From the NCBI GenBank assembly GCA_038064195.1, contig JBBTTO010000002.1, forward strand, positions 402,387 to 466,386: a stretch of 64,000 bases of DNA. The letters are read 5' to 3'. Within the stretch, counting starts at the first letter, position 1, and each line of letters begins with the position of its first letter. Below, piece by piece: positions 1 to 64,000 of the stretch. This stretch comes from Patescibacteria group bacterium (GTDB lineage Bacteria > Patescibacteriota > Microgenomatia > Levybacterales > UBA12049). A program made the translations under genes and the position numbers. Under the pieces are notes generated by a model. That model made no database searches. It was given only the letters and a program-made list of their open reading frames with translations, and was not told the origin of the DNA.

Positions 1-1347
1 AAAAACTCACGATTGTTTTTGGAGAGATCTTCATCAACTTCGAGAAAAAGTTTTTGCAACAGCTCGCCGATTTGACGACCGGGTTTGATTTTGAGTTCCT
101 GCATAATATCATTTCCGTCAATTGCTAAATCATTGATGGAGAAAGGAGCAGGAGCGAGTTGCTCCTCAACTCTTTTCTTAAAAAGTTTTAGTCTCCAGCT
201 CTCAGCAGTTTGTGTCCCTCCACCCAGTCTGTCACCGATGCGTAAATCCATCATGTCCTGAACATTCTCAACGCCGATGCGTCTGATGAACCGTCGTACC
301 GCACTATCGGTGATATGCTCATCCACCGTAAACATATGCCATCTGATCAGTTTGACAATTTTCTCTTTATCTCTTTTGGAAAAGCGCAAACGGTCTGCAA
401 TCTCGGCTGCCATTTTGGCACCGACGATCTCATGGTTGTGAAAGATGACAAATCCCTCCGTATCTTTGGCGGCCACTCGGGGTTTGGCAATATCGTGAAT
501 GAGTGTCGCAAAGCGGACAATCGGGTTGGTCGAGGGGCAGAATTTGAGAGAAAAAATATTGTGTTCAAAAACATCTGTCGTATGATGTCTCCCCGGACGC
601 TTTTGTGAAACACCGACTCCTTCTAGCAATTCAGGTATGATGTAGGTCAGAAGCTCGGTGTTTTTTAAGAGCATAACACCCTCAAATGGATAATCACTCC
701 CAAGGATTTTGAGAAATTCATCATGAATGCGTTCAGAGGCAATGTGTTTGAGGAGGGAGGCATCCCTCGTGATAGATGCCAGCGTATCCTGTTCAATACT
801 GAATGAAAGTTGCGTAGCAAAACGAATCGCCCGCATCAGTCGAAGCGCATCTTCTTTGAAGCGTTCATTGGGATCTCCGACTGCCCGGATTAGCTTGTCT
901 TCCAGATCTTGTCGACCATTGAAAGGGTCGATGATGTTGGCAGTTGGCAGTTGGTAGTTAGTAGTAAGGGCGATAGCCATGGCATTCACGGTGAAGTCAC
1001 GGCGGGCGAGATCTTCTTCAATTGTTTTGCCCCAGCTAACGCTATCAGGATGACGGCGATCCGAATATCCCTGCTCGGTACGAAACGTCGTCACTTCAAT
1101 AACTGTCTGGTCGGGGGTATCTTTGTTGACCGGGATACCCACCGTTCCGAAAGCATTGTCATAAAAGGCATCAGGGAAAAGCTTGAGGATCTCCGAAGGC
1201 TGGGCATTCGTCGTAAAATCCCAGTCTTTAACAGGTTTTTTAAGTAATAAATTCCTGACAGGGCCGCCGACTAAGAAAACCTGAAAACCTGCATTTTTAA
1301 GAACTTGGATTACCTCTTTAATTGATGGCGGAACAGTCAGTGTCATT
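1..1347 (-). CDS. cca: CCA tRNA nucleotidyltransferase / poly(A) polymerase family with C-terminal HD domain; partial, C-terminus runs off the window start
   Basis: Reverse-strand translation from ATG (complement of 1345-1347) reads MTLTVPPSIKEVIQVLKNAGFQVFLVGGPVRNLLL...DWDF (nucleotidyltransferase head) and later HHTTDVFEHN...IHDIAKP (HD motif). Not in the ORF track because no stop lies inside the window; the short + ORFs at 315-1247 are antisense artefacts. Confidence 0.8.
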
Positions 1348-1413
1348 AGGTGAAAGGGTCTGGTATAGTATACCAGATTGGCGTATAGCAAATGGCTAAT
1401 AGCTAATAGTTCT

Positions 1414-3090
1414 ATGGTAAAGAAGTGGGAAATTTTGACAACTGAAAAAACTCCTAAAGAACCGGGTGAGATAGTTAATTTGCTCTTGAAGCAACGCGGG
1501 ATTATAACCGAGAAAGACAAAGACGCTTTTTTATATCCTGATTTATCAAGTATTACGTCAGAGAAAGTAGGGTTGTCACAGGTGGCGATTAAAAAAACGC
1601 TCAATCGCCTGCAGAAAGCTAAGGACCATAAAGAGCTCGTCATAGTCTATGGAGACTATGATGTCGACGGTATAACAGGGACTGCTATCCTTTGGGAGAG
1701 CATGATCGCACTCGGATTTGAGGTCATGCCTTATATCCCTCATCGGGTAGACGAAGGATACGGTTTGTCAAAAATCGGAATTATTAATGTCAAAGAACAG
1801 TATCCTCAAGTAAAAGTAATAATAACCGTTGATAACGGAATAGTCGCAAACGAGGCAGTAGATTTTGCGACAAAAGAAAAAATAGACGTCATCATCACCG
1901 ATCATCATTTAGCAGATAGTAAAGACAAGCCACAAGCACTCGCTACCATCCATACCACCCTTCTTTGTGGTGCGGGAATAGCCTGGCTTTTGGCAAAAGA
2001 AATTCAGAGAAAGTTCGGTACTATCGGGAAAGATGATGAGGACTTACATCTGGAATTGGCGGCTTTGGCAACTGTAGCGGATTTGGTACCGCTAACCGGT
2101 GCTAATAGAGCAATTGTCCGACACGGCATCAATAAACTACGTAAAACAGAACGCTTCGGATTGGTGGCGCTTTTCCTGCAAGCGGCATTGGATGCAGGTA
2201 AGATCGGTACCTATGAAATAGGATACGTCATCGGTCCGCGGCTTAATGCTTCGGGGAGACTGGAGAGCGCCATGGATAGTCTCAGACTTCTTTGTACGAG
2301 GGATCAAAAAAGGGCGCGGGCGTTGGCCGAGCAACTGGAACTAACCAATCAAACCAGGCAACAGATTATGCGTCAGGCAATCCTCCATGCAAGTAATGAG
2401 ATCAGAGGACGAGAACAGGATCAGAAAATGCTGATAATTGCGAGTGAGGCTTATGAGGAGGGGATCATCGGTCTCGTCGCCGGAAGACTGGTCGAGGAAT
2501 TTTACAAACCTGCGATAGTCATCGCTAAAGGCGCGGAGACGAGCAAGGGATCGGTACGGTCAGTGAGCGGTTTTAATGTTATTGAATTTCTCAGGAGTAA
2601 GCCTGAGCTTTTTATCGGAGTTGGGGGACATCCCATGGCAGCAGGTTTTAGTATTAAGACAGATACTTTAACAACTTTCAGGCAAGCTCTTGAAAAGCAT
2701 GCAGCGACTGTAATAAATGAGGAGATGTTACAACGAAAGCTAAAAATAGATTTGGAGATTGATTTGAATACTATTTCTGAAGAGCTTTATCAGAAAATTC
2801 AATCCCTTGCGCCATTTGGCATGGGAAATCCCGAACCTACATTTCTCTCCAAACACGTTCTCGTCCGTCAAAAAAAACTCATGGGTAAGGAAGGAAAACA
2901 TCTGCGTTTGATAGTTCAGGGCGGAGAAATGGGGCAAGTCATAGAGGTAGTCGCATTCGGGATGGGAGCGCGAGCCCTTGAGATACAGGAGGAAAGGCAC
3001 ATCGACATCGTCTATACGCTAGATGAGAATGAATGGAATGGAACAAAACGCCTGCAATTGAAAGTGAAGGATTTCAGGTTCACTGAGTAA
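1414..3090 (+). CDS. recJ: single-stranded-DNA-specific exonuclease RecJ (DHH/DHHA1)
   Basis: VIVYGDYDVDGITGTAIL, ITDHH, GGHPMAAG motifs. Track ORF starts at 1378 but ATG 1414 (MVKKWEIL...) fits the RecJ N-terminus better. Confidence 0.85.
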   Translation: MVKKWEILTTEKTPKEPGEIVNLLLKQRGIITEKDKDAFLYPDLSSITSEKVGLSQVAIKKTLNRLQKAKDHKELVIVYGDYDVDGITGTAILWESMIALGFEVMPYIPHRVDEGYGLSKIGIINVKEQYPQVKVIITVDNGIVANEAVDFATKEKIDVIITDHHLADSKDKPQALATIHTTLLCGAGIAWLLAKEIQRKFGTIGKDDEDLHLELAALATVADLVPLTGANRAIVRHGINKLRKTERFGLVALFLQAALDAGKIGTYEIGYVIGPRLNASGRLESAMDSLRLLCTRDQKRARALAEQLELTNQTRQQIMRQAILHASNEIRGREQDQKMLIIASEAYEEGIIGLVAGRLVEEFYKPAIVIAKGAETSKGSVRSVSGFNVIEFLRSKPELFIGVGGHPMAAGFSIKTDTLTTFRQALEKHAATVINEEMLQRKLKIDLEIDLNTISEELYQKIQSLAPFGMGNPEPTFLSKHVLVRQKKLMGKEGKHLRLIVQGGEMGQVIEVVAFGMGARALEIQEERHIDIVYTLDENEWNGTKRLQLKVKDFRFTE

Positions 3091-3370
3091 CTACCCCTTT
3101 TTTCCCAGGTGGCAAACAGATTACGGTTATGGTTGCGCAGGTATTGCAATACCTGTTGGTCCGTATAAAGAAAAGTCGGGGAGGAATTTACCTCATAGAA
3201 TTCTCTTCTCGCCATAAAACAAAAAAAATCTCCCGGAAATATTTCGAGGAGATTGAAACTGGGTATTTATTACACGCTAATCTCCACTACTCCATGTAGT
3301 GGCGATTAAATTGCATAATAAAAAATCCCGAATTCATATACTCCATTATTATACGTATTAGCTTTGAATC

Positions 3371-3399
3371 TTGTCAACGTCAGCAATTCCATGTATCAT
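3371..3399 (+). promoter_or_regulatory. sigma70-like promoter candidate for aspS (TTGTCA - 17 nt - TATCAT)
   Basis: Hexamers with a 17-nt spacer about 35 nt upstream of the aspS ATG; read directly from the sequence, no expression evidence. Confidence 0.3.
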
Positions 3400-3406
3400 A
3401 TGCGAG

Positions 3407-3427
3407 AGCAAAGAGCAAAGAGCAAAG
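3407..3427 (+). repeat. (AGCAAAG)3 heptanucleotide tandem repeat in the aspS 5' leader
   Basis: gagAGCAAAGAGCAAAGAGCAAAGatt, three perfect units ending 8 nt before the aspS start codon. Confidence 0.7.
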
Positions 3428-3434
3428 ATTTTCT

Positions 3435-4841
3435 ATGGATAAGTTGACAAGAACATTGGTTGAACAAACGGTTGAGAAGGTTGGTGAGAAAGTGGTGCTT
3501 GAAGGGTGGGTAGATACCAAGCGCGATCACGGCAAACTGACTTTTATTGATCTCCGTGATCGAACAGGCAAAGTACAGTGTGTCGGTTTTCAAAAAATGG
3601 GAGAGCTGAGTGTCGAGTCTGTCGTCCGTGTGATCGGCATGGTCAAACTCAGACCTGAGAAAATGATCAATCCCGATCTGCCGACCGGAACAGTAGAGGT
3701 GGATGTAGAAAGTTATGAGATACTCAATAAAGCAATCGAGCTTCCCATCCAGCTTGATACCGACGGGCTCGAAATAGGAGAAGAGGTCAGACTGCGTTAT
3801 CGCTATATCGATCTGAGACGGGCACGTATGCAGCGCAATATCAGACTGCGCAGTGAGTTCATGCAGGCTCTGCGTCAGGTACTTTTGGCGAAAGATTTTG
3901 TCGAAATCGAAACGCCACTGCTTTCCAAAGCGACTATGGAGGGAGCACGGGATTTTATCGTCCCTTCCAGATTTCAGCCGGGCAAATTTTACGCACTTCC
4001 TCAGAGCCCTCAGCAGTACAAGCAGCTTTTGATGACTTCCGGATTTGAGAGATATTTCCAGTTCCCGCATTGTCTCAGAGATGAAGACCTCCGGGCCGAC
4101 AGGGGATTTGAATTTACCCAACTGGATTTGGAAATGAGTTTTGTAACCCGTGAGGACGTCATGCAGACAGTTGAGGATATGGTTAAAAAAGCTGTCAAGT
4201 CAGTCGGTGGAAAGTTACAAAAAGAGGAGTTCCCCGTGATCACCTATCAGGAGGCACTTGATAAATACGGAGCCGATAAATTCGACCTCAGAACCGAGGA
4301 GGAGAAGAAAGACGGGACGCTCGCTTTTGCCTGGGTCATAAATTTTCCGTTCTTTAAGAAAGTGGATAGTAAGGATGCAGCTGAGGTACGGGACGGCAAG
4401 AGCGGCTGGACATTTACCCATAATCCGTTCAGTATGCCGCTTCCGGAGCATGAAGAGTGGCTCTTGAAAGGGGAGAATATCGGGCAAATCATGACCACCC
4501 AATATGATCTCGTTTGTAACGGACTGGAGGCAGGTGGGGGTAGTATCAGAGCGCATCGGTCAGATCTGCTCAAGGCGACATATAAGATCATGGGCTATTC
4601 TGAAGAGCAGACACAGGAGAGTGTCGGTCATATGCTGGAGGCCTTTGAACTCGGTACGCCTCCGCATGGGGGGATCGCTTTGGGGCTGGATCGATATATC
4701 GCTCTTTTGACTGGGGAAAGTTCAATTAAAGAGGTCATAGCCTTCCCGATGACCTCGACCGGTCGAACAGCGATTATGGACGCTCCGTCTCCCGTTACCA
4801 AAGAGCAACTTGATGAACTCAGTCTTAAAGTGACCGAATAG
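3435..4841 (+). CDS. aspS: aspartate--tRNA ligase, short bacterial-type form lacking the GAD insertion
   Basis: N-terminal OB anticodon-binding fold; class II motifs FYALPQSPQQYKQLLM, RYFQFPHCLRDEDLRADRGFEFTQLDLEMSF (bacterial AspRS motif-2 signature), GGGSIRAHR. 468 aa. Confidence 0.85.
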   Translation: MDKLTRTLVEQTVEKVGEKVVLEGWVDTKRDHGKLTFIDLRDRTGKVQCVGFQKMGELSVESVVRVIGMVKLRPEKMINPDLPTGTVEVDVESYEILNKAIELPIQLDTDGLEIGEEVRLRYRYIDLRRARMQRNIRLRSEFMQALRQVLLAKDFVEIETPLLSKATMEGARDFIVPSRFQPGKFYALPQSPQQYKQLLMTSGFERYFQFPHCLRDEDLRADRGFEFTQLDLEMSFVTREDVMQTVEDMVKKAVKSVGGKLQKEEFPVITYQEALDKYGADKFDLRTEEEKKDGTLAFAWVINFPFFKKVDSKDAAEVRDGKSGWTFTHNPFSMPLPEHEEWLLKGENIGQIMTTQYDLVCNGLEAGGGSIRAHRSDLLKATYKIMGYSEEQTQESVGHMLEAFELGTPPHGGIALGLDRYIALLTGESSIKEVIAFPMTSTGRTAIMDAPSPVTKEQLDELSLKVTE

Positions 4842-4857
4842 TCTCCTATTTTTCTTC

Positions 4858-5865
4858 TTGACTGTTAACTATAATAAAAGCGTGGCTACTAAAAAGAAGA
4901 TTATCAAAAAGAAAGTGCCTCGGAGGGTAAAATTCGGAGTTTTTTTCAGGAGACACGAAGCGGATTTCAGACTGGCTCTTATCCCGTTGATCTTAGGTGT
5001 AGTGTGGGTGATCTTATCAATCATTACCACCCGTGTACAACTGCAAGCTAAGCAGGAACAAATAAATCTTCAGTCAATCGCCCAGACGGCAACCCCCTAT
5101 ACCTATTTCAGCCAACCGATAATTCCGCCAATTACCGCTGAAGCTGCAACGATCATCGATCGTGACAGCAAAAGTATCCTTTATGAGAAGAACGCGAGCG
5201 TACGTTTTGCTATGGCATCAACGACAAAGCTTATGACTGCGGTGGTGGCAATGGATTATTTCAAACCGGAAAGCATACTGACTGCTTTTACTGCAAATGT
5301 CGAGGGAGTCAATGTAGGCCTGACAGTTGGTGATCACTTACGATTTAAGGATAGCCTGTATGCCATGTTGCTGCCGTCCGGGAATGACGTGGCGCTGATG
5401 ATTGCCCAGAATTACCCGGGGGGTGAGGAAAGTTTTGTAAAAGCAATGAACGCGAAAGCACAGCAACTCCATTTGGCTAACACCCATTATGCCGATCCGG
5501 CCGGGCTTGATGATGACGGGAATTATACAACTGCCCATGAATTGGCAGAACTGGCCGCAGTAGTGAGTGTAGATCCGATACTGGCAGATGTTACCGCTAC
5601 AAAGAGTAAAATTGTGACGACAATGGATGGCAAAAAGACATTTACGCTCAATAACCTTAATCGATTACTTGGTATATCAGGGGTGACAGGTCTTAAGACA
5701 GGGCATACCGAAGGAGCAGGTGATGTACTGATCACATCCAGTATCAGTGAGGGGCATAACTATATTATCGTTGTCATGCGAAGTCAGGATCGCTTCACAG
5801 ATACCGAAGTCCTGCTTTCGAATGTAACCCGGGATGTGAGAGTTTTTACCCCGAATATTCGCTAG
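4858..5865 (+). CDS. serine-type D-Ala-D-Ala carboxypeptidase (PBP5/6-like, peptidase S11) with N-terminal membrane anchor
   Basis: SxxK (ASTTKLMTA), SxN (SGND), KTG (LKTGHTEGAG) motifs; TM helix LALIPLILGVVWVIL. The track start is TTG, so the true start is uncertain (possibly GTG further in). Confidence 0.75.
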   Translation: MTVNYNKSVATKKKIIKKKVPRRVKFGVFFRRHEADFRLALIPLILGVVWVILSIITTRVQLQAKQEQINLQSIAQTATPYTYFSQPIIPPITAEAATIIDRDSKSILYEKNASVRFAMASTTKLMTAVVAMDYFKPESILTAFTANVEGVNVGLTVGDHLRFKDSLYAMLLPSGNDVALMIAQNYPGGEESFVKAMNAKAQQLHLANTHYADPAGLDDDGNYTTAHELAELAAVVSVDPILADVTATKSKIVTTMDGKKTFTLNNLNRLLGISGVTGLKTGHTEGAGDVLITSSISEGHNYIIVVMRSQDRFTDTEVLLSNVTRDVRVFTPNIR

Positions 5866-6945
5866 TTATTTAAGCATCCAAGTGTCACTCACCGCCGGAA
5901 CATAGGCCGTAAAACCGTCTTTACCTGAGAAGACATAGACAGGCATGAGGTATTGTTGTTTTTCTTCTCCGAGGTAATATGCTAAGTAAATGTCCTTAAT
6001 GCGTATCTCAGTCTGAGTACCGAAATAACCCGCAATGTAGGCTTTGTTCTTTTTAAGAAGATCAAAAGCCTGAGACACATTTTTGATAGGATAGGTAGTG
6101 TTTTCCTGGCTTACGACCTGGTGTGAAAAAATGGCATCGACAATCTCGCTGGTTCTGCTCCCACCCAATAAGAAATGCATTGTTGAGTAAGGCGGGTGCG
6201 GGTAGACGACAGGAAGCTTATTAACATCTTTCTGGAAGAAATCAACCCTGACCAATTGCGCAGTTGACGGGCTGGTCGCGGCAAAGATATTAGACCCCTG
6301 CATGGACAGCAGCTGGGAAGAAGTTCCTTCCTCATCAAGGTCAAGCGGATGGAGGTTGAGGTTGGTTAGAAAATTGACCGCTGTCTCAATAGCGTCTGAT
6401 TGATTGACGGGGGGTACTGTCAGCAGGTCGGCATAGGAGAAGTAGTTAGAAGTAATTGAAAAGTCACCGGAGACGATATTGTACGTAATTTTCTTGTCGG
6501 GCCTGAAAGTGTCTCCCCAGGAATAGACGGTGTCGGTGAGAGGTGTCTCATCCAGTCTAAAGCTGGTAGTCTGCAGGAGGTTACGTGTTGTTTGGAGGTT
6601 GAGAAGGTTGGGTATGGGTGGTGCGATTTTATTAATAATTACTCTATCGGCAAATGAGCCCAGGTTACCGCTGACTGTGTCGATCCGATAAGTAAATTGT
6701 TGGTTACTGGTATTCTGAGGGAAAAGAACAGGAGGTAATTTACCAAACGCTACTTTGGGAGCCGCAGGTGTTTTTGGGAAAAAGACACTCATTAGGTATC
6801 GACCTCCTCGATAGGCTCCGATGAGAAGAAGTATCCCAACGACAAGTGCCCCGCCCCATTTGGCAATTGCTATAATTATATTTTTTGATTCGTCCAAACT
6901 GATCATATCTTGAGTATAGGAGAGGCGAGCTGTATAATGCAACAA
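5866..6945 (-). CDS. hypothetical membrane-anchored extracytoplasmic protein
   Basis: 359-aa ORF with one N-terminal TM helix (IIIAIAKWGGALVVGILLLIGAY) and no recognisable catalytic motifs. Confidence 0.5.
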   Translation of the reverse strand: MLHYTARLSYTQDMISLDESKNIIIAIAKWGGALVVGILLLIGAYRGGRYLMSVFFPKTPAAPKVAFGKLPPVLFPQNTSNQQFTYRIDTVSGNLGSFADRVIINKIAPPIPNLLNLQTTRNLLQTTSFRLDETPLTDTVYSWGDTFRPDKKITYNIVSGDFSITSNYFSYADLLTVPPVNQSDAIETAVNFLTNLNLHPLDLDEEGTSSQLLSMQGSNIFAATSPSTAQLVRVDFFQKDVNKLPVVYPHPPYSTMHFLLGGSRTSEIVDAIFSHQVVSQENTTYPIKNVSQAFDLLKKNKAYIAGYFGTQTEIRIKDIYLAYYLGEEKQQYLMPVYVFSGKDGFTAYVPAVSDTWMLK

Positions 6946-6971
6946 GACCGAATCTACACGAATACTTTTGT

Positions 6972-8357
6972 ATGTTAGTTAGAACACGCATCGCACCATC
7001 GCCCACAGGCTTTCCGCATATCGGGACCATCTATCAGGTGCTTTTTGATTTTGCCTATGCTCACAAGTATAACGGGAAATTTATTTTACGGATTGAGGAC
7101 ACGGATAGAGCACGTTTTGTCGAAGGGGCGGAGGAAATAATTTTCAGATCGCTTGACTGGTTTGGACTCACGCCTGATGAAGGACCTGTGCAGGGGGGGG
7201 ATTTCGGGCCGTATCGTCAGTCTGAACGGCTTGACATATACAAGAAATATGCACATCAGTTACTCGATAAAGGACATGCGTATTATTGTTTTTGTAGTCG
7301 TGAAAGACTTGAGGAAATGCGTAAAGAACAGGAGCGCAAAAAGCAGTCGCCTATGTATGACAGGACCTGTCGTACTCTCACGGAGGGGGAGATAAAAGCA
7401 AAATTAGCAGACAATATCCCCCATGTGCTAAGAATGAAGGTCCCTGACGACCGGAAAATTGTCGTGCATGACGTGATCATGGGCGATATTGAATTTGAAA
7501 GTAATACCGTTGATGATCAGGTCGTCCTTAAGTCAGATGGCTTTCCGACGTATCATCTCGGGGTAGTAGTTGATGACCATCTCATGGAAATCTCACACGT
7601 CTTTCGCGGTCGTGAATGGGTCTCCAGTACACCAAAGCATGTTCTGCTTTATGAATTTTTCGGGTGGGAGATGCCGGTGCATGCTCATCTGCCTTTGATT
7701 CTTAACAGCGACGGGAAAGGAAAATTATCAAAGCGTCATGGGCATGCGTCTGTGGATTATTATCGTGAGGGGGGATATTTGCCTGAGGCAGTACTCAATT
7801 ATCTGTCAAATATCGTCTGGAATCATCCTGAGGGGAAAGAGATTTATAGTCTTACGGAGTTCATGCAGCTTTTTGATATAACTCAAATTACCTCACAGGG
7901 GGCACGGTTTGATCTGCAGAAATTGAACTGGATGAATCAGCAATATATCCAGAAGATGAGTGATGAAGAACTGCTGACTAAGATTAAGGATTTTTATAAA
8001 GACAGACAATTGGATGATATTTTGGTCCGAAAGTTATTGCCTTTACTTAAAACCAGGATGGAGACACTTGCTGATTTTGAGAAATTGACAGGATATTTTT
8101 TTGCTGCACCGAGCGTTGCGCCCCGTAGCCAAAAAGAAAAAGAAATAATCGTTGACCTTCAGTCTATTCTTTCAGATGTGACTGATTGGACGGAACAGGG
8201 AATTTTTGTGGCATTAAAAGCAGTCCTTGAAAAGCATAGTTGCCGTATGCCGGTATTGTATTATCTGTTCACCGGTGAGGAGCACGGCTTGCCCCTCCCA
8301 CAATCACTTGAGATACTCGGCAAAGAGACGACACTTATGCGTCTGAAACAGCTGTAA
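6972..8357 (+). CDS. gltX: glutamate--tRNA ligase
   Basis: HIGH motif (PSPTGFPHIGT) and KMSKS-type motif (KLSKR); class I GluRS architecture. Confidence 0.9.
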   Translation: MLVRTRIAPSPTGFPHIGTIYQVLFDFAYAHKYNGKFILRIEDTDRARFVEGAEEIIFRSLDWFGLTPDEGPVQGGDFGPYRQSERLDIYKKYAHQLLDKGHAYYCFCSRERLEEMRKEQERKKQSPMYDRTCRTLTEGEIKAKLADNIPHVLRMKVPDDRKIVVHDVIMGDIEFESNTVDDQVVLKSDGFPTYHLGVVVDDHLMEISHVFRGREWVSSTPKHVLLYEFFGWEMPVHAHLPLILNSDGKGKLSKRHGHASVDYYREGGYLPEAVLNYLSNIVWNHPEGKEIYSLTEFMQLFDITQITSQGARFDLQKLNWMNQQYIQKMSDEELLTKIKDFYKDRQLDDILVRKLLPLLKTRMETLADFEKLTGYFFAAPSVAPRSQKEKEIIVDLQSILSDVTDWTEQGIFVALKAVLEKHSCRMPVLYYLFTGEEHGLPLPQSLEILGKETTLMRLKQL

Positions 8358-8361
8358 TATT

Positions 8362-8958
8362 ATGGTCATTTATTTTGCCCGTTTGGTGTCTTTTCTCTTT
8401 AATCCGTATTTTTTGATCATCCCTGTACCTTATTTGCTCGTCTTACGTGAAACAGGAGACGGAGTAATCGCCATGCAGTGGACGCTGTTCTCACTTTTTT
8501 TCCTCGCAATTGTCGGAATAGCTGTCTTTGTATTATTTAAACGCGGTTATTTCAGTGATCTGGATATCTCCAAAAAAGAACAACGTCCGCTCTTTTTCCT
8601 CCTGGTCTGTGTATTTGCCATTTGTTATTTTTTAGGTCTTTTTTATCTCCGGGGACCGCTCGTACTCTTCATCTCACTCAGCGGACTTTTTTTCAGTCTC
8701 TTAGTCTTCAGTTTTCTCGTCACAAAAGTCAAAGCAAGTATCCATGTCGCAACCATCACAGCCATGATATTTTCATTCAGTGTCCTTTATGGAGGGCAGT
8801 TCTTTCTCCTCCTGTTCCTGATTCCGCTCATCGGCTGGTCAAGAATTAAGATACACCGTCATACCTGGATTGAGGTCATGGTCGGAGCAGTTCTGGGAAT
8901 TGTAATACCGGTTGTAATGTTTGTGGTTTTTAAAGTACTATTACATGTATCGCTATGA
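8362..8958 (+). CDS. polytopic membrane protein, PAP2-like phosphatase (possible undecaprenyl-diphosphatase, BcrC/PgpB-like)
   Basis: Five or six TM helices; KASIHV and SRIKIHRH resemble PAP2 motifs PSGH and SRxxxxxH. It lies directly upstream of dgkA and overlaps it by 4 nt. The PAP2 assignment is tentative. Confidence 0.4.
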   Translation: MVIYFARLVSFLFNPYFLIIPVPYLLVLRETGDGVIAMQWTLFSLFFLAIVGIAVFVLFKRGYFSDLDISKKEQRPLFFLLVCVFAICYFLGLFYLRGPLVLFISLSGLFFSLLVFSFLVTKVKASIHVATITAMIFSFSVLYGGQFFLLLFLIPLIGWSRIKIHRHTWIEVMVGAVLGIVIPVVMFVVFKVLLHVSL

Positions 8959-9332
8959 TTAGACACAGAACGCTTATAGAATCATTCGGCTTTGCCTGGG
9001 AGGGGATTAAATACGCTCTCACCCATGACCAGAATTTCAAAATTCACTTAGCAGCTGCCATACTTGTTATTGTTCTTACTATTTATTTTGATGTCAGCCC
9101 TTTTGAAATGGGGATACTCGGGGTTATGATTATCTTAGTTATCACAACCGAGATGATCAATACGGCTATAGAAAATATGGTGGACTTAATAACCAAAGAG
9201 CATAGAGAAGAGGCAAGAATTGCAAAAGATGTATCAGCCGGAATGGTCTTGATCGCCTCAGTTGGAGCGCTCATCGTCGGCTTTTTGATATTTGCTCCGC
9301 ATCTCCTCACTGCATTAGGGATCCAGCATTAG
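8955..9332 (+). CDS. dgkA: diacylglycerol kinase / undecaprenol kinase (DgkA family)
   Basis: 125 aa with three TM helices; NFKIHLAAAILV and EMINTAIENMVD match DgkA signature regions. Confidence 0.8.
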   Translation: MIRHRTLIESFGFAWEGIKYALTHDQNFKIHLAAAILVIVLTIYFDVSPFEMGILGVMIILVITTEMINTAIENMVDLITKEHREEARIAKDVSAGMVLIASVGALIVGFLIFAPHLLTALGIQH

Positions 9333-9406
9333 CTCTCTTACACAATTCATACGCAATTTGAGGAAATAAACATGTATCCTTCCTCAAGGATTTAATCTTT
9401 TCTCAT

Positions 9407-9856
9407 ATGAAAGTTGCAGATATTATCAAAAAGGATGTCGACTCGATAAGTGTTACCTCATCGGTTTTGGATGCCGCTAAACTCATATTTAAACACGGTC
9501 ATACAGGAATCCCGGTCGTCACCGGTAAAAGTAAAAAGCTTGTCGGGTTTATCACCGATCAGGACATCCTCTCACAATGCTTTCCCTCGATGCAGGAATA
9601 TATCGAAGACGTAGTCCATGCCCGGGACTACAACGGGATGGAGGCAAAGCTTAAAGAAATTATGAAGATGAAAGTAAAAGATGTTATGAGTAATGAACTG
9701 ATCTCGATAAAAGAAGATTCTCCTCTCATGAGGGCTGAGTCACTTATGAAGGTCAAACGTATCGCCAGGCTCTCAGTGGTCGATGACAAAGGCAATCTGG
9801 TCGGTATTCTTACAAAAAGAGATATCTTCCGCAGTCTAGTCGGCAAAGTCCTCTAA
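9407..9856 (+). CDS. CBS domain pair protein
   Basis: Two CBS-like segments (VADIIKKDVDSISV..., VKDVMSNELISIKEDSPL...VDDKGNLVGILTKRDI). Confidence 0.7.
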   Translation: MKVADIIKKDVDSISVTSSVLDAAKLIFKHGHTGIPVVTGKSKKLVGFITDQDILSQCFPSMQEYIEDVVHARDYNGMEAKLKEIMKMKVKDVMSNELISIKEDSPLMRAESLMKVKRIARLSVVDDKGNLVGILTKRDIFRSLVGKVL

Positions 9857-9867
9857 ACTTCTTCAAA

Positions 9868-9900
9868 CTAGTAATTTACTCTCATTTTCGTGCTACATTG
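9868..9900 (+). promoter_or_regulatory. copy 1 of a 33-40-nt direct repeat (TAATTTACYCTCATTTTCG...GCTACATTG), promoter-like
   Basis: Starts right after the stop of the CBS gene and about 80 nt upstream of yjbQ; the second copy is at 10528-10570. Confidence 0.35.
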
Positions 9901-9983
9901 ACGGCATGCTTCATAGTCCCGGCGAATGATTTCGTGATTTTTTACGACTATATATATTAGAGAGCTGCATTTCAGTTTTTTCT

Positions 9984-10511
9984 ATGTATTTAAAAGAATT
10001 AACATTTGATTCCACAATTCATACCTATATTAAAAATATAACAGATCAGGTAAAGAGTGCGTTAAAAAAATCAAAAGCGAAGCAAGGCTTGATCGTGGTC
10101 TCAAGCAAACACACTACACTCGGAATAATCGTGCATGAAATAGCCGAGCCCAAACTGCTGCAAGATATCATCAATCATTCACTTTCTTACGTGCCTGAGG
10201 ATAAGCGATCTACGAGAATCAGTAAAGACTACAAGCATCCGACAGTCGATTACACGCATAGATGTCAAGATAATCCATATTGTAATGAAATCGATGAGGA
10301 TTATAACGCCGGAGCGCATATCAGGACTCTAACATTTTCACATTCAAGCGTGACTCTCCCTTTTAGGAACGGAAAGATAGAGCTGGGGAAGTATCAAGAA
10401 ATAGCAATTTTTGAATTTGACGGTAGAGACGGAAGCGGTAAAAATCCGATCAGGAAAAGGACGGTGCAAATTTGGATAAATCCTGTGGAAGATATATCTG
10501 TCATTACGTGA
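9984..10511 (+). CDS. YjbQ/UPF0047 family protein (secondary thiamine-phosphate synthase-like) with an internal insertion
   Basis: VVSSKHTTLGIIVHE...GKIELGKYQEIAIFEFDGR...RKRTVQIWINP matches the YjbQ family pattern. Confidence 0.6.
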   Translation: MYLKELTFDSTIHTYIKNITDQVKSALKKSKAKQGLIVVSSKHTTLGIIVHEIAEPKLLQDIINHSLSYVPEDKRSTRISKDYKHPTVDYTHRCQDNPYCNEIDEDYNAGAHIRTLTFSHSSVTLPFRNGKIELGKYQEIAIFEFDGRDGSGKNPIRKRTVQIWINPVEDISVIT

Positions 10512-10527
10512 CACGAATCCTCTACAA

Positions 10528-10570
10528 CTGGTAATTTACCCTCATTTTCGCTACAATTGGAGCTACATTG
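10528..10570 (+). promoter_or_regulatory. copy 2 of the promoter-like direct repeat; contains TACAAT and abuts the tRNA-Gln 5' end
   Basis: ctggtaatttaccctcattttcgcTACAATtggagctacattg, immediately followed by the tRNA-Gln acceptor stem; a plausible tRNA promoter. Confidence 0.4.
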
Positions 10571-10639
10571 CCGGATCATCTAATGGTAGGATAGCGGACT
10601 CTGAATCCGCTCATTTTGGTTCGAATCCAAGTCCGGCAG
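10569..10639 (+). tRNA. tRNA-Gln (anticodon CUG), 71 nt, CCA not encoded
   Basis: Manual cloverleaf: acceptor TGCCGGA/TCCGGCA, D-arm ATCT-AATGGTA-GGAT, anticodon stem GCGGA/TCCGC with loop CT-CTG-AA, T-arm TTTGG-TTCGAAT-CCAAG, discriminator G. Confidence 0.8.
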
Positions 10640-10754
10640 CAATTTTACAAGCCTCAGAAAACTGTATCAAAGTGAACAACCGCTTCCTGGATTCGAACTG
10701 ATAGCCTCCAATTGATTGACTCTTCTGTTTTATAGGAATATAATCCCAACCAAT

Positions 10755-11540
10755 ATGCGACAAGAACAAGGATTTGATTTTGAGGCATTTCAAAACAGAA
10801 GAGCTTGGAAAAAAGTTGGACTAGATATTGGAAGAATGAATGAAAGGGCAACTGAGGTTGCTGATGATTACAGAGCCCTAGTGACTGCTGATCCACTTAC
10901 GGGGATTGATAAGCTTGGCCTCTTTCTTGAAGAAATGAGAGATATAAATCCGAACCGCAGTTTTGTTGAGGCAGTTGCTGCTGGTCCTAACCCTGAGTGG
11001 ACAGGACAATTACTTGCTCTATTAGGTACTCGATACTCTTATCTAGATAGAGATACAAGAAGTGTTGTTCTAACTAAAGGCTTAGGTTTTCTTGATAGAC
11101 AAAGATATGATATATCCCAAGGAAATGTTTCTTATATTGATAATCCACATTTAGCTGCCGATATTGCCGTAAGTCGCCCTCTCTATTGGCCTGGATTTGA
11201 AGAATATACTGGAATACTTACAAGATTAAGAACATGGGATGAGATAGAGCCACAGGTTGAAAGAGCAAAAAGTACCTTTTGGTTAAGTCTTGCAATTACA
11301 AGACCAGATATGGCAAGTGACGATGTACGAAATGGTTTAGAAAGAATATACCCTACTCTTCTTGATAAAACACTTGATGCAATTGCAGCTATAACTGCTG
11401 AAAGAGCAGTAGATAAACATAGAAGTGATGGAACTCCCGTAGAGGAATATACAGATGAACGAATTGCAAAGTATGATTCACGGTATTCAGATGCCATAAG
11501 AACTAAAATAGTAGAGCATAACTGGATTAGGCTTGAATAG
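10755..11540 (+). CDS. hypothetical soluble protein (261 aa)
   Basis: The track ORF starts at a TTG (10716); the first ATG is 10755 (MRQEQGFDFE...). No recognised domain. First gene downstream of tRNA-Gln. Confidence 0.5.
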   Translation: MRQEQGFDFEAFQNRRAWKKVGLDIGRMNERATEVADDYRALVTADPLTGIDKLGLFLEEMRDINPNRSFVEAVAAGPNPEWTGQLLALLGTRYSYLDRDTRSVVLTKGLGFLDRQRYDISQGNVSYIDNPHLAADIAVSRPLYWPGFEEYTGILTRLRTWDEIEPQVERAKSTFWLSLAITRPDMASDDVRNGLERIYPTLLDKTLDAIAAITAERAVDKHRSDGTPVEEYTDERIAKYDSRYSDAIRTKIVEHNWIRLE

Positions 11541-11676
11541 TCTGTAAATAATATACTGACTTATCAAAAACTAACTCTGGATAATTGATGCTCTCAATCC
11601 ATTTTTTTGTTCGGAAGTCCTCAACCAGTGCCAGCAAAAATTAGACCTCGGATTCGAACCTGTTACAATCATTACA

Positions 11677-12000
11677 ATGAGCATAATTAAAACAAAAGCA
11701 ATTCTTACCTGTCCTATTTGTAATGCTAAACAGGATGTAGAGATGCCTATTAACGCTTGCCAACATTTCTATAAATGCACGAACTGTAATAAAATGTTGA
11801 AACCGAAAAAAGGAGACTGTTGTGTATTTTGCTCATATGCTGATAGTAAGTGTCCTCCCCAAACAGCAAGAGGCTCAAATGTAATTTGGAATATAAATTT
11901 CATCTGTATTTTGAAGCCAAAAAGTTCGAATAGCGTCTATGTCCGGCAGCACATTCGGCAAGCTCAGTGCAGGCAACATTATAAAAACAAAACGTACTAG
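11677..12000 (+). CDS. small Cys-rich zinc-ribbon-like protein with CPICN...CTNC...GDCCVFCSY motif
   Basis: CxxC-x17-CxxC followed by GDCCVFCSYADSKC, suggesting a metal-binding module; I cannot name the family with certainty. The C-terminal 40 aa look low-complexity, so the true stop could be earlier if there is a sequencing error. Confidence 0.4.
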   Translation: MSIIKTKAILTCPICNAKQDVEMPINACQHFYKCTNCNKMLKPKKGDCCVFCSYADSKCPPQTARGSNVIWNINFICILKPKSSNSVYVRQHIRQAQCRQHYKNKTY

Positions 12001-12240
12001 TTTGATTCCGCCAAACAAAACATTGCTCTGGTTGCATTTGCGGTAGGACTTCTCCTTATTTGGGTCGAGCTTGCAGTTGATAGTGTATCGCAAGCATTAA
12101 AATTGTTCTTCTGAATTAGCTAGTTGAAGGATCGGGTTCGGGGAGCTCATCGCCTGTGTATTGCATTACTCTATCACCTGCATGAATAGCTACGTCGCCT
12201 GAGAGAATCTCTGCATCTGATTTCTCATGCATAATGGCAT

Positions 12241-12948
12241 TTAATTTCTCCCAGTCCAAGACATATTCCTGATAAACTCTTTTTTGTTATAAAAGCTAAT
12301 CGGTCCATGATCTACAAATCCGGCTGCTTCAACCATACGTCTGGAATCGATATTGTCAGATTTGATAGAAGCGGTAATAACAAGCTGTGGAGAGACGAAG
12401 TCGGGATCGGGTTTTTTATGTGGCTTGAATGCTTCCGGATCATGAGTGTTGCGGACCGCATCCATTTGGGCAATTCGCAGGCATGCTTGCCGTAAGGCGC
12501 TGGTCATTTGGCCCGGAGCAGCTTTGGGACGCTTAGCATACATAATCTCTAAGACATGCGTATTGGGATCAGGTTGCGGGATCATGCCTCTCTTTACTAA
12601 AATGTCGGTGTCTTCATTGGCATCAAAGCTAATCCAGCCTTGCAGTTCTCCTACTTCTTTGTCCTCGACTCCGTTAAGTCCGGCAACACCGAAAACATAT
12701 TGGGCATCATTTTTGGGAGAATCAGGTCGGCCGTCTCGGGTCTGTTGGATCAGTTCTTTATCAGATTCTGCAGCACCGCCGAATTCTTCGGGAAGATGCT
12801 CCTCGATAGTCCGCATTCGCTTCATATCGCGATAGTCCTTGTAATCGATAAGCCGTATGCCTGAACGCTCACCGACAAAATTAATTATTTCTCGAGGCTT
12901 AGTCTCATAATCTTTCAGAGGCAATTTATCAATGGCACCTTCATTCAT
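12241..12948 (-). CDS. GNAT-like N-acetyltransferase (tentative)
   Basis: The C-terminal half (HVLEIMYAKRP...GQMTSALRQACLRIAQ...VITASIKSDNIDSRRMVEAAGFVDHG) fits the GNAT fold pattern; GC is somewhat elevated. Confidence 0.4.
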   Translation of the reverse strand: MNEGAIDKLPLKDYETKPREIINFVGERSGIRLIDYKDYRDMKRMRTIEEHLPEEFGGAAESDKELIQQTRDGRPDSPKNDAQYVFGVAGLNGVEDKEVGELQGWISFDANEDTDILVKRGMIPQPDPNTHVLEIMYAKRPKAAPGQMTSALRQACLRIAQMDAVRNTHDPEAFKPHKKPDPDFVSPQLVITASIKSDNIDSRRMVEAAGFVDHGPISFYNKKEFIRNMSWTGRN

Positions 12949-13012
12949 ATGAGGATTATGACAACAAATTTTTAGGGAGTCAATGAGGCGATGTCTTTGC
13001 TATACTTAGCAC

Positions 13013-13723
13013 ATGTATTCAGTCGTCATACCCGCCTACAACGAAGAAAAATTTATCGGCAGCTGCCTGGAAGCACTTACCAAGCAGGATACGCACGAAA
13101 AATTCGAGGTTATCCTCGTTGATAATAATTCATCAGACCAAACAGTAGAGATAGCGAGAAAATTTAAAGACAGACTGGATCTGAAGATCATAAAACAGGA
13201 AATAAAAGGAAGGGGTCCAGCACGGGCCAAAGGCTTCGAGCACGCTTCAGGCGAAATTATTTTCTCACTGGATGCTGACACTATCGCCCCCCCTCAGTGG
13301 ATTAGCCATCTATCGAGCAAATTAAAACAGAGTAACGGGGTAGCTGTCGCGGGTACCTGCCGGATCAAAGATTGTCCGCGACATATCAATCTGCTTTTTA
13401 ATTTCTCTCAACCTCTGATGATGAGGGCTTATCGACTCTTCGTGGGTCATTATTGGCTAAATGGCTTTAATTCCGCAATTTATAAGGAGGCGTACAAAAA
13501 ATCAGGTGGCTTTGATGTCGACTTAAATGCACAGGAGGATGTGGAGCTATCTTTTCGGGTGAGTAAAATCGGGAAGATAATTTTTCTTCCTCAAATCGCG
13601 GTCATATTTTCGGGCAGACGTTTTCGTAACGGGTTTTTCCGCGGCCTTGTGCCATACCTCATGACCTATGCAGGATATTTTTTCTTCAAAAATAAAAAGA
13701 TAATTCTTAGCGACGAGCGCTAG
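13013..13723 (+). CDS. glycosyltransferase family 2
   Basis: VVIPAYNEEKFIGSCLEAL...VILVDNNSSDQT...SLDADT, a GT-A DxD-type signature. Confidence 0.8.
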   Translation: MYSVVIPAYNEEKFIGSCLEALTKQDTHEKFEVILVDNNSSDQTVEIARKFKDRLDLKIIKQEIKGRGPARAKGFEHASGEIIFSLDADTIAPPQWISHLSSKLKQSNGVAVAGTCRIKDCPRHINLLFNFSQPLMMRAYRLFVGHYWLNGFNSAIYKEAYKKSGGFDVDLNAQEDVELSFRVSKIGKIIFLPQIAVIFSGRRFRNGFFRGLVPYLMTYAGYFFFKNKKIILSDER

Positions 13724-13771
13724 ATTCTTTTTATCAGTTGTTTTTTGTCCTTCGATGCGTATACTTGATGT

Positions 13772-14761
13772 GTGGAAAAAATCTACTATAGCAAGCAAAT
13801 CCGCAGACGACGCCGACATGATGGACTAAGAACTATCCTGGCATTTGTCATCCTTTTTGGCTTAGTGATTGGCTTACTATTTGCTGCGTATAAAGTAGTG
13901 ACTTTTTCAACCGGGATACTCGGGGCAACAGCTCCCATCCCTCAGTTAGAGGCTGATCATCCTTTTGACGAAACTCCTACTCCGACTCCTGAAATTCAAT
14001 CCAGACTCGGGCAAGTTGTTGAGAAAGCACTCAGCGGCAGTCACGGTAGCTACGGGATAAGCATCAAAAATCTCAAGACAGGTGAGTCATACACAAAAGG
14101 AGACACGATCAGTTTTGAGTCGGCAAGTCTCTATAAGCTATGGGTAATGGCTGTCGTTTATCAGCAAATCAAAGACGGCAGATTAAGCGAGGAGGATACG
14201 CTGAGTCAGGATATAGCCACACTGAATAAAAAATTTAATATCGCGACTGACGCGGCAGAGCTCGCAGACGGCAAAGTCAGTATGACTGTCGATGAGGCAC
14301 TCACACAGATGATAACGATTTCGGATAACTATGCGGCCCTCCTCCTGACAGAGAGGGTCAAAGTCTCCGGACTTACTGCTTTTCTTAAGGCCAATGATTT
14401 TAATGAATCGGCGGTTGGGACAGGAGGCAAACTCCCTACCACCACAGCCCATGATATCATGCTTTTTTTGGATAAACTCTATATGAGACAGCTGACTGAT
14501 GAGGAGTATACCGTTAAGATGCTGGAATTATTAAAGGATCAAAGACTGAATAACAAGCTACCTCTTTATCTACCGCTAGCTGTACAGGTAGCACATAAAA
14601 CGGGAGAAATCGACGAGTATAGTCATGATGCAGGGATAGTTAATGCCCTAAATGGTGATTATATTATTGTCATTATGACCAAAAGCGATGATCCGGAATC
14701 TGCCAATGAACGCATCGCTTTAGTCTCAAAAGCAGTGTACAATTATTTTGAGGGAGAATAA
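13772..14761 (+). CDS. class A beta-lactamase-like serine hydrolase with N-terminal TM anchor
   Basis: SxxK (SASLYKLW), SDN (ISDNYAA) and KTG (HKTGE) motifs in class-A order and spacing. Confidence 0.65.
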   Translation: MEKIYYSKQIRRRRRHDGLRTILAFVILFGLVIGLLFAAYKVVTFSTGILGATAPIPQLEADHPFDETPTPTPEIQSRLGQVVEKALSGSHGSYGISIKNLKTGESYTKGDTISFESASLYKLWVMAVVYQQIKDGRLSEEDTLSQDIATLNKKFNIATDAAELADGKVSMTVDEALTQMITISDNYAALLLTERVKVSGLTAFLKANDFNESAVGTGGKLPTTTAHDIMLFLDKLYMRQLTDEEYTVKMLELLKDQRLNNKLPLYLPLAVQVAHKTGEIDEYSHDAGIVNALNGDYIIVIMTKSDDPESANERIALVSKAVYNYFEGE

Positions 14762-14765
14762 TTTT

Positions 14766-15266
14766 ATGAAAGTATTAGTGACAGGCGCATCCGGAGCAGG
14801 AAAAACATATGTTTCATCTCAGTTAAGAGAGCTGGGTTATCCGGCTGTCGACAGTGATGATATAGGAGGGTTGTCAGGATGGTTTGACGGGCAGGGCAAT
14901 AGGGTGGACTATCCGGCAGCGGCCGGGGCTGAATTTTTGGAGAACCATAGATTTTTGTGGAACAGAAAATTTCTTGAGGAATATTTAGCGTTACACCCTG
15001 ATATCTATATCTTCGGGATGGCGGGTAATGCTTTTGAGATGCTGGATCTTTTTGATAAGGTATATTTTCTTAAAGTTCCGCCGAAAATTCAGATGGAGAG
15101 ACTGCTCCATCCGTTGCGCGCAAATCCCATGGGGCAGACAGAGTATCAAAGAAAGAATGCTGTCTGGTGGGCTCAGATGCTGGAGAGGGATGCCAAAAAA
15201 TTAGCAATTCCGATGATTGACGCGACCAAGAGTCCCAAGGAGATTTGGGAGATAATTAGTCAGTAA
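14766..15266 (+). CDS. P-loop NTPase, nucleoside/nucleotide kinase-like
   Basis: Walker A GASGAGKT at the N-terminus. The track start at 14748 overlaps the upstream stop; ATG 14766 (MKVLVTGASGAGKT) is the likely start. Confidence 0.6.
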   Translation: MKVLVTGASGAGKTYVSSQLRELGYPAVDSDDIGGLSGWFDGQGNRVDYPAAAGAEFLENHRFLWNRKFLEEYLALHPDIYIFGMAGNAFEMLDLFDKVYFLKVPPKIQMERLLHPLRANPMGQTEYQRKNAVWWAQMLERDAKKLAIPMIDATKSPKEIWEIISQ

Positions 15267-15267
15267 G

Positions 15268-15480
15268 TTTTTGTTCATACTTTTGAACCGCCAAAAGTAT
15301 GCAAAAGCTCGTGAGCTAGTGAGCGGTCACTAAATTTTCTCCTTCGTTAGTCGGGGGAATTCGGCCCCCTCATCCACACGCTGCGCTCGGTCTGGAATCC
15401 CCCTGACAACTCAGTCGAAAATTTTTAACGTGCTGCGCTCAGCGCTCACAATAAAGCACGCAAAGTGGCGAAATTAGGAA
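15268..15480 (+). ncRNA. intergenic structured element, copy R3 of a 4-member family (putative novel ncRNA)
   Basis: P1 hairpin CATACTTTT-gaaccgcc-AAAAGTATG, then CAAAAGC. P2 helix GTGAGC (15304-15309) pairs with GCTCAC (15443-15448). Long-range helix gTCGGGGGAATT (15343-15354) pairs with AATCCCCCTGAc. The 3' end GGCGAAATTAGGAAC resembles R1. Confidence 0.45.
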
Positions 15481-15503
15481 CTATTTAAAGATTCAGTGTT
15501 ATA

Positions 15504-15791
15504 ATGATCAATATGAAGAGTCGGGGGAACGAGGAGCTTATTAAAGAGATAGATGAGAAGTTAAGTATCAAAGTTTCACCTGATGCCAAGTCCACAATCC
15601 TGACCATCCGTAATCTTATCGAATCAAATTCTCGAGTGGAGGAGTCAATTGACGAGTTGCATCAAAGTATAACTGTTGCCAATAAAGAGAATGGAAAGCT
15701 CCAGACGAGAGTATATTACCTCACAATCGTTACAGTTACCCTGACTATAGTTCAAGTCATCGGCGTCATCGTCCAACTCCTTAATAAATAG
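15504..15791 (+). CDS. hypothetical small protein with C-terminal TM helix
   Basis: 95 aa with a coiled-coil-like N-terminus and hydrophobic tail YYLTIVTVTLTIVQVIGVIVQLL. Confidence 0.4.
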   Translation: MINMKSRGNEELIKEIDEKLSIKVSPDAKSTILTIRNLIESNSRVEESIDELHQSITVANKENGKLQTRVYYLTIVTVTLTIVQVIGVIVQLLNK

Positions 15792-15795
15792 CCAA

Positions 15796-16242
15796 ATGAA
15801 AAAAGGAATTGATTATATCGGCGTCTCTGCAGGGGCGATGATCATCAATGATCGTGGTGAACTGTTCCTCTCGAAAAGAAGTCAAAGTGTCAAAAATGAA
15901 CGGGGTTGTTGGGAGACACCTGGAGGCAGTGTGGAATTTGGTGAGAAATTAGCAGATGCTGTACAACGGGAGATGAAAGAAGAGTATGGAGTAGAGATTG
16001 AGATCCTCGAACAATTTCCGGCCGAGGATCATCTCATCCCCAACGAAAATCAGCACTGGGTCGCAACGACTTTTTTGGCAAAACTTAAAAAGGGACAAAA
16101 GCCTCGGATTATGGAAGCGGAGAAATGTGATGAGATCGGATGGTTCCCCCTCGATAATTTACCAGCTCCGCTTTCAATTATTACGAAATTAGATGTTAAG
16201 CATCATGAAAATAAAATCCAGAACAAAGTGAATAGTTTGTAA
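15796..16242 (+). CDS. NUDIX hydrolase
   Basis: Nudix box GGSVEFGEKLADAVQREMKEEYGV. Confidence 0.8.
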   Translation: MKKGIDYIGVSAGAMIINDRGELFLSKRSQSVKNERGCWETPGGSVEFGEKLADAVQREMKEEYGVEIEILEQFPAEDHLIPNENQHWVATTFLAKLKKGQKPRIMEAEKCDEIGWFPLDNLPAPLSIITKLDVKHHENKIQNKVNSL

Positions 16243-16336
16243 ATGTTATTGATATTCTAAGTGGTTTTTTTATGCATGAGCCACGAAATCGGACTATTTT
16301 CCTTCAGTCGCTAATCGGTGGTAGAATAGTGAGTGT

Positions 16337-17506
16337 ATGAGTAGATCATTCCTCATCAGTACCCTGGGACTAATCATCGGTCTTGGCATAGGGTATCTCC
16401 TCGTCCTTCATCCGACATTTTCTTTTTTTAGTCCGTCAGGAAATTTTGAAATTACATCTCCTTTAAGTCAGCCAAAACATCAGGTAATCGGCTTTCTCCC
16501 GTACTGGCTCCTCAAAAATTCAGCCCTCGATTACTCACAGTACGTTACTAAGGTGGCATATTTCGCCCTCACCCCGGGGAGTGACGGGAGGATAAAAAAA
16601 CTCGATAATCCGATTGAGGAAGAACCGGGCTGGTACAGTCTGACAAGCGGCAAGGCTGACAAGGCTTTAAAAACTGCACGGGAGAAGCATATCGCACTAT
16701 CCCTGGTCATCTTCAGCGGTGACAACGAGGCTATAGCTGAGATGCTTGCGGATCCGGTGACTAATGCAAGACATCTCATGAGTGATGTCCTGCCTCTGAT
16801 GCGAAAATACGGCTTCAGTGATCTCAATTTGGATATCGAACAGATAGCGGACGCGACAGATCAGGATCGGAGTAATTTCATACTTTTTGCTTCAGAAATA
16901 AAACATATACTTAATACTCAGAAAGCGGGGACATTGACTGTCGATATCACAGGCGATGACCTCATCCGTAATAACCTCATTGAGCCTGAAAAGATAGGGA
17001 AAATAGCGGATTATGTCATGTTGATGATGTATGACTTTCACTACACCGGTTCCATGGTTACCGGTCCGGTAGCTCCTTTGTCTGGCGCGGGGAAAGTGGC
17101 TGAATACGATATCGAGTCGGCCGTACAAAAGGCCCTTGCTTCAATCCCTGCTGAGAAGATCATTGTCGGAGCGCCGCTTTATGGCTATGAATGGGAGACT
17201 TTGGGAGATGATCCGCGTTCGGCTATACTGCCCGGCAGCGGTATCCTGGCGAGCAATAAACGGATAGAGGATTTGCTTGCGCACTGTGCGAGCTGCAGTG
17301 CAAAAATAGATGAGATAGCTCAAGAATCGTATTTGATCTACAAAGATCAAGGCACCGGCACGTATCATCAGATCTTCTTCCCGACAGATAAGGCCATGCA
17401 GGTGAAGATAGATTTTGTAACTAAACAGGGCTTGGCGGGGATAGGACTCTGGGCATTGGGGTATGAGGGGAAAACAATTTTGGAACCATTAAGGGGATAT
17501 AAGTAG
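16337..17506 (+). CDS. glycoside hydrolase family 18-like protein (chitinase/spore-cortex-lytic type) with N-terminal TM
   Basis: SDLNLDIEQ (DxxDxDxE-like catalytic region), LMMYDFHYTG and APLYGYEWE, typical GH18 blocks. Confidence 0.6.
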   Translation: MSRSFLISTLGLIIGLGIGYLLVLHPTFSFFSPSGNFEITSPLSQPKHQVIGFLPYWLLKNSALDYSQYVTKVAYFALTPGSDGRIKKLDNPIEEEPGWYSLTSGKADKALKTAREKHIALSLVIFSGDNEAIAEMLADPVTNARHLMSDVLPLMRKYGFSDLNLDIEQIADATDQDRSNFILFASEIKHILNTQKAGTLTVDITGDDLIRNNLIEPEKIGKIADYVMLMMYDFHYTGSMVTGPVAPLSGAGKVAEYDIESAVQKALASIPAEKIIVGAPLYGYEWETLGDDPRSAILPGSGILASNKRIEDLLAHCASCSAKIDEIAQESYLIYKDQGTGTYHQIFFPTDKAMQVKIDFVTKQGLAGIGLWALGYEGKTILEPLRGYK

Positions 17507-17584
17507 TGGGTAGAGGTTAGTGAGTAGTGTATAGGGGAATAACGAAAGAGCCATAGCTACCCACTTTACATTAATTTCTACACA

Positions 17585-18226
17585 CTATTCAATATCGGTT
17601 GTGCGGGTGGAGTCATCATACGTTAAAGTCTCACCAGTATTAATTGTCAGGACGGTACTCACGTTATCTGTATTGTTGAAGGCAACTTGGGCGGACCCGT
17701 CGGTTATCGCTATTATAATAGTACCGTCATCCATTACGCTAAATTGCAACGTTCCTTCAATTTGGCTAAGAAGTAAATGCAGGCTGCGAATGGAAATAGG
17801 CTCTGAACATTTTTTTTCACTCGTTATTTTGCCGAGAGGAATTTCCAAGACAATATTTGCGGGCAGGGTTTGGATCAAGTTCAGTTCAGTATCGGGGGAG
17901 AGTGTGATTGAACAAGTATCAGCCAAAGTAAGGCTGGCTGTGCCGCTTTGGCCGGTGGTCAGGATTTCACCCTGTTGAAGTATCCGGGGCGCAGTGAGGG
18001 GGGAAGCCGAAGAAGCAGTGCGTGACTCCCAGGTAACCTCGCCTGAAAGACGGGTGATGGTAGCCCGTAAAGAATCAGCCGGAGCCTCACTTAGTGAAAA
18101 GCGGGTGTGAAGAGGTGGGGTGGTGCGGGATGGAGTCAGCTCATATGTCCTGGTCTGATTAACAACGAGCAAAGGGATAGCAATTCCTAAGGCCAACGCA
18201 GGGAGGAAAAAAAGGAGTGCCTTCAT
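17585..18226 (-). CDS. secreted FecR-domain-like protein
   Basis: Signal peptide MKALLFFLPALALGIAIPLLV; LTTGQSGTASLTLADTCSITLSPDTELNL resembles the FecR beta-sandwich signature. Confidence 0.4.
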   Translation of the reverse strand: MKALLFFLPALALGIAIPLLVVNQTRTYELTPSRTTPPLHTRFSLSEAPADSLRATITRLSGEVTWESRTASSASPLTAPRILQQGEILTTGQSGTASLTLADTCSITLSPDTELNLIQTLPANIVLEIPLGKITSEKKCSEPISIRSLHLLLSQIEGTLQFSVMDDGTIIIAITDGSAQVAFNNTDNVSTVLTINTGETLTYDDSTRTTDIE

Positions 18227-18235
18227 AGATACTTA

Positions 18236-18490
18236 TTATACACAGAGAGCCTTTTTTTGCTCGTGGGTAAGTGTTTTTAATCTGGCTTCTTCAGAACAGG
18301 CTTCTGAATGGGTTGAGAATTCTTTTTGATACACAAGTTTTACGGGGCGGCGAACTCTCGTGTATTTGGCCCCGCCTTTGATCTCACCATTGTGCTGTCT
18401 GAGTCTATTGACTAAATTACTTGTTTTGCCTGAGTAAAGCGATCCATCGGCACAGAGAAGAAGATACGTGTAGAAGTGTCTATTTGGCAT
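18236..18490 (-). CDS. GIY-YIG nuclease superfamily small protein (UPF0213-like)
   Basis: FYTYLLLCADGSLYSGKTSNLVNRLRQHN is a canonical GIY-YIG block. Confidence 0.7.
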   Translation of the reverse strand: MPNRHFYTYLLLCADGSLYSGKTSNLVNRLRQHNGEIKGGAKYTRVRRPVKLVYQKEFSTHSEACSEEARLKTLTHEQKKALCV

Positions 18491-18499
18491 TTGTATAAT

Positions 18500-18574
18500 G
18501 TATTATGTAGCCTGTATAGGTATAAATAAAAGGTATTAATCATACATTATACATACTACTTGATACATGCTACA
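18500..18574 (+). repeat. direct repeat DR1 (GTATTATGTAG...TTATACATACTACTTGATACAWGCTACA); second copy at 21804-21869
   Basis: An 11-mer plus a 28-mer (27/28 identical) shared with the rarA upstream region; both copies sit about 45 nt upstream of a gene start. Confidence 0.6.
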
Positions 18575-18618
18575 TTTTACTCGCTTTACTTATTTAGTGG
18601 AAATACTACAATAACAGT

Positions 18619-19608
18619 GTGCAGCGGATAATTCCCCCCAAACTTAAAACAGGTGATACGATTCGAATAATCGCCCCGTCTGATGCCCATACTGCTGATA
18701 ACAAACCAGAGGATATAAAGTTAGCTCAGAAAAATTTGGAGTCATTAGGTTTGAAAGTAACGTATGGCGAACACATTACGGAGATCGATGAATTTAAATC
18801 ATCAAGTATTGAGTCCCGCATTACTGATCTTCATGCAGCCTTTGAGGATCCTGATGTCAAAATGGTTTTGGCAAGTGATGGCGGGTGGATTGCCAACCAA
18901 TTACTTCGCTATATTGACTGGGAATTGATTAGAAAAAATCCTAAAATACTCTGTGGTTACTCAGATATCACAGCACTCAATAATAGTATTTTTGCTAAGA
19001 CAGGAGTTGTAACTTACTCAGGTCCTCTTTTTTGTATATTTCCCATGCAGGAAGGTTCAGAGTATATGATTGACCATGTTAAAAAGTGTTTATTTAGCGA
19101 TGACCCCTACGAAATAAAACCAAGTGACAATTGGAGCAATGATGAATGGTGGAAGCATGTAAAGAAGCGAAAGTTTTATCCCAATGAGGGTTGGCTAGTA
19201 ATCAATGAAGGGGAAGCTGAAGGAATATCACTGGGGGGCAACCAATGTACGCTTAATCTTTTACAGGGCACAGAATATATGCCGGATCTGAAGGATTCAA
19301 TTCTCTTTCTGGAGGATGACTATGAAGTATTACCAAAGACATTTGATCGCGATCTGCAGTCTCTGATCCATCTCCCGAGTTTCACAGGCGTAAAGGGAAT
19401 AATAATCGGCAGATTTGAAAAAGTCTCAAAGATGTCTGATCATCTGATCACTGAAATTATAAAGAGGAAAAAAGAACTTGATCATATCCCGGTCATAGCC
19501 AATGTCGACTTCGGACATACTGATCCCAAGATCACTTTTCCAGTCGGTGGGAGAGTGAGCATGAAGGCGAATAAAAAGGATTCTGTGATAACAGTCCTCG
19601 AACACTAG
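18619..19608 (+). CDS. ldcA: LD-carboxypeptidase (peptidase S66, muramoyltetrapeptide carboxypeptidase)
   Basis: CGYSDITAL with the nucleophile Ser, and the conserved C-terminal His/Glu region (DFGHTDP). Confidence 0.75.
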   Translation: MQRIIPPKLKTGDTIRIIAPSDAHTADNKPEDIKLAQKNLESLGLKVTYGEHITEIDEFKSSSIESRITDLHAAFEDPDVKMVLASDGGWIANQLLRYIDWELIRKNPKILCGYSDITALNNSIFAKTGVVTYSGPLFCIFPMQEGSEYMIDHVKKCLFSDDPYEIKPSDNWSNDEWWKHVKKRKFYPNEGWLVINEGEAEGISLGGNQCTLNLLQGTEYMPDLKDSILFLEDDYEVLPKTFDRDLQSLIHLPSFTGVKGIIIGRFEKVSKMSDHLITEIIKRKKELDHIPVIANVDFGHTDPKITFPVGGRVSMKANKKDSVITVLEH

Positions 19609-19891
19609 ATACCTCTTCAGGGGATTCACCTTTGAATATCCCTCACCTCGGTCCTCTCCCAATAGGGCGAGGAAGATTAAGGTTAAGTCATTGAGATGGG
19701 GGACAAAGCATATAAGTATTTGGAAAAGACAAAGAGTCTTCCAGAGATAAAGAGCGAACTCTTCAGTCTGAAATAGTCAGTGTCTTGGCAAACGCCAACG
19801 TGGCAAGAAACCCCGAAGGGTTGGAAAGGGACCGGTTTGAGCCGGTTACATCGCGGAGCGATGCTTGAATACCCTTTCCGTGAATCTCCGG

Positions 19892-20608
19892 TTAGCTCAT
19901 CTGGTAGAGAACCTCAGGCATATGCCGTGCGAGCCAGATTGTGAATGCGTCGTTGGGCGTCGCTGCTCGGTAGCTTACACCATCATGTACATCTGTGCCG
20001 ATACGCGCCAGCACCAGAAGCGCTGGAATGTATTCGGCTCTGAAGATGAGCTCTGTGGCGTCTAGCTGATCGGAAATCATCTTTGGGTCGACCTCGACGT
20101 CCCAGACCTCAGACCATGTAGCGCAGAAAGTCGGGTTGGGGTTGTGATACCCCAGAAACGTGATGTTCTTGATGCCGCGCGCACCGGCTTCTTGGAGCGC
20201 TTCACGACGCACAGCGTCGTCATCGCTCTCGAAAGCGGCCGCGAGATTTGTACCGAGAATCTTCTCCTTGAAGCCCATAACACAGGGCTGGGCGAAGATG
20301 ATCGGTGGATCGGCCGGTGTGCCATCCGGTTTGTCCGCGAGCGGACGAGCTTGGATGACGACAGCGATGTAGATGATTCCGCCTTTTCGATACCAGCAGA
20401 CAGCGTTGATATTCGGCGCTTCGCCGACCACTACCCGATCGAAATCAGGTGTGCCATCGGCCTTTGTCTGCACGCGCACTTCGGCGAAACCGAAGCGCGA
20501 GAAGAATCTTTTATTGCTGCGGTCTAGGTGCCACGAATTGACTCCTCGATCCTTGAAAAAATTGAAGGTTCGTCTGGATGCTTCTTGGGGGGTAACCCAA
20601 CCAATCAT
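19892..20608 (-). CDS. NUDIX hydrolase (ADP-ribose pyrophosphatase-like), high-GC gene
   Basis: Nudix-box-like AAAFESDDDAVRREALQEAGA. Start placed at the ATG complementary to 20606-20608 (MIGWVTPQEA). The track's longer N-terminal extension would run through a 12-bp inverted repeat and is probably not translated. GC is about 55 % against about 43 % locally. Confidence 0.6.
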   Translation of the reverse strand: MIGWVTPQEASRRTFNFFKDRGVNSWHLDRSNKRFFSRFGFAEVRVQTKADGTPDFDRVVVGEAPNINAVCWYRKGGIIYIAVVIQARPLADKPDGTPADPPIIFAQPCVMGFKEKILGTNLAAAFESDDDAVRREALQEAGARGIKNITFLGYHNPNPTFCATWSEVWDVEVDPKMISDQLDATELIFRAEYIPALLVLARIGTDVHDGVSYRAATPNDAFTIWLARHMPEVLYQMS

Positions 20609-20661
20609 GATCGTTCCTTTCGAAAAACAAATGAGCGAGAAAGGGAACGCCCCTATCTCTT

Positions 20662-20705
20662 TTTGCCCGACAGAAGAATAAATAATTACTCGCCTGTCGG
20701 GCAAA
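20662..20705. promoter_or_regulatory. perfect 12-bp inverted repeat (TTTGCCCGACAG ...20 nt... CTGTCGGGCAAA) in a divergent intergenic region
   Basis: Lies between the NUDIX gene (minus) and the CAP-domain gene (plus); a candidate operator or cruciform. Confidence 0.4.
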
Positions 20706-20918
20706 AGAGTGGGGTTTCTTTTCTTATATGCTTTGTCAACGTGCGTTGAGTCCAAAATAGACTCAACTATGCCAGAACTATAACAGATTACTATAGGTTT
20801 TTCAAGTTCGAACCATTAGATCGAATACGAAAATTGTTCGATCCAGGCACGAAGCAGAACAATAATTTCCTATATATTTGCATTTTTTGCGTATTTTTGC
20901 TACAGTCAAAACTTCGTA

Positions 20919-21800
20919 ATGCTGACCAGCGCACATACTTTACGCTTGGCCGCGTCCTCACTGCTCGGGGCGATGTTAGTCCCTCTCGTGGCTTCGATAT
21001 CCACTGTTTCAGCTTCAGATCCTCTTTTACTCACCTCTCCCGTTACTACCGCAAATTCTGAACAAAATCTCTGTCTGGCAACTCTGCCTGACAGCCTGAT
21101 GGAGCTTAATTATGCTTTGACACCGGCTCGCTTTGAGCGTGTCGACGCAAGTAATGTCAATTCAGTCGTCATTACGCAAGCAAAAGACGGTATGCTCCAC
21201 TCATTCGGTAGTGAGAAAACAGTCCTGAGTAAAGCAACCATTGAGGAGTTAGTAGATGCTAATACCACACCTACGCCGATCCAACCGGTTCAGGAACCAG
21301 TCGTCACGATCATTCCGACCGCTGAAGTCTTAGCTGCTGAGGATCAGGTATCGAGCTCTCAGCTAAGTGCGGATGTCTTATTTAATCTGGTAAATGCGAC
21401 ACGTGCGAACTATGGACTCGCGCCTTTTCAAAAAGACGATCGAATCTGTAATGTGGCTGTCTCACGTGCGCCTGAGCTGGATAGTGAAATTTGGGTTACT
21501 CGTACCATGCACGCGGGCTTTTACGCGCGTAATCTTCCGTACTGGGCAACTGAAAACGTCATCAGTACGCGGACTGAACAGCAGGCACTCAACTGGTGGA
21601 TGCATTCGCCTGTCCATAGATCAGCACTGCTTGGTAACTGGAAATATGCCTGTGTAGCATGTAGTGGCAAGTCATGTAGTATGATTTTTACCAACTTTGA
21701 TATGAAGCAGACAGCTCCAGTAATTCAAGTAGCAACACCCACACCTGCGACTGCAGGAGTAACTCCTCAAGCATCTGTCGGACAGACTCCTGTTTTGTAG
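20919..21800 (+). CDS. secreted CAP/SCP/PR-1 domain protein (YkwD-like)
   Basis: Signal peptide; Ser/Thr/Pro-rich linker; C-terminal CAP block YGLAPFQKDDRICNVAVSRA...HSPVHRSALLGNWKYACVACSG. GC is about 50 %. Confidence 0.65.
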   Translation: MLTSAHTLRLAASSLLGAMLVPLVASISTVSASDPLLLTSPVTTANSEQNLCLATLPDSLMELNYALTPARFERVDASNVNSVVITQAKDGMLHSFGSEKTVLSKATIEELVDANTTPTPIQPVQEPVVTIIPTAEVLAAEDQVSSSQLSADVLFNLVNATRANYGLAPFQKDDRICNVAVSRAPELDSEIWVTRTMHAGFYARNLPYWATENVISTRTEQQALNWWMHSPVHRSALLGNWKYACVACSGKSCSMIFTNFDMKQTAPVIQVATPTPATAGVTPQASVGQTPVL

Positions 21801-21803
21801 TAA

Positions 21804-21869
21804 GTATTATGTAGTAGGTATCACGTATGAAAGGTATCTTCTTATACATACTACTTGATACAAGCTACA
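21804..21869 (+). repeat. direct repeat DR2, copy of 18500-18574
   Basis: gtattatgtag...ggtat...ttatacatactacttgatacaagctaca. Confidence 0.6.
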
Positions 21870-21896
21870 ACTCACTCTCTATGTTAGAATGGGGCT

Positions 21897-23099
21897 ATGA
21901 ATTTAGCTATTAGGATGCGGCCGCAAACACTTAAGGACTTCGTCGGGCAGGAAGAGCTCGTCGGACAAGGGAAATTGATCAGACGAATGATCGAATCGGA
22001 TAGTTTAAGTTCGATAATTCTCTGGGGGCCTCCGGGGAGTGGCAAGACGACACTTGCCAGTATCATTGCTCATGAGACAGATAGTGACTTCCATATGCTC
22101 AGTGCCGTCTCAACCGGCAAAGAAGATCTCCAAAAAATCATCAAAGAAGCTAAAGACCAGACGCTTTTTAAAAAGAAAACCATTTTGTTTTTAGACGAAA
22201 TTCACAGGTGGAATAAAGCCCAGCAGGATGTATTACTTCCTTACGTTGAAACTGGTTTGATCACCCTCATCGGCGCCACAACTGAGAACCCCTCATTTGA
22301 AGTCAACAGTGCGCTCCTCTCAAGAAGTAAAGTTTTTGTACTCAAATCCTTGACTCCTGAAAATCTGCATACAATTATTACTCGTAGTCTTAAAGACACT
22401 GAAAAGGGTTTGGGCACGGCGAAAAAAACTATCAGTAAAGTTGCTGAGGAATTATTGATACGGCTCTCCGGCGGAGATGCGCGGGTAGTCCTCAATGCTA
22501 TTGAGATGGCGGTCACGAATTTTTCAGATAAGAAGATTGATGAGAAAATCGTTCAGGATATTTTTCAAACCAAAACAGCCGGCCTCTATGACAAGAAAGC
22601 TGATGAGCACTACAATATCATCTCGGCATTTATCAAATCCATGCGGGGATCAGATCCCGATGCGGCTTTATATTATTTAATGCGGATGCTTGAGAATGGT
22701 GAAGATCCCAAATTCGTTGCACGCAGAATGGTAATTTTCGCCTCAGAGGACATCGGGCTAGCGGACAGGGGAGCGCTTATCCAGGCCAATGCGGGATTTG
22801 ATGCAGTCCATAAAATAGGTATGCCTGAGTCTCAGCTCATCCTGGCGCACATTTGTTTGTATTTATCTACCACCAAAAAGTCCCGAAGCGTCCCGAATGC
22901 CATGGGGAGGGCAAAAGATGCTGTATATCAGTACCCCAACGAACCAGTACCTCTGCATTTGCGCAATGCTCCGACTAAACTGATGAAAGAGCTTGGCTAT
23001 GCCAAAGACTATCAGTGGAGTGAGGAAAAAGTCGGGCCGAAAGGCGACCTCGGTTTCTTACCCGAAAAGTTAAAGGGGAAGAAGTTTTATGAAGAATAA
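21897..23099 (+). CDS. rarA: replication-associated recombination protein A (AAA+ ATPase RarA/MgsA)
   Basis: Walker A LWGPPGSGKTTLA, Walker B LFLDEIHRWNK, and the MgsA C-terminal domain. Confidence 0.9.
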   Translation: MNLAIRMRPQTLKDFVGQEELVGQGKLIRRMIESDSLSSIILWGPPGSGKTTLASIIAHETDSDFHMLSAVSTGKEDLQKIIKEAKDQTLFKKKTILFLDEIHRWNKAQQDVLLPYVETGLITLIGATTENPSFEVNSALLSRSKVFVLKSLTPENLHTIITRSLKDTEKGLGTAKKTISKVAEELLIRLSGGDARVVLNAIEMAVTNFSDKKIDEKIVQDIFQTKTAGLYDKKADEHYNIISAFIKSMRGSDPDAALYYLMRMLENGEDPKFVARRMVIFASEDIGLADRGALIQANAGFDAVHKIGMPESQLILAHICLYLSTTKKSRSVPNAMGRAKDAVYQYPNEPVPLHLRNAPTKLMKELGYAKDYQWSEEKVGPKGDLGFLPEKLKGKKFYEE

Positions 23100-23280
23100 G
23101 TTTTTTCTGTACTTTTTCCCGCAAAAAGTACCAAAAGCTCTCGCCCTGTCTTCCTCAATGCAGAAAAATATGATTCGCTCATTAAAAGTTAGTGCTATTG
23201 ACTTGCAACTTTTACCCTTCAGGTCATTCTCTCATCATATTTTTCTAGGCTTTCGACGCGAACGGGCGATCATAGGAACC
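23100..23280 (+). ncRNA. intergenic structured element, copy R1 (putative novel ncRNA family)
   Basis: Starts 1 nt after the rarA stop. P1 GTACTTTTT-cccgc-AAAAAGTAC, then CAAAAGCTCTCG. P2 CGCCC (23143-23147) pairs with GGGCG (23264-23268). P3 TAAAAGT-variable loop-ACTTTTA. About 85 % identical to R2 in the conserved blocks, with compensatory changes. Confidence 0.5.
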
Positions 23281-23311
23281 TTATAAAAAAACGATTCTTT
23301 ATTAAGAGGAG

Positions 23312-23956
23312 TTATTCTCCGAGGTGGGAGTAGTCGTTCCAGGTGAGAAGTCTCCATTTTTCTTTGTCATACTCCATCATCGTGATACCGGTATTGGTCG
23401 TATGGGCAAATTTTATAAAGGGATTAAAGATGCTATCCGTTAGGTCATCTCCATAAACCATAAGTAACGCGATCAGTATCATGATATAGCCATGTGTCAC
23501 GACTAATACATTCTCATATGGCATAGCTTCTAACTCTTCGATGAATTTCAACCCCCTTGCTTTGAAATCAAAGAAGTTCTCCTCATCTGAGTAATGCCAG
23601 TCAGGGTCATTATTGTGCTCTTTGATCAATGTTTTAATCTCTATGGCTTCAGGGTGGTTCCTGTCTTTGCCATGCAAAATTGTGGGTGTTCGTTTCTCGA
23701 TCAATAAGTCAGCGACAACTAATTTTTTTTGCAAAACGTTATTAATAGTCTCTGCGGTTTGGAGGGCTCTTGTTTGACTACTGGTATAGATGATATCAAC
23801 TGGGATGGACTTGAATCGCTCCGCCACTTTTTCTGCCTGCGCAAAGCCTTCTTCAGCTAGTGGGGTGGTCGGGAATTGGTGTGTCTTGTTATGAAATGGG
23901 TCAGCATTAAAAGTGGATTGGCCGTGTCTGACAAAATATACTTTCATATTAACCAA
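23312..23956 (-). CDS. histidine phosphatase family protein (phosphoglycerate-mutase-like)
   Basis: RHG motif (VYFVRHGQSTFN) and a downstream catalytic His (VTHG). Confidence 0.75.
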   Translation of the reverse strand: MVNMKVYFVRHGQSTFNADPFHNKTHQFPTTPLAEEGFAQAEKVAERFKSIPVDIIYTSSQTRALQTAETINNVLQKKLVVADLLIEKRTPTILHGKDRNHPEAIEIKTLIKEHNNDPDWHYSDEENFFDFKARGLKFIEELEAMPYENVLVVTHGYIMILIALLMVYGDDLTDSIFNPFIKFAHTTNTGITMMEYDKEKWRLLTWNDYSHLGE

Positions 23957-25475
23957 TTAAGCTCTTTCCTGTCATGACGGGGGGGATCGGGAGATTGAAA
24001 AGCGATAAAATTGTTGGGGCAATGTCCGCAAAAGTCCCTGGGTGTAATGTAGTCCCTGTTACAGTGAGGATCGCCGGGACGGGATTTAAGGTATGCGCGG
24101 TATGGGGCTGATTGTGGACTTCATCAAACATTACCTCAGCATTACCGTGATCGGCGGTGATAAAAGCTATGCCGCCTTTAGCCTCGATTGCCTCAACTAC
24201 CCGTCTAATCTGTCCATCCAGGAATTTGATTGCGGCAATCGTGGGCTCCCATTTGCCTGTGTGTCCTACCATATCGGCATTGGCGAAGTTGAGAGCCACA
24301 AAGTTAGTTCCGTTGTTAATCGCTTCAATCGTCTTGTCAGCAATTTCTTTGGCTCGCATCTCGGGAGCTAAGTCGTGTGTCGCGATGTCTTTGCGACTGG
24401 GGATCATCACAAAATGTTCGCCTTGGTGTTCTTTATCGTCGCCACCGTTGAGAAAATAGGTGACATGAGCATACTTTTCAGTCTCGGCGATGTGGGTTTG
24501 TGTTAGTCCCGCTTTGCTGATCTCGGCAGAAAGTGATGTCTCTATCTTTTCAGGCGGAAAGGTGACATGAGAGTTGATGCTCGTGTCGAAGCGTGTCATC
24601 GTGACAAAGTCGAGGCTCAGGCGTGGTTGCATCTCCATAATTTTTTGACTCAGTTCACGAGCACGATCAGGGCGGAAATTAAGGAAGAAAATGCCATCGT
24701 TTTGCTTGATGACACTTGGCTTTCCCGATGGATCTTTCAATACAATCGGCATGATGAATTCATCGCCTGTGTTGGCAGCGTATTCAGCTTTGATAATCTC
24801 GATCGGATCAGTGGCTGTGGAGACCATACCGGTGCCCTGGAAGATCACATCGGACATCTTTTGTATTCGATCAAAATTACTGTCCCTATCCATAGCATAG
24901 TACCTTCCGGAGATAGTCGCGATCCTTCCCAGCCCGGTCTCAGTCATCACTTTTTGCAGTTCGGCTACATATATCACTGCACTTTGCGGTGGCGTATCGC
25001 GGCCATCTGTAATGACGTGGATCGCCACATCCATCACACCCGCTGAGCGGGCGAGGCGAAGGACGGCGAAAAGATGCTCCTGATGACTATGGACTCCTCC
25101 TGGACTGACAAGTTCTATGAGATGAAGTGTTGAGTTATTTTTCTTGACATGAGCAAAGAGTTCCTGGATGACGGGATTGGTAGCCAAGCTGCCATCGTGG
25201 ATAGCTTTATTAATCCGGAGCAAGTCAGTAAAGATAGTTCGCCCTGCACCGATACTCATATGACCTATCTCACTCGTCCCGATCGTGCCCTCAGGGAGCC
25301 CTACAGCCTCGCCGCTGGCAGGCAGGAGAGTGTGGGCATAGGTACGCCACATCTGCTGGAAGAACTCAGGGTGGGCACTAGCGATGGCATTATATTTTGT
25401 CGCCTCTAAGTACCCCCAGCCATCAAGGATCATCAGGACGATTTGGCGGTAGGGAGGGTGGAATTGTTGGTTCAT
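23949..25475 (-). CDS. gpmI: 2,3-bisphosphoglycerate-independent phosphoglycerate mutase
   Basis: LMILDGWGY, SEIGHMSIGAGR and ITADHGNAE iPGM signatures. Confidence 0.9.
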   Translation of the reverse strand: MNQQFHPPYRQIVLMILDGWGYLEATKYNAIASAHPEFFQQMWRTYAHTLLPASGEAVGLPEGTIGTSEIGHMSIGAGRTIFTDLLRINKAIHDGSLATNPVIQELFAHVKKNNSTLHLIELVSPGGVHSHQEHLFAVLRLARSAGVMDVAIHVITDGRDTPPQSAVIYVAELQKVMTETGLGRIATISGRYYAMDRDSNFDRIQKMSDVIFQGTGMVSTATDPIEIIKAEYAANTGDEFIMPIVLKDPSGKPSVIKQNDGIFFLNFRPDRARELSQKIMEMQPRLSLDFVTMTRFDTSINSHVTFPPEKIETSLSAEISKAGLTQTHIAETEKYAHVTYFLNGGDDKEHQGEHFVMIPSRKDIATHDLAPEMRAKEIADKTIEAINNGTNFVALNFANADMVGHTGKWEPTIAAIKFLDGQIRRVVEAIEAKGGIAFITADHGNAEVMFDEVHNQPHTAHTLNPVPAILTVTGTTLHPGTFADIAPTILSLFNLPIPPVMTGKSLIG

Positions 25476-25499
25476 GGTTTTTCTGCTTTTTCAGGGGAG

Positions 25500-26786
25500 T
25501 CACCTTACGAGGGCATTTTTGCCGGCAAAGACAGCCGTGTCTCCTAACATCTCCTCGATACGCAGCAGCTCGTTGTATTTAGCGACTCTATCTGAACGTG
25601 AGAGTGAGCCAACTTTTATTTGCCCTGTATTAAGTCCTACAGATAGGTGAGCGATAGTTGTGTCTTCTGTTTCACCACTCCTATGAGAGATGATGGTCTT
25701 CCAGCCGGCTTTCTGGGCCATTTGCACTGCCTGAATAGTCTCAGTCAGTGTGCCAATTTGATTGACTTTCACCAAAATAGCATTGGCTGCTTTTTGGCTA
25801 ATGCCTTTTTCAAGGAATTTGATATTGGTGACGAGTAAATCATCGCCGACAATCTGAATTGAATCACCCAAGCTTTGTGTCAATTTCGTCCAGCCTTCCC
25901 ACGCTTCCTGCTCGAGGCAGTCTTCAAGTGACACAATCGGGTATTTCTCCGTCAATTCCTTGAGCCAGGTAATAAGTTCATCAGTGTTTAAATCCTTACC
26001 TTCTGATTCCATTTTGTAAACACCATCATGGTAGAACTCTGAGGCTGCACCGTCAATGCCAAAAACGATATCCTCGTCTGTACGATAACCTGCTTTGATA
26101 ACTGCTTCGGAGATGAGTTCGAATGCCTCAGCGTTGCCGTGCTTTAATTTAGGGGCAAAACCGCCTTCATCACCGACTGCGATGCTATAGCCTTTTTCAT
26201 CGAGTGTCTTGGCTAAATTATGGAAAACTTCGGTTCCCATTCTCAGCGCCTCTGAAAAAGTCGGAGCACTGATCGGGAAAATAATGAACTCCTGAAGATC
26301 CGCAGCCCAGTTGCCGTGTTTGCCGCCGTTGATGACATTCATCATGGGAAGTGGGAGGGTGAAGGTGGAGTTGCCGGAGAGGTTGCCTAAGTAATGATAA
26401 AGTGGAAGCTTCTGACTGAGGGCTGCGGCTTTAGCTGCTGCAAGTGAAACAGCCAGGATGGCGTTAGCTCCGAGATGGGACTTGTTCTCAGTACCGTCAA
26501 GATCGATCATGAGCTGGTCAATACCTGCCTGATCGAATATATCGTGACCTGTGAGGCTGTTGGCGATAGGGCCGTTGACGTTAGCTATGGCTTTAAGCAC
26601 GCCTTTGCCTAAATATTGGCTTTGATCCCCATCCCGTAGTTCAAGGGCCTCATGGGTACCTGTAGAGGCTCCAGAGGGCACTGCTGCACGACCTAGAATG
26701 CCGTCTGTTAGAGTGACATCAGCTTCAACGGTGGGGTGGCCGCGGGAATCAAGGATCTGGCGAGCGTGGATGGATGCAATCTTCAT
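25500..26786 (-). CDS. eno: enolase
   Basis: [24 protein letters not shown] and SHRSGETED; full-length 428 aa. Confidence 0.95.
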
Positions 26787-26849
26787 CTCAGATTATTATA
26801 CTGAGAAGAGAAGAAATAACAAGGGTATTTATCGAGTTTCAGGGGTTTC

Positions 26850-27022
26850 ACCCCTAATAGCAGTTTGTTTGTAGGGGAGAAACCCCATGGGGTTGTGTTG
26901 GGGGAGAAAAACGGGTATAATGGGTAAATAATATAGGACTCTGCTGAGTTCAGCAGAGTTGGCAAGATCTTTCAAGGGAGTCACCCCGCAAAGGATTGTA
27001 TGGCGGGGAGACACCCTTTTTT
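26850..27022 (+). promoter_or_regulatory. structured typA leader / divergent eno-typA control region: nested GC hairpins, TATAAT, and a terminator-like hairpin plus T6 ending 3 nt before the typA ATG
   Basis: GGGGTTTCaCCCCTa...tAGGGGaGAAACCCC (14-bp composite stem), cgggTATAATggg, CTCTGCTGagttCAGCAGAG, CACCCCGC-aaaggattgtatg-GCGGGGAGACACCC-TTTTTT-aat-ATG. Confidence 0.35.
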
Positions 27023-27025
27023 AAT

Positions 27026-28840
27026 ATGAATATACGAAATGTTGCAATTATCGCTCACGTAGATCACGGCAAAACCACCCTTGTCGATGCTTTGCTGCGT
27101 CAATCGAAGACCAAGCTGGATAAAGAAGTAGATTCAGCCGATCTCATCATGGATAGTAATGAGCTTGAGCGCGAGCGTGGCATTACTATTTTTAGTAAGA
27201 ACGCGAGCGTGGTTTGGAACGAAACAAAAATTAATATCATCGATACCCCCGGGCATGCTGATTTCGGTGGGGAAGTAGAACGTGTGCTGACTATGGCTGA
27301 CGGATGTTTGCTCTTAGTCGACGCAAAGGAGGGTCCGATGCCTCAAACTCGCTTCGTACTCCGTCAGGCACTGGCTAAAAAACTCAGAATTATCGTCGTC
27401 GTGAATAAGATTGACAGGCCGGACGCACGTATCCACTATGTTTTGGACAAAACACTGGATCTCTTTCTCGAACTCGGTGCAAGTGATGAAATCGCTGATT
27501 TCCCAATCGTCTATGCGAGTGGTAAAGAAGGTAAGGCTGGCCTTGAGCCTGATCTTTCAACTATGACTGATATCGCACCGGTGTTTGACGCTATTTTAGA
27601 ACATATACCCGCTCCCAGTGGGGATGCTGCCAAACCTCTACAAATGCTCATGACAACACTCAGCAGTGACTCTTTCAAAGGCCGTATTGCCATCGGTCGA
27701 ATCTACAACGGTACGATCAAAGCCGGGCAGGACGTCATGCACATCAATCGTGACGGGGAAATGAAAAGGCATCGCCTGGTATCGCTGATGACTTTTGAAG
27801 GACTTGGCCGTGTCGATATCAAAGAAGCTCAGGCAGGCGATATAGTAGCCATTTCGGGAATCCCTGATATCACGATCGGTGAGACAATTGCCAGTGTTGA
27901 GAATCCGATTGCTTTGCCACTCTTAGCAATTGAGGAACCGACCGTCATGATGACTTTCGGGGTCAATACTTCACCCTTTGCCGGACAAGAAGGAGAGTAC
28001 AAAACTTCACGTCAGATTCGTGAAAGATTGTACAAAGAGCTTGAGACAGATGTGGCACTCAGAGTTGAAGATTTGCCGACAGGGGAGTGGAATGTCTCTG
28101 GTCGTGGAGAGCTGCATTTAGCTATCGTTATTGAACGCCTTCGCCGTGAAGGATATGAGTTCCAAGTCTCACGTCCTCAGGTTATCGAAAAAGTCGTCGA
28201 TGGAGTCAAAATGACCCCATATGAACAACTTTTTCTGGAAGTACCACAAGACTACAGTGGTGCTGTGATGCAAAAGCTCGGTGAGAGGCGGGGAGAGCTT
28301 AAGGATATGCGCTCTGATGAAAACGGGATAACGTCTTTTGAGTTCATCATCGCGACTAAAGACCTATTCGGCTACCGATCTGAGTTCATCACCGATACAA
28401 AGGGTCTAGGTATCATGAATATGTCTTTTTATGAATATGCTAAGGATTCGGGGAGTACGCTGCGACGTGATCGCGGTTCACTCATCGCTTTTGAGACAGG
28501 CGTCACGACACTCTATGGCCTGACCGGTGTCCAGGATCGCGGCGATCTCTTTATCGGCCCTCAATATCAGGTATATAAAGGACAGGTCATCGGTCAGCAC
28601 AGTCGACCGGAAGATTTGCGAATTAACGTTTGCAAGACCAAGCAACTCAGTAACATGCGTTCAAAAGGCGACGGGTCAATGGAGCATTTCAATGTCCCGC
28701 ACGTCATGGGGCTTGAGGACGCTCTCGAATATATCGGGGATGATGAACTGGTCGAGGTAACGCCCAAAAATATCCGTATGCGTAAGAAAATTCTCGACGA
28801 GCTAGAGGAGCGCCGCAAAAAAGCCCAGGGAATTGCTTAA
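27026..28840 (+). CDS. typA: translational GTPase TypA/BipA
   Basis: [23 protein letters not shown] and NKIDR G-motifs; 604 aa from ATG 27026. The track's upstream start at 26996 would read through the leader hairpin. Confidence 0.9.
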
Positions 28841-28875
28841 TTTGCCATTTATCTCTGAGACGCTATAATAACTTC

Positions 28876-29355
28876 GTGATCTCATGTACTTTTGAAAACG
28901 GCAATAAAGCCTTCCTCCGTCACGTCGTCGTGGATACCCTCGTTCTTAAAGATGACAAAATTCTTCTTGTCAAACGAGCAGAACGACTCCTGGAAGGCGG
29001 AAAGTGGGCACTCGTCGGAGGGTACGTCGATCAAGGTGAAACGCTTCCACAGGCAGTCCAGCGTGAAGTATTTGAAGAGACAGGATATAGAATTCACACT
29101 ATCCAAATGCTGGCAGTTAATGCCGATCCTCACCGTCCTAACGAAGATCGACAAAATATTTCTTTCATCTTTGTGGCTGAAGCCGGAGAAAAAGAAGGAG
29201 AGTCAGATGACGAGGTATCTGAACAAAAATGGTATGGGTTTGATGATCTCCCTCCTGAGGCCACAATAGCCTTTGACCATTATCAAGCCATTGAATTATA
29301 TTTGGAATATAAGAAAAACCCGCAGCCTCTCCCAATCATCGTGTACGAAAGATAA
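28876..29355 (+). CDS. NUDIX hydrolase
   Basis: Nudix box GGYVDQGETLPQAVQREVFEETGY. Confidence 0.75.
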   Translation: MISCTFENGNKAFLRHVVVDTLVLKDDKILLVKRAERLLEGGKWALVGGYVDQGETLPQAVQREVFEETGYRIHTIQMLAVNADPHRPNEDRQNISFIFVAEAGEKEGESDDEVSEQKWYGFDDLPPEATIAFDHYQAIELYLEYKKNPQPLPIIVYER

Positions 29356-29452
29356 TTTCGTTCTTCAGAGGTTTTAACTTTTATTGATCTCAGAGGAGAC
29401 ACCCATTCTTCCACTTGCTTTCTCAAAACTTTTTTGTGTATAGTAGGTACTT

Positions 29453-29965
29453 ATGGACGAAGACAAAGTACAGGACGCTGAAGTCATTGACGAGAAGCCC
29501 CTCAGTCAGGATTTCCCCGGCATAGAAGATGTCCCCACAAGTAGTATCGTCAAAGATAGCGGTGCGACAGGGGATGCGGCTATCCTCCTTAATCTTGAGG
29601 AAATGATCAAAAACTATATCCAGAGTCTGGATAAGCTGCGTGAGGAAAAGAAGAAAATCGGGGAGATGCTGGAGGACAGCTTCGTCAATAATCCTGTCTA
29701 TCGCGAAAATGCTGAGAAGGCCAAAGAGGCACTCAAGGTCAAGGCCACGACCCGTCAGCAGATTGCCAGTCAGCCATCAGTTATCGCTCTCTCCCTGAAA
29801 GTGAAAGGGCTCAATTCTGATATCAAAGAACGACAAGTTGCATTGTCTGATTACTTACTCGAATATCAACGCCTCAGTGGAGCCAACGAGATCGAAGATG
29901 CCGAAGGTCAGATCAGAGAAATTATCAATTCTGCCAGGCTTATCAAGCGAACTGCCAAAAAATAG
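29453..29965 (+). CDS. hypothetical acidic coiled-coil protein
   Basis: 170-aa ORF with no recognised domain. Confidence 0.45.
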   Translation: MDEDKVQDAEVIDEKPLSQDFPGIEDVPTSSIVKDSGATGDAAILLNLEEMIKNYIQSLDKLREEKKKIGEMLEDSFVNNPVYRENAEKAKEALKVKATTRQQIASQPSVIALSLKVKGLNSDIKERQVALSDYLLEYQRLSGANEIEDAEGQIREIINSARLIKRTAKK

Positions 29966-29992
29966 ATCTTCTCGAATTTATTTAATTTAAGG

Positions 29993-30180
29993 TTTTTTCT
30001 GTACTTTTTTCCGCAAAAAGTACCAAAAGCTCTCGTCCAGTTTTGCTCAATGCAGAAAATGGCGACTCGTTCATTAAAAGTTACGGCCTCCACTGAGTTT
30101 CGCCTTTCAACTTTTACCCTTCGGGTCATTCATTCGCCACCATTTTCTAGGCTTTCGCGGCAAGTGGACGATCAGAGGAG
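29993..30180 (+). ncRNA. intergenic structured element, copy R2 (closest paralog of R1)
   Basis: Same P1 hairpin (loop tccgc) and CAAAAGCTCTCG. P2 CGTCCA (30036-30041) pairs with TGGACG (30164-30169), compensatory relative to R1. The P3 stem is conserved with a different, longer loop. The indel pattern breaks any common reading frame. Confidence 0.5.
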
Positions 30181-30469
30181 TTTATTATATGAAAAATGAT
30201 TTATTCAGCTGGTTTTCAAAAAACTCTTATATGTTTCTTACGGGATTTTAAGCAGGCTCTTATACATGAGTAATATGATCTAGGTCATAGAACTTGGTGG
30301 AATTTGGAGGTAAAGTAATATAACAGGTTAAGGAGTTTGTCCACCATGACTTACTTTTCGCCTTAGATCATTTGATCTGCGGCTCAAAGAGCGTTCAATT
30401 GGCGGACTTAAGACTCTCTAATTCTGATTTCTAGCAAAATCAGAAAGAGACTCTAAAGGAGGTGAGAAT

Positions 30470-30646
30470 ATGGCAGGTAAATCAAAACGAGGCTTTGCCT
30501 CAATGTCTAGTAGTAAGCAGCGAAGTATCGCCAGTAAAGGCGGTAAAGCAGCGCATGCCAAAGGGACAGCGCATGAATTTACGAGTGATGAGGCTCGTAA
30601 AGCAGGGCGTAAAGGTGGAATCGCACGACAACGAAAAGATCGCTAG
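30470..30646 (+). CDS. KGG-repeat general stress protein (YciG/con-10-like), 58 aa, below the track's 60-aa cutoff
   Basis: MAGKSKRGFASMSSSKQRSIASKGGKAAHAKGTAHEFTSDEARKAGRKGGIARQRKDR; strong RBS aaaGGAGGtgagaatATG. The overlapping track ORF 30462-30698 is in another frame and looks spurious. Confidence 0.55.
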   Translation: MAGKSKRGFASMSSSKQRSIASKGGKAAHAKGTAHEFTSDEARKAGRKGGIARQRKDR

Positions 30647-30790
30647 CACGAGAAGGGATTACTGCCTATCAATACCCAAATGCAAAGGGTATTTTTAGGT
30701 AGGAATTTATTGGTAACTGACATTTTATTGTAAGAAATTGTTAAGAGTCAGGCTAAAAACCTTGCAAATATATCTTTTTTTGGTAAGATC

Positions 30791-31960
30791 GTGGGTATAG
30801 TGCGACAAACAATCCTCCAGCAAATCAGTATTTCGGCTTTAAAGTTCCTTGTACCCTTAACGACTGAGGAGACTTATAAGATCATCGTCTCTGAGGCCGA
30901 GAAAATAATCGGAGCGGACTTTGGAACTATTTTTTTGCAGGAGCAGGGTGAGCTCCGCCGTGTTTACGCGGACGCGGCATTTTTTAGCAGGTTAAAGCCC
31001 CGTCCACGCGGCTTTACCTATGATACTTTTACGAAAAATCAGCCAAAGCTGATTGACGTCCGAAAAGAGAAGAATTTTCACCCGGCGATTAAAAAAAGGG
31101 GCATAAAATCTATCGTCTATGTCCCTCTTTCCTACAAAGATAAGACAATCGGTGTCTTGATTGTTCATTCAAAGAAACACAAGACAGTCTCCAAAAATGA
31201 TTTTTATTTTTATACGCTCTTTGGCGCTCTGGCCAGCATGGCGATTCGTAAAATGCAACTTTATGACGAGACGAGGGAGGCTCTTGCGACACGCGATCTT
31301 TTTATCTCGCTTGCCTCACACGAGCTGCGCACTCCTCTGACATCAATTAATGGCTATATACACCTCCTGTCATCAAAATTAAAAGACAATAAAGGATCTG
31401 AAGGGAAGTGGATCAACGAGCTTACAGCTGAAAGTAAGAGACTCACGAGTCTTATCACAGAACTTCTCGAAATCAATCGTATCAAGCAGGGTCAGCTCCA
31501 GTATGAGTTCAGAGAATGCGGTCTTAAAGAATTTTTGGATATCGCCATCGATCGTTACCGATTTGTTAATCCTGAGCGTGAGATTGAGTATGTTCAGGAT
31601 CCGAGAGTAGATAAGGCAAAAATCATAGGTGACTCCAACAAGCTCCTCCAGATGACTACAGCTCTTCTGAGTAATGCCGATAAATTCTCACGTCGGGATT
31701 TGCCGATTACACTTAAAGTCAAACTGACTGCCAAACACGTAGTGATTCTCGTTATTGATCATGGAGCAGGCATACCTGATGCACATTTAGCGCACATTTT
31801 TGAAGGCTTTTATAAGGGTGAGAATGGAGAGTCACAAGGACTAGGGGTCGGTTTACTGCTTGCCAAGCATATTATTTCCTCCCATCATGGTATAATAACT
31901 GTTAAATCTAAAAAAAAGAAAGGAACAACTGTCCAAGTAAAGCTCCCCCGCATTACATGA
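30791..31960 (+). CDS. sensor histidine kinase, cytoplasmic GAF + HisKA + HATPase_c
   Basis: H-box SHELRTPLTSINGY; N/G-box region LLSNADKFS...IDHGAGIP...GLGVGL; no TM segments. Confidence 0.8.
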   Translation: MGIVRQTILQQISISALKFLVPLTTEETYKIIVSEAEKIIGADFGTIFLQEQGELRRVYADAAFFSRLKPRPRGFTYDTFTKNQPKLIDVRKEKNFHPAIKKRGIKSIVYVPLSYKDKTIGVLIVHSKKHKTVSKNDFYFYTLFGALASMAIRKMQLYDETREALATRDLFISLASHELRTPLTSINGYIHLLSSKLKDNKGSEGKWINELTAESKRLTSLITELLEINRIKQGQLQYEFRECGLKEFLDIAIDRYRFVNPEREIEYVQDPRVDKAKIIGDSNKLLQMTTALLSNADKFSRRDLPITLKVKLTAKHVVILVIDHGAGIPDAHLAHIFEGFYKGENGESQGLGVGLLLAKHIISSHHGIITVKSKKKKGTTVQVKLPRIT

Positions 31961-31985
31961 CCAAACAAGATATACGCAAAGCCTC

Positions 31986-32456
31986 TTAGTTAAGGTTTAT
32001 AAAGCATTGACGGTGGAAGTGGAGTTCGGCTACTTCTCTGCTTCGTGTCTCATACCAGATATGATAGCCTTTGCGTCTACCGTCCTCAGGGTCAATCTCA
32101 AGTTTTTCTTCACACAGATCACAGGTAAATGCTTTTAATGCCGGTGGTGCCAGAGTATTCCACTCTTCAAGGATTTCTTCAAATGTCCCCGTGGCTTTTA
32201 GTGAATAGGGATTGGTCAAATTTATAGTTTTTTCTAGTGGTGGAGAGGCAAATGTCAATGTTTCTGACTGAAAAGCCTGCTCACACGTCTCATCACAGAG
32301 GTGTATTGGGACGAGAAAGCCGCTGGAGCGCAGCCAGTGATGCCAAGCTTTATTGCGATACTCCTGGCAGACAGCGCAGCGAAAACCACGATACTCAGGA
32401 TCGGATTTGATATTCCAGGACTGAACGATCTGGAGTAGCAGCTGCTGTTCGTCCAT
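31986..32456 (-). CDS. hypothetical Cys/His-rich protein (two zinc-ribbon-like CxxC/HxxC pairs)
   Basis: CAVCQEY...HLCDETC...CDLCEE...HFHRQC. Start set at ATG (MDEQQ...) rather than the track's GTG at 32471. Confidence 0.45.
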   Translation of the reverse strand: MDEQQLLLQIVQSWNIKSDPEYRGFRCAVCQEYRNKAWHHWLRSSGFLVPIHLCDETCEQAFQSETLTFASPPLEKTINLTNPYSLKATGTFEEILEEWNTLAPPALKAFTCDLCEEKLEIDPEDGRRKGYHIWYETRSREVAELHFHRQCFINLN

Positions 32457-32476
32457 ATAAAAAATATACACTTTTT

Positions 32477-32516
32477 GGGGGAAAGGGGAAAGGGGAAAGG
32501 GGAAAGGGGAAAGGGG
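32477..32516 (+). repeat. G-quadruplex-type microsatellite GGGGG(AAAGGGG)5, i.e. (GGGGAAA)n with six G-tracts
   Basis: Read directly from the sequence. It begins 21 nt upstream of the ATG of the minus-strand gene 31986-32456, and on that strand it is followed by TGTATATT (an extended -10-like element). Confidence 0.9.
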
Positions 32517-32667
32517 TCTTTATAGGTTCTGTACGTAGGATGTGGGAATTAGTTTTGAGGCTAAAATGAGTAAGGTATGCAGGAGAGAGAAGGGAGCTAC
32601 CCATCGAGGCAGCGCGGAGGCGCATATGCCTTCGGTGTCTCCCGGATACCTTACCCAAGTTATCTAG

Positions 32668-32976
32668 TTACCGGCCGCTGTCAACATGACTATTCTTGAA
32701 GATGTATTGGACTACTGCGTAACCGGTCGGAATTTGTGTACTAAAACCGAAAGGTCCTACCTCTCGGAGAACGACTACTTGATAGAGGTTGTATCCCTTC
32801 AAGCTCATTTCGTTGAGCTTTGCGGTTACCTCCTTGTCATTTTGTGGCAAGTAACAAGTCCAGGTTTGGTATTGTGGCGTTGTGGCCATTTTGAAACCTC
32901 CATAGCCGTGTGGTCTCGAACCGATTTCCGAGAACCCCGGTGTAGTTGCTTTTTTTTCAAGGGTTTCACCTTGCAT
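32668..32976 (-). CDS. hypothetical small protein, possibly DUF4177-like; low confidence
   Basis: ...QYQTWTCYLPQNDKEVTAKLNEMSLKGYNLYQVVVLREVGPFGF... loosely resembles the W-EYK...LNELG.EGWELV pattern. It overlaps an antisense plus ORF (32686-33057), so neither reading frame can be preferred. Confidence 0.25.
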   Translation of the reverse strand: MQGETLEKKATTPGFSEIGSRPHGYGGFKMATTPQYQTWTCYLPQNDKEVTAKLNEMSLKGYNLYQVVVLREVGPFGFSTQIPTGYAVVQYIFKNSHVDSGR

Positions 32977-33229
32977 CAGTTTGTTTGGCGAGGAGAAACC
33001 TCTTTAAGTAACCACATCGGGATTCTCGGAATTTTCAGCGTAGTTCTGCGGATATAAAATGTCCGCCTTTTTCGCGCTTGTACTAGATTTCCTGCATACC
33101 TTGTTAAAGTACAAAAACTAGCGAATGGCATATGGCGTATAGCAAATAGTAGAACTATCTACAACGACACAAGCTATTACTAATAGGTGATTATACCTCA
33201 AAGAATTGTTGAAAGTAAAACTATGGGGC

Positions 33230-33793
33230 TTAATGGCGTGTCGTTTGTGAGGGAATAGTAAGTGAAGACGCGAGATCCGATTCTCCCAGAATGATATTCA
33301 TCAAGGTCATCGTCCGAGTCAAAGCCTGTCGAAAAACCGGAATTTCCTCCTCAGTGGTATGGATCGTGATATGGAACGTGCCGCGGGGGTCCCTCACCCA
33401 GTTCCAGTTCGTCCTGCCCTCATACGTAGCTGTATCCAGACCACGTTCCAGCTGAACGATACACAGATACTCCAGGAGTATATGCTCGAAAAGATGTCCG
33501 AGCTCTGTACGCGTGACTTCCTGTGGGAAGGGCAGCTTGTCATCATTGTAGCAGCTTGATCGAAAAATACTCGGGAGGTAAAGAAGTAGCAGTTGGCTGG
33601 TCAGCGGAAAGTAGCGGGTGCTTACCTGTGGGATGAGAAGTTGCATCCTGATGCGGGTCCGGGTCTTATGGTGTCTTACTAAAAGAGTGTAGAGGTTAGC
33701 AGCCAGAGTCTTCTCGGCTTGCTGTAAGGTAGGGATTTTTGACATAAAAAATAAATTCTTTTTTATGATATGGGGAGGTGAGGCGGGTGTCAA
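33230..33793 (-). CDS. hypothetical protein (contains an HxxEH motif)
   Basis: GHLFEHILLEY; too short to be an M16 peptidase and the N-terminus is unclear. Confidence 0.3.
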   Translation of the reverse strand: MTPASPPHIIKKNLFFMSKIPTLQQAEKTLAANLYTLLVRHHKTRTRIRMQLLIPQVSTRYFPLTSQLLLLYLPSIFRSSCYNDDKLPFPQEVTRTELGHLFEHILLEYLCIVQLERGLDTATYEGRTNWNWVRDPRGTFHITIHTTEEEIPVFRQALTRTMTLMNIILGESDLASSLTIPSQTTRH

Positions 33794-33837
33794 GCTAAGC
33801 CATTACGCATAGCGCTAAGCGCCGAGCGCAAAGCGGA

Positions 33838-34512
33838 TTATTCTTTTATCACATACCCGAAGCCGCGGACTGAATGGAGTAATTTTTTATCCGCATCCGC
33901 ATCTATTTTTTTTCTGAGATAGCCCATATAAACATCTACCACCCGGGTCTCTATGTCACTTGAGTAAAGCCAGATACGATTGAGGATCATCTCGCGCGTC
34001 AGAATGCGGCCTTTGTTATTCATCAGATATTGCAGCAGCTTGAATTCCTGAGGGGTGAGTTGGATTTGCTTATCGCCTCTTTTAACAGCCAGAGTCTTAC
34101 TGTCCAGTGTGAGATCCGCCACCGTCAGGACCGATTCACTGCCGCCGTCTTTGCGGCGGAGGCGGGCTTTAATGCGGGCGAGAAATTCATCAGCTACGAA
34201 TGGCTTAGTCATGTAGTCATCAGCACCCAAATTAAGTCCCTGGACGATCTCACCTACGCTGTCTTTAGCAGTCAGGATAATGACCGGTAATTCGGGATAT
34301 TTCTTTCTGATCTCACTGCAAACTGCCTCACCAGACATATTAGGGAGTCCGAGGTCTAGGATAACGACGTCAGGTTCTGCCTTACTGATCATATCGAGTG
34401 CGATGATCCCATCTCCTGCGATCTTTACTGAATAACCGTTATCCAAAAGTAATTCTTTGAGGTATTTCTGAAGGCCTTTGTCGTCTTCGACAACTAAGAT
34501 AGTGTGTGCCAT
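33838..34512 (-). CDS. OmpR-family response regulator (receiver + winged-helix)
   Basis: VEDDKGL...DVVILDLGLP receiver; LTPQEFKLLQYLMNNKGRILTREMILNRIW wHTH. Confidence 0.85.
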   Translation of the reverse strand: MAHTILVVEDDKGLQKYLKELLLDNGYSVKIAGDGIIALDMISKAEPDVVILDLGLPNMSGEAVCSEIRKKYPELPVIILTAKDSVGEIVQGLNLGADDYMTKPFVADEFLARIKARLRRKDGGSESVLTVADLTLDSKTLAVKRGDKQIQLTPQEFKLLQYLMNNKGRILTREMILNRIWLYSSDIETRVVDVYMGYLRKKIDADADKKLLHSVRGFGYVIKE

Positions 34513-34641
34513 AGAGTAGTTGGTAGTATAGCAACGTTCTTACAAAACCTCAATGCATCTCTACTATTTTCTTTCCTATCTCTTACAAAAATAGTTGTCG
34601 GGAATGGTCTTTAGTTTGCAGGGCCGTGCTAGAATACGTCT

Positions 34642-35025
34642 ATGAGGATACTTGTGGCAGAGGATGACGGTGCGATCATTGAGGTCATGCACATTATTTT
34701 AGAAGGTGAGGGGCATGAAGTCCTGCATGCAATGACCGAGAAAGATATCATGGCCCTGACCTCTGAAAAAAAGCCCCAGTTACTTTTTTTGGATATCTCC
34801 TTAGGTGCAGATGACGGGGGGAAAATTACCAGTCGGATTAAAAAAAGTTTTACGGATTACTACCTCCCCATCATTATCATCTCAGCCAATACTCAGACGG
34901 CAAAAATTGCCAAGAAAAGCGGAGCGGACGGATTTTTGCTCAAGCCTTTTGATATTGAAGAGCTTTTAAATCTCGTTGAGAAATACGATCATACTACTCA
35001 AAAAAAAATCGGGGTTGACATCTAG
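34642..35025 (+). CDS. stand-alone CheY-like receiver domain protein
   Basis: MRILVAEDDGAIIEV...LFLDISLG...LLKPFDIEEL. Confidence 0.75.
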   Translation: MRILVAEDDGAIIEVMHIILEGEGHEVLHAMTEKDIMALTSEKKPQLLFLDISLGADDGGKITSRIKKSFTDYYLPIIIISANTQTAKIAKKSGADGFLLKPFDIEELLNLVEKYDHTTQKKIGVDI

Positions 35026-35085
35026 CAGTGCATGTGATAGAGTGCTAATAATCAGGCAATTTCCACCAAGTTTTTGCCCCAACCT

Positions 35086-37473
35086 ATGGAAAAAGTAGTC
35101 CCAGTTATACCAATCAGAGACGGCATTATTTTCCCCAATACCGACTCAGTTCTTACATTTGGCAGACCCAAAAGTCTAGCGGCCCTTGAATCTTCATTTG
35201 AACACGAACGCATTGTTTGTTTTGTCCTGCAAAAAAGTTCCCGCGTGAACGATCCCGAGCCGGAAGACCTCTTTGAAGTCGGTACCCTTTCCCGCATCGA
35301 GCGCATGATCAGGGCAGATGGTGAGATCAATGCTCAGGTCCGTGGCTTGAACCGTGTCCGTATCCTCTCCTATGAGAAGCAGGATAACTTTTTTGTCGCG
35401 CGTGTTGTCGAGATTGAGGAAGAGTTGGATAACAATCCCGAGGTAACCGCTCTCTGCAACCACCTTACCAACGAATTCCGCCGCGCCATGAACTTCGGCA
35501 AGTCAGCCGATTTTTTAGTCTTTATGAACATCATGTCTGAGAACTCACCCTCTGAGCTATCAGATCTTGTTGCATCAGCCCTTGACCTTAAGCCTACCGA
35601 GCGCCAGGAGTTACTCGAAATGACCAATGTCAAAGAGCGCCTGCAAAAATTAGTTGATTTGCTTGCCAAAGAAATCCGTGTTTTAGAGCTTGAACGTCGT
35701 ATCGCCAGTAAGACCCAGGAGCGCTTTGAGAAAGGTGCTAGAGAGGCTATCCTCAGGGAACGCTTAAAGACGATTGAGAAAGAACTCGGTGAAGAAGAAG
35801 GCGGTAGCGAGATCAAAGAACTCATGCAAAAAGTCAAAGAAGCCAAGATGCCTGAGGATGTTGAGGATAAAGCCAAAAAAGAAGTCAAAAAGCTGGCTCA
35901 AATGAACCAGTTCAATCCTGAGGCCGGATATATCCGTAACTATATAGACTGGCTCATCTCACTCCCCTGGAGTGTTGAAAGTAAGACAGATCTTAATATC
36001 AAAGCCGCTGAAAAAATCCTCAACGAAGACCACTACGGTCTGCCGAAAGTTAAAGAGCGTATTCTCGAGTACTTAGCTGTGCAGAAATTAGCCGGCAAGA
36101 TGAAGTCTCCGATTCTTTGTTTTGTCGGACCACCCGGAGTGGGTAAGACATCCCTTGGTAAATCCATCGCCAGGTCTTTAGGCCGTAAGTTCATCCGTGT
36201 CTCCTTAGGCGGGATCAGAGATGAGGCAGAAATCCGCGGTCATCGCAGGACCTATGTCGGCGCACTCCCCGGACGCATTATTCAGGGGATTAAAGACTCC
36301 GGTACGCGCAATCCCGTCTTTATGTTAGACGAGATCGACAAAGTCGGTGCAGATTTCCGCGGTGATCCGTCCAGTGCCTTACTTGAAGCTTTAGATCCAG
36401 AACAGAATACTGATTTTTCAGATCATTATTTGGAAGTTCCTTTCGATCTGTCTAACGTCATGTTCATCACCACCGCCAATGTTTTGGATACCATTCCGCC
36501 GGCTCTGCGTGACCGTCTGGAGATCATTCAATTTGCAGGCTATACCCATGATGAGAAATTCCACATCGTTGAGCAGTTTTTGCTCAAAAAGCAGATGGAA
36601 ATGCACGGTCTTAAAGCTAAGCAGGTTACTCTAACACCTGAGGCGATCAACTTTATTATCAATCATTACACCCGTGAAGCAGGCGTCCGTAACTTAGAGC
36701 GACGTATCGCAACTATCTTTAGGAAAGTCGCCCGTAAGGTAGCTGAAGGGAAGCGGGTCAAGATCACGATTACTGAGAAGGACATTACCAAATACTTAGG
36801 GCCTGTGAAGCACAGTTCCACTCAGGTTGAGAAGCAGGATCAGATCGGACAGTCGACAGGTTTGGCCTGGACTGAGGCAGGAGGCGAGATACTCTTTATC
36901 GAAGTCGCGCTTATGCCGGGCAAAGGTCAGCTGACTCTGACCGGGCAGTTAGGCGATGTGATGAAAGAGTCCTGTCAGGCCGCACTCTCCTACATCAGAG
37001 CCCGTGCGGATTATTTCGGCATCGCGGATAAAGTTTTTCAAAAGACAGATATCCATGTCCACGTCCCTGAGGGTGCAGTTCCCAAAGACGGCCCTTCAGC
37101 AGGTCTGGCCATAACGACGGCTATCGTCTCAGCTCTTACTCACATTCCGGTGAAAAGGACTGTCGGTATGACAGGTGAGGTTACCCTTCGCGGACGCGCA
37201 CTCGAGATCGGCGGAGTCAAAGAAAAAGTTATCGCCGCTCATCGCGCCGGACTTAAAACAATTTTACTTCCTAAAGATAACAAAAAGGATCTTGAAGAAG
37301 TACCTGAGGAAGTTCTTAAAGATGTCGAGTTCAAATTCGTTTCACATATGGATGACGTCCTGGAGCTGGCACTCACTAAGCCTTTGAAAGTAAAGCACAC
37401 CAAAGAAGATATCGAGATGGGCTATATCCCGACACGTCAGGTCGTATCCCATCGCCCCTACAAAGCAGACTGA
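35086..37473 (+). CDS. lon: ATP-dependent protease Lon
   Basis: Lon N-domain, AAA+ Walker [10 protein letters not shown], Ser-Lys dyad region [15 protein letters not shown]...K. The track start is TTG at 35074; the first ATG is 35086. Confidence 0.9.
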
Positions 37474-37658
37474 GGGGGTGTCTCCTCAGAATGATATCCA
37501 CAGGTGCACCGCAACGCAGTTGTGGTGCACCTTAAAGACTCTGCTAAACACCACAAATAGCTTGATTTGACGCCCAAATCATCATATCACCATAATGTAT
37601 GGTTTTAGCCTCAGACCATACTTGACCATATATTGTATGGAGTGCATACTAGTGATAC

Positions 37659-38330
37659 ATGGATGAGTCAGCTGCCCGACCAGAAGAACAAATTGACGGC
37701 CGTACTGTTTCAGGCCCCAAACATCCCCATGACTCCCACGGTCATTTCATCCACAAATTCCCAACCCCGCCTAAGCCGGGATCACAGCCCAGCCTCACCG
37801 AAAAACTTTTCCCAACCCATGTCTCGGTAGACCATAAAGTTACCCAGGACGCTTTGTTAGACGTTCACATCGGCAATCCACTCCGTCGGATCACTCAGCT
37901 TCTGGAGGAGATAAAGCGCCAAAAAGCCTTTTCTTTCACCCTGAAAGGCTCCCTCGGTATCATGGGAGTGGCTTTGGCGTTATCGGTCTTTGGTTTTTTT
38001 GGTAGTTCCAAAGTCCTCTGTGACAAAGGCACGCAGACGTTATCCGGCACGATCAAATCTCTCTCAGTCATGGATCGCCCCGCTCAGATTCCCGTTCTTT
38101 CTACAGTTATTAACTCTGCCAATTATTTACTGTTTCACAAAGGCTGGCCGACAGGGACCAAGCGCTATGTTCTCGTTGATCTGAAAGACGCCTCGACGAT
38201 CGGATTGCAGGCCAGCGAATCAGACCTGAATTCATTCCTCAATCAAGTCGTCTATATCACAGGTGGCTATGATAGTTGCTCACGAGTATTGAAAGTCACC
38301 CAGCCCCACGCCATTGAAGAACTCCACTAA
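37659..38330 (+). CDS. hypothetical protein; possible small secreted protein starting at an internal Met
   Basis: The N-terminal 100 aa are low-complexity; a signal-like segment MGVALALSVFGFFGSS begins near 37962. Confidence 0.35.
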   Translation: MDESAARPEEQIDGRTVSGPKHPHDSHGHFIHKFPTPPKPGSQPSLTEKLFPTHVSVDHKVTQDALLDVHIGNPLRRITQLLEEIKRQKAFSFTLKGSLGIMGVALALSVFGFFGSSKVLCDKGTQTLSGTIKSLSVMDRPAQIPVLSTVINSANYLLFHKGWPTGTKRYVLVDLKDASTIGLQASESDLNSFLNQVVYITGGYDSCSRVLKVTQPHAIEELH

Positions 38331-38459
38331 GTCTCATAGTTTTTGATTTTAATTCCAGCTTTGCTATACTACTCTTACTGTTTTTGATCCGTGGGGTAGA
38401 TTCTCACGGGGAGAACTCAGTGATCTTATTTGCAGTAGAGCCAGCATTGGAGGAAGGCC

Positions 38460-38810
38460 ATGAAGATGATTGCCGACAGAGCGCTTTTTGAGGAGGTTCT
38501 CAGACGTGCTAGCTCGTTTCGACTCAGACCGGACTTAGCGATGATTCGGATGACGCGTCACCCGCTCACTCCGAGACACTTGTCTGGTTACGGCTACGAG
38601 ATCATCGCCGCTGCCAATGAAGCGACCTTGCGCGGCCTTTTGGTCGGGCAGCCGCTTAGTCTCACGGGGGAGACTCTTGAATTCTTCCCTGTCGATACGG
38701 TTCTGATAATCGAATGTGACCTGCGGTTCCCCTGGATGGGGAGGACACTGCAGACGTATGCGACGAAAGTGAACGGCTTTTTGCCGTACCACATCGTTAT
38801 GTCAGATTGA
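38460..38810 (+). CDS. hypothetical protein (high-GC island B)
   Basis: 116 aa, no recognised motif, GC above 50 %. Confidence 0.3.
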   Translation: MKMIADRALFEEVLRRASSFRLRPDLAMIRMTRHPLTPRHLSGYGYEIIAAANEATLRGLLVGQPLSLTGETLEFFPVDTVLIIECDLRFPWMGRTLQTYATKVNGFLPYHIVMSD

Positions 38811-40159
38811 CTCTATTTGCGAGTGCGCCCCGATGGACATCGGGGCGCTTTCAGTTTTCATCTCATCATTCAGGAGGTTTCATTCCCCATACTAATATCA
38901 AGTCACCTTATAATTTATTATCCGCTATCTTTGTGTATAATGCGCATATGTCAGCTGAGGTAGACCGTCGTATCGCACTTAAGCTTATGGCCATGAGCCC
39001 TATAGCACTTACTCATCCTGAAGCCGTATCTGCATTAGCTTCCCCGTCAGCACCTGTAGTCGAGGCTTCCGCTACTGGTCTTATGCCCGTTGATTCCGAA
39101 GGTTTTTTATCCGAGGTTGATAGGAGAGCTGAAGGAGAACCTGATGCTTTAGAAATGCTCAATAGGATCAATCGGTTGCACGGAGAGATGGGAACACAAA
39201 TGGTAGAAAAAGACGGTGTTACGAGCTACGCTGAAGTACTTCCGTTAGGAGATCATAATGCAGAAGTAGTGAGTGAGACATCAATGAGGGCAGATGGATC
39301 CACTTATCAAGTAGGGCGGATATCATATATACCTGATGAAGAGGGTGATTTATCTTATACGGAGTTCAATTTTGATAGCTCAGGGAGGATTTGGGTGGGG
39401 ACTCCGGCGCTGCGTCTGGGTGACATAGATCTCCAGAGTGAGGAGGGCGTTCAATATATGATTGAGGTTATGGATTGGCATGAAAAAGCTCGTCAATTCA
39501 GTCCTTCGACTGTCTGGAAAGGTGTAGACGAAGCAGTGACACTTCTTGTTGATCCGGCTGCTCAGAATACTTTTATTGAGGATCACATCGAACCTATGGT
39601 CGGCTGGGATAAAATTGATGCGATTAACACGCGCTTTTTCCCCGAGGATTATGAATTTGAGATTACAGAGCAAGGTTCTGAGCTGCTAGCATACTCTGAC
39701 CCAGAAGATGAGCGGGAACTTGATGAGGCAATGGCTTCCTATCAGCGGGGAGAGTTTACCCATCCTACAGCTTCAGATATCAGAAATCGACTTACAACTA
39801 TTGAGGAAGAAAACAACAGGGCAGCTGAGGCCATGGAAAAATTTTGGCGAGGAGAGGGTTCCGTCTACAGTGCTTCAGATTTAGAGGAGCTAATCGCCCT
39901 GAAAAAAGCAAAAGAATCCCGCCTCTGGAATGGTGGTTTTTCCCGCGTCCAGTTGTTCCATGCCTTTGCTGCATTAGGTGGGGAGGTCAAGCGGATTTTT
40001 CAAGGCGGTACCTATAAGGCTTTGCCTGATGAGCTCAAGCAGCTTTTTGCTGTTGCTGCTCTTCCGCCTCAAAGAGAAGAGGAAGCTATTGCTTCTGAAA
40101 GGGATGAGCTTATCCCTATTTCCTCCGGTTTTTCTTTCTATACCCCCGAGGGTGAATAG
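38807..40159 (+). CDS. hypothetical acidic protein (about 400 aa from the internal Met at 38948)
   Basis: The N-terminus from the internal Met, DRRIALKLMAMSPIALTHPEAVSALA, could be a Tat-like signal; no known domain recognised. Confidence 0.4.
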   Translation: MTLFASAPRWTSGRFQFSSHHSGGFIPHTNIKSPYNLLSAIFVYNAHMSAEVDRRIALKLMAMSPIALTHPEAVSALASPSAPVVEASATGLMPVDSEGFLSEVDRRAEGEPDALEMLNRINRLHGEMGTQMVEKDGVTSYAEVLPLGDHNAEVVSETSMRADGSTYQVGRISYIPDEEGDLSYTEFNFDSSGRIWVGTPALRLGDIDLQSEEGVQYMIEVMDWHEKARQFSPSTVWKGVDEAVTLLVDPAAQNTFIEDHIEPMVGWDKIDAINTRFFPEDYEFEITEQGSELLAYSDPEDERELDEAMASYQRGEFTHPTASDIRNRLTTIEEENNRAAEAMEKFWRGEGSVYSASDLEELIALKKAKESRLWNGGFSRVQLFHAFAALGGEVKRIFQGGTYKALPDELKQLFAVAALPPQREEEAIASERDELIPISSGFSFYTPEGE

Positions 40160-40288
40160 GTTATTTCCCCCACGAAAAAGGGCACGCCAGTACTGACGAG
40201 GGTACTGGAGTGCAAAGACGCGCATGTGCGTCAGTGTCTCCAAAGAGACCCTTTTTCGTCAGGCTACTTTCGTGCCCGAATTACCTTT

Positions 40289-40813
40289 CTAGCTGAAGAA
40301 GCCGCTTTCCGGCGTCCGATCTGCGTTGATCTGAGCGTCCGCATGGATGGGAGCGATCGCGATCCACCCTAGACCTTCGTCATTTTCCCCTTCAACTCCA
40401 CTGAATCCGCCGGCGAGACCGTCGAGCCAGACTCCTCCGGAGTAGGCGACGTCGCCTGGTTGGATGGTGAGGGAGTACTGGTCGATGATCATGCTTGTTT
40501 CCATTTGCTCCCGCCCGGACAGGATGGTCTTGGCGCGAGCGATGTACTGGTAGTCAGGCTTCCATAGTCCGTCCCCGTTGTATTTACGATCCACGAGGAT
40601 GAGGCCGTCGAAATGCTCGTTGAACAGATCGTCGTCCTTGGCGATCTGTTCAATCGTCACGCCTTCCGGCAGGGGTCGAAACCCCCGCGTAAAGTCCATG
40701 ATGACCAAATGGCCTGCGTTTTTATTCGCAAAGCCGGTCCTGGATAGGCGACGCAGTGCATCGCCGACGATGTCTCCTGCAACGACGAGTAGGTTAGGAT
40801 CACTGATGATCAT
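40289..40813 (-). CDS. hypothetical protein (high GC, about 57 %)
   Basis: 174 aa, no recognised motif; the codon usage contrasts with the core genes. Confidence 0.4.
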   Translation of the reverse strand: MIISDPNLLVVAGDIVGDALRRLSRTGFANKNAGHLVIMDFTRGFRPLPEGVTIEQIAKDDDLFNEHFDGLILVDRKYNGDGLWKPDYQYIARAKTILSGREQMETSMIIDQYSLTIQPGDVAYSGGVWLDGLAGGFSGVEGENDEGLGWIAIAPIHADAQINADRTPESGFFS

Positions 40814-41019
40814 GAAATCCTCCGTTCAACTTTAGCTTCCTCACAATTGAGTGAAGCCGCGAGAGAAAGATTGTGATCTTTCGCTCACTGGTTCACTCAA
40901 TATGTTTTTAGATAGAAAAGTGCTTTTAAAAGAGAACCTAAGCACGTAGCTTATATTCTCATCTAAAACACGCTCATTATAGCTAAAGAGGGGAGTGAAA
41001 TCAAACTATGGGCCAATCC

Positions 41020-41061
41020 TAATTCTTAATTCTTAATTCTTAATTCTGTATACTGTATACT
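41020..41061 (+). repeat. (TAATTCT)4 immediately followed by (GTATACT)2, heptanucleotide tandem repeats
   Basis: ccTAATTCTTAATTCTTAATTCTTAATTCTGTATACTGTATACTctcctt-ATG, ending 6 nt before the start of the 41068 gene. Confidence 0.85.
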
Positions 41062-41067
41062 CTCCTT

Positions 41068-41661
41068 ATGCTTCCTGAGTATTTTATATTTATCGGTACA
41101 GGTATTAATGCTATTGGCGCTATCAGTTACCTCATCGATACAGTTCGCGGTCGCGTCCAACCTAACCGTGTTACTTGGTTTCTCTGGGCCTTAGCCCCTC
41201 TTGTGACTGTGGCGGCGCAGCTTGATCAGGGAGTTGGGTTGCCTGCTCTTTTGACATTCAGTGTAGGTTTTTTGCCTGCACTTATTGTTATTGCTTCATT
41301 TTTTAATAAAAAAGCAGTCTGGAAGATTACTCGTTTTGATATCTTTTGCGGGGTGCTTTCCCTAGTAGGCCTTATCCTCTGGCAGATCACAAAAGTAGGA
41401 AATATTGCTATTTTACTAAGCATAGTCGCTGATCTTTTTGCCGGTATTCCGACATTTCGTAAAGCATATTCGCATCCGGATTCTGAGAGTTTTAGGGCTT
41501 TTTTCCTGGGGGCTATTGGGGCTGTCCTTGTCATACTTACTATTACCACGTGGACATTTGCTGTGGCTGCTTTTTCAGTTTATTTCTTCCTGAGCAATTC
41601 ATTGATCGCCTTCCTCGTTAAGTCCCGCATCGGCGCTCGATCCAGACATCAAATACAATAG
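41068..41661 (+). CDS. polytopic inner-membrane protein (5-6 TM), unknown function
   Basis: Hydrophobic helices throughout; no motif recognised. Confidence 0.5.
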   Translation: MLPEYFIFIGTGINAIGAISYLIDTVRGRVQPNRVTWFLWALAPLVTVAAQLDQGVGLPALLTFSVGFLPALIVIASFFNKKAVWKITRFDIFCGVLSLVGLILWQITKVGNIAILLSIVADLFAGIPTFRKAYSHPDSESFRAFFLGAIGAVLVILTITTWTFAVAAFSVYFFLSNSLIAFLVKSRIGARSRHQIQ

Positions 41662-41812
41662 TTCTAGATTGTCCTCCTTGCCCCATTTATATCAAAATAA
41701 AAACCTTAGATCGCAAACTGAGCGCAACGGGTTAAACTTTATCAAATGAAGGTCTTTTTCCAAAGAGTTAGGGGCGGCCTGGCCTTTCGGCGGGCCGCCC
41801 CTTGGTACACAT

Positions 41813-43117
41813 TTAGACGATGACAGCGCCTAACTGGATGCAGTCCTTGGCGCCATGGACAGCTTTGTCCCGACGCGCAGTGACGATGATATCAGCCAGC
41901 TGACGTTGTACATACTGGACGGTCACGCGCATGTACCAATCCTCGGTTGTCTGCAGAATAGGAGCGCTGTTGCTCCCATCTTCAAACCAGGAAAATGTTT
42001 GAGGTTGGTTAATGATCTCTTCCTGGAGGATCCAGTTCATTTGTGATTTGCAGGCATCAGAGAGATCTGACTCAAACGACGGATCGCTTGAGAAGATCGT
42101 CCCTTTCATCCCGCTGGAGATCGACTCCTTGAGGACGTATTGCTTCATGTCGAGACGCTGGACATTCCGCACCATGTTGTAGCGCGGCATGGTAGCTTCT
42201 CGTGGAAGGTTTTCCCACGTGACAGCTTGCGTTCCGACGAGGTACGTCTCTGGGATGTACTGCCTGACGCGTTGGAGTGAGTGGGCACGGATGAACGACT
42301 GCAGTAACCCCTCAAGGATGGGATCCTTACTGTCGTTTCGAAGTATCGCCAGCACTCCTTTGGCCCCGAGAAAGGGTTTGGGAGGGATGACGAAGACGAC
42401 CTTGCCTTTTTTGTACGAGTCGATGATCGTCTCGTACAATGCAGTCCGGTGGTAGAGGAACGGCAGATCGAGGAACAGTCCTTCCTTCAGAAGTGCTGTT
42501 TCCGCTTCCATCTCTGAAAAGACCTGACAGTGGAGTCCGAGTTTGGCGAACTCTGCCTGCGCGATTTCAAATTCTGGCAGGTAGAACCGTTCCTGGTCCG
42601 CGTAGAAGATCTTGACCGTGTCAAAGCCCAGCTTGCGTACGTAGTCGGTGATCAGTTTGACAGCACCGGGTAGTGCCTTTGCCTCAGGGTAGAGACTTTG
42701 GCGGAACAGCCGGCCGAGGGTTGCGTACCCTAGGCCATGTTTGTTGTGGCCGTCGATCTCAGCGATGCGGAATTCTCCCCACTCATTGACCATCAGGTCG
42801 ACTTTGAGAAGTTGGGGGAGCTGTGTCCGGTTCTGTCCTTGTAGATCGTGGTAGGCTTTGGGGACACCTGATGAAAAAATCTGCCGCAATTCTGTCCATA
42901 CGCCTCGGTAATTGAGCTCACGGTCAAAAGCGATAGTCGCTAGATGCGAGAGTCCTTGCAGGCAATCGGTGATGGCGTATCCCAGCTGAGTGAGTTCTTG
43001 CTGTTGCGCGGTCGTGATCCGATAGACGCTGGGGGACAGATGAAAAGCGTGCGTTGCACGTCTCTGTCCTTCCCAGATACGGGTATCTTCTGTGACTTTG
43101 AGTAGCGTGTCATACAT
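41813..43117 (-). CDS. glutathionylspermidine-synthase-like ATP-grasp amidoligase (YgiC/YjfC family)
   Basis: [32 protein letters not shown] parallels the YgiC region [47 protein letters not shown] parallels [20 protein letters not shown] (ATP-grasp strand-loop). Recalled from memory, not searched. Confidence 0.5.
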   Translation of the reverse strand: [434 protein letters not shown]

Positions 43118-43271
43118 GACCTCTTCTCCTTGTTTGTAAATGTGCCAGTAGTCCCGACATTTTCGGGGCTACTTTCAATAGTTCTTACGCATGACCGTAA
43201 GGACCATAGAGAGTACCCCCAACGTGAGTTGTGGTACCAGAAAGTAACGAAATATTGGTGAGCTAGAAATT

Positions 43272-43688
43272 TCATAAGTTTTTTATAATTGGGAGCAGTT
43301 CAGTCATAGTGGTGATCGTAAAATCTGCTTTGATATTGATAGAATCATCAGCAAATTTGCCCTGTTTTAGGTGGATCGTGATACAGCCAAGCTGATTGCC
43401 GATAGCTATTTCATCGACCAATCGATCGCCGACGACTATATTTTTGTCATTTTTATCGATGAGTGAGGCAAAAGCTTCGATTGTTTTTTTATCAGTAAGT
43501 AAAATTTGTTCAAAGAATTCCTCCAGTCCCATATCTTGGATAAGACTTTCACGTTTTCCCTCTTTACGTGTGATCAGGATCAGGCGGTTTTGTTTCTTTA
43601 GCTTTTTCAACAAAGGAATGACACCCGGGAACAATTTTTTGTTATCAGGATCAAAAAGTGTACGATTAAAATCAAATATAATAGTCAT
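43272..43688 (-). CDS. HAD-superfamily hydrolase-like small protein
   Basis: Motif I IIFDFNRTL (second Asp replaced by Asn); motif IV VGDRLVDEIAIGNQLG. Confidence 0.55.
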   Translation of the reverse strand: MTIIFDFNRTLFDPDNKKLFPGVIPLLKKLKKQNRLILITRKEGKRESLIQDMGLEEFFEQILLTDKKTIEAFASLIDKNDKNIVVGDRLVDEIAIGNQLGCITIHLKQGKFADDSINIKADFTITTMTELLPIIKNL

Positions 43689-43928
43689 AAATACAAAAAA
43701 CCGGCTTCCTTTCAGAACCGGTTAGTGAAAAAAAGTTTATTATTTTTTAAATCACGCTAAAGACACCGGCTCTATCCCCGCGAACCAGTGATAAAAAGAA
43801 TTTATTTTTAAATGAGACTTCATCCCTTGATGTTAGCATACCTGAGTTCGTGAGTCAATTTTTAGAAGATGGTGTGCTTTTTAGTCTTGCGACCAAGGCA
43901 GCATGAATGCTGGCACACCCACCCCGGT

Positions 43929-44348
43929 TCATTTGAGTTCGATCTTTCGATAAAAAATCCCCCCATCTCGTTCTGGGACGAGATAGAGCCCGATAAATCC
44001 CCCTCGCTCAGGATATGCCGCCATAAAGGCTTTTGTGTCCTTCATGGAGATCATGTACTCACCGACGATGACGATCTGAGATTCGGTTGCCGATGCCAAG
44101 TGGCCGATAACCGACCACAGGCTTGGTTTCCAGATATCGTCAGGGTAGTCACGGATGAGCTGGATGATCCTGAAAGCTGCTCCAGGATACCAGAGTCCGA
44201 GTTCTCCCAAGAGTTCCATGACGTCCGTTTCTTCAAGCAGCTCAAAGCCGACGTTGAGGATTCGCATGAATCCAAGTCGGATCCGTGCTGCTTCCGCTTG
44301 GCTTGGATTCTCCAAACCTTTTTCTGGACCGTCCACACAGACCTCCAC
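43929..44348 (-). CDS. hypothetical protein (high GC)
   Basis: 139 aa. The overlapping plus ORF 43869-44414 reads as Cys/Trp/His/Arg-rich noise, so the minus frame is preferred. Confidence 0.35.
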   Translation of the reverse strand: MEVCVDGPEKGLENPSQAEAARIRLGFMRILNVGFELLEETDVMELLGELGLWYPGAAFRIIQLIRDYPDDIWKPSLWSVIGHLASATESQIVIVGEYMISMKDTKAFMAAYPERGGFIGLYLVPERDGGIFYRKIELK

Positions 44349-44469
44349 TCACGACGTTACTCAAATGACGTGGGTGTAGTATACTCCAAATTCCCTTCGA
44401 ATCAACTCTCCTAATCCATGAGCACATTTTATTTCAAGTAAGGTTCTAAAGATCGCGGATTGAACGCAT

Positions 44470-44660
44470 ATATATTCTTCTAAAAACGTGCTTTTTAGAA
44501 CAAAGCGCGTAAATAAATTGTGAGTGAGTTGTCAGGGGGAATCCGGTCCTTTAGTGGCCGAAGGGGGAGGACAATCCTCCCGACAACGAACGAACAATTT
44601 TAGTGCGACTTCGCAAAGCACGCAGTTTTGTACACTTTTGCTGCCACGCCCTATGAAATA
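44470..44660 (+). ncRNA. intergenic structured element, copy R4 (R3-like)
   Basis: P1 TTCTAAAAA-cgtgc-TTTTTAGAA (44478-44500), then CAAAGCGCG; GTGAGTGAG; GAGTTGTCAGGGGGAATCCGG (reverse complement of the R3 motif GGAATCCCCCTGACAACTC); AAAGCACGCA shared with R3. Boundaries approximate. Confidence 0.35.
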
Positions 44661-44747
44661 GTAGTCCCTTGAGGAAAAGTGCAAAGAAAATCTTTTCCAA
44701 CAAAAAAGCTCACACTTTGTGAGCTTTTAAGCAGAAAAACCTAGTGC

Positions 44748-45005
44748 TTATGCAGCCATAGGTGCTTCATTTGTGTCGTCAGTGTTACCTGCGTCACTTG
44801 TGCCGGCAGAAGCGCGGGCTACATTTTTTGCAAAAGGGCCTTTATCGCCACTTCCCATTTCAAATGTAACTTTGTCGCCTACTTGAATATCATCCCAAGT
44901 CCATCCTTGCAGATCATTGGAATGGAAAAATAGATCTTTTTCTTCGCCATCACGACTAATGAATCCGAATCCTTTTTCTGTCTTTACTTTAATTATACCT
45001 TGCAT
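44748..45005 (-). CDS. cold-shock protein (CspA family) with an acidic C-terminal tail
   Basis: MQGIIKVKTEKGFGFISRDGEEKDLFFH, the RNP1-type motif. Confidence 0.8.
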   Translation of the reverse strand: MQGIIKVKTEKGFGFISRDGEEKDLFFHSNDLQGWTWDDIQVGDKVTFEMGSGDKGPFAKNVARASAGTSDAGNTDDTNEAPMAA

Positions 45006-45248
45006 TGACTTTTACTCTCCTTTCTTCTCATACATTATACCAGACAATGCAATAGCAATTTGTGATCAAAAATTTTCTAGGGGGGCAAAAGAGATTGCCT
45101 TGCTTAATTGTGCCTTTCCTGTTAAAGTGGGGACACATGACACTCCATCACGGCGGTACAAAGAAGAAGACTCCTCGCCTTTTGCGCAAAAAGATTCACG
45201 GTTCGCAACGGAATTTAAATAAAAGGCGCAAATCCCCCAAGAAATAAT

Positions 45249-45857
45249 TTATTTACCAGCTTCGTCGAGTCTTTTTGCCACGTCGTCCCAGTTGACGATA
45301 TTCCACCAGGCAGCGATATAGTCAGGCCGTTTATTATAGTACTGGAGATAGTACGCATGTTCCCAGACATCCAGCCCCAGAAGGGGGATTTTCCCTTGAG
45401 TTAGCGGGCTATCCTGATTGGGCGTACTCATCAGTGAGACCTCTCCGTTATTATAGACGAGCCACTGCCAGCCGCTGCCAAAAACTTTGGTCGCTTTTTC
45501 CGTAAACTCATTTTGGAAAGTTTTGATTTCCCCAAAGCTGTGTTGGATTTTATCTTTGAGTGTTCCTGTGGGCACTTGATCCTTTTTAGGTGCCATCATT
45601 TCCCAGAACAGGGAGTGATTGTAGTGCCCGCCGCCGTGATTGCGGACTGTCATACGGATATCCTCAGGTATTTTGTCAAGGGAAGTGACGAGTTCTTCAA
45701 TCGGTTTGCCCTGCCACTCTGGATATTTCTCCAAAGCTTTATTGAGGGTATCGACATAGGTGCGATGGTGTTTGTCATGGTGGAGATGCTGGATGTCAGT
45801 ACTGATAAAAGGCGCGAGGGCGTCGTATTCATAGGGGAGGTCAGGGAGAGTGTACAT
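45249..45857 (-). CDS. sodA: Fe/Mn superoxide dismutase
   Basis: YTLPDLPYEYDALAPFIS, HHDKHH and DVWEHAYYL signatures. Confidence 0.9.
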   Translation of the reverse strand: MYTLPDLPYEYDALAPFISTDIQHLHHDKHHRTYVDTLNKALEKYPEWQGKPIEELVTSLDKIPEDIRMTVRNHGGGHYNHSLFWEMMAPKKDQVPTGTLKDKIQHSFGEIKTFQNEFTEKATKVFGSGWQWLVYNNGEVSLMSTPNQDSPLTQGKIPLLGLDVWEHAYYLQYYNKRPDYIAAWWNIVNWDDVAKRLDEAGK

Positions 45858-45930
45858 GAGATCAGTATAACACTTTTTCCCGAATTTTCTGTATGAAGAA
45901 TGTAAAAATTAGATGGTATAATTCATAGGT

Positions 45931-46383
45931 ATGAATAGTGCCCCCAAACATGAAAATATCGGTGCAGTTGTGATAGTTATTCATCCCGACGGAAATAAGA
46001 TTTTACTGGGAAAGCGAAAAAATAGTTATAAAGCAGGCTGGTTTGGTCTTCCGGGCGGCAGAGTCGACTATGACGAGTTACTTCCAACTGGAGCAGCCCG
46101 TGAGCTCCTAGAAGAGGCGGGATTAGTCCCTCAAGATTTGACGTATCTGGGCGTCGTTCGTGAACAGCAAGAGGTCTCACAATTTATTCATTTCGGGTTT
46201 GTGACTCATGTTTTTCAAGGAGAGCCGACCAATGTTGAACCGGACAAATGTGAAGGATGGGAGTGGTATGAGCTGGATAATTTACCTGATCCAATTCTCC
46301 CCGGACACAAGGGGATCATTGATATTTTTCTCTCTCCGGAGCAAGAAAATGTGAGAGACGTTTTATTACAAGAGAAATTATGA
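45931..46383 (+). CDS. NUDIX hydrolase
   Basis: Nudix box GGRVDYDELLPTGAARELLEEAGL. Confidence 0.75.
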   Translation: MNSAPKHENIGAVVIVIHPDGNKILLGKRKNSYKAGWFGLPGGRVDYDELLPTGAARELLEEAGLVPQDLTYLGVVREQQEVSQFIHFGFVTHVFQGEPTNVEPDKCEGWEWYELDNLPDPILPGHKGIIDIFLSPEQENVRDVLLQEKL

Positions 46384-46784
46384 AGAAAATACTTTTTATT
46401 TGTGCAGGGAATGTAGCCAGAAGTCAGATGGCTGAAGCTTTTTACAATTATTTTACTGACTCACTTGATGCCATAAGTGCGGGGGTATTGGATTTTACTC
46501 CTGCCAAATATGGCCATCCTATTCCTGAGGTTGTTGAGGTCATGCAGGAGGAGGGGATAGATGTTTCTCAAAAAAAAGTAAAAACTGTCACTGCCGGTAT
46601 GGTCAAAACTGTTGATGACATCTATGTTTTATGTCCCGAAGAAAAAGTTCCCGAATTCGTAACTGACAGAGGGAGTGTAATTTACTGGGAGATAAAAGAT
46701 CCCTTTGACAGTAGTACTGAAAACTTCCGTATGATCCGCGATGTGATCAAAGAGAAAGTCAAGAAAATAATTATTTTTCAGTGA
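46380..46784 (+). CDS. low-molecular-weight phosphotyrosine phosphatase / ArsC-like (LMWP family)
   Basis: CX5R P-loop ILFICAGNVARSQMAE at the N-terminus. Confidence 0.75.
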   Translation: MKKILFICAGNVARSQMAEAFYNYFTDSLDAISAGVLDFTPAKYGHPIPEVVEVMQEEGIDVSQKKVKTVTAGMVKTVDDIYVLCPEEKVPEFVTDRGSVIYWEIKDPFDSSTENFRMIRDVIKEKVKKIIIFQ

Positions 46785-46855
46785 CGCTAGCGGGAGTCGA
46801 ACCCGCGATCTTCAGAATGAGAATCTGACGTCCTAGACCACTAGACGATAGCGCC
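46782..46855 (-). tRNA. tRNA-Glu (anticodon CUC), 74 nt, CCA not encoded
   Basis: Reverse complement GGCGCTA-TC-GTCT-AGTGGTCTA-GGAC-G-TCAGA-TTCTCAT-TCTGA-AGATC-GCGGG-TTCGACT-CCCGC-TAGCGTC-A. The D-arm matches typical tRNA-Glu (TCGTCTAGTGGTCTAGGAC). Confidence 0.8.
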
Positions 46856-46906
46856 ATTACTAACGCATATTTTACCTTAATTTGAAGCTGTAAGCAAACA
46901 GTATAG

Positions 46907-47698
46907 ATGTTATGCGTAATGTTGTATAATCTTTTAGTGAGTCAAATTACACTCTCAGTTATTATCCCTTCTTACAACGAGATGGCCAATCTCCGTAAAG
47001 GCGTTTTGGAGAAAGTCGATAGCTATCTCACCAAGAAAAAATATGCTTTCGAGGTGATAGTCGTTGATGACGGTTCGACAGACGGAGGAACTGAGTTCAT
47101 TCGTGAATTTGTTAAAGACCACAAAGAATTCCGCTTGCTTGAGAACGAGCATTTGGGGAAAGGCGGAGCAGTCACCGCCGGGATGTTGGCGGCACGGGGC
47201 AAATACCGGCTCTTTACTGACATGGATCAGGCTACTCCGATTGAGGAAGTCTCTAAATTGCTACCACTTTTTGAGGATAAAGCAGATGTCGTTATTGGTT
47301 CACGCTCCACACGCCGTCAGGGATCGCCCCTGATTCGCCGTTTTATCTCCCGTGCGCAAATTATTTTGCGTAAAATGATTATCGGATTGCCGGGTATTTC
47401 AGATACACAGTGCGGCTTTAAGATGTTTAGAGGAGAGGTGGCAGAGCAGCTATTTACAGCCGTCAAAAAAATTCACAAAGGGTTTAAGACCATTCATGGC
47501 TCCAATGTGACATCGGGGTTTGATATTGAACTGTTGTATTTAGCTTCGAAGATGGGTTATAGCATCAAAGAAGTCCCCGTTGAGTGGCTCTATGTCGAGA
47601 CCAGACGTGTCAATCCTGTGACTGACTCAATTCAGGGAGTTATGGATCTAGTGACGATCAAAAAAAATGCTATTGATGGCGTATACAGCAAAGTATGA
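46907..47698 (+). CDS. GT2 polyprenyl-phosphate sugar synthase (Dpm1/GtrB-like)
   Basis: SVIIPSYNEMANL...VIVVDDGSTDGG...TDMDQATP. Confidence 0.75.
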   Translation: MLCVMLYNLLVSQITLSVIIPSYNEMANLRKGVLEKVDSYLTKKKYAFEVIVVDDGSTDGGTEFIREFVKDHKEFRLLENEHLGKGGAVTAGMLAARGKYRLFTDMDQATPIEEVSKLLPLFEDKADVVIGSRSTRRQGSPLIRRFISRAQIILRKMIIGLPGISDTQCGFKMFRGEVAEQLFTAVKKIHKGFKTIHGSNVTSGFDIELLYLASKMGYSIKEVPVEWLYVETRRVNPVTDSIQGVMDLVTIKKNAIDGVYSKV

Positions 47699-48900
47699 CG
47701 ACTCAAGTCCGATCTCGTTTTCTTACCTCCAAAATATGGGTTTTTCTTACTTCACTGTCTGTCCTCTGTCTCTTTTTCTATTCTTTTGTTCAGGTTGATT
47801 TAGGTCTGACTCTGACTCGTACCTCCGTCATTACCACAATTCAACGTTCCTTTCAGTACATCGGCTATTTTGATCGTCCGCTTTCGACTTATTTATATGT
47901 GGGTATTCTTATTTTACTCTTTCTCAGCTATGGCTTAGCATTGTGGTTGGCAGCTAAGGGGAAGTTAGAACGTAAATTGGTCTGGAAGGTCATCATTATT
48001 ATGACCATTATTTTAGCTTTGAGTTACAACGCCTTTTCCTATGATCTCTTTAACTATATCTTTGACGCCAGGATTCTGACTCACTATCATCTCAATCCGT
48101 ATGAGTACAAAGCGCTAGATTTCCCCGCAGACAAGATGCTCGGGTTTATGCACTGGACACATCGTACCTATCCATATGGTCCTGCCTGGCTTATCCTGAC
48201 TGTTCCGTTGTCATTTGTCGGTATGGGTCTTTTTATTCCAACGCTTATTTTATTCAAATTACTGATGGGTGGATTTTTTCTCGTCGCACTTTTCTATCTT
48301 GAAAAAATCCTCAATAAAGTCTCGCCCAAAGATGCTACTCTGGGCCTCGTCTTTTTTGCTTTTAATCCTTTAGTCATTATTGAGTCACTTGTTTCGGCTC
48401 ACAATGATATTGTCATGTTCTCAATTGTTTTAATGAGTATTTATTTTTTAGTCAGCAAGCGGTATCTTTTTGCTTTTTGTTTATTGCTTCTTTCAGTTGG
48501 TATCAAATTTGCGACCGGATTGCTCCTGCCGCTTTTTATTATTATTGTGTTGTTTGAGCGCAAAAAAGTTCCGGTGAAGTGGGGCCAGATTTTTCCTATT
48601 TTTACTTTGACTATGGTTATCGGTCTGGTGGCAGCGACAATGCGTACTAATTTTCAGCCATGGTATTTGCTCTATCTTTTGCCTTTTGCCGCCTTGACAC
48701 CGAGAAAATATTATTTGGTTATTCCGGGTATTATTTTATCGTTTGCCGCTCTTTTAAATTATGTTCCTTTTCTTTTCACAGGCAATTGGGATCCGCCCAT
48801 CCCCTCAATTTTATTTCAGATAAATATAGTGGGTATTGTCATTTCAATACTTCTTTTAGGTTTACTATTTTTCAAAACACATCTTTCTAAAAAAGGTTAA
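47695..48900 (+). CDS. polytopic membrane protein, GT-C-fold glycosyltransferase-like (DUF2029/PMT_2-like)
   Basis: More than 10 TM helices; acidic loop motif YDLFNYIFDARI after the first TM pair. Confidence 0.4.
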   Translation: MTTQVRSRFLTSKIWVFLTSLSVLCLFFYSFVQVDLGLTLTRTSVITTIQRSFQYIGYFDRPLSTYLYVGILILLFLSYGLALWLAAKGKLERKLVWKVIIIMTIILALSYNAFSYDLFNYIFDARILTHYHLNPYEYKALDFPADKMLGFMHWTHRTYPYGPAWLILTVPLSFVGMGLFIPTLILFKLLMGGFFLVALFYLEKILNKVSPKDATLGLVFFAFNPLVIIESLVSAHNDIVMFSIVLMSIYFLVSKRYLFAFCLLLLSVGIKFATGLLLPLFIIIVLFERKKVPVKWGQIFPIFTLTMVIGLVAATMRTNFQPWYLLYLLPFAALTPRKYYLVIPGIILSFAALLNYVPFLFTGNWDPPIPSILFQINIVGIVISILLLGLLFFKTHLSKKG

Positions 48901-48944
48901 TCAATTTGGTCAGTAGTTAGCAGTCAGAAGTTAGGTGTTAAAAT

Positions 48945-50033
48945 ATGCGTAAATTTATTTGGATAACTCTTCTAAGTATTGTTTTTCTTCATTTAGGCTT
49001 TAGGATTATTCAGTATTGGCCGCGTTACATACAGGATTTAGATGGTGAGTACTGGAAAGACCGCTACTTTCAGTCCCAGTGGGTCGTGACTGATTCCAAA
49101 AATCCGATCGGGGACGATGGCCTCTATGCTTATCATGGCTATGAGCTTGTCCTTGGCGGGGATCCGACAGTGATCAATCCCGAGGTTCCGCCACTTGGCA
49201 AATATCTCATCGGTCTATGTGTCCTTGTTTTTCGTAACAATAATATCTTCGGTCTTTTTACCGGACTGTTTTGTCTTTTGACGTTTTATTTTTTTAACAG
49301 GCAGCTTTTCAAAGACAGATTGCTTGCCTTTTTCCCGGTTGCTCTTTTTTCACTCGATCCGTTGTTTTATTCACAGCTGCAGGCATCATTTCTGGACACA
49401 TTATATCTCTCTTTCCTTTTTCTGACGTTTTTGTTTTTCCTGCGAAAGAAATTTTTTATCGCGATGATATTTTTGGGCTGTTTTGCCTCAGTCAAATTCT
49501 CAGCTTTAGCAATTTTTGTCATCGCTACCTGTTTGGTTTATTTATTACTTCAGAAGAGGCGAGCGGATATTATCCGTTTTATCCCAAACTTAATTATGGT
49601 TCCTGTTGTTATTCTTCTGAGTTACTCTCGTTATTTTTTACTCGGGCATTCACTTAGTGACTTTCTAAAAGTTGAGAAATATATCGTGGTTTTTTATGCG
49701 ACTGGTGCTAAAGCTCGTGTTTTTGCTATGGCCATACCGATGCTCCTTATTAATAAGTGGTATACCTGGTGGGACGGAGTTCTGCGCATTCCTGAATGGA
49801 CTGTACTGTGGCCGGTCAGTCTTATTTCCGCTTGCTTTACAGCATTTATACTCAGACCTAAGTCTCCGTTTTATCTTTGTCTGATCTGGTCGTTTGCTTA
49901 TCTTGTCTTTCTCTCACTCACACCTGTTTATCCCCGCTATTTGCTTCTGCTTCTGCCTTTCCTTTATAATTTGCTCATATGGGCTTTGTCACAAAATACA
50001 AAAGTGAAATCCTCTTTTCGCTTGGTATCGTAG
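48945..50033 (+). CDS. GT-C membrane glycosyltransferase-like (PMT_2/GT39-like)
   Basis: First extracytoplasmic loop DDGLYAYHGYELVLGGDP...NPEVPPLGKYLIGL resembles the PMT/ArnT D-E...HPPLxK signature. Confidence 0.5.
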   Translation: MRKFIWITLLSIVFLHLGFRIIQYWPRYIQDLDGEYWKDRYFQSQWVVTDSKNPIGDDGLYAYHGYELVLGGDPTVINPEVPPLGKYLIGLCVLVFRNNNIFGLFTGLFCLLTFYFFNRQLFKDRLLAFFPVALFSLDPLFYSQLQASFLDTLYLSFLFLTFLFFLRKKFFIAMIFLGCFASVKFSALAIFVIATCLVYLLLQKRRADIIRFIPNLIMVPVVILLSYSRYFLLGHSLSDFLKVEKYIVVFYATGAKARVFAMAIPMLLINKWYTWWDGVLRIPEWTVLWPVSLISACFTAFILRPKSPFYLCLIWSFAYLVFLSLTPVYPRYLLLLLPFLYNLLIWALSQNTKVKSSFRLVS

Positions 50034-51493
50034 CCCTTTTTCTCCTCCTCAGGCTGCCGACTCTGACTCAGCTTCCGATCTTTACCGATGAGGCAATTTA
50101 TCTCAGGTGGGCACAAATTGCTCTTCAGGATGCCGGTTGGCGTTTTATCTCACTCACCGATGGGAAGCAGCCGCTTTTTATCTGGGCAGTTATTGTCTCT
50201 ATGAAATTTTTAAAAGATCCGCTTGTGGCCGGGAGAATTGTCTCAAGTGGTGCCGGACTGTTGACGATGCTCGGCCTTTTTTTCTTAGGTCGTGAGGTTT
50301 TCAAAAATAGATGGGTAGGTATAGTGAGTGCCGCTCTTTACTGTATTTTCCCATTTGCTTTGGTTTATGACAGGATGGCGCTCTATGATAGCCTGGTCGG
50401 TACTTTTGCTGTCTGGGGATTATATATGACCTTTTTGTTATTTCGTCGGCCCACGCTTGATAAAGCGCTCCTGATGGGATTTGTGACAGGTGCTGCAGCT
50501 CTTAACAAAACCAATGGATTTTTTACGATTTATCTGCTGCCTTTTGCTGCTATTCTTTTTGACTTCAAAGACAAACTTTGGCAAAAGAAATTCATTCGTC
50601 TTGTTGGCCTATCTTTGCTCGTTGTTGTAATGACGTATGGCTTTTACTCAATCCTTCGTCTATCACCATTTTTTTATATCATCAAACAAAAAAACGCTAT
50701 CTTTTTCTATCCCCTTGGGGAGTGGATTCATCATCCCTTTATGAGTGTTCTCTCCAATTTTTCAGCCTTTGCTGATTGGTTTATGCGTTATGTCGGACTT
50801 CCACTGAGCTTGACAGCCCTGGCCGGATTGATAATTGACAAAAAATTTTGGCGTGAGAAAGTCCTTCTTTTGCTCTGGTTTCTGCTTCCCTTTATCGGTT
50901 TTGCCTTTATCGGAAAGACTGTTTATCCCCGCTATATTTTCCCGATGACCCTCACGCTTCTACCCTTGACCGCGTATACCATTGTGAAATTACAGGAGAA
51001 AATTTCACGCAGCAAATGGATCCTGGTTGTCATCCTTGTCCTGGGCTATTCGGTTCTGACAGACTTTCTTATTATTTATAATTTCGCGGGTTCCCCAGTC
51101 CCGAATGCCGATAAAGGGCAGTACTTGACCGCATGGCCTGCCGGGGTTGGGGTAAAAGAAGCTACTGATTATTTCCGGATGCAGGCAGCATCCCGTCCGG
51201 TTTATATAGCAACCGAGGGTACCTTCGGTCTGTTGCCTTATGCTTTTGAGCTTTATTTGGTCAACAATCCTAACGTCACCATTAAAGGGTTTTGGCCGAT
51301 TAAGAGTCAACCCCCTCAAGAACTCTTGGATGCAGCCAAAAAGCAGGATACCTATATTGTTTTCTATCAGGATTGTCCTGTCTGTAGTGGGGTAGGGGTG
51401 GCGCCGAGTACCTGGCCGCTTCAGAAAATCATGCAGCTGAAGCGTATTGAAGCAGGCTCGTATTTTACTCTCTATAAAGTTATAGCACCATGA
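49979..51493 (+). CDS. GT39/GT83 (ArnT/PMT)-like lipid-carrier-dependent glycosyltransferase
   Basis: LPIFTDEAIYLRWAQIAL matches the FxxDEARYA motif; polytopic. The 5' end overlaps the upstream gene by 55 nt, so the start is uncertain. Confidence 0.6.
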   Translation: MGFVTKYKSEILFSLGIVALFLLLRLPTLTQLPIFTDEAIYLRWAQIALQDAGWRFISLTDGKQPLFIWAVIVSMKFLKDPLVAGRIVSSGAGLLTMLGLFFLGREVFKNRWVGIVSAALYCIFPFALVYDRMALYDSLVGTFAVWGLYMTFLLFRRPTLDKALLMGFVTGAAALNKTNGFFTIYLLPFAAILFDFKDKLWQKKFIRLVGLSLLVVVMTYGFYSILRLSPFFYIIKQKNAIFFYPLGEWIHHPFMSVLSNFSAFADWFMRYVGLPLSLTALAGLIIDKKFWREKVLLLLWFLLPFIGFAFIGKTVYPRYIFPMTLTLLPLTAYTIVKLQEKISRSKWILVVILVLGYSVLTDFLIIYNFAGSPVPNADKGQYLTAWPAGVGVKEATDYFRMQAASRPVYIATEGTFGLLPYAFELYLVNNPNVTIKGFWPIKSQPPQELLDAAKKQDTYIVFYQDCPVCSGVGVAPSTWPLQKIMQLKRIEAGSYFTLYKVIAP

Positions 51494-53889
51494 AAAGGTT
51501 TTCCCTCCTACCTGTTAGCCTTCTTTTACTTATTATCCTTGTCTTTTTCTACCCGATTTTTAAAGGCTGGATCCCTTTCCCGGGAGATTTAGTAGTTAGC
51601 ACCCCACCATACAGTACGCAATCCTTCCTGGGGTATGCACCGGGTGGCGTTCCTAATAAAGCCCAAGGACCTGATGTTATCAGGGAGTCAATGCCTTGGA
51701 AATTCTTTGCTATAACGAGTTTTAAAAAAGGCGAGATTCCTTTTTGGACGCCCTACAATTTTTCGGGCAATCCCCTCATGGCCAATTTTCAGAGCGCTGT
51801 CTTTTATCCGCTTAATGCTATTTTCTTTAGTTTTCCCTTTTTGAGTGCCTGGACGATTTTTATTACCCTTTCACCTTTGTTGTCTGGGTTATTTACCTAC
51901 TTCTTTTTGCGTTCACGTAATCTGTCTACTGTAGCAAGTCTTTTTGGTGGTGTTGTATTTGCTTTTTCCTCATATATGGTTGTCTGGCTTGAGTGGGGGA
52001 ATATCACCCATACCCTGTTGTGGTTGCCTTTAGCCCTTTTCTTTACCGAAAAGTATCGTACCAAAGCCAAGTGGCAGTATCTGTTGGCGCTGGTCGGTTC
52101 GCTGTGGCTGTCTTTTTTGGCAGGCTATATTCAGGAGTTTTTTTATCTCATCATTGTTGTGGCTCTCTATTATTTCGCCTTTGAATTTGGTCTCCTCAAA
52201 AAGTCTCTGCCTAAAGCAGGTATTTTTCTGATCTCTCTTATTTTTCCGGTATTGTTATCGTTATTCCAGCTTTTACCGACATTATCTCTGCTTGCTATCT
52301 CATCTCGTAACAGTTATTCGCTCACACAAATAACGGCCCTCCTTAATCCCTGGTGGTATGCCATAACGATTTTTATTCCTGATTTTTTTGGCAATCCTGC
52401 CGCTCGCAATTTTTGGTTTGTCGGTACGTATATTGAGAGAGTCTCATATTTCGGGGTGATACCGTTCTTACTGGCCGCAACTGCTCTCTTTAGCAAAAGA
52501 AAAGATGTGATGATTTTCTCCTCCATTTTTGCAGTTTGCCTTCTACTCTCACTTGACGTATTCGGAGTCAAATATCTTTACCTTCTGCCTCTGCCGATGC
52601 TCTCGACCACCGTCCCTACCCGAATATTGGGCATTCTTTGTTTTAGTGGCGCGGTGCTGAGTGCTTATGGGCTGGACGCATTGAGGGAAGGGATTTCAAG
52701 GAAGCGTTTTTTTCTGTCAATCCTGCTTGGCGGATTTTTACTCAGTATTGCCTGGGTGTTTGTTTTTTTCGGTTCTCATTTTTTTACGAAAATTTCACCT
52801 GAAAGCTTTGCGGTTACCAGACACAACCTCATCATTCCCACTTTCTTGAGTTTTATTTTTGTGGTTGCAGTTGTGATTCGCTTCAGTACGCTGTTTCGCA
52901 AAATTCCCAGGGCTGCAACCCTTCTTGTTATCTGTCTTTTTGTTATTACACTCGGAGATCTTTTTTATTTTTTCCATAAAATTACTCCCTTCGCACCGCG
53001 TGAATTTGTCTATCCGAGGACACCGGTTATTTCGTACTTACGAGAACACGCAGGTATTAACAGATTCTGGGGATATGGTTCAGCCTACATCAGCAGTAAC
53101 TTCCAGACCTATGACAAGACATTCTCACCCGAGGGGGATGATCCTCTTCATACTAAAATTTATAGCGAATTCATTGCCGCCTCAAATGACGGCAAGTTGC
53201 CGGTAGTAGCATCCCGTCTGGATGCCAATATTAAAGGGGGCTATGGCCCCACAGACCTGAGGAGTAATTTCTATCGTGAGCGGGTCATGGCGATCCTGGG
53301 TGTCAAATATATCCTGAACAAGAATGATTCACTGGGGAGTGAGCAGGATCCTGATACGGGAACTTTCCCCCATGAGAAATATCGCCTTGTCTGGCAGCAG
53401 GCACCCTGGCAAGTCTATGAAAATCTATCAGTTATTCCCAGAGCTTTTCTTACAAACGACTACCGCGTGATCTCAGATCCACAGTCAGCACTTAGCACGT
53501 TATTCAAGCCTGATTTTGATCTTGAGAAGACAATTGTTCTTGATCAGGATCCGCATCTGTCGAAAGGATCCTTGACGAGAAAATCCGTCAAGGTTGTCAG
53601 TTATCAGCCAAATCAGGTTGTGATAGAGACGGTATCAAATGCTGATGCCCTGCTTTTTTTATCGGATACCTATACACCTGACTGGACAGTTACAATTGAT
53701 AGCAGAAATGCTACAGTATATAGAGCTGATTATGCCTTTCGGGCGGTACCAATAACAAAGGGGCAGCATACAGTAATTTTTTCTTATTACCCGGCATCAT
53801 TTGACATGGGACTCAGGGTAAGTATCGGCTCATTTATCGTTATGGTTATAGGACTGGTCATCGCAAAAAAGAGAAAAATACTTGTCTGA
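51490..53889 (+). CDS. YfhO-like large membrane protein (lipid-linked glycan transferase candidate)
   Basis: 799 aa with about 14 TM helices and a C-terminal soluble beta-rich domain ending in a final TM; the layout resembles the YfhO family. Confidence 0.45.
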   Translation: MKRFSLLPVSLLLLIILVFFYPIFKGWIPFPGDLVVSTPPYSTQSFLGYAPGGVPNKAQGPDVIRESMPWKFFAITSFKKGEIPFWTPYNFSGNPLMANFQSAVFYPLNAIFFSFPFLSAWTIFITLSPLLSGLFTYFFLRSRNLSTVASLFGGVVFAFSSYMVVWLEWGNITHTLLWLPLALFFTEKYRTKAKWQYLLALVGSLWLSFLAGYIQEFFYLIIVVALYYFAFEFGLLKKSLPKAGIFLISLIFPVLLSLFQLLPTLSLLAISSRNSYSLTQITALLNPWWYAITIFIPDFFGNPAARNFWFVGTYIERVSYFGVIPFLLAATALFSKRKDVMIFSSIFAVCLLLSLDVFGVKYLYLLPLPMLSTTVPTRILGILCFSGAVLSAYGLDALREGISRKRFFLSILLGGFLLSIAWVFVFFGSHFFTKISPESFAVTRHNLIIPTFLSFIFVVAVVIRFSTLFRKIPRAATLLVICLFVITLGDLFYFFHKITPFAPREFVYPRTPVISYLREHAGINRFWGYGSAYISSNFQTYDKTFSPEGDDPLHTKIYSEFIAASNDGKLPVVASRLDANIKGGYGPTDLRSNFYRERVMAILGVKYILNKNDSLGSEQDPDTGTFPHEKYRLVWQQAPWQVYENLSVIPRAFLTNDYRVISDPQSALSTLFKPDFDLEKTIVLDQDPHLSKGSLTRKSVKVVSYQPNQVVIETVSNADALLFLSDTYTPDWTVTIDSRNATVYRADYAFRAVPITKGQHTVIFSYYPASFDMGLRVSIGSFIVMVIGLVIAKKRKILV

Positions 53890-55540
53890 TATGAAGAGAT
53901 TTTTTTGGGTTTTATTAGGGCTTATTTTTTTAGTTGCTCTTTTTCTGAGATTCTCGCAACTTGCCAAAATCCCTGTCGGATTTCATACCGATGAGGCATC
54001 GCTTGGCTACAACGCCTATTCACTCCTTATGACCGGTAAAGATGAGGCAGGACGTGCTTTCCCGCTTTATATTGATACGTTCGGTGATAATAGGCCGACG
54101 GGCTATAACTATCTTGCTATGCTGCCGATTAAATTTTTCGGCTTGAGTATTTTTGCGACCCGCTTACCATCCGCACTCTTTGGTAGCATGTCTGTTTTTG
54201 CCATTGCCTTTCTTTCTTTTGTTCTTTTCAAGAACAAAAAGATTGCTCTTTTAACAGGCATGCTTTTGGCCATCGCTCCCTGGAGTGTTGTTTTATCCCG
54301 TGCCAGCGATGAGGCAGTTGTAGCACTTTTTTTCATCCTTATCGGCTTTGCCTTTCTTTTTTTGAGTTTACGATCCAAGAGACAGTTGTACATTATTTTA
54401 GGAGGCTTATTTCTCCTCATAAGCTTCTTTTTTTACCACACCCCCCGTGTTTTTGTCCCTATGCTTTTTCTCGTCTTCCTGGGATATTTTTTCTGGCAGT
54501 TTCGTACCCGTCTCTCCCGGACTCACCATACGCTGATGATCTCTGTTTTTTGTTTACTGTCTGTCATAGCAGTCTATCTGGTTTTTCTTGTTAGCGGCGG
54601 GACGGGACGTTTTTCACAAGTCAATATTTTTACTTTTCCTGAGACCAAACTTGTTATGCAGGAGCAAATTCGTGAAGACGGAAGTATGCATGCACCGCTC
54701 ATTACGACACGTGTATTCCACAATAAATTAGTTAATTATCCGCTCACTTTTGTCTCAAATTACCTGACTTATTTTACCGGGGACTTCCTTTTTATCAAAG
54801 GCGGACTGCCGATCTGGTATCAAGTCCCCTCTATGGGTTTGCTGTACCTTATCGAACTGCCATTCTTACTTTACGGTCTTTTCCTCTTATGTAAAAGTGA
54901 TGATCCGTTGAGTAAGTTACCGCTTTTGTGGTTACTTATTGCACCGGTTGTCTCCTCAATTACCGTGGACGATGTTCCCAACGTTAACCGCGTTATCGTC
55001 CTTTTCCCGATTATGGAGGTGATTGTCGGATATGGCCTCTATACCTTTGTGACTAAGTTTAAAAAAAATACAAAGTTATTCATTTCAGTTGGTGTAACTT
55101 TGTTGTTTATAGCTAATTTGCTCTATTTTCAGCATCAGTACATCGTCCATGCATCAACGCACCGAACATGGTATCGCAATAATGGCTTTGATCAGATGGT
55201 TGCTACACTTCAGGAGTCCTATGCCGGGTCTGACCGGATTATTGTCACCAAATCCATGGGTAGTATGTATCCGCTCATCCTTTTTTATATGAAATATGAC
55301 CCTGCTCTCTACCAAAGAGAAGGCTCAAGCAAAGACCGCGAATATACAGGCTTTGGCAAATTCCTTTTTGTTCCTCAAGACTGTCCGTCTATCACCAAAG
55401 ACAGCCGTTTCCCGATAGGGCATAACCTTATCTATATTAATAACGGTAACTGTCCGGATGATAAAGGTAAGTTAGTTAAAAAGCAGGTTATCATCAATCG
55501 TGAAGACGGGACCAAGGCCTTCAAAATAGTCTATGACTGA
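53882..55540 (+). CDS. GT39/PMT_2-like membrane glycosyltransferase
   Basis: FHTDEASLGYNAYSLLMTGKDEAGRAFPLYIDTFGDNRPTGYNY, the DE-motif loop; polytopic. Confidence 0.6.
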   Translation: MSDMKRFFWVLLGLIFLVALFLRFSQLAKIPVGFHTDEASLGYNAYSLLMTGKDEAGRAFPLYIDTFGDNRPTGYNYLAMLPIKFFGLSIFATRLPSALFGSMSVFAIAFLSFVLFKNKKIALLTGMLLAIAPWSVVLSRASDEAVVALFFILIGFAFLFLSLRSKRQLYIILGGLFLLISFFFYHTPRVFVPMLFLVFLGYFFWQFRTRLSRTHHTLMISVFCLLSVIAVYLVFLVSGGTGRFSQVNIFTFPETKLVMQEQIREDGSMHAPLITTRVFHNKLVNYPLTFVSNYLTYFTGDFLFIKGGLPIWYQVPSMGLLYLIELPFLLYGLFLLCKSDDPLSKLPLLWLLIAPVVSSITVDDVPNVNRVIVLFPIMEVIVGYGLYTFVTKFKKNTKLFISVGVTLLFIANLLYFQHQYIVHASTHRTWYRNNGFDQMVATLQESYAGSDRIIVTKSMGSMYPLILFYMKYDPALYQREGSSKDREYTGFGKFLFVPQDCPSITKDSRFPIGHNLIYINNGNCPDDKGKLVKKQVIINREDGTKAFKIVYD

Positions 55541-57203
55541 CTTCATTACGCTGCATAAAAGATTGGTTTTTGCATGTGTTGTTTTTTTGGCAATTTTTCT
55601 TCGTTTTTATCAACTAGGAGTCAACCCTCCATCGCTTGACTGGGATGAGACTAGTATTGGCTACAATGCATACTCGATTTTACATACAGGCAAGGACGAG
55701 TATGGGAATAGACTTCCTTTAAGTTTTCGCTCATTTGATGATTACAAGCCGCCTATTCTTATCTATTTGACAGTACCGAGTGTGGCGATTTTTGGCTTGA
55801 CAGAGCTTGCAGTCCGTCTGCCGGCTGCAGTTTTTGGCGTCATTGGCGTGATTGCAGTTTATTTCCTGGTTAAAGAATTGTTACAAAGCAAATCCGGAAA
55901 AAAAACTATTACTCCGGAAGTGCAGCAATCCATAGCCTTTTTAGCTATGATTTTTCTGGCAATATCGCCCTGGCACCTTCAGTTCTCTCGGGCGGCTTTT
56001 GAAGGCAACATCGGACTCACATTTTTGCTTCTTGCACTTATTTTCTTTTTTAAAGCGTGGCAGAAGGCATATTACTATTTTCTTTTTTCTCTTTTCTTCA
56101 TTTTGAGTATGTATTCATATCATAGTTTTCGCTTGCTTGACCCTCTGGTATTACTTATATTGATTGTTTTTTTCACAAAGCAGCTTTTACAACAAAAAAA
56201 GATCTTTATATTTTCTTTTATTTTGATAGTTCTATCCACAATTCCGATTTATACTAGCGTTTTTGCGTCTCAGGGTACGGGGGCGAGGCTTTCAATGGTG
56301 ACGGTTTTTTCTGATCCGCGTCTCCAGCAAATTTCAGCCGAGCAGGTCTTACTGGCCAAAAAGCAGCACAACATCCTTAATCAACTGCTTTATGATCGAC
56401 GGATTATCTTTATTCCAAGTATTGTTAAAGGCTATTTCGATCATTTTAATTTCGATTTTCTCTTTGTTCATGGTGATGGGGGAGTCCAACACCATGCATA
56501 TCAAATGGGCATGCTTTATCTCTGGGATTCCCCCTTTGTTATTGCAGGTATTATTTTTTTACTGCGACATAGAACAAAACGTATTCTTTTATTGTTCCTT
56601 ATTTTTATTCTGGCGCCTCTTCCATCTGCAATTACGACAGGTACCCCGCATCCAGTGCGGGCAATCGCAATGATGCCGGCCTTTCAGATTTTTGCAGCAA
56701 CTGGTATCGTTTGGCTAGCAGTATTTTTACAAAAAAAGAAGAAGTTCAACCTCATTGCGATCTCTGTGGTTGTTCTGCTATTTGCCATAAATTTTGTTTA
56801 TTATTTGAATAGCTATTTTGTTTTGACACCGATTCACTACGGTTATTTCTGGCAGTTTGGCAATAAAGAGGCAGTGCTTTATGCCAAAGCCCACGAGAGT
56901 GAGTATGAGCAAATTATTATGACGTATACCTATGATCAACCCTATATTTATTATCTTTTTTATCATAAAATCGATCCTGTTTGGTATCAAAAGAACTGGA
57001 ATTATAGTGAGAACGGGGAAGTCCAACGTTTTTATCGTAAGATCGGGAAGTATGAATTCATGAATATCACACCTAAGGACTTTTCGCGCAAGAAGACATT
57101 ATTGATCGGTACGCCTTCAGAGATACCAGACAATGTGGGTGAGATCAAAGAGGTGATTCACTTTCCGGACGGGAGAGTTGCCTACAAAATTGTAGCTTTA
57201 TGA
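55533..57203 (+). CDS. GT39/PMT_2-like membrane glycosyltransferase (paralog of 53882-55540)
   Basis: LDWDETSIGYNAYSILHTGKDEYGNRLPLSFRSFDDYKPP, the same loop motif. Confidence 0.6.
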   Translation: MTDFITLHKRLVFACVVFLAIFLRFYQLGVNPPSLDWDETSIGYNAYSILHTGKDEYGNRLPLSFRSFDDYKPPILIYLTVPSVAIFGLTELAVRLPAAVFGVIGVIAVYFLVKELLQSKSGKKTITPEVQQSIAFLAMIFLAISPWHLQFSRAAFEGNIGLTFLLLALIFFFKAWQKAYYYFLFSLFFILSMYSYHSFRLLDPLVLLILIVFFTKQLLQQKKIFIFSFILIVLSTIPIYTSVFASQGTGARLSMVTVFSDPRLQQISAEQVLLAKKQHNILNQLLYDRRIIFIPSIVKGYFDHFNFDFLFVHGDGGVQHHAYQMGMLYLWDSPFVIAGIIFLLRHRTKRILLLFLIFILAPLPSAITTGTPHPVRAIAMMPAFQIFAATGIVWLAVFLQKKKKFNLIAISVVVLLFAINFVYYLNSYFVLTPIHYGYFWQFGNKEAVLYAKAHESEYEQIIMTYTYDQPYIYYLFYHKIDPVWYQKNWNYSENGEVQRFYRKIGKYEFMNITPKDFSRKKTLLIGTPSEIPDNVGEIKEVIHFPDGRVAYKIVAL

Positions 57204-58864
57204 TAAAAAAAATCTATCCCGGTTTATTGCTTATTGTTTATTGTTTACTGACCTCCTTGCCTGTCATCCTGCCTTATTTTCACCCGGGCTATTTCCCCAC
57301 ACATGACGGTGAATGGGCTGTAATACGATTAGGTGATATGTTCAGGAGTTTACGTGATCACCAATTTCCTGTGCGTTTCAGTGGCAACCTTAACTTTGGC
57401 TATGGCTATCCGCTATTTAACTTCACCTATCCTGCCCCTTATTACATCGGAGTTCTTTTTCATTTCCTCAAATTCGGCTTTGTCGATACGATTAAAATAC
57501 TCTTTGCCCTGAGCGTTGTCCTCTCCGCGATCGGGATGTTTTTGTTATCAGCCAGGCTTTGGGGTCATAAGATGGCAGGCTTCATTAGCGCATTTTTATA
57601 TGTTTATTTTCCCTACCGCATAGTGGATCTGTATGCACGGGGGTCAATTGGTGAATCACTTTCTTTTGCTCTCTTTCCGTTTGTTCTTTTTTTTCTTGAT
57701 AGGATTCTTTCGGGGAATAAGACATATTTATATGTAGCGCTCGGTTCACTGAGTTATGCGTTGCTTATTTTGACGCACAATATTATGGCAGTCCTTTTTA
57801 CCCCTGTTCTTATAGTTTTTATTTTTGGGAGGATGTATTTTGAAAAGTCCAAAAATTTTTTACCTCCTCTTGTTTTTATTACCCTCAGCTTTATCCTGTC
57901 CGCATTTTTTTGGTTACCGGCACTTGTTGAAAAAAACAGTATTCTTCTTTCCCGTATTCCCATAGCTGATAGGAGTATTTACTTTGTCAATCTGTCTCAG
58001 TTGATCATTCCTCGGTGGGGATATGGTCTGCCTGATCATCCGGACGGTTTTTCTTATCAAATCGGCTTGCCGCATATTATTATAGTTCTTACCGTCTTAG
58101 GTCTTTTACTTTATTTTTGGCAAGCCAGGAAAAAAGTTCTGACGAAATATCATTTTCAGTTGTCCGTTCTTTTACTTATTATAGTTGTGGCTTTTGTGTC
58201 TATGATGTTTTCTGTGAGTTCTCTGCTTTGGCAGGCTCCTCTGCTTAAAGAAATTAATTATCCTTGGACACTTCTTGGGCCTCTATGTTTTGTGATCAGT
58301 CTTCTGGCGGGGTTTCTTTGTTTGCAGCATAAGTTCATCAAATACCTCTCAGTTGTTCTCTGTGTTGTAGCTGGTATACTTATTCTGCCCAATGCCAGGC
58401 CGTCTTCGTATTTTGACAAGGGGGATAGTTATTATTTGACCAATGACGCGACGACGACCTCGTCGAGGGAGTTAATGCCTTTATGGGTCAAGACCCAGCC
58501 TTCTCTCCGCGTGGAGCAAAAGGTAGAAGTTATAAAAGGGGAGGGAAGTATCTCAAATAGTTTTGCTGATTCGCGTTTAATTACTTTTGTCGTTGATGCC
58601 AAAGACAAGATAACGCTGCGGATCAATACCATTTATTATCCGGGGTGGACTATACAAGCTAACGGAGTTGCTGTCCCGATTGATTATACGAACAGGCTTG
58701 GAGTTATGGATATCACTGTTCCCGTCGGGCGGCATGAGATTATCGCGAAGTTTGGGGAGACGCCATTGAGACTTACTGCCGATATCCTGTCGCTGGTTGG
58801 AATTATCATTGTCTTGTATCTGATTATAATGGATCGCTTCAAGATCAAATTTTTAAAATCATGA
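57200..58864 (+). CDS. polytopic membrane protein, GT-C/YfhO-related (PTPS-related membrane family-like)
   Basis: FHPGYFPTHDGEWAVIRLGDMFRSLRDHQFPVRFSGNLNFGYGYPLFNFTYPAPYYIG; C-terminal YYPGWTIQANGVAVPIDYTNRLGVMDITVPVGRHEI beta-domain followed by a final TM. Confidence 0.45.
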   Translation: MIKKIYPGLLLIVYCLLTSLPVILPYFHPGYFPTHDGEWAVIRLGDMFRSLRDHQFPVRFSGNLNFGYGYPLFNFTYPAPYYIGVLFHFLKFGFVDTIKILFALSVVLSAIGMFLLSARLWGHKMAGFISAFLYVYFPYRIVDLYARGSIGESLSFALFPFVLFFLDRILSGNKTYLYVALGSLSYALLILTHNIMAVLFTPVLIVFIFGRMYFEKSKNFLPPLVFITLSFILSAFFWLPALVEKNSILLSRIPIADRSIYFVNLSQLIIPRWGYGLPDHPDGFSYQIGLPHIIIVLTVLGLLLYFWQARKKVLTKYHFQLSVLLLIIVVAFVSMMFSVSSLLWQAPLLKEINYPWTLLGPLCFVISLLAGFLCLQHKFIKYLSVVLCVVAGILILPNARPSSYFDKGDSYYLTNDATTTSSRELMPLWVKTQPSLRVEQKVEVIKGEGSISNSFADSRLITFVVDAKDKITLRINTIYYPGWTIQANGVAVPIDYTNRLGVMDITVPVGRHEIIAKFGETPLRLTADILSLVGIIIVLYLIIMDRFKIKFLKS

Positions 58865-60534
58865 ATATAGCTAAAAAGATACTTCCTGTTGTTTCAATCC
58901 TTACTCTTTCCTTATTGGCTATCCAGCCTTTTTTTCATAAGGAGTTTTTCCCGATTCATGATGCCACGCAAGTAGCGCGTGTTTTTGAGATGCACCAGTC
59001 ACTCCAGGGCTTGATGTTTCCTGTTCGCTGGGTGCAGGATTTGGGCTATGGCTATGGCTATCCGATTTTTTCTTTTTATGCCCCTCTTGCGTATTATCTC
59101 GGAGCATTTTTTATGTTTCTCGGTTTTTCCGCTCTCCTTGCAACTAAAATAATGATTGCCCTTGGGGTGGTACTTGCCGGTGTGACTATGTATTTTTTTT
59201 CCAAGGAGCTTTTTGGCGAAAAAGCAGGTGTTCTTTCAGGAGTCCTTTATGTTTTTGCTCCTTATCATGCACTTAATATTTATGTCCGCGGCGCAATAGG
59301 CGAGGTATGGGCGTACGCTTTTATTCCCTTAGCATTCCTCGGCTTTTTGCAAATTGCCAAAAAGCCGACATGGATCTCTATTTCCTTGGCGGTAGGGGGA
59401 CTTGTCGGCATCATTATTTCTCATAACTTAACCGCTTTGATCGTGGCTCCTTTCCTCCTGGTCGAAATTGCTGTTTTATTTTTCCGTTTTCCCGGTAAGG
59501 CTTCCCGTAAGGGTCTATTGCTTGGGTTGATATTGTCTTTTTTAATCAGCAGCTGGTATACATTACCGGCAGTTTTTGAAATGGGGTATACCAATGTTGT
59601 CTCCCAAACCGGCGGAGGTTCTGATTATAAAGATCACTTTGTTTGCCCTTCGCAGTTATGGTCGAGTCAATGGGGATTTGGGGGTTCGACAAGCGGTTGT
59701 CTGGACGGTCTTTCATTTCAGATAGGGAAAATTCATATCTTACTGGCAGCTATCGGATTAAGTAGCGTATTATTTCTTAAACGCAAAAAAGAACGCAGAA
59801 TCGGATTACTCCTCGCGTTGGGAATACTCGTAGCAACTCTTATGGTGTTACCGGTGACCAAACCTCTCTGGGATACTCTCTCTTTTATGAAATATCTGCA
59901 ATTCCCTTGGCGTTTTCTGCAGATTGACCTTTTTTTCATCTCTCTTCTTGGTGGTTTTTCCGTCTTTCTTTTTGCTTTTATTGAGGAGCGTCTAAAAACA
60001 AAATACAGCGGAGTTGTTATCCTGAGTTTGACTATTACTATTCTCGGTATAGCTTTCTTCTACACCAAATTATTTCAGGCCCAGTTTTTCTATGATCCAT
60101 ATCCTGACCAAACAAAAAAATCGACATTGAATTGGGATATTTCCAGGATTTCTGACGAATATCTTCCTGCTACTTTTTCCAGGCCTCATTCCAGGGATGA
60201 AGTTCCGTCGCTGCCTTACCGGCCAACTGAGACTGCCAGTGTTGAGATTCTTGTAGATACACCTGGCCAGCTTATTTTATCTGTTAATGCTGTAGCTGAT
60301 AGTCATCTGATTTTGAATCGGGCATATTTTCCGGTGTGGCATATCACTCTCGATGGCCACCGTGCCTCCTACGCTATCGGGAACGGCTTGTATGATGTCG
60401 TTATTCCTGAGGGCAGTCACAACTTGACTGTAGTTTTTGAGCAAACCCCGCTTGAGCGGGTGAGTAATATTCTGTCACTGGTTGGCATTGTCCTGCTGGT
60501 TCTTGGTATACTATTGAGGAGATTTACTCTATAA
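58861..60534 (+). CDS. paralog of 57200-58864 (same membrane family)
   Basis: FFPIHDATQVARVFEMHQSLQGLMFPVRWVQDLGYGYGYPIFSFYAPLAYYLG; C-terminal AYFPVWHITLDGHRASYAIGNGLYDVVIPEGSHNL followed by a final TM. Confidence 0.45.
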   Translation: MNIAKKILPVVSILTLSLLAIQPFFHKEFFPIHDATQVARVFEMHQSLQGLMFPVRWVQDLGYGYGYPIFSFYAPLAYYLGAFFMFLGFSALLATKIMIALGVVLAGVTMYFFSKELFGEKAGVLSGVLYVFAPYHALNIYVRGAIGEVWAYAFIPLAFLGFLQIAKKPTWISISLAVGGLVGIIISHNLTALIVAPFLLVEIAVLFFRFPGKASRKGLLLGLILSFLISSWYTLPAVFEMGYTNVVSQTGGGSDYKDHFVCPSQLWSSQWGFGGSTSGCLDGLSFQIGKIHILLAAIGLSSVLFLKRKKERRIGLLLALGILVATLMVLPVTKPLWDTLSFMKYLQFPWRFLQIDLFFISLLGGFSVFLFAFIEERLKTKYSGVVILSLTITILGIAFFYTKLFQAQFFYDPYPDQTKKSTLNWDISRISDEYLPATFSRPHSRDEVPSLPYRPTETASVEILVDTPGQLILSVNAVADSHLILNRAYFPVWHITLDGHRASYAIGNGLYDVVIPEGSHNLTVVFEQTPLERVSNILSLVGIVLLVLGILLRRFTL

Positions 60535-60537
60535 CCC

Positions 60538-61257
60538 GTGACGAACGAACTTCCTGAATTATCAGTTTTTTTTCCATTCTGGAATGAAGAAAAAAACATC
60601 GACAAAGTCGTAACGATCGCACTTGCTATTTTGCCGGGTATCGCCAAAAAATACGAAGTGCTGCTTATCGATGACGGCTCACAGGATAATACCCGTGAGA
60701 AGGCTTGGGCTTTAGCTAGAGAGCACAAGTTCGTTAAAGTTATTTCCCACACTCCCAACCGCGGTTATGGTGCCGCACTTCGTTCAGGTTTTGATCACAG
60801 TCAGTATGAGTATGTTGTCTTTACCGATGGAGATCTGCAGTTTGATTTCGCACAAATCAGCAAATTTCTCGAGAAGATCATTGACGCAGATATCGTTATC
60901 GGCTTTCGTAAAAAAAGGCGGGACGAAAAAATATTTAAGCGATTACTCCTTATGAATTTATTGAAGATTTGGGATTTTATTCTTTTTGGATTTTATTTCC
61001 GGGATATCGATTGCGGATTTAAGATGTTTAAGAGATCAGCCCTTGAGCAAATTGCTCCTCTCAGGTCTGAGGGTGCTATGATCACGACTGAGATTCTGGC
61101 TAAAGCGACTAAGAAAAAGTTGAAAATTATTGAGGTAGGGGTTGATCATTTTCCACGACAATTTGGTAAGCAGACAGGAGCGAATCTCTTCGTTATTTTC
61201 CGGGCAGTCCTTGAAAGTCTGACACTTTTCTCAGATATTAAAAGTAAGAGGTTCTGA
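60538..61257 (+). CDS. GT2 polyprenyl-phosphate glycosyltransferase (Dpm1-like)
   Basis: SVFFPFWNEEKNI...LLIDDGSQDNT...FTDGDLQ. Confidence 0.75.
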   Translation: MTNELPELSVFFPFWNEEKNIDKVVTIALAILPGIAKKYEVLLIDDGSQDNTREKAWALAREHKFVKVISHTPNRGYGAALRSGFDHSQYEYVVFTDGDLQFDFAQISKFLEKIIDADIVIGFRKKRRDEKIFKRLLLMNLLKIWDFILFGFYFRDIDCGFKMFKRSALEQIAPLRSEGAMITTEILAKATKKKLKIIEVGVDHFPRQFGKQTGANLFVIFRAVLESLTLFSDIKSKRF

Positions 61258-61259
61258 TT

Positions 61260-62714
61260 ATGCAGGAAATCGATATTGCCACCATCAAACGCCGTTCAAT
61301 TAAAGGAGTCTTTTCTCTCGTCTCGCGTACTTTTTTGATTCAGCTGATCGGACAGATTGTCACTTTTTTACTGACAGTTTATCTCTCACCGGGTGATTAC
61401 GGACTTTTTTTCCTTGTTTCAACGGTTATTACTTTTCTGGCTTATTTTTCAGACATCGGTTTGGCGGCAGCTTTGATTCAAAAGAAAGAGGCACTCACAC
61501 AGGACGATCTGAGGACCACCTTTACTATCCAGCAGATTTTAGTTGTGATAGCAGTTATTCTGGGTCTTTTAGCCACACCGTTTGTAGCTAAGATATACGA
61601 TTTGAACGGTACAGGGGTAGTTTTATACCAGGCATTGGTTTTGGCTTTTTTTATCTCGTCTCTCAAGACTATTCCTTCAATTCTGCTTGAGCGCTCACTG
61701 CAATTTAATAAATTAGTTATTCCGGATATAGTCGAGACCCTGGGATTTAATATTATTGTCCTGGTTCTCGCTATTAAGGGGTTCGGGGTAGCAAGCTTTA
61801 CGTATGGAGTCGTTGCTCGGGGTCTGGCGGGACTGATTGCGGTTTATATAATCTCACCCTGGAGGCCCGCTCTTGGAATTAATAGATCGGTTGCCAAAAA
61901 ACTCCTTTCCTTCGGTGTCCCTTTCCAGATCAACTCGCTTTTAGCATTGGCTAAAGATAATCTATTTTTCCTTTATTTAGGCGCGGTTTTGCCCAAACCT
62001 GCTCTGGGATTTATTGGTGTAGCTCAGAAATGGGCATATATTCCATTAAGGGTTATTATGGATAATCTGATCCGGATTACGTTCCCCTCATTTTCAAGGC
62101 TTGCAGGTAACGCCGAGTATTTAGGCAAAGCTATTGAGAAGACGCTTTTCAGCACAGCTCTTTTTATCTTCCCTTCAATTGTCGGGATGATCATTCTCAT
62201 GCCTCATTTCATGACCATCTTTCCGAAGTATCAGAAGTGGGAACCGGCCGTCATGTCTCTCACCTTTTTTGGTATTAACGCCATTCTTTCCTCTATTTCA
62301 ACTCCGTTGACAAATGCTTTAAATGCTATCGGCAAGATCAAAACCACACTCTATCTGATGATTTTCTGGACGATTGCTACCTGGGTCCTGACTCCGATTG
62401 TGATTATGTCGTATGGCTTTAACGGTGTCGCTATCGCTTCAGCCATCATCTCACTGAGTGTGGTTCTCGTTATTTACCTTGTCAAAAAGCATATCAATTT
62501 TTCCATTATCACCGTTACTCTCTCACCGGCTATCGCGACAGCTATCATGGCTGTTGTTCTTTTAATTATCAGCCCCATTTTAGTCCATAATTTCCCGATG
62601 TTTTTTCTGACTATCTTTATCGGTGCGGTTGTTTATTTAGGTACCGTCTATCTCTTAGCACACGAGCTTATCCGATCTGATGTACAATTAATACTGGAGA
62701 ACCTGCGTAAATAA
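61260..62714 (+). CDS. Wzx-like oligosaccharide flippase (MOP/PST superfamily)
   Basis: 484 aa with about 14 TM helices and a polysaccharide-biosynthesis-protein N-terminal pattern. Confidence 0.7.
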   Translation: MQEIDIATIKRRSIKGVFSLVSRTFLIQLIGQIVTFLLTVYLSPGDYGLFFLVSTVITFLAYFSDIGLAAALIQKKEALTQDDLRTTFTIQQILVVIAVILGLLATPFVAKIYDLNGTGVVLYQALVLAFFISSLKTIPSILLERSLQFNKLVIPDIVETLGFNIIVLVLAIKGFGVASFTYGVVARGLAGLIAVYIISPWRPALGINRSVAKKLLSFGVPFQINSLLALAKDNLFFLYLGAVLPKPALGFIGVAQKWAYIPLRVIMDNLIRITFPSFSRLAGNAEYLGKAIEKTLFSTALFIFPSIVGMIILMPHFMTIFPKYQKWEPAVMSLTFFGINAILSSISTPLTNALNAIGKIKTTLYLMIFWTIATWVLTPIVIMSYGFNGVAIASAIISLSVVLVIYLVKKHINFSIITVTLSPAIATAIMAVVLLIISPILVHNFPMFFLTIFIGAVVYLGTVYLLAHELIRSDVQLILENLRK

Positions 62715-62716
62715 TC

Positions 62717-63637
62717 ATGAAACTCTCAGCTGTTATCTCAACCTACAATAGTGAAAAAGTCCTTAAAGATTGTCTTGAGTCACTCGATTTTGTCGACGAG
62801 ATAGTCGTGGTTGACCATACTTCACAGGATAATACTACTGCGCTGGCTAAAAAATATACCAAACATATTTTTGTTCAGCCAAATGATCCGACTCAAATCG
62901 ATCTCCAGAAGAATTTCGGTTTTGCCAAAGCTAAAGGTGACTGGATACTCTCAATTGATGCGGATGAAAGAGTCTCGCGGGAATTAGCTCAGGAAATTAA
63001 GAAAGCAATTGAAGATACCTCACCTGTTGCCTATAAAATTCCCCGTAAAAATATCATTTTTGGCAAATGGATAGAGCATTCTCTCTGGTGGCCTGACTAC
63101 CAGCTCAGACTTTTTCAAAAAGGAAAGGGTAAGTATGTCCATGTCAAAGTCCACCAGGACCTTCAGATTGACGGGCCGATAGGACAGCTTGAACAGCCTC
63201 TTATACATGAGAATTATCAGACCCTTTCTCAGTATTTGCAAAAAATGGATGTTTATACAGAGAATGAGGCTGAAAGTATGGTCCGCGAAAATGTTCATAT
63301 GTCCTGGATTGACGCGATCCGGCTACCTCTGTCTGACTTTCTTAAGACATTTTTCCTGCAGGCAGGCTATAAAGATGGGTTGCACGGACTTGTCTTAAGT
63401 ACTCTTCAGGCGTTCTATGCGTTTTTAGTCTTTACTAAAGTCTGGCAAAAGCAGGGCTTTCGTGAAGAGGCACAGGAACATATGATTAAGAAATTGCTTG
63501 AGGAATGGATGCGTGCGCAACACGAAATTTCTTACTGGTTTTTCTCATCTCTTATCAAAGACACCCGCAACCCGTTGACGAAGATAAAATATCATCTGCT
63601 TCGTAAGCGCGAAGCGTCTAAGCTTAAAAAAACATGA
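62717..63637 (+). CDS. glycosyltransferase family 2
   Basis: LSAVISTYNSEKVLKDCLESL...VVVDHTSQDNT...SIDADE. Confidence 0.75.
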   Translation: MKLSAVISTYNSEKVLKDCLESLDFVDEIVVVDHTSQDNTTALAKKYTKHIFVQPNDPTQIDLQKNFGFAKAKGDWILSIDADERVSRELAQEIKKAIEDTSPVAYKIPRKNIIFGKWIEHSLWWPDYQLRLFQKGKGKYVHVKVHQDLQIDGPIGQLEQPLIHENYQTLSQYLQKMDVYTENEAESMVRENVHMSWIDAIRLPLSDFLKTFFLQAGYKDGLHGLVLSTLQAFYAFLVFTKVWQKQGFREEAQEHMIKKLLEEWMRAQHEISYWFFSSLIKDTRNPLTKIKYHLLRKREASKLKKT

Positions 63638-64000
63638 AGCACGTCTTTATCTCAATTCTTGACTACAATCAAAAGGAGACTACTCTCACCTGCCTCGCAT
63701 CTATTGAGAAGCTCAATACAAGAGGTTTAAAAGTGAGTGTTATTGTTATTGACAACTATCCTAAGGGCAAATTAGAGATTGATACGTCCATTTACAAAAA
63801 TGTTTCAGTGACACTTAAAAAGACTCCTGACAATCTCGGTTTTTCGGGCGGACATAATGTCGGTATTGCCTACGCCTCGGAGCATAATGCCGATTTTGTT
63901 GTCGTTTTGAATAATGACGTAGTTGTGGATCCTGACTTAATTGTGAATTTAGTTAAGGCAGCAGGCGCATCAGATAAGATCGGAGCTGTTGTTCCCAAGA
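63634..64000 (+). CDS. glycosyltransferase family 2, 5' partial within window (continues past the end)
   Basis: MKHVFISILDYNQKETTLTCLASI...VIVIDNYPKG...VVVLNNDVVV; the ATG overlaps the upstream stop (ATGA). Confidence 0.7.
   Translation, partial: MKHVFISILDYNQKETTLTCLASIEKLNTRGLKVSVIVIDNYPKGKLEIDTSIYKNVSVTLKKTPDNLGFSGGHNVGIAYASEHNADFVVVLNNDVVVDPDLIVNLVKAAGASDKIGAVVPK

Follow-up and report, generated by a model that had tools for sequence, protein, structure and literature searches.

A structured intergenic element beside a KGG stress-protein gene of a Patescibacteria genome is a copy of a dispersed hairpin-plus-rod family

Introduction

Between the gene of a hypothetical protein and that of a KGG stress protein in a Patescibacteria genome from Hainich groundwater lies a sequence, R2, which resembles a second intergenic sequence, R1, of the same region. 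What kind of element is R2, and does it belong to the gene upstream of it, to the gene downstream of it or to neither? The initial annotation described R2 as the closest paralog of R1 and left three readings side by side, a stand-alone small RNA (sRNA), a 3'UTR element of the hypothetical gene and a segment of an extended 5' leader that regulates the stress gene. Here we address these readings by computation; the window, as we call the whole stretch of DNA that was analysed, is 64 kb of a 1.07-Mb contig.

Results

R2 is a structurally conserved paralog of R1

The locus and its paralog are laid out as follows.

23100..23286, plus strand: R1, the closest paralog of R2, which starts at the first base after the rarA/mgsA stop codon and fills a convergent spacer
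29453..29965, plus strand: upstream gene, coding for a 170-aa hypothetical protein that is widespread in Patescibacteria
29988..29993, plus strand: TAAGGT junction motif, immediately 5' of R2
29992..30212, plus strand: whole inserted unit of R2, made of the conserved 5' module, the long rod and an A/U-rich tail
29992..30030, plus strand: 5' module of R2, in which Alifold pairs P0 (GUUUUU 29992-29997 with AAAAGC 30025-30030) and P1 (30001-30009 with 30015-30023, loop UCCGC)
30024..30032, plus strand: CAAAAGCTC, between P1 and the rod, the most conserved linear motif of the family, its invariance in the scanned loci being partly imposed by the search pattern
30033..30171, plus strand: long rod of R2, with the closing helix UCGUCC 30033-30038 paired to GGACGA 30166-30171
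30052-30066 with 30136-30152, plus strand: inner helix of the rod
30075-30082 with 30109-30116, plus strand: apical hairpin of the rod
30118-30125, plus strand: mini-hairpin cUUCGg of the rod
30172..30212, plus strand: tail of R2, UCAGAGGAGUUUAUUAUAUGAAAAAUGAUUUAUUCAGCUGG, with a GAG able to lengthen the closing helix and an ATTATA that reads TATAAT on the minus strand
30213..30289, plus strand: promoter-like KGG-proximal block, including the palindrome TATGA-TCTAGG-TCATA at 30274-30289
30290..30469, plus strand: window-specific part of the KGG leader, which holds an 8-bp hairpin (TCTGATTT-CTAGCA-AAATCAGA, 30423-30444) and the RBS (AAAGGAGGTG, 30455-30464)
30470-30646, plus strand: KGG stress-protein gene, 58 aa

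A blastn search of 29960-30200 against the window returned 23100-23277 with 77.7% identity over 188 nt (E=4e-40), and pairwise alignment bore out the claim that all blocks of R1 are kept in R2, namely P1 (GTACTTTTT/AAAAAGTAC), CAAAAGCTCTCG, TCAATGCAGAAAA, TCGYTCATTAAAAGTTA, ACTTTTACCCTTCRGGTCATTC, TTTCTAGGCTTTCG and CGATCAKAGGA. The compensatory changes reported between the two were also recovered: the closing helix turns from CGCCC/GGGCG in R1 to CGTCC/GGACG in R2, and several pairs of the GCAGAAAA... helix are changed on both sides. The P3 loop that had been called different owes this to 10 nt inserted into the loop of the AAAAGTT/AACTTTT hairpin. R2 is thereby confirmed as a real, structurally conserved element of ~190-220 bases, a genuine structured paralog of R1 that sits between the hypothetical gene and the KGG gene.

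The core of R2 extends from 29992 to the closing helix at 30171, the covariance model matches 29992-30188 with 243.9 bits, and the homology between the tails of R2 and R1, together with the insertion boundary, reaches about 30212. The boundaries of the inserted unit, after ...TTTAAGG and before TTTTCAAAAAA, are set by comparison with the empty site of a relative, locus L121. The 290 untranslated nucleotides that were said to follow R2 shrink to ~257 nt from 30212 to the KGG start codon. The 8-bp hairpin, the RBS and the KGG gene (Pfam KGG, PF10685, E=1.2e-9) are as annotated.

The folding energy of R2 departs from that of shuffled sequences by z=-3.8, with none of 200 shuffles equally good. 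One fold accommodates six distinct R1/R2-type sequences (R2, R1 and the copies at loci L061a, L127, L122 and L132) with 44 pairs, 16 of which are doubly compensated, and these pairs lie in P1, the closing helix, a 15-bp helix, the apical hairpin and a small cUUCGg-type hairpin. For five distinct sequences of this type 94% of the cells are paired and 13 pairs covary, whereas slid partners yield 2-4 such pairs and not one of 500 shuffles reaches the observed value; the consensus fold of R1 and R2 alone contains six compensatory pairs. The conserved blocks of the initial annotation are the loops and junctions of this fold.

Both ends of R2 carry motifs that may bear on transcription. By inspection of the sequences, Microgenomatia-type copies have TAAGNT or WAATAAG at the 5' junction, and the TAAGGT of R2 might be taken for a -10-like box. 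The tail could be either a U-rich end in the sense direction or the -10 box of an antisense transcript.

R2 belongs to a dispersed family

Four members of the family are found in the 64 kb of the window, R1, R2 and the following two.

15267..15480, plus strand: R3, with the same 5' module and another rod, starting at the base that follows a TAA stop; the 5'-module model scores it at 64.6 bits
44482..44683, minus strand: R4, diverged and R3-like, with a 35-nt insert in the P1 loop and U5 directly after the closing helix

A covariance model built on R1 and R2 located the 5' part of R3 at 15267, and a model of the 5' module picked out three strong plus-strand members and no more (R3 at 15264, R2 at 29988 and R1 at 23096) as well as the diverged fourth member, R4, from 44683 to 44482 on the minus strand. 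Against the 5'-module model of 47 sequences R2 scores 59.3 bits (E=3e-15). The rod of R3 and R4 is unlike that of R1 and R2. The window neighbours of family copies are rarA, a histidine phosphatase gene, the gene of the 170-aa protein, the KGG gene and typA.

All members have a common layout in which a U run is followed by P1 (GUACUUUUU-NCCGC-AAAAAGUAC or a variant), CAAAAGCUC and a long rod, and we refer to them as the P1-rod family. Membership was defined by the module, ..UACUUUU(G/U)-NCCGC-(C/A)AAAAGUA.. and then CAAAAGCUC, and by a long imperfect rod with a GC-containing closing helix within a few bases of it, both of which R2 has. The conserved module, that is the NCCGC-loop P1 hairpin and CAAAAGCUC, measures ~45 nt. 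The 5'-module model also returns a weaker reverse-strand echo of the same palindromic P1 hairpin.

Scanning one genome per species with the pattern CCGCNAAAAGNNNNCAAAAGCTC yielded 110 loci. In 41 of these the 5' arm is complementary to the 3' arm, though the 5' arm was outside the search pattern, and we estimate that far fewer than one such case is expected by chance. Most of the other matches are accidental and stem from the coding sequence of a Bacteroidota gene, the product of which, judged by eye, resembles a tRNA-dihydrouridine synthase. Across 47 family members the covariation score of P1 is 0.171, compared to 0.040 for shuffles and at most 0.051 for slid partners, and the pairs 17-42, 18-41 and 26-33 at the base and the top of the helix occur as 3-5 pair types; P0 pairing is present in only about half of the family. 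The CAAAAGCTC motif is replaced by CAAAAGTTC in L061a, CAAAAACTC in L132 and CAAAACTGC in R4.

The Patescibacteria that carry the element include Saccharibacteria, Buchananbacteria and others, and the carriers beyond this phylum are Rhodohalobacter (Balneolota), Pedobacter, Olivibacter and Saprospiraceae (Bacteroidota) and two proteobacterial or campylobacterial MAGs. Among the carriers are three cultured isolates, Rhodohalobacter sp. 8-1, Pedobacter glucosidilyticus DSM 23534 (NZ_AULF01000017, near position 4700 of locus L064) and Olivibacter domesticus DSM 18733, and many carriers have several copies per genome. In every copy a rod of 75-200 nt comes directly after the module, conserved within a lineage and unrelated between lineages, its pairing preserved through compensatory change; the R1/R2-type rod was detected at only 3 loci of the metagenome scan, L127 being one new variant.

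Comparison with known classes

Rfam 15 at gathering threshold reported only two tRNAs in the window and, at E<=10, only chance miRNA matches in 29900-30520. The Rfam search of 18 loci with family members gave rRNA, tRNA and DUF805b only, and that of a Rhodohalobacter copy at E<=10 gave none. Literature searches, by topic and by sequence string, brought up nothing relevant to the P1-rod element, and collections of viral contigs, phages and plasmids produced only chance matches that lack the hairpin. Among ORFs of at least 70 aa within ~3.5 kb of the 41 copies no neighbour protein recurred, apart from spurious ORFs over the element itself.

Several known classes were considered and set aside. 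6S RNA is likewise about 180-200 nt long, largely a rod and present as two copies in some genomes, but the fold of R2 has no central bubble, an apical multi-hairpin junction and an extra 5' hairpin, the family has four copies in 64 kb, and no 6S match was obtained at E<=10. The attC sites of integron and CALIN arrays similarly form a long imperfect hairpin right after a co-oriented stop codon and are repeated along the chromosome; the rod of R2 ends in CUCUCGUCC and GGACGAUCA without the RYYYAAC...GTTRRRY cores, its neighbours have housekeeping roles, and conservation is confined to a local hairpin on the 5' side. Derivatives of IS200/IS605 (PATE, TnpB omega-RNA) were rejected on the lack of a recurrent neighbour ORF near the 41 copies and the single P1 module per element, and retrons, DGRs, other RT-linked noncoding RNAs and bridge RNAs on the lack of an adjacent enzyme gene, both in the ORF clustering around the 41 copies and among the window neighbours. 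A palindromic operator site does not agree with the conserved loop and the covarying base of the stem, and SRP RNA and group II intron domain V were rejected as well. The downstream genes of the family copies are unrelated, and therefore a riboswitch is ruled out.

R2 is gained and lost beside the stress gene

The initial annotation had asked whether the element travels with the upstream or with the downstream gene, and comparison of synteny showed that it travels with neither, being gained and lost between relatives.

L121: hypothetical protein 89% identical, spacer to KGG 166 nt, no element
L130: hypothetical protein 86% identical, spacer to KGG 180 nt, no element
P0029 contig: spacer between the hypothetical gene and KGG 149 nt, too short for the element (judged by spacer length, not DNA)
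L122: hypothetical protein 75% identical, spacer 477 nt, R2-type copy from the first base after the stop codon of the hypothetical gene
L132: hypothetical gene at another place, R2-type copy flanked by a crp-like gene and the KGG promoter block, in opposite orientation to both genes

Since the interval between the hypothetical gene and KGG is mostly element-free in these relatives, with one copy after the stop codon of the hypothetical gene and one flipped, R2 is, on this comparative ground, a gained-and-lost insertion beside the stress-gene leader and no part of that leader. Relative to L121 it is an insertion of ~220 nt into the palindrome AAGGATTTTTTCAAAAAATCCTT. R2 is flanked by GGTTTTTTC and GGTTTTC, whereas the empty site of L121 has a single GGATTTTTTC; this arrangement is not reproduced at R1 or L061a.

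The block at 30213-30289 is 80.5% identical to positions 1973-2049 of L121 and persists in relatives without R2, L122 and L132 have comparable blocks, and we infer that it is the KGG promoter. The remaining leader sequence, 30290..30469, matched nothing in the fetched loci or in the rest of the window.

Other copies change place between relatives too. At L061 an R1/R2-type copy precedes rarA, which R1 follows in the window, and L061b, L123 and L124 carry copies upstream of typA at positions that differ among the three, while typA of the window has no copy in front of it. Elsewhere the same type of element follows rarA, an mscL-like gene or a CAP-domain gene, or precedes typA. Of six R1/R2/R3-type copies that were examined, five begin 0-1 nt behind the TAA or TAG of a co-oriented gene in a WAATAAG context, and in these five the TAA or TAG of the junction motif is the stop codon of the upstream gene. 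Because the C-terminus of RarA differs between the window (...FYEE*) and L061 (...FYKKDD*), the comparison suggests that the element can supply the stop codon of the gene upstream of it.

The two strands give conflicting signals

For the sense strand speak the TAAGNT box, located 6-7 nt before the base of P1, the U tracts that directly follow the closing helix in R4 and in 6 of 9 Rhodohalobacter copies, and the orientation of copies between two same-direction genes, which at R2/L122, R3 and L061a agrees with that of the genes (the copy of L132 is flipped). For the antisense strand or a DNA hairpin speaks the excess of A.C mismatches over G.U pairs, 25 to 10 in Watson-Crick-only folds of 46 members, 5 to 2-3 in the R1/R2 type and 4 to 0 in P1; in addition, the reverse-strand consensus folds better in three lineages, and the minus strand reads TATAAT immediately beyond the rod of R2 (30191 to 30186). 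Raw folding energy favours the reverse strand in 38 of 41 members, a preference that is gone after composition-matched shuffling (z = -4.5 compared to -4.6). The wobble pairs point weakly to the antisense strand, in conflict with the U tracts and with the co-orientation of genes.

Discussion

Our data place R2 among structured intergenic repeats, a kind of element that is known from REP, ERIC and Correia sequences. The family, with its asymmetric design of a hairpin plus a rod and a module that crosses phyla, is absent from Rfam and from the papers searched. We propose that R2, as a copy of this dispersed structured family, may serve as a stable 3' end, a terminator or an insulator, a reading to which we assign slightly less than an even chance. 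As to transcript, function and mode of spread, the element would be transcribed in the sense direction, through read-through from the hypothetical gene or from a TAAGNT box of its own, and the transcript would fold into P1 and the rod, with an A tract on the 5' side of the rod and a U-rich run on its 3' side. The module would separate the upstream gene from a separately controlled KGG gene, and P1 would serve as a handle by which a factor acting in trans could process or spread the element.

Six of the nine Rhodohalobacter copies have U5-U9 directly behind a GC-rich closing helix, R4 has U5 directly behind its closing helix, and the closing helix of R2, if lengthened by GAG, is followed by UUUAUUAUAU. 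The flipped copy of L132 fits an orientation-independent role, for instance that of a two-way terminator or insulator. Intrinsic two-way terminators are similar in having an A tract (here CAAAAG), a stable hairpin and a U-rich run and in lying at gene ends and between convergent genes, but the stem of P1-rod is 60-90 nt per arm, has conserved internal loops and is preceded by an extra conserved hairpin. Several observations agree poorly with a role at 3' ends. Promoter and terminator scans made no call at R1, R2 or R3, a simple terminator scan included, and the U tract is missing in R1, L122 and L127. The near-invariant sequence of P1 across phyla is left unexplained by such a role, and the wobble counts give no preference to a sense RNA. 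With an identity of only 78% between R1 and R2, a recent burst of transposition is not visible, and no transposase, terminal inverted repeat (TIR) or clear target duplication was found.

A bolder version, which we hold to be possible though somewhat doubtful, is that P1-rod forms a new class of structured element common to Patescibacteria, Balneolota and Bacteroidota. The near-invariant 45-nt hairpin would be the handle of a trans-acting machine, which could be a mobilising enzyme with single-stranded DNA or RNA as its substrate or a complex that binds or processes RNA, and what is functional or programmable would reside in the lineage-specific rods. In that case R2 would have been domesticated, so as to give one gene its stop-codon-proximal 3' end and to insulate the stress gene.

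Of the readings offered at the outset, the 3'UTR element of 29453-29965 and the stand-alone sRNA are both possible. As a trans-acting sRNA gene among siblings, which we consider unlikely, R2 would use P1 as a protein-binding or stabilising handle and contact its targets through the rod loops CUCAAUGCAG, UCAUUAAAAGUUA, GGUCAUUC and CUAGGCUUUCG, from either strand. Conserved loops on covarying stems, and paralogs that are still structurally constrained at 78% identity, would be expected of such a gene, and each strand has a -10-like box at a fixed distance, TAAGGT ahead of P1 and, on the minus strand, TATAAT. Copies of Rhodohalobacter, Buchananbacteria and R4 end in U tracts like sRNA genes, many copies have a divergent upstream gene and would therefore need a promoter of their own, and the wobble asymmetry is compatible with an antisense RNA. 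On the other hand, the scans of R1, R2 and R3 disclosed no -35 element and no promoter, no terminator follows R1 or R2, and candidate targets or a chaperone are not known. Rods that differ wholly between lineages while P1 is fixed are unusual for seed-based sRNAs, and four copies in 64 kb of a ~1-Mb genome are a high density for regulators. Sibling sRNA families exist, such as Qrr, LhrC and the FopS family of Bacteroides. They resemble P1-rod in their several paralogous copies per genome, with a common module and a variable remainder, whereas the copies of the candidate phyla radiation (CPR) lack a defined promoter and terminator and are much denser.

It is conceivable, though quite improbable in our view, that the element acts primarily at the DNA level, as a REPIN, a MITE or a PATE of the IS200 type whose single-stranded hairpins serve a transposase or recombinase encoded elsewhere, and that the RNA fold is incidental. 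From one relative to another the element is present, absent or differently placed, with one copy flipped; L121 has a palindrome as its empty site and R2 has the flanks described above, and five of six copies abut a stop codon as if the element brought its TAA on landing in the end of a gene. The pairs are nearly all Watson-Crick, without an excess of G.U on the sense strand, the folding z-scores are the same on both strands, and a P1 sequence kept across phyla is what one would typically see in a recognition site transferred horizontally together with its enzyme. Arguing in the opposite direction, no transposase, RT or integrase ORF recurs within ~3.5 kb of the 41 copies, no plasmid or phage matched, and there are neither terminal inverted repeats nor a second P1-like end hairpin. 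The 5' end of R2, TTTTTTCTGTAC, shows no repeat when set against the reverse complement of the 3' end, only a T-run/A-run complement of 6-7 nt. The direct repeat of R2 is absent at R1, and the copies are old (78% identity), their fold having been kept by compensatory change, which speaks for selection and not for decay.

The mobile repeats of other bacteria differ from P1-rod along similar lines. The REP/BIME and REPIN sequences of Proteobacteria, which are mobilised in trans by RAYT, are likewise intergenic hairpins at the 3' ends of genes, present as many diverged copies, and they also act on the stability or termination of mRNA 3' ends with no need for a gene in cis. REPs, however, are GC-rich palindromes of 20-40 nt and REPINs symmetric doublets of these, whereas P1-rod is 190-220 nt long and asymmetric, with a conserved A/U-rich 5' hairpin and a lineage-specific rod; no RAYT was seen in the 64 kb of the ~1.07-Mb contig that were covered, no ORF recurs near the 41 copies, and the P1-rod module is cross-phylum. 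The Correia repeats of Neisseria, the enterobacterial ERIC/IRU, the pneumococcal RUP and BOX and the RPE of Rickettsia share with it a length of ~100-200 nt, long hairpins, a history of gain and loss and, presumably, co-transcription with neighbours, and can bring promoters, terminators or RNase sites. They have TIRs and defined target duplications, where P1-rod has no TIR and an ambiguous GGTTTT(TT)C repeat at one copy. Unlike MITE-like repeats, P1-rod copies are old and structurally constrained.

The reading in which R2 opens an extended cis-regulatory leader of the KGG gene, to which we now give hardly any weight, drew on the position of the element upstream of KGG here and in L122 and of a second R2-type copy upstream of KGG in L132. 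It was largely refuted by the relatives: the element is absent in L121, L130 and the P0029 contig, which keep the proximal block and the RBS without it, the copy of L132 is oppositely oriented, and other copies lie beside unrelated genes. A small protein, from a 49-aa ORF at 30050-30199 or a 20-aa ORF at 30191-30253 with a GAGGAG 8 nt before its ATG at 30191, has next to no probability, as a 10-nt indel makes the frames of R1 and R2 diverge, the substitutions are paired compensatory changes of stems, and the 20-aa ORF has no R1 counterpart and no start codon in the homologous stretch of L121. Both the leader and the coding reading are effectively excluded, which takes R2 off the list of candidate stress-gene riboregulators.

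CPR/Patescibacteria genomes are ~1 Mb and tightly packed, and still the window spends ~0.8 kb on four copies of one structured element, the shape of all four having been maintained by compensatory change. If confirmed, P1-rod would add to the annotation of CPR intergenic DNA a new motif family, of RNA or of DNA, that is easy to search for, and possibly a new trans-mobilised element. It would also offer a handle on how transcription units are ended and insulated in organisms whose terminators and promoters are poorly known, a question that the cultured carriers make directly testable.

R3 and R4, and their relatives elsewhere

The third family member of the window, R3, carries the 5' module (hairpin P1 with its NCCGC loop) found in the other members, and a more diverged, R3-like copy, R4, is accompanied by a short unit just upstream of it:

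15267-15480, + strand: R3, third family member, 5' module as in the others
44482-44683, - strand: R4, R3-like but diverged; 35 nt are inserted into the loop of P1, and U5 follows the closing helix
44700-44744, - strand: short unit, UAGGUUUUUCUG..AAAAGCUCAC-AAAGU-GUGAGCUUUUUU

The rod of R3, which is unlike that of the copies R1 and R2, contains UCGGGGGA...CCCCCU...GGAAUCCCCCUGACAACUCA, and the element starts at the very base that follows a TAA stop codon. At its 3' end the tail GUGGCGAAAUUAGGAACUAU matches that of L061b, a copy from another genome whose tail is directly abutted by the start codon of typA. The short unit beside R4 looks like the flanking motifs of the family enclosing a short ordinary terminator, with neither P1 nor rod; such a unit may represent a minimal or ancestral version.

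An element closely resembling R3 and R4, with an identical inner motif and an identical tail, CACAAUUUNUUUACGC, lies at 2600-2800 of L035. The contig is binned as 'uncultured Gammaproteobacteria' and may be misbinned Patescibacteria sequence.

Possible signals upstream of typA and KGG

Three further features of the window lie upstream of typA or KGG:

26900-26965, + strand: conserved typA upstream unit, GGTATAATGG and then AAUAAUAUAGGACUCUGCUG-loop-CAGCAGAGUU(UU)
30274-30289, + strand: palindrome TATGA-TCTAGG-TCATA, within the conserved KGG-proximal block
30191-30253, + strand: 20-codon ORF, MKNDLFSWFSKNSYMFLTGF, with GAGGAG 8 nt ahead

The typA upstream unit is common to three genomes (also L123 1490-1540 and L124 1850-1900), family members being inserted either before or after it, and it resembles a promoter with a leader hairpin or attenuator behind it. 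Between R2 and the stress-protein gene KGG, the palindrome, of which L121 has a near-identical version (TATGATCTGTGTCATA), could be an operator of that gene. The ORF crosses the R2 insertion boundary and is probably fortuitous; it has no counterpart in R1, and the homologous stretch of L121 lacks the start codon.

Saccharibacteria copies and tandem modules

The rRNA operon of a Saccharibacteria MAG has a family member at its end, which begins 77 nt past the 5S rRNA gene (L052, 6005, + strand). In five Saccharibacteria copies (L012, L033, L056, L073 and L085) P1 is preceded at a short distance (~30 nt) by one more small hairpin, UUCUUUUCCAAAGAA; on the reverse strand this would read as a hairpin with a partly U-rich tail behind it. 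L132 has a second, weaker P1-like hairpin at 4168-4214 (+), GUACUUUCU-GACG-AGAAAGUAC and then CAAAGCUU; since it immediately precedes the full element, the 5' modules stand in tandem.

Strand signal in the helices

Counted on the strand that bears the U tracts, co-directional with the genes, A.C mismatches outnumber G.U pairs by ~2.5 to 1 in helices throughout the family, which is the reverse of what is expected for a sense RNA.

Follow-up and report, generated by a model that had tools for sequence, protein, structure and literature searches.

The window analysed here, a 64,000-nt stretch of a Patescibacteria (CPR) metagenome-assembled genome from Hainich groundwater, carries on its minus strand a gene (31986–32456) for a 156-aa Cys/His-rich protein (MEK7605324.1, locus AAB478_02245), with the ATG at 32456 and the stop codon at 31986–31988. 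The protein is built from two repeated modules, W..PEYRGFRCxxCQ...W.HW...H.C..C and CDxC...KG.H.W...ELHFH..C. Twelve close homologues were found, and relatives occur in 37 species-level genomes, nearly all of which are labelled CPR or DPANN. Searches of Pfam, NCBIfam, PADLOC and PHROG returned no match for this protein, and comparison of its confident AlphaFold (AF2) model (pLDDT 90.8) with the folds in the PDB also gave no match. It has no hydrophobic N-terminus and, judged by its sequence, looks like a cytoplasmic protein and not a surface or restriction-modification product. A two-component system, consisting of an OmpR-type response regulator and a GAF histidine kinase, flanks the locus, and its synteny with the Cys-rich gene is kept in four relatives (L002, L003, L004 and L009). 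The same locus is also present on Hainich contigs of up to 1.08 Mb, such as Hain_H52_01um_R3.

Upstream of the gene and on the same strand lie, in order, a perfect heptanucleotide microsatellite (32477–32516), a 46-nt spacer (32517–32562), a Y-shaped hairpin element of about 95 nt (32563–32657) and a small open reading frame. The hairpin element has a 17-bp basal stem and two internal hairpins and ends in UCAUUUU, and the spacer extends from this U-run to the tract. The element shares 90% identity with its copy in L003 (2417–2513), where the neighbouring genes share 71–84%. The copy in L010 (2885–2985) has a diverged interior and the same Y shape, with four compensatory pairs and a z-score of −9.35. 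Rfam gave no match for either the tract or the hairpin element, at the gathering threshold or at E≤10. The element looks like, at minimum, a terminator for the upstream ORF, and its predicted structure may also be that of a small structured RNA or a recombination site. Because the element is terminator-like, the Cys-rich gene would need a promoter of its own within the 106 nt that contain the tract.

The upstream ORF (32668–32889, minus strand; 73 aa, called as 102 aa in some records) has a GGAGG ribosome-binding site and belongs to a lineage-variable cargo. An arm motif of the hairpin element, AAGGTATGCAGGA, recurs at 33089–33104 and at 833–847 of L010, and its copies bracket the variable cargo between a 187-aa gene and the Cys-rich gene (window 32990–32668). 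The place of the 73-aa ORF is taken by unrelated 46-aa and 98-aa ORFs in L003 (1736–2403) and by about 2 kb of GC-rich DNA in L010 (833–2889); in L004 (524–557) it is empty, with the right arm alone left. No family match was found for the cargo proteins. A scan of metagenomes with the hairpin-arm pattern gave one match, which is eukaryote-like and was rejected as chance. We further note a long imperfect inverted repeat at 32925–33032 (TTTCCGAGAACCCCGGTG...CATCGGGATTCTCGGAA) that overlaps the 5′ region of the small ORF; its sole match, to a plant miRNA hairpin model, is at chance level.

Read directly, the plus strand at 32477–32516 is GGGGGAAAGGGGAAAGGGGAAAGGGGAAAGGGGAAAGGGG, or G5-AAA-(G4-AAA)4-G4, and the gene (non-template) strand is correspondingly (CCCCTTT)5CCCCC. 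The sequence-only reading had described this as a (GGGGAAA)n tract with six G-runs, a description borne out by direct reading and by TRF, which reports 32478–32516 as a period-7 array of 5.6 copies with 100% matches and a score of 78, the highest in the window. The tract is 40 nt long and 100% purine, and 32478–32516 forms a perfect 39-nt mirror repeat that reads the same in both directions. No homopurine/homopyrimidine run in the window is longer: the runner-up measures 22 nt, and runs in shuffled sequences never exceed 22 nt. On both strands of the 64 kb it is also the sole instance of a motif of four runs of at least three G with loops of 1–7 nt; dinucleotide shuffles yield 0.5 such loose motifs per window, and none would be expected in the form of a perfect 39-nt periodic array. 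The occurrence of the tract is thus far beyond chance expectation. Its placement 21 nt upstream of the ATG also stands, as 20 bases (32457–32476, AAAAAGTGTATATTTTTTAT on the gene strand) separate it from the ATG at 32456. A telomere-like or CRISPR-like identity was considered and dropped, since the tract is a single array without spacers and its G-rich strand has A, not T.

The 20 bases between tract and gene contain the elements of a leaderless-type promoter. The gene start reads gtgTATATT-TTTTAT-ATG, in which the −10 hexamer TATATT (32463–32468, minus strand) ends 6 nt before the start codon, and no GGAG-like motif lies upstream. Between the hexamer and the tract is a spacer, AAAAAGTG (32469–32476, minus strand), that is homologous to AAAAAGAT in L002 and AAAAATAG in L003, and the arrangement AAAAAGTG(T)-TATAYT is also found at the promoter of the gene starting at 45857 on the minus strand. 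About 21 of the roughly 66 genes in the window have a (TGn)TAnnnT box ending 6–8 nt before the start codon (for example, those starting at 13013, 21897, 28876, 34642 and 45857), and few have Shine-Dalgarno motifs. Among the orthologues of the Cys-rich gene, a TAnnnT hexamer is separated from the start codon by exactly 6 nt at 11 of 38 loci (other offsets, 0–5), and the boxes are strong in nine of these eleven, as in TGCTATAAT-N6-GTG. These observations support the earlier claim that the tract lies in a promoter. The genome thus appears to rely widely on leaderless mRNAs, with a weak −35 consensus, as far as its start-site sequences indicate.

This geometry implies that the mRNA of the Cys-rich gene is leaderless and would place +1 at or close to the start-codon A at 32456. 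If so, the tract would extend from about −21 to −60 and include the −35 position, which reads TTTCCC and lies inside the array. A generic sigma-70 scan finds no promoter on the gene strand at the tract locus, because the scan demands a −35 match. Two details of the promoter proposed from sequence alone need correction. The extended −10-like element does contain a −10 hexamer, but its TG is one base off the canonical position and directly abuts the hexamer; this nTG-TATAnT arrangement is repeated at other promoters of the window. The repeat was also placed in the −35/spacer position, and it does contain the −35 position, but it does not lie between −35 and −10 and instead extends upstream.

The position of the tract bears on what a change in its length could do. 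The sequence-only reading proposed that gain or loss of 7-nt units alters promoter spacing, as in classic contingency loci. This does not hold, since the proximal edge of the tract is fixed 8 nt from the −10 hexamer, so that unit gain or loss leaves the −35/−10 spacing unchanged. By the logic of the sequence, any tract of at least three units leaves the sequence from −1 to about −41 identical whatever the unit number, and the number is without effect on the frame of the ORF. Each unit gained or lost shifts only the upstream DNA, that is the 46-nt spacer and the hairpin element, by 7 bp. From this arrangement an ON/OFF spacing switch is unlikely, and a graded effect is the most that would be expected. 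In spacer-length switches, such as those of Bordetella fim, H. influenzae hif and N. meningitidis opc and porA, poly-C, poly-G or TA repeats lie between −35 and −10. The tract resembles these in being a simple-sequence repeat inside a sigma-70-type promoter, but their repeats set the spacing of the hexamers, whereas in this promoter the proximal edge does not move and TTTCCC occupies the −35 position at any unit number.

Comparison with relatives shows that the tract is confined to the window lineage. The heptamer tract is absent upstream of the orthologues in L002, L003, L004, L009 and L010 (58–72% protein identity), and both of its flanks can be aligned to relatives, the proximal one through AAAAAG and the −10 box, the distal one through ...AACC(T/C)CT. 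In the distal flank, the 3′ part of the 46-nt spacer, CAGAACCTATAAAGAC, has its homologue in L002 in GGAAACCCTGAAAAACC. Where the tract lies in the window, the relatives read TTGCTT-17 nt-TATCGT-N6-ATG (L002) and TTGATT-17 nt-TACCCT (L003), in both cases followed by a short run of pyrimidines, CTTTTCTTTTCC in the former and TTTTCCCACC in the latter. The −35 hexamers of the relatives, TTGCTT and TTGATT, contrasted with TTTCCC here, suggest that expansion of the array overwrote the −35 element. The perfection of the array together with its restriction to one lineage further suggests that it is young, although 5.6 uninterrupted copies without point mutations could alternatively reflect ongoing turnover or selection.

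The same comparison weighs on the idea that the CCCCTTT units are an array of binding sites, through which the OmpR-family neighbour or a protein that binds C- or G-rich single strands activates or represses the gene. The OmpR-type regulator and GAF histidine kinase flanking the locus, with synteny kept in L002, L003, L004 and L009, would be consistent with such a role, as would a promoter without a −35 element, which is often seen where promoters depend on activators. Direct repeats recognized by OmpR/PhoB-type regulators are spaced roughly 10–11 bp apart, and the 7-bp period of the tract is unlike this spacing. Moreover, the orthologous promoters have the same neighbouring regulators but no CCCCTTT units, and the window holds no other copy of the motif. 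We therefore regard a protein-binding array as improbable.

The composition of the tract gives it clear potential for non-B DNA. With six runs of 4–5 G and AAA loops it satisfies the G-quadruplex motif, as had been proposed, and has the form of a potential G-quadruplex sequence (at least four G-runs of at least three, loops of 1–7 nt). The G-rich strand is the template strand of the Cys-rich gene. ViennaRNA with the G-quadruplex option predicts a four-layer quadruplex for the single G strand at about −30 kcal/mol, compared with 0 without the quadruplex, a model energy to be read qualitatively, and predicts no competing hairpin in this strand. The tract also has the homopurine/homopyrimidine composition and mirror symmetry typical of H-DNA, a property that the sequence-only reading did not mention. 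Either structure, if formed between −21 and −60, would be expected to interfere with polymerase binding.

A structural switch independent of tract length could follow from these properties, in which a G-quadruplex on the template strand (with an i-motif on the C strand) or H-DNA would gate RNA polymerase at −21 to −60 and form according to supercoiling, K+ or pH. The six G4 runs with AAA loops, the predicted four-layer quadruplex with no competing structure and the perfect homopurine mirror repeat are all compatible with this, and by geometry the tract lies wholly inside the expected footprint of the RNA polymerase holoenzyme. The G-quadruplex of N. gonorrhoeae pilE is a known bacterial example, and known promoter G-quadruplexes usually consist of G3 tracts in GC-rich genomes or belong to a dedicated recombination element. 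Precedents for such a motif in bacterial regulatory regions include surveys of Deinococcales and Thermales (PMC6200779) and D. radiodurans (PMC12607872). The tract resembles these in carrying a canonical motif on one strand of a regulatory region, but it is a perfect (G4A3)n tandem, its genome has about 45% GC, and the orthologous promoters do not contain it. Absence from the orthologous promoters examined argues against a conserved regulatory device, and extrusion from duplex DNA in vivo is speculative. In addition, the other heptamer arrays of the window are unrelated to this one and have no G-quadruplex character, which points to repeat formation and not G-quadruplex potential as the common factor. 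A switch of this kind is thus an unlikely reading.

Whether the tract varies in length can be judged from other assemblies. Six units are found in at least six other assemblies, one of them long-read. Six runs with 100% identical flanks are present in the SPAdes-type L046 and L047 (ERZ1292617 and ERZ2470813) and in the long-read-type L048 (ERZ1286166), the last of which has 20 single-base gaps over 10.6 kb and an unaltered repeat. The valid assemblies are consensus sequences of one clonal aquifer population, and the nearest other lineages are without the tract. At the consensus level, within this one clonal population, all valid assemblies agree on a stable length of six units. The expectation that repeat length varies thus found no support in these assemblies, all of which are consensus sequences from one clonal population. 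Nor did an exact-protein look-up indicate other lengths: the products of ORFs predicted for 2–4 and 7–12 units are absent among about 15 billion proteins, and a 76-aa ORF that spans the tract and is specific to six units occurs on four contigs, in NCBI as well as in ENA. The right-junction pattern had no match when JGI metagenomes were scanned.

One Logan contig, ERR3858128_14212, has five units and otherwise differs from the window by nothing (0 mismatches and one 7-nt gap over 10,633 nt). Logan contig files contain only distinct 31-mers by construction (PMC12424806). The six-unit tract holds duplicate 31-mers (those at 32478 and 32485 are the same, as are those at 32479 and 32486), and every 31- to 33-mer of the five-unit contig is already present in the six-unit window sequence. 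The five-unit copy arises because five runs are the longest form on a path of distinct 31-mers, and we rejected it as evidence of slippage, since it is a k=31 assembly artefact.

Several further observations concern these contigs. In Logan contigs a period-7 tract of more than 37 periodic bases is not representable, and in those of ERR3858128 (L001/L057) the tract has silently lost one unit. The one-unit collapse fused the upstream ORF to the gene, giving a spurious 210-aa protein (P0001) that became a cluster representative. A 212-aa fusion (P0014) was likewise rejected as a change in the repeat, as it results from a 1-nt deletion in a T-run of a long-read-type contig. Logan contigs that end near the tract (L058 and L059) are uninformative, since they break 2 nt into the tract, which is not the position expected from polymorphism.

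The five-unit version and the contig breaks near the tract could be taken to mean that the tract, or its length, is itself a product of sequencing or assembly. The presence of six runs in independent assemblies, including a long-read one, shows that the tract is not an assembly artefact: it is identical in L046, L047 and L048, the 76-aa ORF spanning it is found in two archives, and five units are the sole path possible in a graph of distinct 31-mers. An artefactual origin is accordingly extremely improbable.

Period-7 arrays are a general property of this DNA. In the window, 13 of 30 TRF rows have period 7, compared with a mean of 1.3 (maximum 4) in 40 dinucleotide shuffles, an enrichment of about ten-fold, and periods 8–11 are at chance level. 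Perfect arrays of at least three copies have period 7 (three arrays), period 4 (one) or period 6 (one) only. Period 7 also leads in 239 kb of relatives, where it accounts for 28 of 147 TRF rows. Examples in the window lie at 936–959, 1385–1409, 3405–3428, 18542–18575, 33806–33835, 41020–41061 and 57222–57247. Their units are unrelated between arrays, and most arrays lie just upstream of gene starts: (AGAGCAA)3.4 at 3405–3428 is placed 6 nt upstream of the ATG of the aspartyl-tRNA synthetase (AspRS) gene, and 4 nt separate an ATAGCTA array from the RecJ start codon, an ATG, downstream of it. The array (TAATTCT)4(GTATACT)2 at 41020–41061 on the plus strand abuts the leaderless start at 41068 (ctgTATACT-CTCCTT-ATG), where the GTATACT units duplicate the −10 box itself, making this a second promoter-fused heptamer array. 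It is identical in three other assemblies (L050–L052).

The sequence-only reading had grouped the arrays at 41020 and 3407 with the tract as three gene-proximal heptamer repeats. Both arrays are real, but their proximity to genes carries little weight, because about 90% of the window is coding and repeats with a unit that is not a multiple of three persist only near gene starts; a gene-proximal position is therefore the null expectation.

Other features of these arrays may be recorded here. An imperfect array of GCGCT plus two variable bases (CGCTTTG CGCTCGG CGCTTAG CGCTATG; 33806–33835, minus strand) directly follows the stop codon of the response regulator, and a CGCTTTG-type array occurs in L002 at a different position (5101–5129). 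The motif TACTTGATACA[AT]GCTACA is common to 18555–18575 and approximately 21855–21880, upstream of the leaderless genes at 18619 and 21897, and this recurrence may mark a putative common regulator site. A Logan contig, L055 (SRR32696699_632345), stops precisely at the left boundary of the AGAGCAA array (the equivalent of window 3405). This break falls where a k=31 graph would branch under unit-number polymorphism within the sample, and is only a hint that such arrays may be unstable.

Contingency loci are characterized by an uninterrupted repeat in the promoter or 5′ end of a gene, by a repeat number that differs between or within strains, and by a surface, restriction-modification or niche-interaction target. 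The tract, a perfect 5.6-copy heptamer at −21 to −60, has the first of these properties. Repeat number does not differ in the consensus assemblies of the one clonal population, and the Cys-rich gene is not a target of that kind. A true contingency locus would here require frequent slippage, with unit number tuning expression of the Cys-rich gene through distal spacing, that is through the distance and helical phase (7 bp, or about 240 degrees) between the core promoter and the upstream hairpin or a regulator site. A perfect, uninterrupted array inside a promoter is what such a locus would show, and the conserved element 46 nt upstream of the tract and the adjoining two-component system offer possible partners. 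The contig break at the edge of the AGAGCAA array also hints at polymorphism in this class of repeat.

Precedents for such a locus, in which repeats act through distal spacing or the 5′ UTR, are known (PMC2791445 and PMC12721329). The TAAA tract of N. meningitidis nadA, like the tract here, is located outside the −35/−10 interval, upstream of the core promoter elements, and acts through distal spacing (PMC2791445). Mapped NadR operators and an IHF site flank the nadA tract, which is variable among strains (PMC2791445), whereas the tract here covers the −35 position itself and no variation was detected. The (ATCTTTC)n repeats of H. influenzae hmw1A and hmw2A resemble the tract in being 7-nt upstream repeats outside the ORF, with a unit that is not a multiple of three and a pyrimidine-rich sense strand. 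The hmw repeats are transcribed in a long 5′ UTR, have at least 11 units, form an RNA hairpin that is cleaved by RNase III, and are variable (PMC12721329). The tract here would be untranscribed if the mRNA is leaderless, has 5.6 units, shows no variation and precedes a gene that does not encode an adhesin.

Several of these differences tell against a contingency locus. Every valid assembly has six units and products of other unit numbers are absent from the collection of 15 billion proteins, the array of about 5.6 units is short of the at least 11 in natural hmw tracts (PMC12721329), and the target is not a typical contingency gene. The presence of similar arrays at housekeeping genes (AspRS and RecJ) further suggests mutational bias and not selected switches. 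For these reasons a contingency function of the tract appears unlikely.

A genome-wide excess of heptamers has a parallel in the STRR of heterocystous cyanobacteria, where a few defined heptamer families are reiterated at many loci. The term is used in PMC4748335 and other papers. The likeness is that tandem 7-nt units are over-represented between genes across the genome; here, however, no two arrays share a unit and the organism belongs to the CPR, and the arrays do not qualify as STRR.

Taken together, we lean, with moderate confidence, towards reading the tract as a young microsatellite, specific to this lineage, that has overwritten the −35/UP region of a leaderless promoter. It would be part of a period-7 slippage bias acting across the genome, and may affect expression structurally or in a graded way. 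In the window lineage, strand slippage would have expanded the CCCCTTT unit out of a short TTTTCC-like pyrimidine run that adjoins, on the upstream side, the AAAAAG spacer and −10 box of a sigma-70-type leaderless promoter. The ancestral −35 hexamer would have been replaced in the process, so that the array now fills −21 to −60. Period-7 arrays tend to arise throughout the scarce non-coding DNA of this compact genome, and the tract would be one outcome of that tendency. Its most likely effect would be on the basal strength of the promoter: a stiff homopurine/homopyrimidine tract would stand in place of −35/UP-element DNA, and the template strand may extrude a G-quadruplex or an H-DNA triplex under negative supercoiling, hindering closed-complex formation.

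The present value of these findings is mostly methodological and descriptive. For microsatellite mining in Logan contigs they carry a caution, namely that a k=31 collapse, which is predictable, can pass for polymorphism. Promoters of a strongly leaderless type in a CPR genome, and a tandem-repeat excess of about ten-fold that is specific to period 7, are documented in the window, and the tract would be a clear case of a −35 element overwritten by a microsatellite. A bolder possibility, which we consider quite unlikely, is that period-7 microsatellites form a genome-wide, hypermutable layer of promoter tuning in ultra-small CPR bacteria whose genes depend on leaderless, −10-driven promoters, with arrays such as the tract lengthening and shortening in wild populations and, along with non-B DNA formation, determining the expression of single genes. 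Outside host-adapted pathogens, a groundwater lineage that is free-living or episymbiotic would then possess a contingency-like system. If the tract or other heptamer arrays prove variable in length, simple-sequence contingency behaviour would extend to the Candidate Phyla Radiation, and in genomes of about 1 Mb with few regulators, mutational tuning of promoters could, if true, matter.

Follow-up and report, generated by a model that had tools for sequence, protein, structure and literature searches.

A putative attenuator RNA with an aromatic codon cluster, between a HAD gene and a predicted permuted ATP-grasp ligase gene in Patescibacteria

Here we propose that positions 41813-43688 (minus strand) of the 64,000-nucleotide stretch of Patescibacteria DNA analysed in this work (the window) form a three-part operon, in which a leader peptide and its attenuator RNA stand between a cap-less HAD gene and a permuted ATP-grasp ligase, a reading to which we assign a probability of roughly 60%. 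The leader RNA has two mutually exclusive folds, each supported by covariation, in which either segments 1 and 2 pair alongside 3 and 4, or segments 2 and 3 pair. Judged from sequence, this switching RNA probably turns the ligase on when tryptophan, histidine or tyrosine runs short, and the leader codon signal points to a ligase role tied to the supply of aromatic amino acids or histidine. We found no report in the literature of an attenuator or riboswitch at this ligase locus in Patescibacteria.

The HAD gene (138 aa, 43272..43688, minus) is the first of a pair conserved among the ultra-small Patescibacteria; a 154-nt spacer (43118..43271) separates its stop from the ATG of the ligase gene (434 aa, 41813..43117, minus). 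A HAD gene lies directly upstream of the ligase on the same strand in 45 of 49 loci and in 53 of 54 metagenome loci, and a search among 542 ORFs found no other conserved neighbour; across about 100 Patescibacteria loci, the HAD gene is the only one. A first-pass annotation of this region had overlooked the HAD-ligase linkage, and likewise the leader peptide and the attenuator in the spacer. A consensus scan places a candidate sigma-70-like promoter with upstream TG (TTGACT-17-TAACAT, 43830..43858, minus) about 140 nt 5' of the HAD ATG; since such matches are no commoner in the region than in shuffled sequence, it is weak evidence for an operon promoter.

The ATG of the leader ORF (42940..43275, minus; ATG at 43275-43273) overlaps the HAD stop TGA (43274-43272), and its predicted product starts MKFLAHQYFVTFWYHN. 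Homologous short ORFs of 18-34 aa, with the ATG 4-20 nt 5' of the HAD stop and always in the same frame, are present in all 27 long-type loci, and short leader ORFs also occur in most independent metagenome loci. The putative regulatory codons TTC TGG TAC CAC (F-W-Y-H; 43231..43242, minus) overlap RNA segment 1. Long-type loci share the cluster consensus [YF]-W-[HY]-[WHFMR]-[YHF]-[YHF], and independent metagenome loci show the cluster again, among them loci with TTGA-start leaders of the form M-x-x-I-W-W-Q-S. Across the family TGG is invariant and the His (CAT/CAC), Tyr (TAT/TAC) and Phe (TTT/TTC) codons vary synonymously; an aromatic codon cluster arises by chance in about 5% of spacers.

It is unlikely, in our estimate, that the spacer is instead a riboswitch-like leader that binds a metabolite or protein, the aromatic "ORF" being a by-product and no sensor being translated. 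Such a leader would account for the strong covariation and alternative helices described below, for the absence of a Shine-Dalgarno sequence 5' of the leader ATG, for several short spacers (43-115 nt) in which the aromatic ORF is absent, and for a 5' block, UUGGCA, kept at the sequence level; conservation of TGGCAY could indeed be partly an RNA constraint, since the leaders are related sequences. It would not, however, account for the constant frame of the leader ATG, for changes in the cluster that are synonymous or stay within the aromatic/His class, or for the like cluster of codons that an unrelated leader, from a distant branch of the family, carries on its own segment 1, and no Rfam family matches the leader RNA. 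Also quite unlikely is a TnaC-like nascent-chain arrest peptide, responding to a free small molecule within the ribosome tunnel and not to tRNA charging. TnaC relies on a critical Trp, and the leaders here conserve an aromatic motif centred on a Trp that never varies. The leader ORF also has no early stop in six loci including the window, where the 111-codon frame runs into the ligase gene. Yet the residues of the cluster change freely in order and identity (YWHWYH, FWYWYHH, YYWHFF, NYYHH, IWWQS), as would be expected of codon counting more than of a fixed arrest motif.

Returning to the attenuator reading, the leader RNA (all minus strand) is made up of segment 1 (43238-43228), segment 2 (43223-43204), the P2 hairpin (43203-43196 / 43189-43182), segment 3 (43181-43163), segment 4 (43158-43148), a conserved pre-RBS box (43144-43132) and, on the ligase side, the Shine-Dalgarno sequence AAGGAG (43131-43126). 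Our covariance model R1 matches 43113-43246 (minus) with 30.4 bits (E 0.002); each locus has a single plus-strand match, always within the HAD-ligase spacer, and elsewhere the model yields only one weak, chance-level match (L012, E 0.06) and minus-strand echoes. On a model-derived alignment, which is biased towards them, helices 1:2, P2 and 3:4 are 88% paired versus 53% when slid, with 18 of 25 pairs compensatory. The competing 2:3 helix, scored on an alignment not fitted to it, is 93% paired versus 47% (9 of 16 compensatory); a P3 helix was not significant. Both folds are isoenergetic in the window (-43.4 kcal/mol), and a second leader type also covaries (14 of 22 pairs).

In the mechanism we envisage, ribosomes ending the HAD gene would re-initiate at the overlapping leader ATG and, with charged tRNA-Trp, -His or -Tyr scarce, would stall on segment 1. 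The stall would allow segments 2 and 3 to pair, so that no 3:4 hairpin forms and the ligase is expressed; with charged tRNAs plentiful, the ribosome would pass segment 2 and 3:4 would form. The HAD gene lies upstream of the attenuator and hence is itself outside its control; its "[YH]E" tail (codons yAT GAA, containing the leader ATG) occurs only alongside the long-type leader. Leader peptides of the distant branch read MSKVSFAQNYYHHTTS, MKNISFSSWHYYQSA and MKTQVTNLYWHHYF... and carry YYHH/WHYY codon clusters within segment 1; their 2:3 duplex has -23 kcal/mol, and a canonical terminator, a hairpin then seven U, stands 5' of the ligase AUG, where 3:4 would act as a true terminator. The 3:4 hairpin of the window has no U-tract, and with no early stop in the leader ORF either, the classical model of termination cannot hold without modification; here the ligase start would more likely be occluded by ribosomes reading through, or sequestered.

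Known leader-peptide attenuators, among them E. coli trpL, pheL and pheST and C. glutamicum aroR (PMC11802643), share with this system a short ORF with a regulatory codon run on segment 1 and the competition of helices 1:2, 2:3 and 3:4. As in trpL-type attenuators, the distant-branch terminator immediately precedes the regulated gene. E. coli trpL reads ...G-W-W-R-T-S, to which the short-type leader I-W-W-Q-S is close. Unlike trpL-type leaders, the present one is intra-operonic, with a start codon that overlaps the stop of the gene before it. Its cluster combines codons for Trp, His, Tyr and Phe, the regulated gene is a ligase in amino-acid auxotrophs rather than a biosynthetic operon, and the window leader differs further in its missing U-tract and early stop.

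A circularly permuted ATP-grasp fold for the ligase is supported by the Foldseek matches of its AlphaFold2 model (pLDDT 87.6, pTM 0.88) to eukaryotic-type glutathione synthetases, YgiC/YjfC, GspS and trypanothione synthetase (E 2e-13 to 6e-6, TM ~0.5-0.6); the classical ATP-grasp Ddl reaches only about 1e-3. By analogy with these structural relatives, the enzyme most likely joins a carboxylate to an amine in amide linkage via an acyl-phosphate. The best structural matches are the eukaryotic-type glutathione synthetases (human 2hgs/8fbz, potato 5oes, yeast 1m0w; E 2e-13 to 1e-10, TM 0.52-0.60), likewise circularly permuted ATP-grasp ligases, but identity is 9-14%, the ligase has no match to Pfam GSH_synth, and the locus holds no evidence of glutathione metabolism. 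E. coli YgiC/YjfC and GspS (GSP_synth) have the same permuted fold (E 2e-11 to 2e-9), a similar size and collinear motif blocks (R/K-x-D ... E-x-N/D, then P-x-W/F-K...(S/G)-x-K), the ligase's K-V-D...E-I-D and PPKPFLGAKG aligning with R-x-D...E-x-N and EPxWKxxxSNK of YgiC; its glycine-rich loop differs, reading KESISSGMKG, and since comparison of the ligase and YgiC profiles gives no significant match, equivalence of the catalytic residues is unproven. The first-pass annotation had called the protein a GspS/YgiC-family amidoligase, of which the superfamily fold stands and the family membership does not: in the HMM searches it had proposed, the ligase has no Pfam or NCBIfam match at E <= 0.1-1, a profile search of the PDB found nothing, and hhalign against the YgiC-family alignment returns a probability of 2.6%. 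These failures leave GSP_synth/YgiC membership unsupported and set the ligase apart as a separate family; PADLOC models do not match it either. By sequence it is a member of a small, unclassified family that, unlike YgiC/YjfC and GspS, is confined to Patescibacteria, with 291 close homologues, none carrying an assigned name, and only 259 clusters among 1.84 billion representatives. The window copy has a low-confidence 14-aa insertion (about residues 302-315) missing from homologues. Mfla_0391 (3n6x) of CP_ATPgrasp_2 (PF14403) matches the fold (E 1e-7), and distant family members match CP_ATPgrasp_2 below threshold (E 5e-5, 23 bits versus a cut-off of 32), but the window ligase itself does not. 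The typical partners of CP_ATPgrasp_2, alpha-E and transglutaminase, are missing from the ligase neighbourhoods.

The ligase fold bears on a further, very unlikely reading, in which the short ORF is a precursor or substrate peptide modified by the ATP-grasp enzyme, whether RiPP-like or by peptide-amine ligation. The small ORF does adjoin the ATP-grasp gene, and there is precedent in YgiC and YjfC, described as ligating spermidine to peptides (Pederick et al. 2023, as cited in PMC12568646), and in the graspetide clusters harboured by CPR (PMC8939145). However, the fold is that of permuted GS/GspS rather than of RimK-like graspetide enzymes, and the peptide tails are unconserved, vary in length between 18 and over 100 codons and are shifted by one-nucleotide indels that leave RNA segment 2 conserved. 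The covariation of the RNA reaching past the ORF and the terminator of the distant branch also argue against a substrate peptide.

The HAD-like assignment made earlier holds, with Pfam and NCBIfam HAD matches for the 138-aa protein. Its AlphaFold2 model (pLDDT 94.1) matches only the Rossmannoid core, about 130 residues, of the HAD-IA phosphatases B. subtilis YfnB and human NANP/HDHD4 (E 4e-7 to 1e-6, TM 0.7-0.8), whose C1 cap (~65 residues) it lacks (compare P0279). The protein has motifs I (Asp), II, III and IV; motif I, FDFNRT, keeps the nucleophile Asp and has Asn in place of the general-acid Asp at D+2. D-x-N is kept in 37 of the 38 other aligned operon-linked members, the remaining one reading FDWMRT (Met at D+2). 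With Asn there the customary general acid is lost, and the partner may therefore be no ordinary phosphatase. In the distant branch His_Phos_1, directly 3' of the ligase, replaces HAD; a phosphatase-type partner of either kind may act in the same pathway as the ligase, where YgiC/YjfC would have a YgiB/YjfL-type membrane partner.

The surrounding region is not a foreign gene island, and we regard as highly improbable the earlier model of a horizontally acquired high-GC island (38400-44420) with a YgiBC/YjfKLMC-like amidoligase, membrane protein and hypotheticals. Against a window mean of 44.6% GC (sd 4.4) and 46% GC3 (sd 8), four genes are elevated, several of them by about 2-3 sd in GC3, with GC/GC3 of 53.3%/63% for the ligase, 56.8/69 for a 174-aa gene, 54/65 for a 116-aa gene and 51/56 for a 139-aa gene, but the region is a mosaic in which the HAD (36.0/37), membrane (43.8/38) and 450-aa (46.5/39) genes are not elevated. 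In 34 of 42 genomes the GC of the ligase gene exceeds that of the flanking sequence, which makes its high GC a trait of this native Patescibacteria family and no sign of transfer; the HAD partner falls below its flanks in 36 of 38. Homologue searches found no donor lineage, and the 174-aa gene, highest in GC, has no homologues beyond two close relatives. The ligase fold is YgiC-like and one sister genome has the same gene order, but of the neighbourhood only the HAD-ligase pair is conserved further: the membrane, 174-aa, 139-aa, 116-aa and 450-aa proteins are not found in 45 other loci, the sister genome excepted, and no protein of the region matches DUF350, DUF1190 or DUF2491, which leaves the ygiBC/yjfKLMC analogy unsupported. 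A single weak membrane-protein match was seen at L034.

Much of the earlier description of the region holds. Its ORFs appear in the ORF list where they had been placed, between lon (35074-37473, plus) and a CSD cold-shock gene (44748-45005, minus), and the 197-aa membrane protein is polytopic, with at least five hydrophobic segments. This gene had been drawn as divergent from the ligase; the two are convergent, tail to tail and 151 nt apart, so its repeat-bearing promoter region cannot be common to both. The supposed 400-aa protein is acidic as described (450/403 aa, pI 4.4-4.6), but its RR-type signal is doubtful, since none of its hydrophobic segments reaches threshold. At 43869-44414 the real gene is a minus-strand 139-aa ORF (43929-44348), whose substitutions relative to the sister genome number 18/12/33 by codon position. 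The heptamer repeats, (TAATTCT)x4 and (CTGTATA)x2.3, lie just 5' of the membrane-gene ATG (41020-41061); this sole SSR in 38400-44420 is internal, at neither of the boundaries that SSRs had been said to mark. The R element reported near the right edge is present (~44487-44640), and a second, inverted copy lies at ~15300-15460.

The 434-aa ligase gene (41813-43117, minus strand; GC 53.3 %, GC3 63.4 %) is predicted from comparative sequence data to form part of a Patescibacteria-specific HAD-leader-ligase operon controlled by a Trp/His/Tyr leader-peptide attenuator. When all proteins of the region were compared by tblastn against 49 loci carrying the ligase family, only the 138-aa HAD protein (43272-43688, minus strand; GC 36.0 %, GC3 36.7 %) proved to be conserved with the ligase, its gene lying directly upstream on the same strand at 45/49; an independent metagenome scan placed HAD upstream of the ligase in 53 of 54 testable loci. 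Among the 49 loci, the membrane, 174-aa and 139-aa proteins were recovered only in the sister genome (L007/L008, with a ligase 83 % identical), aside from one extra weak match to the membrane protein, and the 116-, 223- and 450-aa proteins were found at none. Clustering of 542 neighbouring ORFs gave the same picture: only ligase and HAD were widely shared, the next cluster occurred in 7 loci, no third conserved operon gene appeared, and the genes downstream of the ligase varied. The first-pass annotation had envisaged a system in which the ligase is paired with a divergently transcribed membrane protein; the two genes are in fact convergent, and no neighbour matched a Pfam model of the DUF350/DUF1190 type expected of such a partner (ygiB, yjfL). 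In one genome (L029, 3362-3815) the ligase has no HAD gene upstream, which shows that the ligase can persist where HAD has been lost or moved; the leader-RNA model matches just 5' of this ligase (3682-3789), weakly and at chance level (22.9 bits, E 0.09).

Patescibacteria make up a very large, mostly uncultured share of bacterial diversity, with tiny genomes and many conserved proteins of no assigned function, and the ligase is one of these. It had zero matches in Pfam or NCBIfam (at E <= 0.1-1 for both), PADLOC, PHROGs, or sequence and profile searches of the PDB, and our search of the published literature for the family found nothing relevant. Its close homologues (n=291, ~420 aa, 53-85 % identity) are all unnamed or ‘hypothetical’, and those whose source names identify an organism all derive from Patescibacteria (Paceibacterota, Nomurabacteria, Parcubacteria). 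A one-genome-per-species scan, in which a few bins bear other, unverified taxon labels, returned 41 ligase loci, extending the family to Moranii-, Magasanik-, Kerfeld- and Doudnabacteria, and the family profile matched only 259 clusters (50 % identity) among 1.84 billion representatives.

The AlphaFold2 model of the ligase is a confident one (pLDDT 87.6, pTM 0.88). Foldseek matched it to eukaryotic-type glutathione synthetases (E 2e-13), YgiC (2e-11) and YjfC (2e-9), the YgiC/YjfC-type PDB entries being 7uk8/7uka (E 2e-11) and 7uk6, and further to GspS (2io8), trypanothione synthetase and Mfla_0391; the classical ATP-grasp enzyme Ddl reached only ~1e-3. The earlier suggestion of a GspS/YgiC-like amidoligase thus holds for the fold and fails for family membership, as the HMM search with PF03738 (GSP_synth / YgiC-YjfC) came back empty. 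Profile-profile comparisons with YgiC alone or with the YgiC family were not significant (probability 2.6-4.5 %), including hhalign of the ligase family against an 8-sequence YgiC-family alignment assembled from plasmid records (probability 2.6 %, E 0.018). The resulting alignment, non-significant but collinear, sets K105-V-D107...E120-I-D122 opposite R-x-D...E-x-N, and PPKPFLGAKG opposite EPxWKxxxSNK. Foldseek and this motif alignment together point to an ATP-grasp fold of the permuted kind that carries an N-terminal Mg/substrate motif, the equivalence of the ATP-Mg residues to those of permuted ATP-grasp enzymes resting on the non-significant alignment. Residues K105, D107, E120, D122, K247, K253, K330, S334-G339 and Q365 are invariant in the family. 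The window ligase has no match to CP_ATPgrasp_2 (PF14403), and three distant members (P0225, P0263, P0202) score 17-23 bits against it, below the Pfam cut-off of 32. On its modelled structure the ligase would therefore be a new family within the permuted ATP-grasp superfamily, and we infer a ligase mechanism from the fold and the invariant charged residues. Two papers describe YgiC and YjfC as peptide-spermidine ligases, not makers of glutathionylspermidine (PMC12568646, citing Pederick 2023; PMC12506659, citing Sui 2012). The N-terminal extensions of two family members (P0229, P0234) were considered as fused HAD domains and rejected, Pfam finding no family in either. The sole disordered stretch of the model is a 14-residue insertion unique to the window, NLPREATMPRYNMV (residues ~302-315, window ~42172-42213), which is absent from 34/34 aligned homologues and overlaps the stretch of lowest confidence (residues 313-323, pLDDT < 50); either a loop specific to this lineage or an assembly artefact could account for it.

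The partner protein has a HAD-type fold and may be an unusual phosphatase. Its model (pLDDT 94) has a Rossmannoid HAD core with motifs II (S/T), III (K) and IV (GDxxxD) intact in alignments, and it scores 23.3 against the Pfam PGP_phosphatase model (cut-off 20.4). Foldseek matches only the ~130-residue core of the HAD-IA enzymes YfnB and NANP, and the cap is therefore missing; a capped relative (P0279) carries a ~65-residue insert and a DIDDT motif. The operon-linked HAD departs from the motif I consensus DxDx[TV], with its D+2 general acid/base, and reads FD[FY]NRT instead. Of the 38 other operon-linked sequences in the alignment, 37 have Asn at D+2 (the exception, L045, has FDWMRT), and the Asp nucleophile is retained throughout. 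Loss of the D+2 general acid in HAD enzymes leads to slower aspartyl-phosphate turnover or restricts them to good leaving groups. In the distant branch of ligase relatives, L060 and L061 have no HAD, and a 175-178-aa His_Phos_1 gene lies 3' of the ligase, joined to it by a 7-nt gap or an 8-nt overlap. Because two unrelated phosphatase folds occupy the same position, a phosphatase-type step probably belongs to the ligase pathway. A family without any Pfam or NCBIfam model thereby gains both a predicted fold, that of a permuted ATP-grasp ligase, and a candidate partner activity in a small phosphatase-type protein, HAD or His_Phos_1. Ahead of HAD, a hairpin (AACCGGTTCTGAAAGGAAGCCGGTT) followed by TTTTTG (43697-43725, minus strand) ends ~8 nt 5' of the HAD ATG, downstream of a promoter-like site (43858-43830), and resembles either a terminator or a second point of control before HAD.

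An indication of how the ligase may be controlled comes from the end of the HAD gene. In 27/27 long-type loci, one of two leader classes, a leader ORF of the form M[KN][NK]-x5-8-[YF]-W-[HY]-[WHFMR]-[YHF]-[YHF]... starts at an ATG 4-11 nt 5' of the HAD stop; the regulatory-codon cluster, present in all 27, lies on segment 1 of the spacer RNA. In the window the stop/start overlap is ATGA (43275-43272), and the codons TTC TGG TAC CAC (43242-43231) overlap segment 1 (43238-43228). Within the cluster TGG is invariant, and the His, Tyr and Phe codons vary synonymously; such a cluster is expected at a background rate of 3.4e-4 per 6-aa window, or ~5 % per spacer. The leader ATG is supplied by a ‘[YH]E’ tail at the HAD C-terminus that occurs only in loci with a long-type leader, and independent metagenome loci repeat the pattern. 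An initial reading of the spacer as lacking any conserved ORF was rejected, since the leader start codon sits within the end of the HAD gene. Several short-type leaders begin with a TTG overlapping TGA and read M-x-x-I-W-W-Q-S. Leader ORFs span 18-34 codons in most loci; six, including the window, have no early stop and exceed 100 codons. A conserved small ORF next to an ATP-grasp ligase might also encode the core peptide of a graspetide or another RiPP. The peptide tails, however, are unconserved, 1-nt indels 3' of the codon cluster shifting their frame while RNA segment 2 stays conserved, as expected of a leader peptide and not of a RiPP core peptide, and the enzyme fold is of the permuted GS/GspS type, not RimK-like.

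The spacer RNA itself carries the alternative pairings that an attenuator would need. The HAD-ligase spacer is constrained in length: it measures 154 nt in the window, most long-type loci fall at 139-171 nt while a few reach up to 239 nt, and most loci of the second group have ~79-134 nt. A covariance model built from 12 leaders matched each locus once on the plus strand, in every case within this spacer, at 41-72 bits for untrained loci and 30.4 bits (E 0.002) for the window; the sole other plus-strand match, in L012, is at chance level (E 0.06), and the remainder of the 64-kb window contained no other match. In a 23-sequence alignment, helices 1:2 (P1), P2 and 3:4 (P4) were 88 % paired versus 53 % with the partner slid, with compensatory changes at 18/25 pairs. 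The long 2:3 helix, which is incompatible with P1 and P4 and to which the alignment was not fitted, was 93 % paired versus 47 % slid, with 9/16 pairs compensatory; for both sets of helices, 0/500 shuffles reached the observed values. Segments 1-4 can thus form mutually exclusive helices 1:2, 2:3 and 3:4, with covariation for both states, and in the window both competing folds have the same predicted energy, -43.4 kcal/mol. The second leader type has its own covarying hairpin (14/22 pairs) and shares with the first a pre-RBS box, GUUCnUUnACAAC. Several other readings of the spacer fared poorly. Rfam 15 returned only chance matches to miRNA-hairpin models (E 0.15-10), and on that ground the known riboswitch and T-box families were rejected; a likeness to the T-box UGGUACC is superficial, and so short a leader has no room for Stem I. 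The idea that a sigma-54 or sigma-70 promoter underlies the conserved TTGGCA block was rejected on the misfit of spacing and -12/-10 elements in the aligned leaders, and a promoter scan of the minus strand of the spacer found no site. A further helix, P3 (AAGGAAC:GTTCTTT), paired no better than chance and was dropped.

The distant branch (L059, L060, L061) has a leader architecture that is the same as that of the trp, phe and aroR attenuators (PMC11802643). Its leader peptides (MSKVSFAQNYYHHTTS, MKNISFSSWHYYQSA, MKTQVTNLYWHHYF...) place regulatory codons in segment 1, the 2:3 duplex is predicted at -23.2 kcal/mol, and in L059 and L060 a hairpin is followed by seven U ~15 nt before the ligase AUG, with a similar hairpin and seven U in L061. 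We propose that leader translation is coupled to termination of HAD translation, and that a ribosome stalled at Trp, His or Tyr codons would mask segment 1 and favour 2:3, whereas unimpeded translation would free segment 3 to pair with segment 4. The output in the distant branch would be transcription termination. In the window, occlusion of the ligase start by read-through ribosomes, or its sequestration, seems likelier than termination, because 3:4 has no U-tract (no U-run follows 43148, although some long-type members have them) and the leader frame crosses the ligase Shine-Dalgarno and AUG. With either output the sense would be the same: starvation would switch the ligase on. This indicates ribosome-mediated attenuation of the classical type in these reduced genomes, and suggests that it can be nested within an operon through a stop/start overlap. 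Our literature searches on Patescibacteria attenuators or riboswitches found nothing relevant: no earlier report of leader-peptide attenuation for the phylum, and none of an attenuator-controlled enzyme that belongs neither to classical biosynthesis nor to tRNA charging.

The codons also supply a putative physiological cue, namely Trp, His and Tyr. A tentative reading, to which we give roughly three chances in ten, is that the ligase-phosphatase pair constitutes an unrecognised enzymatic response of amino-acid-auxotrophic Patescibacteria to Trp/His/Tyr shortage, switched on by a leader-peptide attenuator whose translation re-initiates at the upstream stop codon, and perhaps turning a phosphorylated precursor into an aromatic- or His-linked compound, by salvage or synthesis. 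HisRS adjoins the ligase in L001, L025 and L026 and follows His_Phos_1 in L060 and L061 (five loci, three lineages), a placement that may reflect a repeated association with histidine or tRNA charging. HisRS overlaps the ligase 3' end in L001, and the distant-branch order is ligase, His_Phos_1, HisRS, EamA transporter (L060 6001-9156; L061 1155-4409).

The wider region, flanked by lon (35074-37473, plus strand) and a cold-shock CSD gene (44748-45005, minus strand), had been described as a high-GC island that could be horizontally acquired; the observations behind that description were partly confirmed and its interpretation partly supported. Against a whole-window GC of 44.3 % (gene means 44.6 %, sd 4.4; GC3 46 %, sd 8), four genes are elevated: the ligase, the 116-aa ORF (38460-38810, plus strand; GC 54.1 %, GC3 65.0 %), the acidic 174-aa ORF (40289-40813, minus strand; GC 56.8 %, GC3 68.6 %) and the 139-aa ORF (43929-44348, minus strand; GC 51.4 %, GC3 56.4 %). 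They do not form a coherent island, as they alternate with non-elevated genes, namely HAD, the 450/403-aa ORF (38807/38948-40159, plus strand; pI ~4.5; GC 46.5 %, GC3 38.8 %) and the polytopic 197-aa membrane-protein ORF (41068-41661, plus strand; GC 43.8 %, GC3 38.4 %). A 223-aa ORF (37659-38330, plus strand) has one hydrophobic segment. Of the overlapping pair at 43869-44414, the 139-aa minus-strand frame is the true gene: compared with the sister genome, its substitutions number 18/12/33 at the three codon positions.

The 174-aa protein, with the highest GC3 in the window (69 %), has only two detectable homologues, both close kin, and no family match, and the homologue search shows no donor lineage. 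On average the ligase gene is 4.9 GC points richer than its flanks (higher in 34 of 42 other loci) and HAD is 4.9 points poorer (36/38 loci). High GC therefore characterises this ligase family as a whole in AT-rich genomes and is not a mark of recent import. A local rise in GC can be a gene-family property and need not signal horizontal transfer.

A near-identical contig with the same gene order (L058; ENA ERZ1286166 contig_3270, 721,594 bp; HAD 99 % identical) puts the source genome at ~0.72 Mb; its genes, including lon, ligase and sod, are broken into fragments in the pattern expected of uncorrected long-read indels. The heptamer repeat noted at first pass is real, though its place is within the region and not at a boundary: (TAATTCT)n stands directly 5' of the membrane-protein ATG at 41020-41061, at 9209-9229 in L007 and at 12587-12614 in L058, with 4 copies in the window and L058 and 3 in the sister species L007/L008. 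No Shine-Dalgarno is visible before that ATG, and the repeat may mark a contingency (phase-variable) locus. The R repeat is likewise real and has two copies of ~130-150 nt, at 44487-44640 (plus strand) and 15300-15460 (minus strand), which are 78 % identical and each carry a long hairpin (GTTGTCAGGGGGA...TCCCCCGACAAC), the arms of which show compensatory differences; Rfam gave no match to the element, a candidate small RNA or repeated regulatory element. Finally, a direct repeat of ~200 nt occurs at 23100-23306 and 29992-30208, the copies lying 6.9 kb apart and consisting of two parts that are 88 % and 72 % identical.
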